A DNA stretch of 64,000 nt, from NCBI GenBank assembly GCA_010405405.1, contig MU004239.1, forward strand, positions 1,566,722-1,630,721, read 5' to 3'. The DNA comes from Microthyrium microscopicum. Taxonomy: Eukaryota. This document shows, one piece after another, positions 1 to 64,000 of this stretch (position 1 is the first letter of the stretch; each line of letters begins with the position of its first letter). A program made the position numbers and the translations under genes. The notes under the pieces are model-generated. The model was not told the origin of the DNA and searched no databases. It was given only the letters and a program-made list of their open reading frames with translations.

Positions 1-1021
1 TGTATTGTTTATCGAATGTAAATACCTGTATATTTCAAGCGTACTCAGGGGTTCTCTCACCGCCATAGCTTTGTTTTTTTTTATCTGATTCATGAACTTT
101 TCTATCCTTATTCACAATGCGTGCTACCGTGTCAATTCCCAAATCTTGGCAATATAGATACACAGACAGACCAGTTTCAAATTTTGGCGATGTGTATACC
201 TCTTTTGGTGCTAGCTTAAATAGCAAAGTTCGCCCCGGACACCATCGACAGGAATGATCTACTCAATATTCGTGTATTTTAGATACAAGAAAAGGATCTG
301 ATTGCAGATTCAACTTGAGCGAACCATAGACTCGTCCGAAAATAAAGTATAAATGGCTTGTTGCTGCAATGAATTGCGTTCAGGCCAATGTGATCCTATA
401 TCAGTCTCGTTTGACACGACAGGATAGAGGCCGATTTCATCACCCTTGTGGCCAGTAGTAAGAGACATAAGAGCCCAGCAGGTGCTCCTGCACGCCTTGA
501 CGAGTGTTATGCCTTGTTTTATAAAGGTAGATTAGACATTGGTTGCAACAGATTGACCAGCTTGGAGGCGATGCCGCATCCTCAACAAAAGAGCAAAATA
601 AACAACGTGCTCCCATCGAATGCGCTATATACCAACGAATTCGAAAGTTATCCAATGCTATCGTCGCTATAGATTTCATTGGGGTTCGTGGTTTTATCGA
701 ACGAAAAACAAAGTCTGTCTTGCTTATTGGATGCGAGGTTGTCAATCGAGTATGATATTGAGCATACCTCGATAGCTTTTCATGAACGTTTATGGCAGGC
801 GCGTCCTAGGACTTCGAAATAGAGCAGATGAGCTCATGATCCATTCGCAGACGAGTTCACTTGGTTCAGAGAATATCAAGAACTGTTCCTTATTAGCTGT
901 GTCTTCGTCAGAATATGTGTGGCTAGCAACTTACCAAACACTCAGAGTGATTTTATGGGCTCGCCAAATGACGAGCCATCTATGTCAGTATGGATCCTCT
1001 TTCGCACAGATTATCAAGCCT

Positions 1022-1061
1022 GTGCTGATACAATATCCTCAGTGCTGATACAATATCCTCA
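1022..1061. repeat. Perfect 20-bp tandem duplication overlapping the RBM8A stop codon
   Basis: GTGCTGATACAATATCCTCA occurs twice in tandem (1022-1041, 1042-1061). Confidence 0.9.
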
Positions 1062-1586
1062 AATCTCATCACGATCTCCTCTCTCCCGCTCCGCGCCAGG
1101 ACTTCTACTCCGACTGCGACCTCGTCGACCTCCTCCACCACCAGCCCGACCACCACGATTGCTCCCCTGACCACCTTTGTTTGGCGGCGGACGCACAAAA
1201 GCGAAATCGACGTGAAGTGTTTGATCTAGGAGCTTTTGGTCATGCGCGCCAGCTATGGCGGCTTTGGCCTCGTCTAGTGTCGGATATTCGATGAGCACGT
1301 ATCCCTATTATACCGTGTTAGAACCTTTTTGTGTGCAACAGTTGCGGCATCTTCGTACCTTGACGTAACCGGTTCTTCTGTCGAGATTCATGTGTAGGTT
1401 CTTGATTTCGCCCCATTCGCCAAACAGATCTTGGATGTCTTCCTCAGAGGCTTCTTCGTGGACATTGGACACCATGATAATCCAGCCTTCAATGCTTCGT
1501 ACTGCTACGGCGCCCGCCGCTGTACGTGTGTCGTGGCTGCCAGATTGGGCTGGGCCGGTTGAGTCGACTTCCATTTCGTTGGACAT
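1059..1586 (-). CDS. RBM8A: RNA-binding protein 8A / Y14 (exon junction complex core RRM protein), 2 exons, 157 aa
   Basis: Exons 1586-1359 and 1304-1059; intron 1358-1305 (GTACGA..CTAAC..TAG). The protein contains [54 protein letters not shown], the Y14 RRM signature, and an RG/RS-rich tail. Confidence 0.96.
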
Positions 1587-1982
1587 TGTGAAGGTGGTGG
1601 TGCGGTTGAGACTTTGGGTTGGAGGGTTGCGCTTCTTGGCGGCTGTGCTTCTATTTTCTCGTTATTGATTACGAGCCGTTCCTGCTGATGAGAGGATTGT
1701 TATGTGAAATTTTGAGGAGAAGGGTTCAATTGGTAGATGTTGGGTTTGTAGGCAGCCTTGATGTTGTAAATGTGCTGTTCAGAGCTTGAGGTTAGCTGGA
1801 ACGGTTATTATGCCCACTTGCTTCTTTTCAAAACAACCGACCCCACACTCCCAGTCCAGTTCATTAAACAGCCTTGACAGCTCCAAGCTTTTGACAAGGA
1901 CAAGCCAGATCGACAACAATCAAATGAATCATATCGACGGTTCCGCTAACCGACCTATCTTATCATACTGCTAATCGTAATC

Positions 1983-3047
1983 ATGCCGCCTCAAAGTCGG
2001 GGAGAGAGACTCTCTCTCAAAAGTCTCTCCATGCACACTCGCTCAACACCAAACCTGCCAACTCTTCGCGATTTTGGCATGTCCGCCAGTGGAAACACTG
2101 CCAATGCCCAAAGATCAGAGAAATCCGGCGATACCATACTCTCTCCTGTGCCGCAAAGCCCAGACCAGGACGAGAATGGTGATATCCGCAAGGAGATACA
2201 CTACTCTGACGATGAAGAACAAGCGATAGCAGAACAGCGCCACCAATCCAGAGAAGACCCGCCGTCGTTACAACAAAGACGATTCCAAGTCTCACGAAAC
2301 ACCTCCACGAACTTCCTCCAGCCAAGCCCCTCACAACTATTTCCACCGCTTTATGGACGGCCAACAACACCTCTCCCGCCCTCGCCTTCTCTCACATCCC
2401 TACTTCGACCACCATTCAGTACGCATACCAGTCACCATACCACACCCGAATCCAGTGATGTAGAATCTACAGTAGGAGGCAGTACAGTCTCAGCAGTAGA
2501 GAAAAGCGCCCAAACTGCAACCACCGTCCCCCGCGCCGATCCCAAAGTCCCCACGTACGAATACTATGGCTTCGCGCTTTACCTCGCCAGCTCGGCCGCC
2601 TTCCTCATGTATGTGCTATGGGCCTACCTACCTTCACCATTCTTGCATCAACTTGGTATCTACTACTATCCGAATCGATGGTGGGCCCTCGCGGTGCCTG
2701 CTTGGCTAGTCATACTCGTGCTTTATATTTACGTCGCACTCGCCAGCTACAACACTGGCTACATGACGCTTCCCATGCAGAGTATCGAGAACCTGGTGGA
2801 TGATGCAGCGCAGATGGCAGTAGTGGATCGTGAAGGCAAGATTATTCGCCCGAAGAAGTTGTCTCGGTTCGCGGATCAGGCAAGGGTTGGCAAGCACTCA
2901 AGACAGAGCTCGGGTACTGGTATAAAGCTGGGCGGGCCTGTTGGCAAGGACATTGATTGGAAGACGGTGTGGAACGAGGGTACGGACGCAGTACTTGACA
3001 TTCCAATTGGCGGTGTTTGTGAGATTTTATACGGTTCGGAGAGTTAG
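1983..3047 (+). CDS. GPI19: PIG-P domain protein (GPI-GlcNAc transferase subunit, Gpi19-like) with a long low-complexity N-terminus, 354 aa
   Basis: Single-exon ORF. PTYEYYGFALYLASS..YVLWAYLP..LGIYYYPNRWWALAVP and the C-terminal DAVLDIPIGGVCEILY match PIG-P. Divergent from RBM8A across 396 bp. Confidence 0.88.
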   Translation: MPPQSRGERLSLKSLSMHTRSTPNLPTLRDFGMSASGNTANAQRSEKSGDTILSPVPQSPDQDENGDIRKEIHYSDDEEQAIAEQRHQSREDPPSLQQRRFQVSRNTSTNFLQPSPSQLFPPLYGRPTTPLPPSPSLTSLLRPPFSTHTSHHTTPESSDVESTVGGSTVSAVEKSAQTATTVPRADPKVPTYEYYGFALYLASSAAFLMYVLWAYLPSPFLHQLGIYYYPNRWWALAVPAWLVILVLYIYVALASYNTGYMTLPMQSIENLVDDAAQMAVVDREGKIIRPKKLSRFADQARVGKHSRQSSGTGIKLGGPVGKDIDWKTVWNEGTDAVLDIPIGGVCEILYGSES

Positions 3048-3184
3048 CTTGATACCCCCTTAGCGAATGTGATCAGTTTAGACCAGCGTTGTACGACAAG
3101 ATATGCAAATTGGTTCAAACACTTGCAGTTGGACATAAAATCAGGCTTCCCGCTATAAATTACGAGTAACCCGCTTAGCACCCA

Positions 3185-3740
3185 CTGGACACCTTTCGAG
3201 CTGGACACCTTTCGAGCTGGAAACCTTATCGAATGCAATGGTAGAGAACACACTCCATGGGAGGCAGCTCGTATTGGCTGGGTTGAAGCTGCATCCAAGA
3301 TGCATGTGATCAAGAGAACAACTCGCCGGATCGACTGCGCCGGGTGCCATTTCGAAGCGCGATGGTAGATATTGTAGTCGATGGAAGCCAGCCAGTAACT
3401 TAGCTGGCTCAATTGGCTCAATGTAATGTACAAACGACTCTGATCGGCAAGATATTGACGAATCAGTACGCCCAGAGCGAATCGATGTTTTGACCATAAG
3501 ATGCGATGGTAGATATCGTAGTGGATGGCAAACACCGCACTCGATGAGAGCTAGACGGCAACTTTGCCAGTTTGAATAAGCTCAAGCCCACACAATGATA
3601 TCTACAGAACACTCGCCGGGTCAAACGTGCTGAGAGCCAAAGCATCAATGTTAGCTTGTATTTATAGGATGATATGGCAAATGTTGTGGTCGATGGGAGC
3701 ACAATATAAGACACTAAAATCGGCAAGACACTCCTCGTAT
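3185..3740. repeat. Short tandem repeat followed by a degenerate ~120-170 bp repeat array
   Basis: CTGGACACCTTTCGAG x2 plus one variant at 3185-3232. Variants of the motif RYGCRATGGTAGATATYGTAGTSGATGG start at 3233, 3357, 3501 and 3669. Confidence 0.6.
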
Positions 3741-4293
3741 CGAAGGCGCTGGGAATTATACGATGTGACGACGACCATCGTACTCGATTGGGGCTGGCCA
3801 GTATTGTCTCATTCTGATTGTTTGTCCATGGTAGATAGAATATGACGATTGATGGAAGCGGGCCAGTATTGTCTCACCTCTTGTCATCTCAAATGCAGAG
3901 GTGAGGCTGAATCTCAAGTCGACCCACCTCATATCTGCAAGACGCTTGGACCTCTAGGCGGCTCGTTCGCAAAGCTCCGCTGGGCCCTAGTCGCTGTTGC
4001 CTTTTCCACCGCATTCCTTCCACAAGCGACCTTTCCCTTTTCTGCTCCTTCCCACTTCAACTGACAACCCTCAACCCTCGTCAGCCTTTCATCAACAACC
4101 ATCCCCCGCCTCACCACGTCCTTCTTCCTCCATCTCTCTCCATCTCCATCTTCTGACCTTTTCTCACTACATTCTCGCGTTCTCAACTGAGCTCTCAGAC
4201 CTTTGTTTGCATTTTCTTCCCTCAAAATCACGCGCGCACTTTACGACGCGACCTTCAACTTCACCCCTCTACAAACAGGTTCAATCTAGCAAA

Positions 4294-6251
4294 ATGGCCA
4301 CTCAAGAGGAGGATCTCATCGACTACTCTGACGACGAGCTTCAAGCACCAGAGTCCACCGCAGCCGCGCCCAAGGCTGATGCCAAGAATGGAGCTGCTGC
4401 CGCGGCTTCTGGAGATGTCAACGCCAAAGGCAGCTACGCTGGTATCCACTCGACTTCATTTGAAGATTTCCTTCTAAAGCCCGAACTCACTCGCGCCATT
4501 ACGGATTGCGGTTTCGAACATCCTTCCGAGGGTTAGTCTTCTATACTCTTCTCACCAAACTCATTTTATCCTCGTCCGTCCATGTCCGCAGTTGGAAAGT
4601 CAAGTCAAAAAGTCAAGTCATCATTTAGAGGCAAACACCTCAAAGGATTCTGTAAAAATCACTCGTCTCTATGCGAGAGTCGTCTTGGAGGATGTTCCAT
4701 CATGGCAGGATTTCAGAAAAAGGACTTCGCGTCCATGGTCATCAAGACCTTTAGCTGGAAAACCCAGTCAAGTGCTTTTTAAGGGCTGGGAGCGAATCAT
4801 CGCAAACCTGGGATCTGGTTGATGACGATGACTGACTGGTATTATGGTGCGGGTGCGACACTATGATTGATCCGAAGTTCCAAAGCTTTCATGAGTACTC
4901 TGCACTGGAAACTCGAGGACAAATCAATTTTGACTAATACTGCGGACTGGATGGACATGCACTATCGATTCTATTTCTGTCCTGCGTAACTTTTCGATCG
5001 AATTCTAACATCCTCGACCCTCTTAGTTCAGCAAAAGGTCATCCCCCAAGCTATTCTCGGCACCGATGTTGTCTGCCAGGCCAAGTCCGGTCTAGGAAAG
5101 ACTGCAGTCTTCGTTCTTGCTAGTCTGCAACAAATCGAACCAGTCCAAGGCGAAACCTCTGTTCTTGTAATGTGTCACACTCGTGAGTTGGCATATCAGA
5201 TCAAGAACGAGTACGCTCGTTTCACCAAGTACATGCCCAATATCAAGACCAGTGTCTTTTACGGTGGTACTCCCATCCAAAAGGACATTGAGATCTTGCA
5301 GAACAAGGAGACTCACCCACATATCATTGTCGGAACTCCCGGTCGTCTCAACGCTCTCGTCCGCGACAAGAAGCTTCGTCTCGGCACTATTCGTCATTTC
5401 ATCCTCGATGAATGCGACAAGATGCTCGACCAAGTTGGTAAGCTTATCGATATCCCAATTATGACATAATACTTACTCCTCCAAGATATGCGTCGGGATG
5501 TTCAAGAAATCTTTCGCAACACCCCTCCACAGAAGCAGGTCATGATGTTCAGCGCCACCCTTTCTGCTGCCACTCGACCAGTGTGCAAGAAGTTCATGCA
5601 GAATCCTCTTGAGCTATATGTCGATGACGATACAAAGTTGACCCTCCACGGTCTTCAACAATATTACATCCGTCTTGGCGAAGATGAAAAGAACCGAAAG
5701 CTGAACGACTTGCTCGACACTCTCGAGTTCAATCAGGTCATCATCTTTGTTCGCAGCACTATGCGATGCACCGAACTTGACAAGCTCCTCCGAGAATGCA
5801 ATTTCCCAAGTATTGCTGTTCACTCTGGGTTGCCTCAAGAAGAACGGTAAGTTGATCACATCTCCCTTTAGGATCCCGCTCACAAGTTGCAGTATCAAGC
5901 GGTACAAGGAGTTCAAGGAGTTCAACAAGCGGATTTGCGTTGCCACCGACGTCTTCGGTCGTGGTATTGATATCGAGAAGATCAATCTCGCTATCAACTA
6001 CGATCTCGCAGGCGACGCCGATTCGTACCTCCATCGTGTTGGTCGTGCCGGGCGTTTTGGTACCAAGGGTCTGAGTATCTCGTTCGTCAGCACCGAAGGT
6101 GACGATGAGGTCCTCAAATCCATCCAACAACGTTTCGAAGTTAAGATTGAGTAAGTTCCGAGTCATTCGCTTGTGAACTTATCAGAACTAATACCTTTGC
6201 AGGGAGTTCCCCGAAGGCGGCGTTGATGCTAAGACCTACATGGCCAACTAG
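4294..6251 (+). CDS. SUB2: DECD-box RNA helicase SUB2/UAP56 (mRNA export and splicing), 5 exons, 438 aa
   Basis: Exons 4294-4531, 5027-5437, 5486-5846, 5893-6150, 6203-6251, all GT-AG. Motifs [41 protein letters not shown]; ends DAKTYMAN*. Confidence 0.97.
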
Positions 6252-9200
6252 TGGGTTCCTTGATTTTTGCGAGGAAGTGTGTGGTTCTATATCGGGTTTT
6301 CGTGCATGGAACTACAACAAAAATGATAGGGAATTGATTTCAGTTTGGTTTGTTCTGTCTGATGTGTTCAAGACAGCAATACATTGTGTACTCTACCCTA
6401 GTTCAAGACATTTGCGGCCGAAAATCTAGCTTTTGTGCTTGGAGTCTCCCTTCTTTCCTTACCCTCGTGCTCTAACGTCGATCTCCAGCCAGTTGTGGTC
6501 ATTCAGGTCCTGCTCTAACCTCTAACCAAAAGCTTGAGTATGGACACAAGTGTTGTGTCACCCCAACCACAGTTGTTCTCATAAGAATGAACATCAAGGC
6601 ATTGTGAGCTTGCAGGCTCAAGTTATTAGTCCGCGATTTTTAACGAATAGCTCAGGCATGCCTACGGTCTGATCAAATGCTGATGAGTAGCCTTCTCACA
6701 TCGAGCGTTCTGGAATTTGCACAATTCGTCGATTGCGAAGAAGAATCTAGATAATGTCTGCGAGATATGCTGTGATTGTATCCATTATCATAAGTTTGCG
6801 CATGTCATTTGCTTTGTCCAGCTGATGATGGTCCTGTATGGAATCGCTGGTTCATTGCATATTGGCTTTGTGTACAATCGACCGAATACTATTAGTACCT
6901 CTCGGGACCGTCATTATGGTAGAAAGAGTATCATCTCGAACCGCGGTCGCTAAGCTTTATAGTTAAGGCTAAGTATTTGAAAGAAGAAATAAGCATTGAT
7001 CATGACATGGTCAGGTATGCTCACGATGTGGTGGTTGAGATTGATCAACTCCAAAGAATTGTGATATATCAAGAACTCTAATATCACACCACCACAACCA
7101 CAACACTCCCACAACACTCATTGTCCTATCACCACTTTCTCAATTAGGCCCAAGCTACTCAATATATCAGCAAATCTGCGCCACAGCAGCTCATATTACC
7201 CATGACGTATGATCGCCCTCGTACGTGACATCGCCGCCCTAATCCCAGAGCCGCAATATCACTGGATATACCCTCGCCTCCCAGGGATATCAAGCTCACG
7301 TTGCACTATTTCCTTTCCATATAGCACCTACGCCGCCCATTAACTACAAGCTACCTTGCCTGTGTTTGGTCCAACGCAAAGCAGGTTTTCCCTCGACGCT
7401 AGGTCTCATGTTGGCTCCGAGCATTAACTTGCCTTCTTATAGCTATCCCCATATCCCATCTCTGTCCTCAAGCGCGATATTGCAGCTCGTGTGGAGGATT
7501 TTCGTTCCATAGTCGCATGCTTGCTTCCATGCCGCAAATCATGATAGCTTTTCGGCTTCGACGGAGCACGAGATAGCAGGCCGAATAGGTACCTAGTCAA
7601 GGACTCAAGGACGGAGTATTGGAAGATGGGCACAGGCATTTGAAATTGCTCGCATTACTAACTGACTCGCGTGGTCATCTGGGTATACTGTGCAGGAGAA
7701 AGGTGTCGGATGGCGGCGGATGCTGGACACATCGTGGTATCTTGTGCTAGGGCCCAGAGGGTGTAGTGGTGGTGATGGTTGAACCCTGGGCAGATGGACA
7801 TGCAGGCGCGCTGCGTGCCTGACGATCTTTTTTCAGAGAGCTAGCCCTGTCGTAATTGTGGTGTTATACCTGGGAAGGTGTGGTGTTGAGGGACTGGACA
7901 TTGTGGTTGTGGGGTTTGATATTTAAAGATATGCTCGCCACTCGTAATGGCGGGCACTGGACAATCTATGATTATGAGGTGACATGACTGGTATTTTTGA
8001 ACATGGCTAGTATTGGTAATGTAAGTATGATGCCATGAGTATCGAAATGGACCGATCAAAACACTAGGACTAGTAATGCAGACGAGGTAGCTTTATGGGC
8101 TGGGTCATTATTGAATGGACAGATTGGAGGACCCCATCAGGGCCATCACGCTTGATAGAGTCTTGCGTTTTTTATCCCATCAAGCGCATTAGATTATCAC
8201 AACTTCAATACATTCTACGCCCATAAAGTGTGATGGATGGATTCGAACGCTCGCTTGGAGCTTTGCAGTGATTTGGTCAACCTTTTGAGCATACAATGAA
8301 CCGACGGTATTGAATATGAAAAGCTTGTCAATTCATTGTTTACTTTATTATACGTCTCATTTGCCTGCAAGGAAACAAATGCACCGTGAAGGATATTGAA
8401 GTCGCTCATCGTGCAAGCACCAGAGCTTAAACCTTATGTTGTTCAGTACTATAGGAGTTCTTGAATCAGATATAAACTGTTCGCCACCAAACATTCTTAT
8501 TGATCTGCGAACTATATAGCATGATATTCCTCTCCTCCGTGGAATGCCACACAATTTGAAACTCAATGCAACATTTATGGCAAGTCGAACGGATATAGAA
8601 CTCATTCATTAGTAAATCTTTGAATGCGGCCCGAAAACAGCGAAACAAGGTATGAATATGGAAACAATCTCGCATTACTTCGTAAACACCAAACGTTACT
8701 TCTTTCCTGAATGCTACATTCCTATCATCATGGTAGCAGTAGCCACATTGGCCCTTTTTGACACATATCAATTCTCGCAATATGACAAAGGTGAACTACG
8801 ACCTGATCTATTACGGTTTTGATCTTAGAAGCCATAGATAAAATAGCACAGATACATGTAAGGAGATACCTACTAGACATAGCAGAGAACCCTATTGTGT
8901 ATGTTTACTTCTTCTCTGCAATGCAATTCTCCGAACCCTCACAATGTCCCCATGACCAACTAATGGCAATTGTAAACAAGCATTTGTAACTCCCATTTTT
9001 CGTTGGCGGTTAACAGCCGCTTCGCAACTGGTACCGAGCCTGATAGTGCCTAAATCATAAGCCAATGGCAATAGTAGCTTATGCTTTTCTCAATATTGAT
9101 TCATTGTGGCGCCGAGCACGTTGATGCAGCGATGCTCGAGTAAAACTGGAATGCTTCGAAACTGCCGTAATCAACAACGTACAAAACTTTATCTGTCCTA

Positions 9201-9988
9201 ATGAAGTGATGTTCGGGAGGATTGCATCTCGAGCAATGCTCTTCTGCCCCAGTGGCTCGTTCCCAGGGCCTTTCTTTACGCGAACATTTCAGCGAGCGAA
9301 TGGGTGTTGATATTTGATATCCAGGGCAGCGGCTATCATTTTGACAAACGGGCCGAGAGGCTCTTATATCTTGTTTCGCCACACCCAATGGAACCTGAGG
9401 CCTGGCCTGAATTTCGGGAGTGTCCCGTGCCGAAAAATGCACATGGCATTGAATAGAGCTCTTTGGTCCGTTGTTGGCAAGGCCCCATGAAGATACATGG
9501 AGATAATCAAGAATGTACCTGAACTATCGATTTCCCTTTTAGGCGGTGCGTGGACTTGCATGTCTCGCACGCATTACTGCTTCCGCTGCCGCTGCGAGCA
9601 CCTCTAGCATTGAAGGTTCGGCTCCCCTTGTTTCTAGGTTTGAAAACAAGATTCATTGTTTGTCTTGCACCGACCTATGATCGGCGATGAAACATGGTCT
9701 ATTAATGTCTTGAACTAGCAAACATTGACAACATCAAAGATCAAAGATGGCATTTTGATAGAGAAACGTGCATGCCAAGTTGCAGGACCGGCATTTTGGC
9801 ACAGCCCGTTCAACGGCTCTCAACGCGCCACTTCTCACACGCTTTGACTTGGGCCTCGTAAATCTGAAAGCCATCAGACTTCTTATCGTTGGCGCTATCA
9901 GTAAGGCGTTTGTGGCGAACTGTCAAAACGTGCAAAGGAAAAAGTGAAATTCAGATTCAACCACAACCATGCCATGATCAAAGCTCTA

Positions 9989-11975
9989 CCCATGCCTTGA
10001 TCCAGACATCCCCGCTAGGGGATGCCCACCGTTTATCTCGCCAACTAGCTACACCGCCAAAATGCTAAGATTAATACTAATTTCTATATACCTTAGTTCT
10101 TTTTAATCCCCTACTTTATATCTTTATATTTATTACTTTATTTTAGTATTTTTATAATAGATAAAGTTTTAAACGCATAGTAATGTAGTAGTTAGACCTT
10201 AAAATCTTTTTATACGTAGGCCTACGGGCTAAATATATAGACCTTTATAGATTGTATTAATAGACGTGCTTTACTATAGGAACGCCTTCTTACTAATATA
10301 TGTCTTAAACTATATAAAAAATAAGTAATATTATTATTTATAAAGAAGCTTTATAACCTTAGAATTAATAGTAATATAGTTATAATCTAAATAATAGCCT
10401 AGTAATAACTTTAGCTTTATTACTATTAGCCCTCTAATCCTAAGCCTCTCCTTCTAGGCTAAAATTAGTTTTGCTACTTTATAATTCGTTTTTATAACGA
10501 ATTATAACTTTAAACTAATAATCTAAAAGAATTAGATAGAGCTATAGCTAAGGATCCTAAGGAGATTAAAAAATAGTTTAATGATCTTAAAGGAAAGTTT
10601 AAAAGGCTTAGAATTTAACCTAAAGACCTCTAGAATATTAATAAAGATAGATTTAGGCTTAGGATTAGTAGCAAAGAAAAGGTTGTTATTTTTATTAGTA
10701 AAAGTAAGAATAAGAAGAAGAAGAAAAAGAGATAAAGAATTATAGCTATAAAGGATTTAAAGTAAGAACTTATTACTATAGTAGAGTATATAAGTACTAC
10801 TAGTAATTATATTCCTTTATAAGTAATTTTATTATTAAAATTTAGCAAAGTATAAGAAGATTAAGTTTAAAAGATATCTATTCTTAATAATTAGTATATT
10901 AATACTTCTAATTCTACTTATATAAATAATAAGATCTTTCTTAGTTAAATAAAATACTTTAATAAAGCTATAAAGACGTTTTAAAAGGGTGAATTTAGGC
11001 TCTTAATAATTAATGGTTACAAGAGTTAATAAATGAAGAACTTTCTTACCTTTTACTTTAATAATAAGATAATTTCTTATTTTTTAATTTTTTATACCTC
11101 TTAGATTCTTTAACTAATAGACGTTGTAGTATTTTAGCCTTATAAATATTAGTATAGAAAGGCTATTAATAATCTAGCTTAAAAAGGAATTTTAAACCTT
11201 AATAAAATTAACTTTTTAGATTAGATTAGTAAGATCTGCTATAAAATAATAAAGTCTAGCATAATTAAGAAAGGCTTTAAAGACTTAGGGATTTAGCCTT
11301 TTAATTCGTTAATAATCCTTAACGATTTAGTAGAAGAAAAGATAAAGGAAGAGAAATTGGCTAGTATTAGTTCTTTATAGAGGAGATATTTTTAATACTA
11401 AGGATAAAGTAAGATATTAATTAAATTTAAGAGGGTATTTAGCTAGAACTAGTCTATCCTTATAAAGCTTTTATTAAGTATATAAAAGCTTTAAATATTA
11501 CCTTCTCTTAATATTAAATATATAACCTTTAAATTAGTAAGATAATAGTAGCTTATATTTAGAAGGCTAAATTATAGTCCTCTAAGAGGTTTATTAATGC
11601 GCTTATTAGTAAGCCTTATAAAACATAAGTTAAATGACTTTATGAAGTAGTTTAAAATTAAGTAGATAAAGAATAGGTAAAGATACAACGTAAATAAGTA
11701 AAGGAAGCTAAAAAGGCTATCCTTTTAGTAGGTATTAAATATATAGAGCCTATAGTAATATTACTACTATAGGATTTATAATTTAGTAATAGGATTAGAC
11801 TTAATATATATTTTTAACTAGATATTTAATAAAAAATATAAATACTTTATTTTTAGCTATGTAGTAGTATATTTTAGTGTACCTATATTTCTCTTGGTAT
11901 TTTGGCGATATAGCTAGTTGGCGAGATAAATAGTAGGCATCCCCTAGTAGGGATATTCAGGACTCTGGGCATGGG
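9989..11975 (+). mobile_element. RIP-inactivated Tc1/mariner-superfamily (pogo/Fot1-like) DNA transposon, ~2 kb
   Basis: Imperfect ~80-bp TIRs (9989-10070 and 11892-11975, starting CCCATGCC) flanked by TA at 9987-88 and 11976-77. The interior is very AT- and TpA-rich. Reversing C>T/G>A changes in one + frame gives DDE_1 motifs: WNIDEDGFRLG (10631), RLLIxDGHKS (10997), LQPxDVVVFQPYK (11108). Confidence 0.9.
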
Positions 11976-14900
11976 TATTTTGAATAACACCAACAGCCTT
12001 CACGGACATCTCGAAAAAAATTGCAGCGGCTAAATTGCTCCAGGGATCTAAACCGGATTTAGCTATATAATTACGGCTACTCAAAAACTCCCCTTAGTGT
12101 AGAGTAGTGAAAAACGCAAGAGGCCCGATCCTGGACAAACATGTGGACAAGTCCAGCCACAATTTTGCATTATTTGTTTCAGAGGTCGTTCACGAACGAA
12201 TGCAATTCGCAAAATACCAAAATCCCACATTTTTTTCAACCACCAAAGTGGAGAATTCCGAAAATCCGAAAAACGCGTGGTCTCAGGCCCAACAATCCCA
12301 TTTGGCTTTGGGGGCGCCACAACAGATGTCGTGGCGGACGATCTAGGCCGTCTTTGGCCCACATCCGTCATGTCTATTTCGGATATTGATAATGATGTCG
12401 TCACTCATTTAAAAAATGAGTAGAAGCGCATTTTGTATGCAAAAAAGCGTTTTGATTGTTTTCTTGCTGACCTTGCGTTTTCTTGTCCGAGTTATGTCGA
12501 CAGTCTTTCAAAATGCCGAAGTAGGTTTGTAGGATCCGTATTTCATGGGCATATGAAGTGGCGTTGATCTGTATCTTTAAACTGCAGGATTGCGGTTCCA
12601 CTGGCTGGCTGATGATTTTCGCTGTCGTGGTTAGTAGCTGCATAATCCTGCGATTATGCTTGGATGCCTGATTACACTCCATACAGGTCGTTGAAGATAA
12701 GGCATCAGCAAAGGAGGATTGTACATGTATGATCAATTATATTCCGAATTCAACGTGCGCTTTGGATACACTTGAAGTTTCTGCCTCATACGGGTTCAAG
12801 ATTCTGGACCTGGAGATGTTTCGCGTTCGGAACTTAAGCTGACCAAAGTAGCTTCCGTGTGAACACAGGGTTTGGAGATACAGTACTATGTAGCACACGG
12901 AACGGATCCCAACGGAACGATGTAGTCTAGCTGGTTATCGTTCACGATGCCTCTTTTCGGCAAATGGGTGAGCATATCTTGACCCTGGGTAAATCGAGAA
13001 ATGGTAAGTTGGTATCTCTATCCTAGTAAATGCTATTGGGATGTGAGCTAGGTACTGTACAGTGATAGATGTTCGATAATCCTTCTAGAATCCTGGAGAA
13101 GAATGGTAGATTTGCATCCGCTGTTGGCCTCATGGGCAGTATGTTATCACCGATGAATCTAATATTGATTCTGTATCTGGATGTTCACGATACTGGGAGT
13201 TGCATAAGACTATTAAGCGCTCAGCTAAGAAGTGACTTTTTATATTCGTGCCTGAGGGATGAACTTCGGATACAAAAGTACTTGGTACTAAAGAAGTCTG
13301 AAGCAGTGTAATCTGAAGTCGTGTTACTCATTTTTAGCGACACTGTGGATTTCGTGACATTTCCATGGTATTGGTTCTCTTCTCTTCTTCACTCACATCT
13401 AATAACGTGAATTGTCAACTGGATTCAGTTGTTCTTTATCCTTTAAGCGCTAAGTCTAGCCTAAAGGCCTCTTCATTTCCGGCTCAGGCTCCCATATCAG
13501 TATCCATCAAAAAAGATAGGCTCAACAGTCCAGCCCCCCATCCAGGAACTAGATTGAATCTAGCTACTTTTGAGGAATATCAAGGGTCTAATCGACAATT
13601 TAAACCTTCAAGCTCTCTAGCCTTTTGGCGTCTCCGTTCCCTGTATGCGTTGCAAATTCCGGCGTGGACAAGAGTCAACCTCAGGGTTTCTTAATTACTT
13701 ATTGGAAAATCCTGTGGCTTTGCGACCAATAGACTGCTTCAAAAGACAAAACTTTATACGACTTCAACCCTACAAGGCCAGCATTTCTATCGCCCAGTTG
13801 AGTCACGGGTATTGGAACCTTGCCTGCGAGCCTCCAATATCAGGTGAAATAAGTGGCGGCTGTCAAGCTCTCACTATCTGCCCAGAAATCAAGTGCTCAA
13901 ATTCATGTAAGGTGGGCAGGTTACAGGAAGCGGTCTGATACTCTGCTCACGGCACAGAAACTCTGCAGCGCAAGCGTTGTAGATTACTGTGGGTGCTTAA
14001 AAGGGGTTGGGTGGATGAGGAGCGCTGGATCGGATCAAGCTGGCTGCTTAAGCGATCAATAATCAGAAACCTAAAGAAGCCAGACAACATCGCAAGAGGC
14101 TCTGATTGAGACATTCGAGTCCAAATTGAGCAACATCTTCAACATTAAAGACACAAAACCTGCTTGTCAATCTACGAAAGTGGTTGAGGAGGTCTAGGAT
14201 TGGAGCAGCATCCGCCAACAACGTCTAGAGGACTAGAGAGCTTTTGAAAGCTTCCAGGGAAGCCCTCGTCTCGAAACTGGGCTGTCATCAAAGAATTATT
14301 ACTTGCCGAATAAACGGGCAGTGGCTTGAAGCCCTTGGACTGGCTTTAGGCTTGTTGGGTTTGTAGGATTGGCTCATCCACTTTGACGCCCAGTGCTCAC
14401 AACCACAGCGTGTATCCGTTTGGCGAGAGTGAGACTCAACAACTGGGCCTCCCACGCAAGCAGCAAGCTTGCATCCAGATTCCAGACAACGGGTTGCAGA
14501 AGTAGGGAATTTCTAGGTTTGCCAGCAAGCAGATCGGCAAAAGAACAGCATTCTGCATGAATATCGGTAGTGTCAAAAGTACCTACAGGCATCTAGGTAC
14601 TAGTTACTTACAGAGGCAGTGACTACTGGCTGGTGGCAGTTTTTCCCATTTTGAAAAGGCAGTCAAGAAGGCAGGCACTACCTTCACCACAGTCTACAGA
14701 TTGTCCGAAAGTAGAGGTCGCAGCTGCTCAGTGCTGGGTCGCGCTATCCTCAAATCCCTATCCCTATCCCTATCCCCAAATCAAAGAACCATTAGAGCAA
14801 GATCGATTGATCCATCGCTCCTGCTTTACAGCCTTTACTACAGTAGTCGCGGCTGCCAACTTACAACTTGCAACTCTCAACTACAGGCACTGGCATTATT

Positions 14901-15430
14901 ATTGGCAAGAGCGACCCCCAACCTTGCGCGCTGTCTGGCGTCAATCAACCTCCAAGGCTCCACCGCTCCTGCTCTCTCTATTGTTCCTCTCAACTGCTCC
15001 TGCCAACCTGGTCGGCTCCTAACGCGGTTGCTACTTCCTCAACCTTTCTTACCTCTGACCTGCAATCTCTCCAATCTTAACTTCCCAACTACCTCTCACT
15101 CCCTCCTCAACCTCATTCTCTACTTCTCTCCTCCTCCTTCAATCCCGATCTTCCCATCGTTTCACCTCTGTCGACCTCAATCCATCTCCACGCTCGTTCC
15201 ATCGCCCTTATCTACAAAGTAACAACCTTAATAAACCACCCCGAACCGATCTCCAAGCTTGGGTCTGCCAGGTTGTCTACCCTGTTATCCTCTCTTCTTC
15301 CCCGGTATTTCCAACACGACGAGCCCTCCATCGACTCAATCCTCTCGAATATCCCGTATCCGTCATCTCTTTACAATCGTTGTTAGTGTGCTGCACCACT
15401 GCCGGCTCTTTGTCAGTCCTCCGGACCTCC

Positions 15431-18335
15431 ATGGCGGAAGCTCCGCCGCGCTTGCGGATCTTGTCAGGTATGTAACAAAAGTCAAAAAACGGCCCACTTT
15501 TACCCATGATTTGGTCTGCCCCGGCATATGCATATATTGGCTCTATACGATTTTTATGTCGTTGGACTGTCATGCTACACTCAATCGTTCCAGAGTCTTT
15601 TCCGCGTCGCGCCGGCCCAATTCATGCCGTTCCCCGCTGGTCTTGTACTCCCACGTCACCCTATGGCTCTCGCTGTTGGGTGCTTGCGGTCCATGGGAGC
15701 AGCATCCACTTCTTTCCAGTTGTGATGCTTCCCTAGGGACCTAGGCACTTTCAACACCTGCCTGGAATCCTTACTTTCCCATTCTACCTGCCTGCCACGG
15801 GTCCAGCTCTTTGCCCCTTGCACCCTTGCCTCCCCTCATCTTTCCTTTGTCCATTTGCTGTCTTGTTTTCTTCACGCTCTCAACATATCTCTCAACATCC
15901 ACATCCTCCATTGAGGCCCCATCATCATGATTCGGCGGGCTAACTGGTGCATCTTTCCAGTGGGCGGGAACGCTGTCTCTGCATTTCTCTCCTGGCGACT
16001 ACAAGCTACCAATGCTTGCGACGTCACTTTAGTCTGGAAGTCGGGATATGAGACCGTCGCTCAGTATGGCATATCCATCAAGTAAGTTTAATACCGATCC
16101 TTTCATGCGCCGAATTAACAGCTTCAAGGTCCCAACTTCTCGGCAACGAACGATTCAAGCCATACGCAGGTTAGTCTTACACATGCTACATGCCGCCTCG
16201 AGTTCACACTAACACCGTTGATAGTCGTTCGCACACCAGAAGAAGCTGCTCAGACAAGCAAAATTCCCTACGATTATGTCGTTCTCTGCGTTAAAGCCCT
16301 TCCCGATGTATACGATCTAGCGAGCATCATCGAATCCGTCGTTACACCCCAACATACCTGCATCCTCCTTAATACTACCAGTAGCATTGGCATCGAAGAA
16401 TACTTGGAAGAGCGGTATCCAACTAATGTGGTTCTGTCACTGGTCTGCGGCGCCGACCTTTCTCAAGTCGGAGCCGCCGAGTTTGAACACAAAGGTCAAT
16501 CAACAGATATGTGGGTAGGATGGGCCAACAAGAACAATAACATACCTGAGGCCATCCAGAAGGATATGGCCGAAGCACTCGCCATGACATTATCAACAGC
16601 ACAGGTGTCCTGTCTGGTGTCGCTCAATATCAGACAGCAACAGCTGGAAAAAATGATTGGGTATGTCACACAAATCAATTCCATTTAATTTGCTAACTTT
16701 TCTAGTCCAATCGCTTTCCATCCCACTAGTGTTTTGTTCAACAATCCCAACCTCTCACAGCTCTACGAGATGCCTGGGGTGTCGGCAATGGTTAATGGCA
16801 TTATTGACGAATTATTGAACCTTGCAAAATCTTATGGATGCGAGCTGGATGATGGCTTTCGGGAAAAGACCATTGCAAATATGCGTGCATCTCAAGACGC
16901 AGTCACCAGCGTAATGTATCAGGACTTTCTCGCTCGCCGTCCAATGGAGGTCGAAACTTTCCTTGGAAGCCCCATTCGTTTAGCCAAAGAAGCTGGAATA
17001 TCACTGCCTCGTGTCGAAGTGCTATACGCTCTTTTACATGACCGAAATCAGAGAAATCTCAAGGGCGAACTCCCACCATCTCCAACATACCAAGGTGGAG
17101 CACCACCTCGATCATCATCCATGTCCACTGCTGGTGCTCGACCCCCAATGAATGGCATGAAAGCCGTTCGAGGGAGTCGTGCTCCTTCAATGGTCGGCCA
17201 GAGAAGAGGACCTCCTCCCAATGGATATCCTCCACGGATGAACGGTATGAACGGCCACCCTCAAAACGGTGGACCCTACAGCCGCCGCGATTCGGTGGAA
17301 GGCGATCTCGAAGAATTCAGTCATGTGATGCTCTACGAGAACGTCCCCGACGGGCAATTCCAAGACGGTTCTAGCGGTTCATTCGGCGAACCGTCTGCAG
17401 GAACACCGTCAAGTGGCGAACTTGCTCTCAGAGAACGGGAATTGCAGCTCAGACATCGCGAAATGGAGTTGCGAGAGCGCGAAGCTGGCATGCAAATGAG
17501 ACGAGGTCCGCCCCCACGTGGACCACCGCCTCGACAACGCCCACCACCCGGTGGAGCAATGTACGACGACGAAGATGAGGATGACTTTTTCGACGCAATG
17601 GGCGGTGGACCACCTAATAACGACAACTTCGACATGCTTAGCATAACGTCGCGGCGTCATCGAAAAATGCCATCTGGCGGTGGTGGCATGTATAATCAAC
17701 CAAACGCATCTCGCAGCAGCAAAAACATATTTAGCCGGAAAAATCGTTCCAGCACTCGGCTGATGCAAGACATTCCCTCTCCTCACGATTCACTCCGAAA
17801 CAATCCTCTACTAGGCTATTCATCAAATCGATATGGTACAGTTGATAGAACGACGTTGGAAGCAGAATCTCGAGCAGGTTCAATGACGAATGGAAGGATG
17901 AATGATCTGGCTATGCAGCAAGGCCCTTATCCGGGCATGCCTGGCCCTAGCATGCGTCGTGCAAGTCACTCTCCAGGCAATCCACTGAGTCCAAATGGTA
18001 TGGGACATTCACCACCAAATGGATACTCGAATGGCACGCCACGCAACGGGCCGATGCCAGGCCAACGACCATCGCCTCCAGGAGGCGTAAGACAACCGAT
18101 TCCGCGACATCCGCCAGGACATGGTAACGCAGTTGCACCTCAACAGGTGGAACAACATGCCGGGGTGAGCACTCTTTATCCGCCCAAGCCTACAGTTCGA
18201 AATCTGACCGGGAGTGTGGGTGCTAGCGCCAAGACTGGTAAAAGTGCTCTAACAGAATCGTCGACCGAAACTTCTGCCAACAGCAGCGCGAGTAGTCTTC
18301 AAAACCGCCCACGGCAACAAATAATACCCGCCTAA
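15431..18335 (+). CDS. Ketopantoate reductase (PanE/ApbA)-family protein, Svl3/Pam1-like, with a long Pro/Gly-rich tail, 5 exons, 754 aa
   Basis: Exons 15431-15467, 15961-16081, 16129-16169, 16225-16660, 16706-18335 join in frame. Motifs RLRILSVGGNAVSAFLSWRLQATNACDVTLVWK, YDYVVLCVKALPDVYDL, SVMYQDFLARRPMEVETFLGSPI. Confidence 0.88.
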
Positions 18336-20067
18336 TCCATCACTCGATACCCGAATGCTCGACTTTGGCTCTCCTATACTTTGTCCCATTTTTTGGACAT
18401 TTCGGGACTCAGCCCTTGTCCACCGTTCATTCTACCTGGAAGAAAAAAAGCGGCGTTTTTACTACGGCAATTGTTTTTGAAAGGTATAGCGATACATTAC
18501 ATGCCGATCAGCACGTCAATGTTTTATTGCATAGTTTCCCTCACGTCTATAATACATAATGAGATAGGAGGGAATGGTGGCGAAGCAGAGAAAAAAGAAG
18601 GCTCCATCGACAAGTTGAAGGAGCAACCTAATGACTTTGAGTTGCGGGATGAGCAATTGCTCATCTATGATTGAGTGGAAGAAGCGTTCAGCGAATTGCA
18701 CGGAATGCCCAACATTCAATGGGTACTGGGTCTCTGGATACAGCTGCTGTTCTCCCTATTTCATCCTTTACATATATACATATCGGCCAGGCGGGGAAGT
18801 TGGACCATTCGAATGGATTTTTTTCAGGGAACCAGATCAGAAATGGGAAAACTCTCTTCAAGCTTAGGTGGCTGTTTCTCTCTTTGTTTTTTTTTGTTTT
18901 GCTCGTCTCAGAAATCATACGGCATTTTAATTCCCCCATTTGTCCGCAAAGAACCAGAGCACTGTTGCATTTTGGCGTTGATACATGCTGCTTTTTCCCG
19001 AGTACTACTCTCTATCCATTGCCATCCTCGGAGGCTAAATGGACATGGCAACCACACAACCCGTTTTCTTGTGGATTTTCTCCTCTTCTTGTTCATTTCT
19101 TCAAAGTTGCTATCAACGCAAAAGGAAACGATTATTTTCTAGTACCCATAACGTCTTTTGGTCTTGGGCTGCGGGCTCAGGTTGGGGTAGATGATGGAAG
19201 TGTTCGGCGTATAAACCTCGCAGCAGGACGTGTAGTGTCTTCCTGGCATGTTACCTGGGGTTTCCCAAGGTTGAAGTGGTGGTGGTGGTCTTGTTGAGCC
19301 ATGGATGGAAACTTGGCTAGGCTGTTTTGTAGAAACAGGATATTGTGCACGACTTTATACCAATGAATGAACTGCCTACAAGTCAGAAAAGACTTTGGAT
19401 CCTGGGCTTTTGCTTCCTCATATTCTCGCGTCTGGTGCCTTTCTTGACTGTCTAACGAAGCGTGTCTGGACAGTGCTATGAGTCCCTGAGGATCTATCGA
19501 CTTGCGTTCTAGACTTTACATGTGCCTTACAAGCCTTGTCAGTGATCTTGGTCCTGAAAACGTCTGGTTGCTACTGGTAAGCTTTTCAGTGGTTGGATGA
19601 CATATTTCAGACCGTAATTTCGAAGTGCCAACATATAGAGTATACCAAGCGGAGGTTTTATGGTCGGAAAGTCTTGGTTCACCATACTCACGTATCACAA
19701 GACACTTTTAAGAAGTCAACCATGGTACTAGATTTCGCCGCGTGGACTGAAGTATATATTCCCCGACACCCGACTCGTTCTGCATTTCCACTCCCACTCC
19801 ATCTTAAGAAACAACAAGATTTTACTTCTCGTGTACTATCGAAAACACTTTCAGTTACACGCCGTACCCCGAATATTCTGACACCAAACACAGTCACCAA
19901 CATCGTAAAGAATCCTTGCTCAGCCTAACCATCGGATCCGGTCACACGGAAGAGAGAAAACTAAACTCCAAATAGACTACTGCACTTCGGCTGCATAACA
20001 TCGCCCCGACACTTGTCGAGGTCCAATCGAGGCCAAATTCTTTGTTGTAAAGTGATATCATTACTCA

Positions 20068-20136
20068 CCCCGCCTCACGACAACCTGCGGGGGTAAATAA
20101 AGCAAAACCCACGAGCTGGAAGAGTATATATACTCT
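20068..20136. promoter_or_regulatory. Candidate glucokinase promoter elements: an inverted pair of SYGGRG (CreA/Mig1-type) boxes and a palindromic TATA element
   Basis: CCCCGC at 20068-73 and GCGGGG at 20087-92; perfect palindrome AGAGTATATATACTCT at 20121-20136; 350-420 bp upstream of the ATG. The motifs are short and function is inferred only. Confidence 0.35.
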
Positions 20137-20486
20137 ACTTCAAAGCACATCTTTGATACAAGAGTCTGCCATCACGACAACAATTACAACCTTTGGTATA
20201 CCCACTCCGCCTTGGGCTATCCTACTCATTCCACTGGCTACCTACCTCCTCATCTGTGTCACTGCCCCGAAACCTCAAGCTATTACCACCAGTCGCTGGC
20301 ACGCTGCTTGGACCATTCTTGCCATCCTTACCATTCTTCCGCTGGCAGTCGTTGTCCCACGTTCACCGTGTGGAAATTATTGGCTGGTAGACAGATAGAT
20401 ATCTGGTCTTCCTCGCTCACTTCGAGCCTGCACGACACTGGGTTTACTCAGACTATACAGTAATACTACTAAACGAAATCACCATC

Positions 20487-22113
20487 ATGACATTAGCAAA
20501 GGCAGCACAGAGGGTCGCGGAGGAGTTTGAATTCACGCCTGATCAGGTTCGCAATGGGGTCAAAGAATTCCTGGCTGAAATGGGTAAGCAAAGTTCAATC
20601 TTTCTATTTGACAGTATTGCTAACCAAACAACAGATGATGGATTACAGAAAGATGGAACGTTTATGAATCAGATTCCAACCTACGTAACCGCCGTCCCAA
20701 ATGGTACCGAAAAGGGCCTATATATGGCAGTCGATCTAGGAGGCACAAACTTCCGCGTCTGCTCCATTCTGCTACATGGCGACACCACCTTCACACTCAA
20801 CTCGAGCAAGATCAAAATTCCCCAGACACTCATGAAGGCGCAAACAGCAAAGGAGCTATTCGCTTTCTTGGCCAAACAAATCGAGGCCTTCCTCAAGGAG
20901 CACCACGGAGAACACTATGAATGCCACATCGAAAAGAAGCAAAAGGGCGAGCAAGCCTCGGAAGAAGAGATCTTTAACATGGGTTTCACTTTCAGCTTTC
21001 CAGTACGACAAGTTGGCATCAACAAGGGATATCTTATACGGTGGACAAAAGGCTTCGACATCGCCGACGCGATAGGAAAGGATGTATGCGGTCTTCTTCA
21101 AGCAGAAATCGACGCGCTGCATTTACCCGTTCGTGTCGCAGCACTAGTGAACGACACGGTAGGGACACTCATGGCGCGCAGTTACACATCTCCCGGCAAA
21201 ACAGGTACTCTACTAGGCGCCATCTTCGGAACCGGCACGAACGGTGCCTATGTCGAAAAACTCTCCAAAGTCACCAAGCTCACAAACGCCGAGGAAAAAG
21301 GGCTATACGATGAATCGACGGGCGAAATGATCATCAACACCGAATGGGGCTCTTTTGATAACGGCCTCAAAACGCTACCAAACACCAAATATGACGCTGC
21401 GTTGGACAAGGATACTCCTAACACGGGCATACAAATGTTTGAAAAACGCATCTCGGGCATGTATCTCGGCGAAATCCTGCGCCTCGCCATCGTTAGCTTG
21501 CTCGATGATCCTGCCGTCCCCCTTTTCAGCGATGAAAACTCTGGCTCAAACGACTTCCGCACCACTACACTCGTCAACAAGGACTCGGCCTTATTGAAAC
21601 CATGGGGCATTGATACCTCATTCCTCAGTCACACGGGCGGCGATTCGACGCCAGGCTTGCAGATTACCAGACAGGTTCTCCAGCGTGATCTAGGAGTTCA
21701 TGGCCCTTCGATTGAAGATGCTCAGGCAGTGCACGTTATTGCAGCTGCCGTTGGCAAGAGGGCGGCTCGATTATCTGCCATTGCAGTCGGAGCGATTGTA
21801 CTGCAGTCGAAGAGATTGGATGTGCCAGCGAGCGATCCACCGATTGATGACGATATGGTCGACATTGGCGTGGATGGCAGCTTGGTAGAATTCTACCCTG
21901 GCTTTGAGGAATACATGAGAGAAGCGTAAGTTCTCACCTTTCCTCACTGATATTGGTCGATTGCTAACTTGTTGTAGACTAGGTGAGATTCCGGGTGTCG
22001 GAGAGAAGGGCGAGAAGAGAATACGGATTGGCATTGCAAAGGACGGTAGCGGTGTTGGTGCTGCGTTGATCGCTTTGGTCGCTGGACGGGCCTTAGATGC
22101 AGTAGCTCGCTGA
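20487..22113 (+). CDS. GLK1: Glucokinase (fungal hexokinase family, Glk1/GlkA type), 3 exons, 507 aa
   Basis: Exons 20487-20583, 20635-21925, 21978-22113. Motifs AVDLGGTNFRVC, MGFTFSFP, WTKGF, LVNDTVGTL, IFGTGTNGAY, INTEWGSF, KDGSGVGAAL. Confidence 0.93.
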
Positions 22114-22773
22114 ATAAAGAATTGAAGACAAGGGAGGTTTGATGGGCTGAAGCATTGGAATGGGCCATGTAACTTGTATATCATCTGTTGCGGCTGGAAT
22201 TTGTTGGCGAGGGTGCTATCTGTAATTGAATAAGAATAGTACAGTAATCAATGCTCGTCGGCGTGTGAGGTTTTGGTGATGCATCATAGGGGTCTGTTTC
22301 AGGATTGTGTACTGTGTGCTACTCCAAACAGCAAACGATGATAGCAATATGACCACTCTACTTGATTTTTGAAACTCTTTATTGACATGAGGATGGAAAG
22401 ATTGCGACAGTATTTAATAGAGGCAAAATAATGGAAGCTACATGTCTAAAACTCGGTGATGGAGGCCGACGAAGACGATGGGAGGACATTGTTTTGTATC
22501 AAATGCGGGTGGTTGCCATGGAACCAGTGGCTCCTGCCAAAAGTGCCAAAGGCTCCTTTCCTTACTCCACCACCAACACCGACCATCTTTACTTCTACAC
22601 CTGCAAGTTCTTGCTGACCTTTTCACTCTCTCTGCTCAATTGTGTTTGCTCTGAACTTCTCTTCTTATCTTCGCCCGTATCGACCGCTCAATAGCCCAGA
22701 ACACTGTCGCGCCCAGGGTTGGGTAAACACCCTCGTTTGTTGATTAACAACAGCCTTGCAACATACCTTGACA

Positions 22774-24863
22774 ATGGATTCTCAAAATCATCACTTCGCG
22801 CTTCCTACTCCGCCTCCTCCTCTTGTAACTCGCAATACCAACGAAAACTACGATCCTCATACTCCATCTACACCCAACGCATACTACAATGACTTTGTCA
22901 CCCCGCAGCAAACACCGCAAGGCTCGCCTAGCAAATCCCAAGTCCCGCCTGGCGCGTTCGACCTTCCCAATGTCTTTGACAATGCGATGCGGCTAGCTCC
23001 GACTGGGGCTGGAGCATCAGCCGGTTCTCCAAACAAGTCTGGCGCGGCAACGCTTGGTGCTCGTCCCCAGCTGTCACCCTCTAAATCAGACTTTGGCTAT
23101 GACGCCCAATTGCCCGGCAGCCCAACCAGCAAATCAAACAAAGAGAACACGACACCGGGCTCTGGTGTTCGTGGTGTGAAGAAGGATGCCGGCTTCCTTA
23201 CGCAGGCAGCTCAATCCCGTCAACAGCCATACGTATCTCGCGAGGTGGACACCTCACCTTCGCGCCCAGCCTATGTGCAACGTGGGCTGAGCAAGGAGGA
23301 TGTGGAATTGCTTGCTAAGCCTACGGTAAAGCGATTGGCCAACGTTACACAGCTATACTTCTTGGACTACTACTATGATATGCTGAGCTATGTTCATGCT
23401 CGTCAGACACGATTGACTCAGTTCAAGTCTGCGCATCCTGCTCCGCCTGATATGCCAGAGGCGGAATACAATGAAGCCTTGACTAAGTACCTCGGACGCG
23501 AACGAGCGAATTTGCGAAAGAGACGGACGCGCTTGCGGCATGGTGATTTCCAGATCTTGACCCAGGTTGGTCAAGGTGGATATGGTCAGGTATATCTTGC
23601 ACAAAAGAAGGACACTCGAGAAGTTTGTGCTTTGAAGGTCATGAGCAAGAAGTTGTTGTTCAAGTTGGATGAGATTCGACACGTTCTCACTGAGAGAGAT
23701 ATTCTCACCACGGCTAACAGCGACTGGCTTGTGAGATTGCTTTATTCTTTCCAGGATGAAAAGAGCATTTATCTTGCCATGGTAAGACTCAATATCTGCA
23801 TTTTGACTAGTTGCTCACATTGTTTTTAGGAATACGTCCCTGGTGGAGATTTCCGAACCCTTCTCAACAATACAGGCGTCATTCACAACCGCCATGCTCG
23901 CTTCTACATCGCCGAAATGTTTGAGTGCGTCGACGCTCTACACCAACTTGGCTACATTCATCGCGACTTGAAGCCCGAGAATTTCCTCATCGACAGCACT
24001 GGCCATGTCAAGCTCACCGACTTTGGTCTCGCAGCTGGCATTCTCGCACCCGCCAAAATCGAGTCCATGCGCATCAAGCTCGAGTCGATCGGCGATGTCA
24101 ACAGCCCTTTTGGTCGCCCAATGGAAGAGCGATCTGCTACGGAACGTCGTGATGGCTACCGTAGTCTGCGCGAACGAACCGTCAACTACGCCAAATCCAT
24201 TGTCGGATCCCCTGACTACATGGCGCCTGAAGTTCTCAAGGGCGACGAATACGACTTTACTGTCGACTACTGGAGTCTCGGATGTATGCTTTTCGAAGCC
24301 CTCGCCGGATACCCGCCTTTCGCTGGCGCCACCGTCGACGAGACCTGGCAGAACCTCAAGCGCTGGCAGAAGGTCCTCAAAAAGCCCGTTTATGAGGACC
24401 CCTCGTACTATCTCAGCAAGCGCACCTGGGACCTGATCACACGTCTTGTGGCGGCAAAACAGCAGCGCTTCCGCAGTGTCAAGGAGATTCGTGCGCATTC
24501 GTACTTCGCTGAGGTAGACTGGGTGCATCTACGTGAACAACGCGCACCGTTTGTACCGGAGCTGGACTCGGAGACAGACGCAGGCTACTTCGATGACTTT
24601 AGCAATGAAGAGGATATGGCCAAGTACAAGGAGGTGCATGATAAGCAGGAGGCTTTGGAAAATATGGCGGATCGCAGTGAGCAGATGAAGAAGGGCCTGT
24701 TTGTGGGCTTTACATTCCGGTATGCATATCCTGGAAACTTTTTCACTGGAAGAATACTAATTGAATCCACAGTCATCGCAAACCACCTACAGATGAGAAT
24801 GGCAATTCGCCTCGCAAGCAGCAAGCGCGTGAGGCAGATGGTAACTTTGGCACCATCTTCTAA
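22774..24863 (+). CDS. DBF2: NDR/AGC Ser/Thr kinase Dbf2/Sid2 (mitotic exit / septation network), 3 exons, 662 aa
   Basis: Exons 22774-23781, 23830-24719, 24773-24863. Motifs KRLANVTQLYFLDYY, GQGGYGQV, HRDLKPEN, DFG, YAKSIVGSPDYMAPE and the hydrophobic motif FVGFTFRHRK. Confidence 0.95.
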
Positions 24864-27719
24864 GCTTGCTCTCTACTTGACATGGTCTGAGGCGCCGCAA
24901 AAGCAATGGTAGTGTAACGAACTTGTCTGCCCTTGAAAGACAGCCAGGATTTTCTTTTCTTTTCTGTCGTTTTTCCCGTCCATTTGCATTACTAGACCTA
25001 CGTTGTGTTAGCAGATGTAGTCATTTGACCCAGCGTATGTTATGGTTCCCGGAGTATACTTTAGGCTGGGATACACGAGCTCAATGGCTTAATGGGTTGC
25101 ATTCTTGTATGATGAGGCTGGCTGGCAAGTAGTCAATGGCAATAATGAATTGAGTTCTCGTTCTGGCATTTCTTCCTCCACCATCAAAACCACTTGCATC
25201 CACTTCGGACTCGGAGGCTGTTCAGATAATATTGAAGTTGTATTACCTTTTTCAAGCTATCATGGAGGGAAGAAATCTCAACAGCACAACCTTATTTTGG
25301 TTTACGAATCAATCAACATAAGCTAGGGTCGTGATTCAATGGGGCACATAAATTTCTAGCCCATCTTTCGGACGTGTATATAGCAAGGGTCTTTATAGTC
25401 GTCTTGCCTGCATGAGAATCATTTTCTTCTTGCATGCATGTAGGCGCCCATCTGATGGTTTTCATAGCTACTATTATATATATCAATACGGCGCAAAGCT
25501 GAAGCTCAACCTGAGCCACACTGCAAGTGTTTGAGCGGTAAAGACAATTGAAATGTTGCGGGTGAAGACAATTGTAGCTAAGTCAAGCCATCAAGGTCTT
25601 GTTCTGACTTTAATCGGGCTATTGAGCAAATGGAGCTTCAGTGACTGCTTTGTATAATATCGCGGTTGTCCCGTTGTTTCCCATTTCAATCCAAAATATT
25701 AACATATCTAGGAATTGAACTTCTCGAAAAGAGTGTAATTTACTTTTAGCAGCTTGAATAACCGAAGTAATTGCTCAGAACTAAGCATTTAATGTTTTTT
25801 GTGACAATTCGATTTTGACTAAACATGCTCCATATATACACACATTAGCGAATTGCAATCGTGGAGTATCGAGGCGGGTGTGGGTGGAATAATAGTGCAG
25901 TGGTATAAGTCTCATCTGAGCAGTCATTCATTACCACCCAGACCCATTTCGACTCTGTCCCAAATCATTCATCTCCATCCACATCAATCTCTCTTTCACT
26001 TGGGAAAAAGCCGGGGGAGGCTTTTTATAGACGTATTTCTACAGCTTTCGGGCTGTACAAATACGTTGAATTTTTGTTCTAGAGAGCCATTGCATTCTTT
26101 TTCGCTGTATCGTGTTGTGGTTACCTAAGCGCGATGCTTTTGGAATTCCCTTTTGGGACTTCACGAAGCTCAGAGGTCGCGGGTTCAATACCAGACTTTT
26201 CGTTTTTGGAATTGTTTGAGATTTTCAATTTAGATTCTTTTGCTGTGTTCAAGTTACAGATGGACTGTTTTCGATTTTTTTATTTGGTATTTAGTGGTGT
26301 GGTTCTTGAAATACTCTCGATTAGATTTTACATCCTACTTAGAGGTCAACATATAAATATTTGAAGTTAGGTCCATATATGTAGCGGGATAATACCGCTA
26401 TGAGCGGTAATGTACCGTTGATGAGTAGGTCCACATTTATTCTAATATCCTGCGCGCTAATTTACTTTTGCATGCTTTGTAATTGCAACGTCTTTCACCA
26501 TCCAACTCGATTAAATCAGCTTGTCGATTGATGAACCTCGGGTGAACGGAATTTGCCATTTGGAAGATCAATCCAATCGTCGTTTCGTACTTGGAGGCAA
26601 AATGAAATGATAAGTCTTCAAGGAAAAGAAAAGAGGTCATTAGAATTGGCGTGGTGGAGATTGGCTGAGAGAAACTCCTAGCCGATGCTGTTCGTATCAA
26701 ACGGTATACCAACCTCTTCCTAAATAATTTAAAGAAGCGGGTTTCGAGTCTTAGCTATCGTCTTTTCGAGTCATATAATTCCGTAAAATATCGGGAACAC
26801 TGCCAACTTCAACAGTCTCCGTCTATTCTTCAGTCTAGGCCAATATCTTACGCACGAATCGCGCCAAGTCTTCCTGTACAAGATCGACTTCATAGCGACC
26901 TAAAGTAGCCACTCATGTATGAGGCGTGCGCAATGCGACTTAGGTAGCTCTGAAGCTCTCACACTCTGAATCGAGGACGATTTAGTAACCATACGATAAG
27001 TAGTCGTGTCGTGCTAGTTCATTACGCTTGTAGTGATATTCCCCGTGAAACATGCAGGCAGACAGAGCTTCTAGGCTACTGCACCCATGAACTGATAGAC
27101 GTTGATCAACTGTACAGCCACGAGTGCATCGCTTTCCTGTTGGGCACATGTAGATCTTCGCTGCGCCGAAAATGGCGTTGTAGACCCTGATTTGAGGATC
27201 GTGGGTTGTCATAGGGCCATACCTTATAGAACGCACATGAAGATGGAAAAAACTTGGTTCTTTTGCTATGCGTTGGGCTGCCTTGCATTGCAACTTGCAT
27301 GCATTGGTGCTTTTCTACTCTCATTGCTTGTACAGTTTGATCATGTGGGTGCCTGAACCAATATTGTTGGGGGAAGCTAGGCACAGTACTTGGACGTGAA
27401 GACTGGAGAAAAGTTTATTTCATATTTTGCTGGAGGACAAGTTTCCACACACCCTACGTCGCGGCACCCTAAGATTCTATATACCCTCTAGGGGTGGCCT
27501 AGACCCTGTTACTAAATTTAGTATAGACGCTACTAAATCTAATAATAGGGAAGAGACCTAAGTAGAATATATGTAGATCTATAGTAGAAGACTTTACTAC
27601 TATTAAAAGTAGATTTTGCTTATTAAAGCTAGATCTATATCTATAGCGATAGTAGGGTTCTTTACTAAGGTAAGAATTTTATAAAAAGGATAAAATTAAT
27701 AGAATTTAATAGAAAGATT

Positions 27720-28165
27720 TTATATACTACTTTTTAGTAGAGATTTATACTATTAAATTAGATATTAAGATATAGATATTAAATAAGTAAGCACTAAAAG
27801 CTATAGATCTAGTTTTTATAGTAGCTCTATATAGAAGTAATATTTTAATACTATATTACCTAAAATAGTATAAAATAGTAAAAATTTAGTATATAGTAGA
27901 CTAAAAATAGATAGAATAAAATATACTACTTTTTAGTAAAGATTTCTATTATAGAGTTAGACGTTAAGATATTAAGATTTTAAGAATAGCTATAGATCTA
28001 GCTTTAGGCGTAGAAGTAATATTTTAATACTATAATACGCTAAAATTAGCTAAAATTATTAAAAATCGTAAAAATATATAGTATATAAGGAATTAAGTAA
28101 GGAGATTAAATATACTGCTTTTTAGTAGTAATTTATATTATAGAATTAGCTATAGAGATATTAAG
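27720..28165. repeat. Three degenerate ~190-200 bp subterminal repeats inside the MULE left arm
   Basis: Variants of ATATACTRCTTTTTAGTA..ATTT.TA.TAT.RA.TTAG recur at ~27722, ~27921 and ~28110; GCTATAGATCTAG recurs at ~27799 and ~27989. Confidence 0.65.
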
Positions 28166-30006
28166 AGGTAAAGAGGATAAAAGGTAGGCTTTAGGTGTGT
28201 TTTTAGAAGCTTAGAACTACCTATATTAGAATATTAGCGTTTTATATTATATCTTATCTAAAAGACATTATATCTTTATCTTATTTCTATTTATTTACTT
28301 ATAAATTACTATAGCGTCTTTATTTTTTAAATATAATATACTAATATCCTCTAGATTTATTCTTATTAAGGAAGCTCTTAACTTTAAGGCTATAATTATT
28401 AAGAATCTAGTATTATTTATTAAATATATTAATCTTATTTTTAATAAAGAAGAACTAGAGCTAAGTACTTTCCTAAATAATATTAACGTACGTAAAATAT
28501 ATAAAGCTCTTAATTCTTTATTAGAGCCTAATCTAATTAATTCTATATTATTTACTAGCCTAATAAGCAATAAGGCTAGATTATAGTAGAAACTAACTCC
28601 TAGTTTAATATAGGATACTTACTAGGATTTAGATATTATTCTTTATCTTATAGTAATAAAAATAGAATTCAAAATATATAAGAAGAAAGGCTTTAGAAGG
28701 GATTAATAGCTCTAAAAGTGCTAGTTTAATTCTTATCCTTAGAAGGTATGCGCGCTTTTAATAATTCTTAGATACGTTAATATAACTATAAGAAAGTAGG
28801 TACTAATATAAATTAATGCGCTAGAAGAATATATTTATTTTATTAAATTAACTTTATAATAGTTATATTACTTAAAGTTATCTATAATAAAATAAATTAT
28901 TAAGATATATACTGCTTTTAATAAGAATACTCCTAATTAAGATATTATTAATATAATCTATAAATATATAGGCTAATAAGTTTCTCTTTAATAGGCGTCT
29001 TAGCTAAAGTATAAGATATTTAAACGTAAGAAAGATAGATTCTTAAATAGTTATTATATATTACCTTCTTAGATTAAAGTATTAAAAGAAGCTAATTCTT
29101 AGATATATATTAAAGTTAAGAAGGTTCTTATAAAGTAGATTTAATGTATATTTATATACTTATTTATAAGTTAAGCTACTTTTACTTAGTTACTTAAAAT
29201 TATTAGTTTAAATACTACTTATTATAAAATAGAATATAATACTAAGATAATTATTATTACTAAATTTAATAGTAAAGATAATATAATAATTTATACGTTT
29301 AGTATTTTTAAAGAAGAGAATAATAAGTTATAAGATTAAATATATATATATCTAGAATACGTAATGCTTAGTATTAAGATTAATAATCTCTATAAGTCTT
29401 AATGCTAGTTTCTAGATTTATTATTATTCTAGCTAGATTATCTATTCTTCTAGCTCTTTCTTTTTTTTTTTCTTAATTATATCTTTAAGATTTCTAACTT
29501 TAATTAATTATATCTCTTCTAGAATTCTATTCTATTATAATTACTAATTAAAATTAAGGCTTTTTAAATACGCTAGACTTAAATTTTAAGAAGAGCGTCC
29601 TTAGTTAGTATACTTTTTACTTTAAATAAAATATTTAGTTTTATTTTAGTATATAGGTATTACGATAGGTTATTAAATATACTAATTCTATCTTAACTTA
29701 CTAATAAAACTATTTAATACTATAAAATATTACTATATACTTTATAGGCTTTAAATCTTATATTAAGAAGCTACTTAAAGAGAAGTAGGTATAAGAATAC
29801 TTCTCTACTCTATAATATAGTTAGTTAATATCTAATACTTCTAAGATTGCTAATTTAGCTCTTAATAGATACTATTACAAGTATTCTATTCTTCTTTTAA
29901 ATAATATCTAGAATTATATTATTAAATAGCGTACTAAATATTAAGGAGTAGGTAATTAAATCTATATATACTTAAATCTATACTAATATTTAATATTTAT
30001 AGATCT

Positions 30007-30210
30007 TGTCAGGGAGCTACGGATACAAGGGGTGCAATCTAGATGTAGATATAATTCGAGAAAACTAAGACAGAGAATCTAGAAGAGGGATTAGGGCCGG
30101 CAGGAGATAAGCTCCATATTGGCTAAACCTTGGGCGCTAAGCCCTTAGCATTACGTAATGGGGATGCCAGAGATCTTATAAAGAGATCTCAACGAAGAGG
30201 ATTCGTAATA
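30007..30210 (-). repeat. 3' LTR of the Gypsy element (204 bp)
   Basis: Direct repeat of 37143-37346; adjacent to the polypurine tract. Confidence 0.95.
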
Positions 30211-33200
30211 ATACTCCCCCCTCCAACATTAGCGCTCCTAAGCTAATCTAATCATGCAGGATAACGCTATAATAGGTATAAAACGTATTATAACTATAAC
30301 AATGAAAGCAAAGAGTTCAACATCCTTCTGTATATAACACTACGGGTGTCCGTTCCTTGCTGCCCTCTAGCCTGCTAAGGTAACTGTTGAGCAGCATTAA
30401 TAAACCATAAGATGTCCTTAGAATACTTTAGTTCGCAGAAGTATTAGGACACCGCCGTGGCGATAATAATAACCTTACCAATTAGGGGGAATACCGTTAG
30501 AGTCGTATTCTTCGTCCTTCTTCTTTTAAGGGTTGACGAACGACTCGTAGGGGCCTAGTTTCGTAGGATTACGGTTATAAAACTCTGCGACAAGCTTAGG
30601 GCATAATTCAAGATCTATCCATAGTTGCCAATCTAGGTCGCGATTCCAATTATCCTATTTAGTAAATTCAACTTTATATTAAAGTATCTTCTTCTTACCT
30701 TTTCCTCGCTAATTATGCTAATGGCTATTAATAACGCGATTAACTAACTATTCTTGCTTATCGTCGTTTCCTTCTAGATCGGCAATGGCTAGGGGATTGT
30801 CAGGTTCTTACAGCACGGCGGCGCCTTTAGGGACGGGGTGTAAAAGCTAAGCGTAGAAGACAAAGTATATTTTCATCTTCTCAGGGAGATCAAGCTTATA
30901 AGTAAGTATATCAATTTTCTTTAAGATCTTAAATAGGCCAGTAGATTTATTATCGAGTGATTTAGAGAGGCGAAGGGTCTTATAATAGCGTATGTCTAGA
31001 CGTACCTAGTCGCCTAGTTTAAGGTCAGGTACTAGACAGCGGTGTTGGTTAACTTACTCGTTTATTAATACCTAGGACTATGAAATTTGCTCGCAGAGGT
31101 AATTACGCAAGTCTTATCTATCTTTAAGGAACGCGTCTACGGAGCGTTATTTATTCTGTGCTAGCTTAAAGCCTACATACGCTTTGCTTAGTATAACTAG
31201 TTCTAAGCTAGATCGTGGTAGCGAGCCATTAAGCGCTTTAAACAAGCTTATTTTAGTAGTGGCGTAAATAGCATAGTTAGCTTTAAACTCAGTGAATAGT
31301 AGGAGTCTAACCCAATCATTTTATTAATAATTAACGAAGCATCATAAGTAAGCCTTTAGGGCTTATACTGCGATCTTAGTAATGCCGTCAGATTGTAGGT
31401 ACTAAGCGATAGTAAGGCGGATTATCACTCCTACTCGCTCACATAAGCGGCGCCAGAAGGCTAAAGTAAATTAGGATCCACGATTAGATAAGATAGAGTC
31501 TAGCTAGCCGGTATGCTTCCAGATCTAGTCAAGAAATGCTAATATTATTATCTAGACGCTAAGGTTAGCTAAGGGTATAAAGCAGCAAGTACGAGTAAGT
31601 CTGTTAACCACTATCATGGCGTAGCGATAAATAACTCCTAAATAGACGTATGGTAGTAACGCGACGGCGAAGTCGATTAAGATATTAGCCCACGCGCGAT
31701 CTAGTAGAGAGAATAACCATAGTAGGCCTTGTTTCTTTTATATCACTAGCTTAAAGAAAGCGCAGCGGCATTATTTCACATACTATTTAACGTCTTCTGC
31801 CATACAAGGCTAGTAGTAGAACTAGGATAGACGTTAATAGGTCGTAGTAGTGCCTCCATGTCTCATAATCTTATAATCGTGTGCGTATTGCATTATATAA
31901 TAGCGAAGTTTCCCATAGAGAACTAATAGGCGCTAGCGATATTAAATGGTTCTATCTGCAAGGACTTAACAGTCTCTAAGCTTGATGGATTCGCGTTCTA
32001 GTGTACCGTAAGGCAAGTAGTAATATTGCGCTACTTTATAGTTGTGGATAGCTTAAATAAGCTTATTCTTTTTACTCGCTTTAATAATATCTTTCTACAA
32101 CGTTTTTAGGTTGGTAGGTATATTTTCTACCTTAGGATAACTAGTTAATTCCCCTAAGGTTAGAGCGTCCTTAGGACGACTCCCTATAGTTGGATTACTA
32201 GTTGACTCCCCTTCTGCGGTAAACATATCAACTTCATTAATAATAATTATAGCTAACTCAATTATTAAAGGGCGTTCACCCTAAACCAGTATAGTCGCTA
32301 CCTTAATAGCTTAGCGCGTATTATAAGTAATTACATTAGATGTACAGCGCGTGCTATAAATATTAGCGAAATGGTAGGGGAATAGTATAGGACGTACTTA
32401 TTATACGACTTGTAGGTCATTATTAAATTGTAATAGGTCTTAGGACCATCGAGTAAGGGCATTAGCTTTAGCGTTTAATAGTCCATTACGGTATTCAATT
32501 TTAAACTAGAATTGTAATAGGAACTCCACCTAGCGTGCTTAACAGCGAAAGAGCTTCTTTATAGACATGAACAACTGTAAATTAAGATAGTCTATATAGA
32601 CTTTAATAGAATCGTTAATAGAGAATAGCTCTAGTTCCCATTCTTTGAATGCGCGAATAATTGTAAGTAGTTCTTTATCGTAAATATCGTAGTTATACTC
32701 TGCTAGTATCATCTTTTTAGATAAGAAGGCAACTAGGTAAAGTTCTTTATTATTATTCTTTTATAAGAGAACTACTATAGCGACTTAGTCGGAAGCATTA
32801 GTTTCAAGCCAGGTTTCTTTATTAGGATCAAAATATTGCAAGATTAGTGCTATAGTAAAAGCTTTCTTCAGGGCTTTAAAAGCGGCTTCCTCAAGGCCAT
32901 CCAGATTCTAAGGATATCGTTAAGGGACGTCCTTTTTAGTAAGTGTTATCATTAGTACTACGATTTTCGAGTATCCTTTAATAAATTAGCGATAGAAGTT
33001 TATGAAGCCTAGGAATATTTAGACGTCTTTAAGTAATAAGGAACGTTACCATTTTAGCACCGCTTCTACCTTCTTCTCGTCCATAAGGATTCCGTTAGGG
33101 GTAATAATAATACCAAGGTATTTAACGCTCTTAGTCATAAATTCTAACTTAGTAATGTCGAGGTAGAAGCTAGCTTTTTTAAGCTTGTTAAGGATTAGAT

Positions 33201-36200
33201 GGACGTAAGCAATATACTCTTCTTTAGTTTTACTCTAGATAAGGACGTCATCTAGGTATATAGTAATGAAGTCGTCTAGGTATTTACGAACGGCGCTATT
33301 AATAAAGGCTTAGAATGTTCTAGAGGAGCTAGTTATGCCGAACGGCATAACGAGGGACTTAAATAGGCCATAGCGAGTAAGAAAGGCAGTTTTATATTCA
33401 TCACCTTCATAAATTCGAATGTTGTTAAAGGCGGCGATAATATTAAATTTAGAGAAGAATCTAGCCTTACAGATCTTCGTAAGGGTTTTGGTAAGAAGTA
33501 GTAGAACATTCTAATTCTTTAAAGTAATTTCGTTCAATCCGTAGTAATCTACGTAGACTCAGATACCTCTACCTAGTTTACTAACACAAAGAACTAGTAA
33601 GGCGTATTAAGAAGTACTTTTATAGATAAAGCCTTTCCTAAGCATATTTTTAATATACTCTTTAACAACTTAAGCTTATTAGCGCGATATCCTATAGGAC
33701 TTCCGTACGGGTGCTTTAGCTTATAGATCTATTAAGATAGAATAATTAAATCTAGGGCGATAGGGCGATAATTTATCAGCTCATACTAAGTCAAAGAGGT
33801 AGACATATCAGTAAAATTCTTCAGGGATCAGGCTAAGTAATTCTTCTCGTATTAGTAGGTCCCATTTAAGCTTCTCTCGCCATTTAGTATAGTCTTCTAT
33901 TAAGATTGCTACGATGCTAGTGATATTGCGCTAAGGAATAAGGTCTAGATCTTCTTCTTCTTCCAACGCGTCAAAATCTTCTTTATATAATATAAAGAAT
34001 TAGTTTTTCTCTCGCTATATTAGAGTTACAAACACGCAAGGAGAAACAACGTAGATATTAAGAGCATTCTTATCCTTCTTTTCTATAACTACTTAGTCTC
34101 TATAATTAACTATAATAGAGCAGTGTAAAGCTATATAGCTTTAGAGACAGTGCTCAAAGTAGAAGCCTAGCGTTCGCTAGCCTCCTTAGAGTATAACTTT
34201 ATACTCGTCAACCCAAGGGTCTTTAAGGATAATATTGTAGTTAGCAATTTCTATAACGAAGCATAAGGCTTACTTAAAGTAAATACCAATCCAGAGGGTA
34301 ACGAATGCTATATAAGTTATAGTAGCGACGACGTGTCCGTTAGCCATCTTAGCTCAACATAGTCTTAATATTTTAACGGATTTAATACCATGAAGTTAAA
34401 GGTAATAGGGGTTAACGATACTAAATACGCCGCTGCTAGTATTAATAAGAACTTTTACTTTAATGTAGGAGCTATCTAAGAGAAAGATACTTTCTATAGT
34501 ACTTTATTATTATCCCACTTTTGGGATAGCGTTAGTTTCTAGTAATTAATCAATTAGTAGATAGGTAGCAGACACGTAGACTACTGCCATGCCATAAAGA
34601 GGTTCTTCCTCAGATTCAGATTCACTTAGGTAAGTTTAGATAGCTTCTATTTAGCGTTTCTTTCGTTTATTTTGCGCCTCATTAGAGTTTAGCTCATTCG
34701 CGCGTTAGTATAGAAAAGCTACGCGTTTCCCTAGCGTTAGCCATAGAATAGGGGTATATTTTCGTCATCTTCCACGCTTAGAGCACGATATAACTAAGAA
34801 ATACGGATCAAAGCCAACTTAGTTCAGATATCATTATTAGATATAGCGTCTTTACCTTAGCAGGGTACGGTTTTAGATCGTAGGTTATAGCCTTTGTCAC
34901 TATATCATAGGTAGCGTTCTTCTTTCTTAAGGCGTAGGAATAGGGCGTCGCTATAGCGTAGAATTATCTTTTAAGTATTCTTATCCTTATCCTTATCCTT
35001 ATCCTTATCTTTATTATTAGACTTCTTACGGTCAGAGAGGCAGTTAACTTGTCATAGTTCCGTTATAAACTTAGCGCTTATAGTCGCCTTGCTAGCGTAG
35101 AGATAGCTCATCAGCTCTTTAGTAATTATATTGCGCATGTAAGTCAGTTTATTAGTATCAGATAAGTAGGCTCTATTAGTTTTGCTAGTAAACTTGACTA
35201 GGTAAGAGCTTAAGTCGTTAGTCTTCTTCATTTTATTAGACGGATTCTATAACCAAAGAAGGGCAGCTTTACGCTTATTAGTGCCTTTAAAATAGCGATT
35301 AAGATTATCCCAGAACTCTACCATAGAAGCGTATAAGTTAGGTACGTCGTATTAAGCGTAATTAATAACGAAGCTAAAAGCGAGGTCTTTATATTTACTA
35401 CGGACCTAGATAGCTTAAGATAGCTTAGTAGGAAAGGTGCGTACTTCGTAGTAGAGGTAATTTTTAACTTTAAGCTTCTATTAAGGGTACGAGTCTTACT
35501 TTTTACTATTATAAGTATTAGGATCTTGCCACTCTCGTGCGGAGTTAATCTTAGAGCTTACTAACGCTTTTAAGGTAAGTATAGCGCTCTTAGTATTAAG
35601 ACAAAGATTTGGGCGTAGACGGCTCTAAGGGGGTAGCATAGTATCTTCCTCATCAAAGTTTATTTAGTACGCTAGTTCTTTAGTCTCATAGGCTAAGTTA
35701 CTTAGTTAATCTTTAAGATCTTAGATTTTTCCTTCTAAGAGTGCGATCTAATTGCGCTTTTTAATATAGGAGTTACGTAGACGCTCAATAGTGTCCATAG
35801 CTCTAGTTACCTTGCGGCGGTTAATCATATCTTATTCCTCAAGGTACAGTTATCGCTTAATTAACTAATAAGCTTTACTCACGGTTTAGGCAGCTTCACT
35901 TTCCAGGGTATGGATACGTTATTATAGGAGAGAGTTTTATACTATAGCGTTATTATATATAGTAAAGAGGTCTAACATACTGTCTTTATTATACTAGCAT
36001 TCTTTCAATAGATTTACTAAGTCGATGCGTACAGCTTTAAAAGCGATGCTCACAGCTTAGGTAGATTTAACGTAATTACAGAATTGCTTAAACTAAGTAT
36101 TAGCGTGAAAGCTAACGCTACGAGCGAAGCCTATTCCATCCTTAATAACCTCTAGCTCTACTTCGCCTTAAATATAGTAGAGTACGATAGAGTTAATAGG

Positions 36201-37142
36201 TATAAGTCTAATCTTTCCTTCTAAGTTCAGAGACTCTTATACTTAGAATGCTACTTAGTCTCGTATAAGGTACGTAAAAACAATACGGGTTTAATCTTAT
36301 AGAGTAATACTAACGTGTATTACGAAGTATTATAGGTATTAACCTTCCAGGGCGATCCAATCAATCTAATCTTGGTCCAGTGGATGTAGTTATACGTCGT
36401 AACGTACCGCTTTCTTGCCTTTGTCCTTTTTGAATGTGTTCTAAGCGCTACCTTCAGGTTATTCAATGACATCTAATAGGATCAGGGCTCAGGCCAGGGA
36501 AGGACGACGGGAGTGGATAGAGGGACGGCGCTAGCTACGGCCACGAGGTAGTACAGGCATATCGTCGTCGCTATCGAGGTCGTTAGTATTTAACTACTAC
36601 ATAGTAGACTAAGTCTCTTAAAGCTATCAAATTTTAGATTATAAGCGTGTCTCCAACTAGGGACCGCTAATTAGTTTGCTAGACATAGTCCGCAGGGTTG
36701 GTATCGTGCGATAACAAGTAGGTAGCGCTAGTACGCGAGGTTCGGCTAAGATCTTCTAAATGATTTACTTCGTTAGAGTAGCGAGTTCAGGATAGGGTTC
36801 AGGCGTTTTGTTTAAAAGTAATTCTTAATTTAGGTTCATTACCATCGATTTAGGTATATAGGAGGAGATGCAAATACAAGACGAAGCTATTGCTACAGGT
36901 CTAGTAGATATAGGGTAGAAGACGCTAAGATCTTCTCCTTAATCACCAATTGGTCTATACTAGCGGAGCTATTCGGTCCTTACACGTGAATCTCCACGCT
37001 AGTAGGGTTATTATTCTCGCAGGTCTAAAGACCTATTTTTGCGTAGAACAGCAGATTTTAGACGCGCAAACCGTTAAATCTTGTGATATTAGCGGGCGCG
37101 TTTTAAAAAAAGGTTTCAAATATTAGAGCGGTCTTAGTTTTA

Positions 37143-37346
37143 TGTCAGGGAGCTACGAATGCAAGGGGTACGATCTAGATATAGATATAATTCGAGAAAA
37201 CTAAGACAGAGAATCTAGAAGAGGGATCAGGGCCGGTAGGAGATAAGCTCTATGTTGGCTAAACCTCAGGCGCTAAGCCCTTGGCATCACGTAACGGGGA
37301 TGCCAAAGATCTTGTGAAGAGATCTCAACGGAGAGGATCCGTAACA
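37143..37346 (-). repeat. 5' LTR of the Gypsy element (204 bp)
   Basis: Direct repeat of 30007-30210; followed on the minus strand by the primer-binding region 37141-37131. Confidence 0.95.
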
Positions 37347-38879
37347 GATCTTACTTATTATAGTTAATAATTCTATAATATTACTAAATATTATGCTAAA
37401 AGATATATTATTATTATTCTTAATTCTTTTAATACTACTACCTTTACTATTATAATTAAATACTCTCTTTATCTTAAAGAATACGTTATAGATGTTAAAT
37501 CTAAGACTTATAATTATTATAAATAGTAGAATAAGTAATTTTTCTACTTATACGTATTTAAAGCTATTATTACTATTAAGGAGAATTTAATAGATTTTAT
37601 ATATTATATCTAGTTAATTAAGTCTTTTTAAAAGGCCTATCTTAATGTTATTAATAATAATAATAATAAGTATACTAAGATAATTAATTTCTATATAAAG
37701 CTTATTTGTTTAACTAATCTTAAGATATTATCTAATAATTCTTTTCTTCTATTAATAATAATAAAGACGTAGAGATTATTATAAAAGAAGTAATAATAGT
37801 TAGGATAGCTAATTTAACCTTCTTTAGTAGTTTAATAAGTATATTTATAATATAAAAAGATAGGATATAATATATAGTTATATAGTAGCTAAGTTCTTAG
37901 GCTAAAATATTAGAGATTAGAGGGAATTACGCGATTTAGGGTTAATTTCTTATTCTTTAGCTTATTCTATGTCTTAATATATATAATTTACTATTAATAC
38001 TAAAATTTTACTTTAATAATACCTAAAAATATACTTACCTAAAATCTCGTAATTCTGCTAATTCGCCTATAGATCTATATATATTTTGCTTAGGTCCCTT
38101 CCTTGTTATTAGATTTAGTAGCGTCTATACTAAATTTAGTAATAGGGTTTAGGCCACCCCTAGAGGGTGTGTAGAATCTTGAGGTGCCGCTAAGTAGGGG
38201 GTGTAAAAACTTCTCCTCTATTTTGCTGTCATTGGGTTTGGATGGCTTGCTTTTCTTGGTGGAGCGAAAAAGCAGTTGCGAACTTGCGATGCTCTAACCT
38301 CTAACGGCTTTCTTTGTCTAGATATGGTTAAAGCCCCGGTGCTCGCCTAACGGCCCGAGGGAATTGATGTCTGATCCAGTGTCTGGTGGCGATATCGTGG
38401 CGTCTAGCGGGCTTCTAGTGTGGGTTTACCAGGTTGGTTCATATTCCAAGTGGATGGGCCTTTTGGCGAGTCGTGAGAGGTGGGACTGCAAGGTTTTGAT
38501 ATCTCCTTGAGCGGTTCTTCGGATGGTTAGCTCTTCGATGATCATGGAAACGAGGAAGATGAAATATAGAAATGGTCTATTTACACTTTTAAATATGATG
38601 TGTAAAGCTCCCCCTACTCCAACAAGCTCTATTTTGGGTATACAGTACAGAAACAAATGAAAACTATCGTAGTCTATGGTATCATGACAACTCCTTGCTC
38701 CGGTATTCATTAGGCCAATTCTCCTCATCCCCATTGTAAATGCAAAGAGACCCACTTCCATGAACTCATCCTGTTTCCACGGTCAACGGGGAAATCGGCT
38801 ATTAAAGAGTCATTGTCTGTGTACATGTGGTGATTTTACGTCGTGTTTGGTGGCGCTCGTATAAGTTCCAATCGTGTGA

Positions 38880-40275
38880 TTAGAAAGCACTGGAATACGG
38901 CACTCTGTTCGCATCGTGTGCTTCATTTGTCGTTCCTGGTTCGGCAAACCAATGCCCCTGCGAATTTGGTTGGACCCATCCCGTATGGACATTCTCGTGT
39001 GGCATCAAATGTATTCCGCGCGGATCGTGGGATCCCATGTGTTGATGTCCGTGAACTGTGCCATTCGGAGTCAGACCATGACTGGGAAGTGAGCCTGAAT
39101 GACTTTCCATCGGCTGTGACATGCCCATTGTCGCATAGCCTGATGGCTGCTGATTATCAGGGAAATGAAAGTTTGCGAATCCCCCTTCGAGCTGACTGAA
39201 AGACGCAGAGCGCTCTGGTTGATATTGGGGATGCACTAAATGCTGAGGCTGGTGGCCTGGATGAAAACTTGGCTCTGGACTGAGCATGGGATTTGGGGAG
39301 AAGTTTGGCCTGCTAGGAGTTGACGCCGACGAGCCCCAATATGGAGACGGTACTCGCTGGTGATGAGATGAATCGGTATGGTGCCAATCGTTGCTATCTT
39401 CATGTTGTGAAAAGGTAAAGTTCGACTGAAATGGGGAAATTTCACTCGGAATCGAATCATGGCGATATGGTACTGAAAGATTCATTTCTCCTCCTGATCG
39501 CGAAGGTTGACTTGGGATTGTTACTGAAGGTGCTATTGGTTGCTCATAATGTGATCCTGCTTGTGATTCAATGATCGGTGGTGGTTGACCAGGAAGACTT
39601 GATGGCAGCGGCGTTTGAGGTGAGGAGGTTGATGAAGTTGATATTGAACCGACCTCTCGCTTTCCCGGTCGAACTTCAGTTACATGGTCCACTGGAAAGA
39701 AAATGCACTCCTTTTTGAGTCGTATACAATTTGCGCATCGGCCTTGGGGATCTTCGGATGTCGGTGGTATGCAACGTATTTTTCTTCTCCTGCAATGACC
39801 TATTGAGAAGCATTATAAGCGTTTACTCTTGAGGGTTAAAAAGAAGGAACCACTAATACTGACCACATGCCATAGACGTACGCTGGTAGCCCAGCTTATT
39901 GCGACGTTTATCAGCTGGTGAAGAAATGGTGCCGGTTTCTGGTTGAATCAGCCCACGGATGGCAGGAAAGGAGGAAGAGCGCCGAATCTCTGACGATATG
40001 AAAGAACGGGATGGTAATATCTTCTTACCGCCTGAATTGGGACTTGTTGGAGTGGTACTTGATATTGACGGTTCCAAGCTAGAACTTGGTGTTGGTGCAA
40101 TGTTTAGAGGAGACTGATTGTTGGATGAAGCTGGAGTTAGGTGTGAACCTTGAGCTTGGGTAATTTTTGACATGCCCGCAGTCGGTGGGACAGGAGAGAT
40201 CGGGATCCAAAGATTAGAAGCCTTGGTTTTAGCCACAAGATCGACAGTTGAAGGCAAGACAGCAGCTATGGCCAT
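38880..40275 (-). CDS. Zn(II)2Cys6 fungal transcription factor, 2 exons, ~443 aa
   Basis: Exons 40275-39864 and 39799-38880; intron 39863-39800. The joined sequence KRRNKLGYQRTSMACGHCRRRKIRCIPPTSEDPQGRCANCIRLKKECIF has the six-Cys binuclear cluster. The start codon is uncertain. Confidence 0.9.
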
Positions 40276-43200
40276 TGGTCTGAGCCTCTAACGGGTGACG
40301 GCACGCTGAGGCGATATACTGTGGTAGAGCTGAGATGTTGCGTGTTGGGAAAGCGCATCAACTTTGATTCTGAAAAATCGCGTTCCCAAGGTACGTCTAA
40401 TAACGTATGAATATGTTGACGAGGGAATAATGAGGATGAGGCGCTTGTCAAAGGGCATTGAAGATGTGCTTTGACAAGCAGAGATACGCTAGTGGCTGCC
40501 TCAGGAAACTGCTAGATACTGCAAATGTAAGGATTGGCTCTTGATGGCTCTGTAGATGCCAGTGAATTTGAGAATCTGGAACACACCATGAAATCAACTC
40601 TAGAACGGCATTGGATGTCGGCGAGAGTTGAAAACCAATGAATATCGCAGGTCCAAGGGCTAGTTACCAACCCAATGGGTCGCTATTCTGACCAATTCTG
40701 AGGAGAGTGTGAGAAATAACGGTAGTATGAGTGATGGAAGAGCAATGGTGCCATATAATGTAAAGCGTGATCATGGATGAGTCTTGACGACTGACAACAA
40801 GCAGACGAGAGAGAAGTGAAGTTTTCTAGAAGCTTTGCGAGCACGACGCGAGAAGGGATGCAACCAGTCCCAGGGGTATTCATCAAATCATGTCCCAGCT
40901 TGACAGGCTAAAAAGTAAAGTGCTATGGAAGTTCTCGAGATCAGCGATGGCCATTTCCGGTTGAGGTGCAGTTTAGGAGGGCAGCGTTGTATTGTGGCAA
41001 ACCTCGAAAGACAGCAAATTGATTATGGAACCTACCACCAGTAAAAGATTCTTGACGATCTCTCCTTGAAATGGAATGATTCATCGACAAATTCCAAGCC
41101 TGGTAAAGTTTTTATTATGTGGTATTTGAAATGAAGAGTATCGTATCTGTGGACGGATACACATTAGTTACCTCATTACTCTCTACTGTTACTTCACAAA
41201 ACACAATTGCATTATTCGACACATATCTACTAGCCGATTCAGCACTGAGCTCAAGTTGGCGCTAGGTGGCCTAAGTCTTGTATCTGCGTTCTTTCAATAG
41301 TTCGAAAATCCGCATCAAGAATCAAGATGCCCAGAATGCTGGTAATTTTGACCTATACCGTATAGCTGCTTGGATAATCCGGGGAAATCGAGTCAAAGGT
41401 TGATGATATGTCGTAATTATTCGCTATGAAATTTCTGAGGTTTTAAGTTGGACCCTGGTCGCGTCTGAAATGCTTGCTCTTACTTCCTTTTTGCAAGAGG
41501 TGGCAGCCAAGGATATAGTCAAAGAGACGCCCACGGCGTTATTCATATTCCTTTCGTCTGGCCACAAAGTAGACATGATACTTTTTGCTCATCTTTGGCT
41601 ACATTGCACATCAGGATCAATAAAGGTACGTGTATCGAATGGTCTATATACGACTTACTTTGACAGTTAGCACTTAGTGGCGATGCTGCTGTCGCAGAAC
41701 GTCCACTTCGCTTCGAAGCGTACTTATGCATATTCCGTTAGAGGCAAAAGGCTGCAGATGGCTTTTCGGGCGATTCGATGGTAAGCAACGGTCCAATTAG
41801 CTGCATGTTGTTGAACAACCAGATGCAAGACACTTCAACTTCTCCTCCTTCACCAGTATACTCTCATATCATTGACCATGGAATTATCGGTAAGAGCATC
41901 ACTGGCAAGGGTCATAATCCATCTTTAATCCTCGATTCATATAGCAGATCGATCTCACGCACGAAACAAAATGATAGAAGTTAAGAAATACTTTAGATCA
42001 TTTACCGGCGCTCCAAAGGTCTAGGCTCTATAACAACCTTGCTTGTGCGGCAGCCACAATAATCGCACCATACGCAAAGGAGAAGCTCGCAAGCCAGCAA
42101 GTTACCTTTAAAGAAAGAGCAGACAAAAAATCTACCACTGGTAATTGGCTCCTGTACTTTGTACTCCGTAATCTACCCTGGCGTGCCTGGCGCCATCTCC
42201 CAGCCTCCGGCCTGATTACAAGTAACTCTCCACAAGATCAAGATATGTTCTTTAGCGCTGATTCAAAAGGGACAGTATCATGCGCAACTTCACGTGGAAC
42301 ACGACTCGCATGGCTGCTTAAGATCCATTGATATGGATAAAGCACACACATATTCACTGTGGCCTTTGAAGCGGTGTCTTTGCTGGTTATCCAATCATTC
42401 GTTCACTTACCAACGTACATATTCATATTGTTGATTGATGTGCATCTGGTCATTCTTGGCAGTCGATCGTTGCCCTTGGATTTCAATGATATCCCATGAG
42501 GATGTGAAGGAAATGGGCACGAATGTGGGCAATTGGGCATTGATTCTTTGTGTTTGGTATTGACAAATGACAAGTGGAAAAGAACTGTAGATCGCTCTTC
42601 TTTGCCCATGCGACATCGCTCAACGAGCCCAAAAAGCTGCCGTAAGCACGCATACCAAAATAACAAAAGGCGGTCGGTTTTGCTAATCCAAAATTTTCGC
42701 TGCCACGTTAGTGCGTTGCCCTATCATGAGATCAAAAATCGAAACTGGGCATCGCAGCGCCCAACGGTCAAGATAAGCCAGTTTTCTAGAGCTTTGACCC
42801 AATCGCCGATCCCTCAGACATCCGAGAATCAAGGTGGCTTTGAAGTTATTGTTACGAGCAATTTCCGCGCGCCCTAGTAAATGCCATGGCATAGCCTAAA
42901 GCCCATATCTTCGCAAGTAACTAGAAACGAGCAAGTTTGCACATCGCCTTGCATACCTACCTAGAGCCTAAAGGCAAGTTGAACTTTCCCTCGACCTGGC
43001 TGATCTCATTGTTTCACAGGCAAATGCTCTGCGACCAAGTAGATCATGCTCAAAATGGCCGGTTTTATCTTGGAGTAAGAATTGTCGAAATCTATAAGCA
43101 TTACTTTATTCTGGAAAGCCTGACGTCGAGTTTGGCTCGATTTCAGGCACAAGGCTGAGACTAAGGCTGACCAATCAAACGACAGCCATGTGTCCATTTT

Positions 43201-43512
43201 GCCCAAACTAGCCTGGACATTTCAGATTCGTTTGCGATCTTTCTTCTTCAATCCGGGTATAAAGCAGGCGCTAGATTGTTAGCTTACGAGCGAATCGATT
43301 TCCAGCTACCTGGAATTTTCAAAGCTGGCAAGTTGGGCGGAAAGAGCTGCATTCTGCCAAAGTCGATTCGGAAGGTGGTTGCGGCATTCGGCTAGACTGG
43401 TGGCGGTAAAAACTCGGAGACCTTGCCGAACCTTGGCTGTATCTTCACTTCATGAATCAGTTCCAAGAGATCTACACCTTCCTGCAGGACCGTGATTTTT
43501 CCGAAGTTCATC

Positions 43513-45129
43513 ATGGAGTTTGACACCAAAACTCGTGAGTGCTTCATGATGCGGTTGGATAGGGAGGCTGACTTCAAATATCTCAGCCCAGTATAAAAAC
43601 GATGATAGACGGTCGTTTGCCTGGCCATCAGCTCGCGAACGATGGCCAGTTATTTTGGTACATGCTGAAGATTCAAGTTTTTGGTGGCAAACTCTGACCA
43701 TTTGAAGACGCAAGCGATTGATGACGTTCATAGAGCTGTTGCGGACAGTTCAGACGCTGATGCTCGAACCGAAGGCAAAGCAATAATAGCAGACCTGGCT
43801 AAACTAAAATATGAGCTTCAACATGACAGAACCATAATGTGAGACCAATCACGACATCAAACGGCCGAAGCTAACTGGACCAGGCCTCTACCTGATGATG
43901 GTCTTCCAGACATTGCCGGGTACAACAAGGAAATTGAGCAAAGAAATAACCCTTCTTGGTTCTCATGTACTTGGCTCTTCTCAGAGTGCTACATGTATCG
44001 ACGAGCTCAGACATATTTCAACCTTTCAAAGCACTGGAAGTCATACGACATATTTTCGCGATCCAAGATATCAGGCTTCAAATCTTCTAGACCGGCAGTG
44101 ATAGAACTCGCTTCACAGTACAAAGACATCATCACCGAATTAGAAACGTCACATCAACTCAAGGGCGCAAAAACTGAAGATGAGATTGCCAAGGCCGAGG
44201 AACTTGTGTTCATGGAGATGTGCAAGATATGCCTTTGGGGAAACAAGACGGATCTATCCCTGTTGACCAATATCACATCTGACGATTTTTCAAGATTACA
44301 AGGTGCCAAAGCCAGAGAGGCATCAGAGGACAAAATTCTGGTCAATGATCTAGCAGATGCATTTCAGGTGCTCTATAAAGCGCAGAAAAGCGGTGCTTCT
44401 GAACGAAGAGTCGATTTCGTTCTAGACAATGCCGGGTTTGAGCTGTTTGTGGACCTGGTTCTTGCCGGATATCTCCTTGCTGCCGGACTGGCTACCACCG
44501 TTGTTCTACATCCCAAGACTATGCCATGGTTTGTATCCGATGTTGTTCCTCAGGATTTCATCGGTCTGTTGAATGCCCTGCGAGACTCCAACAACTTCTT
44601 TGGTGCTAGCGCAGAAGGTCAACCAGCGAAAGATTTATCTGCTGATGAGAATGGGCTTATCGGCTTTCTTTTCCAGAATTGGAGCAACCTTCACGCAGAA
44701 GGTAAGCTGATACTGCGACCAAATCACTTCTGGACTGAAGGCGGAAGCTTTTGGCGGCTACCTGCCACTGCGCCTGAGCTCTTCGAGGACTTGAAAGAGA
44801 GCGAGTTGGTAATATTCAAGGGTGATCTCAACTATCGCAAGTTGACTGCAGATGTAAGTTACTAGTCTCGATCAGCTGAAACGCGCACAATCTAACAGTG
44901 TCAGGCTATGTGGGAAGGGTCAACACCATTTGCAGAAGCAATCGGCCCGCTAGGACCTGGATCTGGCATTAGAGTTCTCGCTTTGCGGACATGCAAGGGA
45001 GACGTTGTTGCTGGTCTTCCCAAGGGTAAAGATGAAGAACTAAGGAAGACTGGAGATGATCCAGAAATACGGAAGTGGGCATGGAGCGGTGAATGGGCAG
45101 TTTGTCAATTCTTCGATGGCAAGCAGTGA
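43513..45129 (+). CDS. DUF89/ARMT1-family metal-dependent sugar-phosphate (damage-control) phosphatase, YMR027W-like, 5 exons, 472 aa
   Basis: Exons 43513-43534, 43587-43657, 43708-43838, 43884-44853, 44905-45129. Motifs RERWPVIL, WLFSECYMYRR, LWGNKTDLSL, VLDNAGFELFVDL, PWFVSDV, FKGDLNYRKL, LRTCKGDVVAGL. Confidence 0.93.
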
Positions 45130-46007
45130 GCTGAAGGATGGAGATGAGATGCTAGGTTGCATGCCGTTGAAGCTTAAAGCTGTTAGAACTGGATTGTGTT
45201 TTGACTATCGGTCTACAAAATCACCAAATCTGCTTGCCAACCACTTCAGGCGAAGCGACCAATATCAAGCCAGTGCTCGGAGAGGATCATATTCCAAGAT
45301 GGACCTATGTCAATCTATTCTCTTCCTTCAGCCCTTCTCTATCTCACTGACAAGATGCCAGAGGATCATGGCTCTTGCCATGAACTGCAGCCGATATGTG
45401 GAAGGCCACGGTCAACCTGAGAGCAACATTCAACGTAATTAAGTGCACTTGCCATAGCAACTGATCAAATGCGAGAGCACGAGATATTAGCAATCTTCAA
45501 GCTGATACACTCCAGTGCTCCCAATTCACTTGACAATTTCATTCTCCGCTCGCTTGTCCCTTCCTATACTTCCATTCATATCACCAAATAGAGTCATGGA
45601 TATCCATAATACCATCGTCTCTAAAAATTCTACTGAACCCAGTCTTTGATACCGCTCATCTCTGCAAACGGGAAGGACTTGACAATATATCGACCTAAGG
45701 CCCAAAAATTAGCAGCCTGATGTCATACTTGGATATATACGAGGCTGAGAGTGAACCAATCAAAGGCGAGCAGATTGAGGAAGAAGCCGGAGCCAACGCC
45801 ACAAAGTCAGTGCTTGCAAAATTTCCATCGCTTCCTTCACTCATCCCACCAAGCCCACCTTTGACTCTGACAGCCCCACCAAGCCCACGTTGCCATCTCT
45901 CATCAAAACTTAGGCACAACTCGCTTGACAGAGTTTTTCTCTCCAACTCTACATATCCTTCCTCTCGCTCTCCTCCTTCTCGGCGTACCTTCACGCCCAC
46001 CGCAATC

Positions 46008-47955
46008 ATGCCGCCAGTCTCCGCTTCCAAAGCTGCCCGTCAGGCCAAGCGCGCTGAAAAAGATGCCGCGTCGGGCAAGAAAACCGCGACCTCCAAGATC
46101 AAATCCTCCGCAAAAAATTCCACCACCACATCTGGAGCCTCCTCCGTTAATGGCGATGATGGGCCTTCTATGATGGATGCTGACGAGAAAGTTGAATACA
46201 TCGACGAGGAAGTTCAGCGATTAACACTTCAACAAGACAAAGACGGCATCAGCGACCGCGTTACTACTGGTGTCTTGGCCAGTCAGGAAACTAGTCGCGA
46301 TGTCAAAATTACCTCTGCCAGCTTGGTCTTTCACGGACGCGTGCTCTTCCAGGATACAACTCTCGAAATCAACTTTGGTCGTCGATACGGTCTGTTGGGC
46401 GAAAACGGCTGTGGCAAGTCTACATTGCTCAAGGCTATCGATGCCGGAGAATACCCCTTTCCAGAAGCCGTCGATATCTACCTATTGAATGAAGGTGCTC
46501 CTCCAAGTAATCTCGGAGCTCTCGAATGGGTTGTCAAACAAGCTGAGAATGAACTCGACAGAATGGAAAAGCTAGCCGAAGATATTCTTGAGCGAGACGG
46601 ACCAGAGAGCCCTCTTCTCATGGAGCTATACGAGCGCATGGAGAAGATGGACCCTTCCACATTCCACACAAGAGCCTCATTGATTCTTACTGGTCTCGGC
46701 TTCAACAAAAAGACCATCAAAAAGATGACCAAGGACATGTCTGGTGGATGGCGAATGAGAGTTGCTCTGGGCAAGGCTCTTTTCGTCAAACCCACCGTTC
46801 TGTTGTTAGACGACCCTACTGCACATTTGGATCTCGAAGCTTGTGTGTGGTTGGAAGAATATCTCAAGAAATGGGAGAATACCCTTGTTTTGGTTTCTCA
46901 CAGTCAAGATTTCTTGAACGGCGTGTGCACAAACATTCTCGACATGCGCATGAAAAAGTTGCTTTACTACGGTGGTAACTACGACTCCTATATGAAGACA
47001 CGATCTGAACAGGAGACAAATCAAATGAAGGCTTACGAGAAGCAACAAGACGAAATCAAGCACATCAAGAAGTTCATTGCCTCCGCCGGTACATATGCCA
47101 ATTTGGTTCGACAAGCAAAGTCGCGGCAAAAGATTCTCGACAAAATGGAGGCTGATGGTTTCATCGAGCCTGTGAACCCAGATCGGGTGTTCACTTTCAC
47201 ATTCGCTGATGTAGAAAAGCTCCCTCCTCCAGTTCTCTCGCTCGACAATGTCACATTCTCATACAGTGGCAAACCCGAGGACAACCTCTACGAAAACCTC
47301 GATTTTGGTGTTGACATGGACTCGCGAACTGCACTCGTCGGCCCCAATGGTGTTGGAAAATCGACACTTCTCAAGATCTTTACTGGCGCTCTCTCGCCAA
47401 CCAAAGGAACAGTTTCAAGGCACACCCACTTGAAACTTGGTGTCTATTCCCAGCATTCTGCTGAACAGCTAGATCTCACCAAGTCAGCTCTTGACTTTGT
47501 GCGAGACAAATATACACAAAAATCACAAGATTACCAATACTGGCGACAACAGTTGGGCAAATACGGTCTTTCTGGTGATTCGCAAACTGCTCTTATGGGT
47601 ACTCTTTCAGACGGCCAAAAGGCTCGTATTGTCTTTGCTCTACTTGCTATCGACGGACCCAACATGATCTTGCTCGACGAACCTACCAACGGTCTTGACA
47701 TTCCAACCATCGACAGTTTGGCAGACGCCATCAAGGCCTTCTCCGGAGGTGTTGTTGTAGTCAGTCACGATTTCAGGTAAGTTGAGCCCCATCCCCCATT
47801 CTTAAAAAACTGTACTAATAAAGCCCAGATTGCTTGACAAGATTGCAAAGGACATCATGGTGTGCGAGAACAAAACAACTCGACGATGGGACGGCAGCAT
47901 CGCCGAGTACAAAAACCATCTCCGCAAAAAGATGGTTTCTACTGGTGCCGTCTAA
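46008..47955 (+). CDS. ARB1: ABC-F family ATPase Arb1/ABCF2 (ribosome-associated, no transmembrane domain), 2 exons, 631 aa
   Basis: Exons 46008-47776 and 47829-47955. Two nucleotide-binding domains: GENGCGKS / MSGGWRMR / [11 protein letters not shown] and GPNGVGKS / LSDGQK / [10 protein letters not shown]. Confidence 0.95.
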
Positions 47956-49570
47956 ATCGTCATTTATGTTCTACAAGGTTTCATAGAGAAATTTGCTTAA
48001 CTTCAACGCGCCAGTCACTTTGTTGGATTGGCCGTTTTGTCACGGCCACGTATAGACTAGTGCAGCATACAACCTGATAAGAGCATGATTATGGTTATTT
48101 CTAGCCATCCCTTTTCACTTATTGTTAATGTCTGGCATCAACGAACTCATGGGATAGAGGGGTTGCGGTGCATTTTTTTGGTTTCTTCGGGCTTGTTCTT
48201 AGTATAAGTCAATAGAAAAAAGTTTTGATGTAGATGATTATTGCTTTTGAGTGTATTTGTCATATTGAATGATCCCCAGAAGCATACTTTGGATTGGACA
48301 CAAGTATGATAGATATTCGCGGTCTCAATTCTTCTGTTTTTAAGAAGTTTTTTGTGGTTTGCTTATCCTCAGAATTGGAGGTCAGCATCGTCGAGCCAGG
48401 CTTGGTCCATGATATATACCGTAGGTTCAATCAGATGCGTTCATTGCCTGCGAACGTATCCCATTCCTCAAAATAGGTTTGTGCCTTGCATTAACCATCG
48501 GCGAACACTTTGTAGATACCTTGGTTTTGAATCTGCGTACCTGCGCAGTCCTATCAACCGTTCCAACATCTCAAGTCCATGCTATAGAAACAACAAGTAA
48601 TAGCAAACCTCCAAGGCCTGCCTTCAATCTCACCAGTCCATCCCTTCTAGAAGAATTAAATCTCCGAGAAGTCCAAAGACTATCTCAGTCCATCTCAATC
48701 TCCGCGAAGCGACGATCCAGGATCCTTCAAATAAGCCACACTGCAAGGCTGAGAATCAGATAGAAGCATCGCCGCATCCTTTTGTACGCAACAACTGCCC
48801 AATAAGGAAAATTTGGCGGATCTCTACATTTGGAAAAGAAACGTTTTGTCTCGCGCCTGTATGCTTGTTGCCTTAAAACGTGGACCTGGCATAAAACTAT
48901 GGCAGGCTTCGACAAGTCTTCCATGAGGAAACTTCTTGAAACACCATCACGCCCACATTCGTCCATCGACCAACACTGAAACTGGATGTCCTGCGATGGG
49001 ACTAGCGAATTGTGCTTTTGCCTGAAAACAAGACGAAGGAGATTAAACTTTACCGTTGGAAGCGCCTCTTCTGGCTCGATATGACCTAGCATTTACCAGT
49101 ACCTTTCGATAAACTTTCTCAATTCTAGGAGTTGGAGGTTGAGAGACGCTTGCTTTTCTGGCAGTTCCGAAGAGTATCTGACAAGTTTCAACTTTTGCGT
49201 GCAAAGCAATCATTGTGGGGACGTTTTAAACTCTCGTCTATTATCGAACATACCATCCCAAGTTGTCCCTCGCCACGAGGGCACCTATGTCTCTACCAAC
49301 GTCTGTAGGCGAACTGTCGTCAATTGCTTCTTTCAGCAACGTCCGAATTTGTTTACAGCAGACCATACCAATCACCAGCCACGAAGAGCGCTGGCCAAGC
49401 TCGCAGACATATCCATATATGTTCGTTTCTAGAAATCGCTACTTGTCTGTATAATACCATACCATACCCACCAGATTCATCGTGAACATACCGTCTCACT
49501 CTCCTTCGTTCCCTTTGTAACTAATTCAACCCATTGGCGCCGGCCGCTTTCAATTCTATAAACATTCACT

Positions 49571-50328
49571 ATGAAGTACTCACCAATTCTCCTGCTCGCC
49601 AGTCTGGCATCCGCCGCGCCCCAGCTCGCCGCCAAAGGCCAAGCGACCTCCAACGATCTGCAGAACGGCAACTGCAAGCCCGTCGCCTTCATCATGGCTC
49701 GTGGTTCCACTGAGCAAGGCAACATGGTAAGCAGCTCTTCCTTTACCAATCTTCCAGCCAGCATCCTTCCATACCACCCACCACCCACCTCTCTCGAGTC
49801 TACGCCATACTAACATCTTCCAAGGGAACAATCGTCGGCTCCGGTCTCTGCGCCGCCATGAAAGCCCAAGCCCCAGGCCAAGTAGCCTGCCAAGGCGTCG
49901 GCGGAAACTACAAAGCGCTCCTCGCACCCAACACCCTCCCCCTCGGAACCGACCAAGCCTCAATCGACCAAGCAACATCCGTAATCACCTCCGCCATGAC
50001 CGCATGCCCGCAGTCTCAAATGGTACTTGCTGGCTATTCCCAAGGATCTGCCGTGATTTCCCAGGCAGTGCAGGCCCTGCCGGCGGATATGAAGGCGAAG
50101 GTTATGGCGGTGGCGTTTTATGGGTATACAAAGAATCAGCAGACGATGGGTATGTTGCCGGGCTTTCCTCAGCAGAATTTGAAGGTTTTCTGCCGAGGGG
50201 ATGATGGGGTTTGTGGGGGGCAGTTGGATGTTACGGCGGGTCATTTGGCGTATCAGAATGATGGGACTGTTGGGATGGGTGCGACTTTCTTGATGAGTAA
50301 AGTTCAGTTGCCTGCTGGAGGAAACTAG
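49571..50328 (+). CDS. Secreted cutinase (CE5), 2 exons, 219 aa
   Basis: Exons 49571-49726 and 49825-50328. Signal peptide, IMARGSTEQGNMG, nucleophile motif GYSQG, and CRGDDGVCGG..AGHLAY carrying the Asp/His of the triad. Confidence 0.95.
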
Positions 50329-50848
50329 AGAGGAGGTTGGTGAGCAGTGGATGACTAGTAGCGGTTAGGTAGAATGCCATACTGTTGAGACTCTTAGTGA
50401 AGTTGTTCGTGTGCTTCGTAGCTTCAGTCTACAGGTGTCAGTATGATCAAGCCCTCAATACATACGTAAAGAGTAAAGTAAACAAGAGTTCGTTATCATA
50501 GGTGTATTCATGTCTATCATGGATTGCGAGAGGGAGCCAGAGCACCATTCACCGTTGAAACTCAGCACACTTCCCAGCTCTTTACGCATTTGTAGATACA
50601 ACAAGGTCCAGTCTTCAACCACAAAGCTCGTTTTCATTGGACCTAAACAGCCACCACTCCTTCAATCCTACACGTTGGAAAGTCGTCAAGTTATTCGGGT
50701 TGGCAACAGCTGATAGCGAGCTTTAAGCAGCATGCTCATCCTGGTCTGAAGGCAATGACAGGATCTTCATCCTCTGGAGGTGCTGGAACACCATCGAGAA
50801 GTTCTGGATCGCTGACAATTTCTCCAAGCCAGCCTGGCAAATTGCTAC

Positions 50849-52978
50849 CTATAGCTTCTCTATCTGATGCAGGGGCCATTGGTAGCTTGATATCGGAGTC
50901 AGCTCGGTATCGAATTTTGGAGAAGAAACCATGGCGAGCGCCAGGTGCACTGGGAACGTACTGCACAGAAGTTAGTCAGGATCAACATATTATAACTGTT
51001 CGAGTTAAAATTGATACCGGGGAACAATTTGCTAAAATGGATGGAAATGAATTGCTGGAATGGCAAGAACTTACCTTTGCGTTTTCAATGAACTTGTAGC
51101 CGAAGGATTCGGTGAATTGATCAAGGATCTTAGGGCCGCGAGATCCTGGAAGAGAAAGCAGTTAGCATATTCCTACGATAAAGTACTCGCCCTTCAAAAA
51201 GTTTTACCATAGGGGTACTCCATTGGAACCACTTCTTCGTGTTCGTCTAGGTAGTGAAGCAGTGGCGTAAAGATCTTCCAAGAAGCATCAAGCTCGTCGT
51301 CACGGACAAAGTTGCTGTGATCGCCCTTGATTGCATCGAGGATCAGGGATTCATAAGCCTCGGGGATCTTGAGATCCGAGAAGCGACGGCGATATGTGAG
51401 ATCCAGCTCAGTGACGATTGTTTGCATAGTAAGACCAGGCAGTTTGCTGTTCATTTTGATGTAGACAGACTCGTTGGGCTGCACTCGAATGACCAGTTCG
51501 TTCCGTGGAATGTCCTTAAAGATTCCGGAGGTAACGTCTTTGAATTGGATTCGAATCTCGGTCTTTTGCTCATTCAAAGCCTTGCCAGCCTTGAAGATAA
51601 AGGGAACACCTTCCCATCGCTCGTTCTTGATGTAAGCAGTGACAGCGGCGAAAGTTGGGCAGCGAGATCCCTTGGGAACAGTGTCATCATCCTTATAAGC
51701 TGGCTTGGAGCCGTCCACAGATTTCCCATACTGGCCAATGATGGTATTGCCTGGTTCAATCGGTGGCATACATCTCAGCACGCGGACCTTCTCGTCTCGA
51801 ATGTCTTCGGCGGAGAAGGAGATGGGACGTTCCATGGTGAGAAGTGTGAGGACCTGCAACAAATCTAGAAAGCGTTAGACATGTCACAAAGTTCATCGTA
51901 AGGCTCCTACGGTTTTGCATGACATCACGGATGATGCCAAACTCGTCAAAGTATCCGCCACGACCCTCAGTGCCAAATGGCTCCTTGAAGACGATTTGCA
52001 CATTGTCAATGTGTTGACGATTCCAAGTCGCATTGAAAAAAGTGTTTCCAAATCGAAGGATGAGCAAATTCTTGACCATCTCTTTGCCCAAGTAATGGTC
52101 AATACGGAAAATCTCTTGTTCGTCCCAGTCAGGGCCAAGGGCGGCTTGTAGTTCGCGAGAACCTCCCAGATCCTTTCCGAAAGGCTTCTCGACCTGAATT
52201 CATCAGTTAGAGTATCCAAGACAGCATTGTAGCTCTCAACGTACTATGATACGCGCGATTCCTTTCTTTGGATAGCAATTGCGCTTTAAATGTTGGCTGA
52301 CGGGGATGAAAACGGATGGAGGAAGTGCCATGTAGAAGACTCGGTTTGTCTCCTCGCGGCCGCCCTCTAACTCCTCGAGATGTTTGAGTAGATTCTGGAA
52401 AGAATCGTCTTGGTCATATTGGCCAGCAATGTAGGTGCAAAGCTCTAGGAAATCGTCCAATTGATGTTCCATCTCAGGAGTAGGTGTCTTGATGTTGGAC
52501 TTGACCCGCTTGAGGTATTCCTCGTGGTCCATTTTGGTTCGCGCATATCCCACAATCTTGACATCCTTGGGTAGGAAGTGATTTCTGAACTATTGGCCTG
52601 TCAGTATATACGTCATATCGCAAGGGTTGCTCATTGGTAATCGGTGGCAGTAGATATGGCTGAATGGGCATACCAATCCGAAAAGAGCTGGGAACTATCA
52701 AAATGTTAGCGTAATCACAGGTTGTGGATATAATTGGCAATGAGCGTACCGTCTTCTTCTTTGCAAGATCACCCGAGGCGCCAAGTACGACAATGATTGT
52801 GTTCTCGGTAAGCTCGATGTTGCTGGAGAGCAATTAGCAGAGAATATCAAAAGGCGGATGAGTGCGTTGTTGCCGGCGGATATCCGCGGAGACATTTGGG
52901 ATAGAAGTATAGAGGTAGAACATACCCGGCATGAGGCTCGTCGGCGGGCATGACGATGGTGCTTCCTTGGGGAGGCAT
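50849..52978 (-). CDS. ZWF1: Glucose-6-phosphate 1-dehydrogenase, 8 exons, 512 aa; the last intervening sequence is a nested stwintron
   Basis: Exons 52978-52926, 52822-52750, 52694-52674, 52589-52245, 52193-51911, 51864-51208, 51145-51076, 50885-50849. Motifs [48 protein letters not shown]; ends ..[13 protein letters not shown]. The 3' exon assignment depends on the stwintron interpretation. Confidence 0.95.
50886..51075 (-). other. [D1,2] spliceosomal twin intron (stwintron) in G6PD
   Basis: Minus strand reads ..GCA AA G[GTAAGT..GACTAAC..TGCAG]TACGT..GCTGAC..AAG|C TAC CAA TGG. Inner intron 51074-50961 (114 nt); outer intron is G51075 plus 50960-50886 (76 nt). Confidence 0.8.
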
Positions 52979-54148
52979 TGTGGGATCTTGAGGATGGTCA
53001 AGGGGATGAAGAATGTCAATTGAAAGATGTTGAGGTAGAGGGAGAAAAGAAGTGGGAGAAAGATTGAGCAAGAGGGAGGAAGATGTCAGGGAGGTACGGA
53101 GATGCTAGCTCTGGCAGTTGCAGGTGCAGGATGCCAATGATTTAATCGATGACAAGACTGCAGTTGCAGGCACAATAATGCGGCGGATCCAATGGAAGGC
53201 CTGATTAGTGTACAATTGATATGCCGGGAGAGACGGGTACAGACGACTAAACACAGGCTGGTTCTGGGGCGGACTGTGGTCAGACTTTGGTGTTTGCAAG
53301 CAGAGACAGGGCGGTACCAGCTATCTTCTCTGGAGCTTGTAAGCTATCACAGCTATCACAGCTATGGTGTTTCAATCGTAAGCAATGAGGGGCAAGAAAG
53401 CCTCAATTTAGGTGGGGGATCTGAGGTACGTCAGGGCTCAAGTTGCTCTTGTTTCGAGAGATGATTCAGGTACTCGACTTTTGTTTCTTCTTCAATCAAC
53501 TGAAACTGATCTGCTCCAATTTTTAGCTATTTTCCCTCTCATACTCGACACAGTATTGTAGAACTTGCCTTCTTTTCGCCGAAATGAGATCACGATGATT
53601 GCCGTACGCCTTGAATCTTGATTGATGGTGTCGTGAACGATGCAATTGATGCCAGCAGTACATCATCATCACTAAGCTTTATACTGTGCTTACTACTAGT
53701 ACTATAAGGGTAACTATTTACTGTCACTACTTCAACCACTTCCATATTTGACTCTGGATGGTGACCGGTCAATGGAAACCTGCGTCTTGGACGCCGTGTT
53801 GGTGACCGGTCTAGGTATTTCGAGTAGTACTCTGGAGTATGAAGTGACGGATAAATATGGACATAACCGCTACTCGATCCTCCTGACGTTTTCATGTTTC
53901 TTGGAATATTTATTGTTCCAACCGAAAATAGAAAAGGTCACAAAGACTCTTTCTCCCACCATTGGCCTTGAAATACCCAGAGTGACCGGTTTAGTTTTTG
54001 GACTTTGAACCAGCTTCATTTGATTCTATTGTTCTCTGAGTGAACTCCAAGTCTGAAGCAGACGCACTCAGTTTTTCCGAGACATTGCGCTTTTCTTGGA
54101 CGTGGTTTCTTAAGTTTTGGTCCGGATTCAATCAGCATAGCCTTCGAA

Positions 54149-54973
54149 ATGCCGCCTATGGGTGAAGTTGTATATTCCCAAGATGCAACAATTGCTGTCA
54201 TTCGCGACTACTACGACTTTCTCACCAAATTGTATCTTCATGTAGAAGAAATTATCCAGCCACCAGAAGAAGGCTGGCCATCAATCACACCCGAGAGTTT
54301 AAAAAGTCTAGGCAAGACAGAGAATGTGGTTTCCCTGCTTCAACATCTACCTTATATCCGCGAGCACGATGAATGCGGAAACAAAGCCGACGGTACTCCA
54401 TGGACCTACTTCGCTGACTGGCAACACGAAGCCCAGATGCTAGCCCATGATAGTACTTTTGCGGAAAGACCAATAATCGTCTTCGAACTTTCACCACCCA
54501 TTGATGTACCAAGCCATGTGATCAGTCTCACCATTGGAGGACGCAATAGATGGCGCTTTCTACTAGATACAGAACTTGGTGTCATATACTGGATTGGCTG
54601 CCCCGAAGAGCTCAAACATGATTCTCGCCACAAGAAAGTTAAGAATGAAGCGAAGGAATTAGACTGGCGTGCAGGAGCGGGTATATGGGCTATCACGGAG
54701 TTCTTTGACCTCTTGAAGGACCAATACATAAAGTTGAACTTCTGGCCATACGATTCGCAGTATGTATACGATATTTGGGGTCATCATAAAGATGGAGTAG
54801 CTTCTCTGGTACGAGATATATATTCTGACCATGAATGGCCTGATTTGACGCAGTATCGCAAGGAGGAATGCTTAGAGGCTTTAGGAGCAGCACTAGAGGA
54901 GCATTTCCCTCTTCAGTATGGCCTTAGAGATGAAGGTGATCCTCTGAATCATTGGGGAATGAACAGTGTATAG
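54149..54973 (+). CDS. Hypothetical protein of unknown function, 274 aa
   Basis: Long single-exon ATG-initiated ORF with globular composition (YSQDATIAVIRDYYDFLTKLY..PPEEGWPSIT..LLQHLPYI..IYSDHEWPD), resembling ascomycete-specific hypothetical proteins. Confidence 0.75.
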   Translation: MPPMGEVVYSQDATIAVIRDYYDFLTKLYLHVEEIIQPPEEGWPSITPESLKSLGKTENVVSLLQHLPYIREHDECGNKADGTPWTYFADWQHEAQMLAHDSTFAERPIIVFELSPPIDVPSHVISLTIGGRNRWRFLLDTELGVIYWIGCPEELKHDSRHKKVKNEAKELDWRAGAGIWAITEFFDLLKDQYIKLNFWPYDSQYVYDIWGHHKDGVASLVRDIYSDHEWPDLTQYRKEECLEALGAALEEHFPLQYGLRDEGDPLNHWGMNSV

Positions 54974-55611
54974 AAGTCTATCAAGCGAGACACGGCGACC
55001 ATAAATCCAGTATTATCCCTAGTTTGATCTTTATCCAACAGCGTTGGATTTCGCTTTCGGGTGAAGAATGAACCTGCCTTTATAAGGGAATCCTGTTATC
55101 CCTTGACTTGTAGAGTTCAATATACATCTGAAGTAGATCCATCGGTTTCGACTACGAGTTGATTGTAAGGAATTCAAGCCCCGTCAAGTTAGTGTACATC
55201 AACTTGGAGGAGGAATAACTCATCTATAAAGTTTCTTTGCTTCAGTTTCACTTATTATCAGCCTTCTGTATTTGTTTAGACAGCCCTTGAAGTTGCTCAG
55301 ACACAGGATTCGTAACAATTAGTGGACGGATTCGAAGGATCCAAAAGACATTTTCTCATTGGTGAATTAATCTACAAGCAGTCTATTTCATCCAATGCTT
55401 GACGGCCTACCTTGTATGTATCTGTGTCACATTTGCCAAAAGGCTGAAAATAGATAGCCTTGTCATAATTTTGGCCCCCTTCTCACCTACGGACATGTGG
55501 AAAGACTTCAATCATCATAATGAATCATCTTTCCTAACTTGAGTGTAGACATGTCCAGAATCACTCTCCACACTCTCCACACGCACTTGCATCTCCCATG
55601 ACTAGCCCGCG

Positions 55612-56331
55612 ATGAAGATCATTTCATTCTTGGCTGCCACAGTAGCAGCCAATTCACTATTAGAAGTCCCACCATCAGACATATCACCCCAAGAAATGTC
55701 CCAACTCGTTCCCAGCCGTACACTTAACAAGGCCTTCCCAACAACAGACCATCCAGACTGCTCAACTCCAGACTACCAAAAACTATTCAGCATTCCCAAA
55801 CCGACTGGCCAGCTGAATGAAGCGCTGGAATCTTACGGCTCCTCATTACTCAAGCCTTGTACACTTACCGGCGTTGAACGGACTCTATGCCCCTTTCCAC
55901 CAAAGACAGCCTGGTGCGCCTTTCCAACTGCCGCACCCGCTGCGGTGCTGCCCGCCTGGTCTTCTTACGGCAGCGAGGCCTCTGCGTTTTGGGCGTCAAG
56001 GGGCTCCACTATGCTTGTGCTGGCTAGGACGTGTCCGGAGCATTGGTATAACGCGCTCTATGGGGACCTGGGTAATCCGATTCGGCTTAATAATACTATC
56101 GTTCAGGCTGAGTGCTATGCTGATGCGCATGCTACCGGAGCGACTACGACTGCATCTTCGACGATGGGAGCATCATCGAGTAGAGCGACTGTTCGCGCTG
56201 GAGCGAGTGATGGTGGGCCGACGGTGACTCCTACTAGTACTACTAAGAGTGGCTCTGGTCGGTCTCGAGGGATAAATGGGGCCTTGGGAGGTACTGGACT
56301 GGTTGTAGCTGTTATTCATTGGATGTGGTGA
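55612..56331 (+). CDS. Putative GPI-anchored secreted / cell-wall protein, 239 aa
   Basis: N-terminal signal peptide, a six-Cys domain, a Ser/Thr-rich stalk, a small-residue omega region (KSGSGRS) and a hydrophobic C-terminus (GALGGTGLVVAVIHWMW). Confidence 0.8.
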   Translation: MKIISFLAATVAANSLLEVPPSDISPQEMSQLVPSRTLNKAFPTTDHPDCSTPDYQKLFSIPKPTGQLNEALESYGSSLLKPCTLTGVERTLCPFPPKTAWCAFPTAAPAAVLPAWSSYGSEASAFWASRGSTMLVLARTCPEHWYNALYGDLGNPIRLNNTIVQAECYADAHATGATTTASSTMGASSSRATVRAGASDGGPTVTPTSTTKSGSGRSRGINGALGGTGLVVAVIHWMW

Positions 56332-56901
56332 ATGTGGTACGACTAAATGGTTTAATAAATGGCGTGTCAGTGTTTGGAAGCAATCATGTACCGGCGCTTT
56401 TCGCGCTTTCTTTTTCAATCCCCTTTTCCGTCGGGGACATGAGCAGCCTGGCGGGAGATAATGGAAGCATCTACCTTTTGAGATCATAAGCATTGTTTTT
56501 GGCTTGGGTACGGAGGAGGAAAAGGATTTTGAGGCTCTGCTCTACAGCAACATTAGAGTGTTGTAAACAGCCGTGGCACGTGATTCGCTGCATGAACATC
56601 ATTATTTAAACATCAAGTTGTCTTCTGCGCTACTGTCTTAAGGATATATCTTGCAAACATACCTTGACATGCCTAGGGGCTTATGACAACCAGTGGTCGA
56701 TACCTAGGCCGATGCATCACAACAGCCGAGCGCTCAAATGACACTCAGCTCCCGCTGCCTACCGCTTTCACAGCAGTGGACCCGCGATGACAGGCGCATC
56801 AGGTTAGTTCTCGTGCTGCTATTGCCAGTTCGGACGAGCTTCTGCTTAGTATTTAGGAAGCTAACAGTCTGCGAAGCATTGATCTTTAAACACCCCGAGC
56901 C

Positions 56902-57261
56902 ATGCGCATTCCTCGGAACCTTCTGACATCGCGATTCCTTGAATTGTCCCTCGCGATCTTCCTCATCACCAACGCGCTGGAAGTGTTTCATGTCCATAAA
57001 TTGTCTGTCCATCGGTCACCACACCCGCGTCTTCGAGTCAGTCTTTACGCAAAGACAGGAGGATATACATCGCGAGCATACACTGGAATAACGAGATCCT
57101 TCAGGAACATTGGAATAGGCTGTGATTGACTTGACCAGGGTCATTGGCGCCGACAATGTCTTTGTCAGTGTTTATGAGAGTGGCAGTTGGGACGATTCGA
57201 AAGGAGCGCTGAGAGTGCTAGACCATGATCTGGATCTTTCCATGGATGGACGCATGTTTAG
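56902..57261 (+). pseudogene. CAP59-like (GT69) alpha-1,3-mannosyltransferase pseudogene, frameshifted and internally deleted
   Basis: A membrane-anchor N-terminus from ATG 56902, then in a different frame RIYIASIHWNNEILQEHWN (~57060-57117), then after another shift AVIDLTRVIGADNVFVSVYESGSWDDSKGALRVLDHDL, immediately followed by HGWTHV* (57241-57261). Only ~120 codons remain. Confidence 0.8.
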
Positions 57262-58240
57262 AAGTTTGCCAGGAGTCGCTCTTCTTGCCCCCGGAACATC
57301 GGGATGAGCGCTAATGAGATGGGAGTCCTGACATCCAGACTTCAGCACAACTTATACCCCATTGCGCATTTCTAGAGCCTGAGAATGCGACAATGGAAAC
57401 GAATCGGCTCAACACATCAAATGACACTGGCCACTTTGCTTACCAATGGTTTGGCTAGAATCAACTACAATCTCACCATAGTAGGCACGCAAATCGACGG
57501 GCGGGAGCAGGACCTGTGAGTAGATTCCGGCAGCTTCATTCCCTTGAGCGTTCAATCTATAGTGTCACTGGCGCACAGAAAGCTAGCGTAATGCAGTTCA
57601 AGTTGCTTGCCTATTCTGTGGGTTATGCATGCTCAAAATTAAGTTTATCGCCGATACTAGTCATGGTAGTGTTGATTGCATACTCGGCTTTGGCACTGAA
57701 CCATATCTTGTACTCGCTATTGACTGGATGGACCAGTGGATCTTGAGGCAGATCGACTGAAGTTGTTGCATTAGCAATGAACTCCACGGTGACAAGACGG
57801 CTACGAAATACAGATGCCGGCATAGACGCTGTGCAGGCATATGTCGAAAAGGTGAAGATTATTGAATACGAAGGGGTATTGCATATCAGGTTTGACGACA
57901 CGGACGGTGGAAACGAACTCAAAGAAGGTGAACCATAAGGCTGAATCATAACATCACCTTCAAGCAAGGCCGACCTCTGTTTTCGATACCTATGCTGTTC
58001 ACTACTTATAGTCAACATCATTTTCCTCATGAATGCTAATAGCTGGCCCGCGGCCAATTAATCGGCACTGTTTCCAAAGTCCAAGGACCCGTAACTGGGG
58101 TTCTTTGCATTATTTGGTCTAGGATCTACTGTCTTGAAAGTCATTCCAGTGATGGTCGAGGATGTTTCCTCCATCAAATCCTTCTCCTACCGTTCTCAAC
58201 TCTCCATCTCAAGGAGAGTTGCACAAACCTTATTTCAGTA

Positions 58241-58548
58241 CCGTTTTTACCCTCTGAGTTCGAACACGGTAGCGCCGGATTTTAACGTAATTTCTGCATT
58301 TCAGCCGGGTCTAACGGGGGTAAAAGGGGTTCTCTAGAGGTACACAGGCCACATTACATAAGGAAATGTGGATTACTTACCGTCTTTACTACTTCAAAAT
58401 ACCTTGCAAAAGACCACTGAAGGGCCCTAAAATAAGCCTCAATAGCGGGTAAGCTGCAGCCACCGGCAGGGGCGACGCCCGCTAAATTTAGTGGCGCCAC
58501 GACCCAAATAGGCACGCTACCGTGTTCGAACTCAGAGGGTAAAAACGG
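58241..58548. mobile_element. MITE (308 bp) of the Tc1/mariner-pogo type
   Basis: Perfect 34-bp TIRs CCGTTTTTACCCTCTGAGTTCGAACACGGTAGCG (58241-58274 and 58515-58548), TA on both sides (58239-40, 58549-50), no coding capacity. Confidence 0.9.
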
Positions 58549-59016
58549 TAGTGCCTTCAGAAGTTTGGCGATATCGCCAATACATACGGCGCACTGTTGT
58601 GGGGTACAAACTCTTCAAGTCACCCTCCAGACTTTGAATCTAAATCGGGTCCTGGTCAGGGGAGCCACCTGCATACGGTATAAAGATGGTTAAGCATCAG
58701 CGCCACAAAGCTTCTGGCCATCCAACCTGCATCTTGATTTGACGCCACACGCCTGCTGTTGCAGCTCTCAACCAACGACCGAGTGAAGAGGCACGGCAGG
58801 CTATATCCAAAAGGAATAATTAGCGACTGTGGCGCTCCGTATATGATACCGAAAGGGACAATATTGGAATTTAAAGCGGTCGAAGGAACGGTACAGTTGC
58901 GGCTACTCGCTCGCACCGATTAATCTTGTTCTTGACTTGTGGAGTCATCTTATAATCACAAATTCAATACCCAGAGACCATACCTATCACGCCATTTAGA
59001 GTTATAGACGAACGCT

Positions 59017-60437
59017 ATGAATTCTACGGAGGGTAGCAAAACGGTGCATGCAACTGTACAGCCAATTGCACCTCAAGCTGGTGAAGCAATTACAACGAGA
59101 GCCGCAACAGAAAATGCCCATCCCCTGCGAACTAATCGTGCCATCACAGCTGTCCGTGGTGCTCAAATCATATTGACCATCGCAGCTCTTGGTGTTAGTG
59201 GAGGTGACATTAGTAGTTGGAAGTCCAATGAGTGTAATGCTCCTGCAAAACTTGACTACAACATTGCCGTGGTAGGTCATTTCTTCTCCATCTCCGCGAC
59301 GAGACACTAACTTTGTCAGGCGGCCATATCGCTTCCAGCGCTGATATATCTGTTGCTTAATAGCGGAAAGCTCGGCGCCAAATTTCATTCTCTACCATGG
59401 CATCCATTTGCCCAAGCCGGTATGGACTTCGTGCTTCCAATTCTCTGGATCGCTGCAGCAGCTTTGTGGTCCACAGATTTTACTTGCGATCAACTTTGCG
59501 GACTTTGTAAGCAGTTTGGTTTTGATAACGGTGGCAGCGATGGATTCTACCTTCCATCTGCTATTGACCCATATGAAAGCTGTGTCTGTTTTTGGACTCT
59601 GAACTCCAAACGCGGCCTTGATAGCGGCAATCATCTCACGTCGCGAGCTGTCCATGTGCCATCCCATTCAGGTTCTTCAGCCAAAAGTGCAAAAAAGGCA
59701 GGAAAGGCTGCATCTAAACTCGGGATTGACTGGATCATGGTGTAATATCTCACATTGTACTACTACGTAGCAACTCCCGCTAACAATGACCTAGTATCGT
59801 ATCAGCTATCGCCCTGGGATTGACCATTCTAAACATCATCAAAGCCCGTAAAGCCCAGCAAACACAACCAGCGATTCAGATGGAACCAAAAACCGAGGCG
59901 CAGCCCGTTGCCCAAGGTGGCCAACAACAACCCAACCACGGTCAATATGGCTCACCTGACGGCGCACCACCAGGATATCAGAGCCCAGCACCAGCATACT
60001 ATCCTGCGCCTCAAGAGCAGTATATGCAACCCAATGGCTCACAAATGCCGCAACCAGCCATGTCACCACCTCCACAGCAATTCGTAGGATATCCTCAACC
60101 AACTATGTCTCCACCGCCACATCAGATGGCAGGATACCCTCAATCAAGTACTTCTCCTCATCCACAGCAGATCGCAGGATACCCTCAACCAACTACTTCT
60201 CCGCCTCCACAACAGATTTCAGGATACCCTGAACCAACCACCTCTCCACCTCCTCAACAGATGGCGGGCTTCGTACCACAGCCAATGGGTAGTTCCCCAC
60301 AGGCGATGCCATACCAAAGCCAGCCAGATGTCTCTGGATATGCATATCCTAATAATGCTGTGCCTCAACAGCATATGCAAATGCCGCACCAAGGTGTTCC
60401 CATACAGCAACCAGTGTCTCAGCACCAAACACAATAG
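59017..60437 (+). CDS. MARVEL-like four-transmembrane protein with a Pro/Gln/Tyr-rich repetitive tail, 3 exons, 439 aa
   Basis: Exons 59017-59271, 59320-59741, 59795-60437 join in frame. Four hydrophobic segments (AVRGAQIILTIAALGV; NIAVAAISLPALIYLLL; MDFVLPILWIAAAAL; IDWIMVIVSAIALGLTIL) with a Cys-containing loop. Confidence 0.78.
60060..60284 (+). repeat. Coding minisatellite, 5 x 45 bp (15-aa unit [MT]SPPPQQxxGYPQPT)
   Basis: MSPPPQQFVGYPQPT / MSPPPHQMAGYPQSS / TSPHPQQIAGYPQPT / TSPPPQQISGYPEPT / TSPPPQQMAGFVPQP. Confidence 0.85.
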
Positions 60438-61008
60438 GCAACATATCTAAGTACGGTCATACGTTGTTTCTATTCCTTCATGTCTGCAGGCCAATGCTTT
60501 GTGAATATGGTAATACACAAATTCTCGCGAGAAGAGTCTGGTTTGTCCAAGTCTGGTTTGATAAAACTATTGTAACTACTAATGAATACAGACATTGCAT
60601 TGTCTGAAACGCTTGCACATAAATTCAAGACATGTGTAGCGTCACTACCAAGCCCATCATCGCTCAATCTTCACTGATGCTCAGGTCCAAGTCTGTTCTA
60701 AGGTACTTATTCGCCCACAGAAGCGTAACAAACCGGATTTTTCTGGCGCCCGACATATTATAATCTATGTCCCTAGCCATCTTGAAGCTCTACCAAGTCA
60801 TCTACCTTACGCGGTCAACGATAGGTCTGAGCTTGTGCTCATCTAAGTTTTCGAAAACTCATTGAACGAATCCAGGACTCTACCCCCGCTTCTAAGATCT
60901 AATTAGACACTGCTGCAACAGGGCCTCAGACTCAGTCAAGATACCAAGTCACAATGATTATTACGATACTTTTTAATACGCTAAATTACAACTACAACTA
61001 CAACTCTA

Positions 61009-63222
61009 TCAAGCCACATTGACCGCATACAACGCGCCCGCCATCGTCGTTACATACAGCACATTTTTATCGCTTCCCCTTCCAAACTGCGCAGAAGTGG
61101 GCGCACCTGGGATATCCACCAACTTCGTCGTGGTCCCGTCCTTGAACGACACCTTGAACACGCAATTCGCGCCAATGTCCGCGACATACGCAACATCTCC
61201 TCTAACCGCAAAACCGTCTGGTCCAAGCATGCCTTTGCCTACCACCTCTGCTGGTCCGCTCGCGATCTTTGCGCCGCTGCTGGTTGCTGAGACGGGCACG
61301 CGTCCGAGAATGCCGGTCAACGTGTTGGTGTAGTACAACCAGCCGCCAGAGATGCGCAGACCGTCGATGCCAGATGCCATGGTCTTGTCGGCGAGAACGA
61401 CGCTAGGCGCAGACTGGCCAGGCACAGGTAAAGCAAAGACGGTGCCGGCGATCATGTCGGCCGCAAGAAGAGTCGAAGGGGCCAGCGAGGCGAGACCGTT
61501 GAGCGGGTTTGTATTACTGTAGGGGCCACCTGTGGGGGGTGAAGAACAAAAGTTAGTTTCGTGTATCCATACTGATACGGAATATCAAGCAGCGATAAGT
61601 TGGTTTGACATGGTTAAGAGGAAGAACATGGTGTGTAGTAGGGCCAGATGAGCGCCCCAGCGTATCTTACGCAAGCAGATACAAGCATAGTGTATGGACG
61701 GAAAAATGATTCTCTTTGCTATTGGCCCCGACTGCCCTATGCGTGAAGAGTCCACGATCAACGGACGAGGAACAATACATCATGTATACAACCACCGCCA
61801 GCCACGAGATTCGTACCATTAAAGGGGCAAGATAAAGGTGTAGAGTATAAACAGAGGGCGGACGGCCCACCTCTCTGGTTTCTTTGATAACGATAACGGA
61901 CGGAGCAATTACTAACCTATCAGCTCAAAGTTCAACTTGCCTGTCTTGGCTGACTTGACTACTTCGCCCTCACACGATTCTCCGCACCGCACGGCCCAGA
62001 TCTCGGCGATCTCTTTGCCACTGTTGTCCTTGCGCGCCAATGCGACGGCAAACTCGTTGGGTGCGGTCTCGACGATTCCGCTGAGCTTGCCTTCGGCTGC
62101 GAACCGGTGTAGAAGAACTGGAGCTGCGTCGGGTTTGGTTGGATCTACTCTGTAGAGCTCTGGTCGGTCCATGAGAGTTACGTAGAGTAGGCCGTTTGTG
62201 CCAACGGCAATGTCTTCTAGCCAGGTGCCTTCGGGAAACTTTTGTAGTAGTTTAGGACCATCAGCTAAAGAGGCTTGTTCTGAGACGACTCGACCAAGAC
62301 CAAAACCGTTTGGTCGTGATGGTCCGGATTTCTGGCATGCTGCGGGAACTTTTGGGTTTTTGCGGACAACGTCCAATGTAGCTACAGGACAATTAACTGG
62401 TCGTGGTATCGTATTTGTCGGCGTGACTGCGGCGGGAATGTATTGGATGACCGCCTCATTGATCTGTTCCGCGTCTCTGGCGACAAGTTGTGGTGGTGAT
62501 CTTTGGCATGGAACGGGCATCTTGGGTCGAGCACCATTAGCGAGTGCAGCTGGCGAGTTTGTTGGACACCGCATAAGAGGTGCCTTTGTAGTTGTTGCCA
62601 CAACGTCTTTCTTGATATGTTGGTGCCCACGATCCTTCGGTCCTCCTCGATGCTCACGAGGAGCTTCGCCCTGATGTGGGCGACCAGTGGGCTCGCCATG
62701 ATGTACAGTGACCTCAGTATGGCGTGGTCGATCTGTTGGTCTGACTGGATTGGTATAGACTGATCTGGGTGGATCAACCGCTGCGACATCTCTTTTCACC
62801 AGACGCTCTGCAGCATCTACAACGTTGTCTCTGTATGAAGGCCTATATCCATCACTGTGGTCTCCTTCGAACTTTCTTGGTCCTCCGGGATTGACGGGCT
62901 GTCCATTTAGACCAGTGGGCCTGTGTGGTTGTGCTTTCGGTTCACGATCCCGTATGTCTCGCGCAACTACGATGGGTTCGTCAGCATACGCAGGTCCAGC
63001 AGGTTTCCCCAGATTGGGATCCAAAGGTGTCTCACCACTCAGGTCAACAGGTATTGGCTCTTCAGCATATGCTGGCCCAGCCGGCTTGCCCAAGTTGGCA
63101 TCGAGAGTGGGCTCGGGATATATCTGCCCACCAGTTTGACTGACGTCTGCCGTGATTGTTGCAAAAGCTGGCGAGGCGGCAACAGCTACTGCCAACGAAA
63201 TCAAGTGTAACGAGGGACGCAT
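61009..63222 (-). CDS. Secreted protein: repetitive N-terminal region plus a six-bladed beta-propeller (SMP-30/gluconolactonase-like), 2 exons, 608 aa
   Basis: Exons 63222-61917 and 61529-61009; intron 61916-61530 (387 nt, GTTAGT..ACTAAC..CAG). Signal peptide MRPSLHLISLAVAVAASPAFA; propeller motifs FPEGTWLEDIAV, PLNGLA..LLAAD, GIDGLRI..LYYTN, PDGFAV, PTSAQFGR..LYVTT. Confidence 0.85.
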
Positions 63223-64000
63223 GTTCAATGTTGATGGTTGTGGAACAAAATTCTCATAGCATTACCCAGACTCCAGAAATCCCGTGGCGATAATGGTCGT
63301 TTTGTGCAAGTGTGTCGTGAAGATCTCCAGATCTAGAATGAACGGTGTTTTCATTTTTCCAAGCTTTTTAAATTAGATGAATATAAATTGGATTGCATTG
63401 ACACTCCTGGAAGAATGAATCGACCAGAGATCGGGAAGAGAGGGCAAGCATCAACCCGGGAACTGTATATTAAATTCAAGCGGTTTGCCTCCAAGTGCAA
63501 TTTTACGGGAAAATAGGTATCATAGAAGTTGAGTTGCATTATTTTTAGCTCCCCGATTCGTTCGGCCCCAGAATTTCACCGTGACGGAAAAATTGGCATT
63601 GACATCGTGTAATAGTGTATCTCTCGCGGCCCGATTTGCCTATCCTTGGAGAACCATACATCGATCAAGTCTCGGCCAAACGCTCGGCCAAATCTGAAGG
63701 CCATATATCTTACATGCTTGTTGAAATCGACGTGAGCTTAATTCTAGCTGCATTCGTTCCTAAAAGGCCCCGAAATCCTATCAATATAGGATTCTTGTTC
63801 TGATACGAGCTAAAACGGAAAATTAGCCTCAAAAGCTCCGGTTATTCGTGGGGATGGTAAACTTACAGCTCAAATCTTCAAGGTTTTGCCATAAATCTTT
63901 GATTTCTGGTTGGCGAACGTTACTAATGTCCGCCATCAGATAGGCGACTTCGCCCCGACTGTCCGTCATTTGCTTGTCGACATTATGGTTTGAAAGTACT

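Follow-up and report, generated by a model that had tools for sequence, protein, structure and literature searches.

Stwintrons of the [D1,2] type are a well-described class of fungal intervening sequence: a single Hypoxylon strain has 117 of them, and the Hypoxylaceae as a family more than 1500 (PMC9024468), and almost all of the stwintrons described are of this type (PMC12403724). In the [D1,2] stwintrons of the Pezizomycotina, an internal U2 intron separates the first nucleotide of an external U2 intron's donor from the second, and the whole sequence has apparent GG..AG ends; a donor, a branch element and an acceptor are present separately for each of the two introns, and a splice that runs from the inner donor to the outer acceptor leaves the first G in the exon and shifts the reading frame (PMC9024468, PMC5587772). 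The last intervening sequence of the glucose-6-phosphate dehydrogenase (G6PD) gene of Microthyrium microscopicum resembles them in all of these respects, and we read it, with a probability of close to nine in ten (about 0.88), as a uniquely occurring [D1,2] stwintron that is removed in two steps. What sets it apart from the published examples is the gene, G6PD, and the Dothideomycete host, together with a two-step order that is here read from sequence signals. It nevertheless belongs to a well-described class and is no surprise for specialists.

Recursive splicing at ratchet points, known from Drosophila and from the long introns of vertebrates, also removes an intervening sequence stepwise and restores a 5' splice site once the first ligation has taken place, and the putative G6PD stwintron would share both features. 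It is unlike recursive splicing in that the splice-site element itself is physically interrupted, with its first G borrowed from before the inner intron (a distinction drawn in PMC5587772), and in that its two introns are short (114 and 76 nt) and recognised by intron definition. A closer parallel exists in the alternatively spliced [D1,2]/[A2,3] stwintrons of Helminthosporium solani and of DHA1 in Trichoderma reesei (PMC5587772), in which the two introns overlap by one G (..CAG/TACGT), as they do here; in contrast to those, the G6PD sequence has a C after the outer acceptor, and only the [D1,2] order is predicted to be productive. It does not appear to resemble the repeated 'sister' stwintrons of the Hypoxylaceae: the G6PD stwintron has no terminal inverted repeats, its fold is not unusual (z = -0.91; 33 of 200 shuffled sequences fold as well or better), and the 64-kb window, that is, the whole stretch of DNA that was analysed, contains no second sequence similar to it. 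No long inverted repeat was found in the 190 nt, the best being 13 nt at 85%. This 13-nt repeat (85% complementary; 50905-50917 and 51007-51019) links the outer and the inner intron and is too short to judge. Among the full texts searched, no stwintron paper names G6PD or Microthyrium, and both names are absent from one supplement file each of PMC9024468 and PMC12403724.

The G6PD gene lies on the minus strand. In a protein search, the exon at 51209-51862 matched 3091 G6PD proteins, and its best match was a 100% identical NCBI glucose-6-phosphate 1-dehydrogenase (P0001, 502 aa) from M. microscopicum itself. The matched proteins carry the Pfam domains PF00479 and PF02781, and the host gene is identified by full-length similarity, both domains and the YQW motif. 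The 3' part of the gene is laid out below, with the branch elements, donors and acceptors of both introns recognised by sequence match; every coordinate and motif that a sequence-only reading of this DNA had given proved correct when read on the minus strand.

51207..51146, minus strand: preceding canonical intron, placed from contig joints.
51076..51145, minus strand: penultimate coding exon, ending ..TTC ATT GAA AAC GCA AA (contig pieces 51076-51144 in the public runs X1 and X2).
50886..51075, minus strand: whole putative [D1,2] stwintron, the 190 nt missing from the mature mRNA; apparent ends GG..AG.
51075, minus strand: G1 of the predicted external donor, split from the rest of the donor by the internal intron and missing at the mature junction.
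50961..51074, minus strand: predicted internal U2 intron, 114 nt, with donor GTAAGT (51074-51069), branch element ACTAAC (50976-50971) and acceptor CAG (50963-50961).
50886..50960, minus strand: remainder of the predicted external intron, 75 nt (76 nt with G51075), with TACGT (50960-50956), branch element GCTGAC (50903-50898) and acceptor AAG (50888-50886).
50849..50885, minus strand: terminal coding segment, in which a C completes the Asn codon and is followed by TAC CAA TGG CCC..; stop codon at 50851-50849.
50519..50848, minus strand: 3' untranslated region, to the reach of an X1 contig; 50519-50885 is covered without differences.

The last two bases of the penultimate exon, AA, are the start of the Asn codon, and restoration of the frame needs the removal of G51075 along with the sequence downstream of it. 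Joined to TACGT, this G yields GTACGT, the same hexamer that serves as the donor of intron 4 in the G6PD gene.

The junction itself was sought in contigs from three public runs (X1, X2 and X3), all from 2014, which were used as assembled Logan contigs and placed on positions 50400-53200. None of these runs is on record as RNA and their RNA nature is a guess; however, because their contigs skip all seven introns of the gene, the runs were taken to behave as cDNA. Six of the seven joints have GT..AG ends when read on the gene strand (CT..AC on the plus strand). The seventh, 50885/51076, skips 190 nt and reads CT..CC on the plus strand, or GG..AG on the gene strand. It is free of positional ambiguity (both=0) and is found in one X1 contig (shorter side 69 letters) and in one X2 contig (29 letters), both of which are identical to the window with zero differences. 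The sequence-only reading had predicted precisely this mature junction, ..GCAAA/CTACC.. across a 190-nt GG..AG gap, and the two outcomes that it had named as speaking against it, a 114-nt splice alone or a different acceptor yielding YQWP, do not occur among the contigs of the runs.

The 190-nt junction is thus present in two of the three runs, the X3 contigs not reaching the stwintron region, and X1 and X2, as two studies of one year that may belong to one campaign, are not fully independent of each other. No contig of any run extends across 50886-51075, so that inner-only splice, 189-nt splice and unspliced RNA are all absent among the contigs, and 16 exonic bases account exactly for the depth counted in the bins over 50886-51057. 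Since contigs drop rare forms, their silence on splicing intermediates carries no information. One X1 contig has a loose end at 51760, where the letters resemble a sequencing adapter and which we take to be a technical remnant.

We infer the order of the two reactions from the arrangement of the splice signals. In the first step, the spliceosome would remove the internal 114-nt intron (GTAAGT..ACTAAC..CAG, 51074..50961); G51075 would then be joined to TACGT to form the donor GTACGT, and the 76-nt external intron (GCTGAC, AAG) would be removed in a second reaction. At its fourth position, the regenerated donor does not match the GURWGY consensus given in PMC9024468. In the genomic sequence, the G at 50961 belongs to both introns: it closes the first and opens the second, which runs from GTACGT to the AAG that ends at 50886. 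An [A2,3] route needs a G after the outer acceptor (PMC9024468; PMC5587772), and as the next exonic base, 50885, is a C, removing GTACGT..AAG first would leave CAC as the acceptor; the exclusion of this route by the sequence-only reading was therefore justified. At the level of sequence, all of the features by which a [D1,2] stwintron is recognised are present at this locus.

How often such an arrangement arises by chance was assessed by scoring an architecture composed of an inner AG followed by TRNGT, a CTRAY before the inner AG and another CTRAY before the end. With the first seven and the last three letters held fixed, 5 of 20000 dinucleotide shuffles of the interior produced this architecture in full. 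A scan of the 64-kb window on both strands found it complete at just one of 51 GGTRNGT sites, and that single site is the G6PD stwintron. The nested architecture is thus far beyond chance.

These controls bear most directly on the possibility that the 190 nt are removed by one-step, non-canonical GG..AG splicing, for example with U1 on GTAAGT, cleavage one nucleotide upstream and use of GCTGAC and AAG. Such an event would agree with contigs that display the final junction alone, and it would have precedents of a kind in the apparent GG-AG introns that make up 20 of about 92000 introns (about 0.02%) in an annotation of Ganoderma lingzhi (PMC11590231). Those rare fungal introns have the same apparent end dinucleotides but are counted as one-step events, whereas in G6PD a complete nested canonical intron explains the ends. 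One-step splicing would also leave unexplained the coincidence that the letters right after a consensus branch element and a CAG are the very ones needed to complete a donor with G51075, in an architecture as rare among shuffles as that described above, and a [D1,2] stwintron is expected to show apparent GG..AG ends (PMC5587772; PMC9024468). We therefore consider one-step removal unlikely.

Still less probable is a [D1,2] stwintron built around another inner intron. When all two-reaction routes that delete exactly the 190 nt by canonical GT..AG splicing were enumerated, three were found, and all of them start at the GTAAGT right after G51075 and are accordingly of the [D1,2] type, so that this geometry is the sole canonical way of removing exactly this segment. 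In the first route, the inner intron is 114 nt long, ACTAAC lies 16 nt before its end and the regenerated donor is GTACGT. In the other two, the inner intron ends at 50996 (79 nt) or at 50950 (125 nt); each has the formal GT..AG ends, and what is left after its removal again begins with GT and closes with AG. The 79-nt inner intron, however, lacks a branch element and would rebuild the donor as GTTATA, and the 125-nt one relies on the same ACTAAC, passes over the first AG beyond it and would rebuild GTGCAC. Among the three routes, only that with the 114-nt inner intron has full signals, combining a normal branch distance with a rebuilt consensus donor. Finally, an artefact, either an assembly error or another genomic copy without the 190 nt, is hardly credible: the analysis was confined to the 64-kb window and a processed second copy elsewhere in the genome is conceivable, but the identical junction occurs in two runs, in contigs from which the adjacent canonical introns are missing too and which show zero differences, and it restores the conserved C-terminus.

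The [D1,2] reading accords with the protein products as well. The observed 190-nt removal gives a coding sequence of 1539 nt and a protein of 512 aa with a single terminal stop and a YQWP end, and the junction provides an ungapped match to the C-terminus of the G6PD family. Removal of the inner 114 nt only gives 575 aa with a frameshifted, unrelated tail, so that the earlier frame arithmetic was right for both products, and the 189-nt splice from GT(51074) to AG(50886) gives 550 aa, again with an unrelated tail. A weak GAG acceptor would yield 518 aa, with six additional residues ahead of YQWP. The claim that this GAG is the only in-frame acceptor available to a single step holds for products that keep YQWP and fails overall, since other in-frame canonical acceptors further downstream give ..AKIEKL (505 aa) and ..AKL (502 aa).

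The public protein P0001 has 502 aa and ends in ..ENAKL, without the YQW motif. A script reproduced this end exactly when it paired the inner donor with the AG at 50856-50855, so that the last exon begins at 50854; no contig of the three runs supports this splice (50854-51074). Gene predictors that are limited to GT..AG cannot yield the 190-nt junction, and the public model consequently uses a later AG and ends early in ..AKL. The deposited model is thus a canonical GT..AG compromise that drops the conserved C-terminus. Its last three residues, AKL, by chance resemble a peroxisomal targeting tripeptide.

The conservation of that C-terminus is apparent from the 120 homologues listed, 74 of which have Y-x-W within the last 40 residues, 70 YQW and 64 YQWP; typical ends read ..GYKFSDAAGYQWP..KL. 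Judging by their lengths and tails, the 46 listed homologues that are without the motif look mostly truncated, fused or mis-predicted. In several Sordariomycetes (P0018, P0033, P0037, P0071, P0074, P0077, P0091 and P0096), G6PD and a Mediator Med14 domain protein form a single deposited model of 1500-1700 aa, which is probably an annotation merger of neighbouring genes. When the orthologue P0003 was aligned to human G6PD, its W501 fell on human residue 509, and the YQW motif aligns with human Y507-W509. Tyr507 and Trp509 belong to the C-terminal extension of the human enzyme and contact the structural NADP+, and W509A has been studied among class I (severe) deficiency mutants (PMC9303983). Because the human counterparts hold structural NADP+, the exon behind the stwintron encodes functionally important residues.

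The position of the stwintron was compared across 80 fungal G6PD loci from metagenome contigs, many of the short ones among which look like cDNA. The stretch from RGP to Y-x-W is in one uninterrupted frame in 74 of the 80; L033 is uninterrupted too, but has a different end, and four loci (L026, L034, L051 and L075) stop before the site, leaving 76 that are informative. There is no intron at the site in 75 of these 76, and among loci of at least 4000 nt, 41 of 43 are uninterrupted. The exception, L057, has a plain 56-nt phase-1 intron (4750-4805; GTAGGT..GCTGAT..CAG), which lies after the first base of a Gly codon that aligns with the Asn codon and is thus one nucleotide upstream of the stwintron junction (phase 2). 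L057 and the Microthyrium gene have five other intron positions in common, and a further intron near residue 231 is present in L057 alone of the two. The L057 protein is nearest to P0007 from Sporormia (Pleosporales), at 90%, and L057 was for this reason rejected as a close relative. Homology of its intron to either constituent intron was likewise rejected, as 497 of 2000 shuffles scored at least as high in the local alignment with the outer intron, and 1263 of 2000 did so with the inner one.

Five of the database G6PD models (P0005, P0026, P0095, P0112 and P0118) lose the YQW end directly after GYKF. P0005 ends in ..SDAAGRTSPL and looks like the read-through of a phase-1 GTAGG donor, as in L057, and P0026 (Xylaria venustula) diverges after GYKF. 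These five models may have introns or complex introns hidden at or near the same place.

The near-empty position across the loci indicates that an intron is rare here and that the position is probably young. The stwintron and the L057 intron could represent a further natural case of intron shift or re-gain via a complex-intron stage, although in the published [D1,2]/[A2,3] shift scheme (PMC5587772) the alternative position is one nucleotide downstream, whereas the L057 intron is one nucleotide upstream. Taken jointly, the proposals that a core metabolic gene here carries a young intron position specific to its lineage, that the intron was shifted or re-gained and that the splice order serves as a quality gate remain doubtful in our view. 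If they were true, the obligatory order could act as such a gate, as a mis-ordered splice would lead to an enzyme without the structural-NADP+ residues.

The same DNA was also inspected for other features. No Rfam family was found in 50400-51400 at E up to 1. After an inner-only splice, the shifted frame would be open for 74 codons through the 3' untranslated region (50736-50960, minus strand), and on the opposite, plus strand a stop-to-stop frame of 150 codons occupies 50647-51099. Both the plus-strand frame and the 74-aa frameshifted tail were rejected as coding, since neither has a Pfam family; the sole match, Fip1 with E 0.29, fails the cut-off. No feature from Pfam or Rfam is in competition for this DNA.

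In summary, this locus gives the [D1,2] stwintrons a further member, supported by transcripts and located in a housekeeping gene, and it illustrates how a nested intron overlooked by standard gene callers can be predicted from raw sequence by combining frame logic with splice signals. Similar cases may be concealed behind the odd C-termini of other homologues in the list. For Microthyrium itself, the transcript-backed junction corrects the deposited G6PD protein, which without YQW loses the counterparts of the residues that hold structural NADP+.
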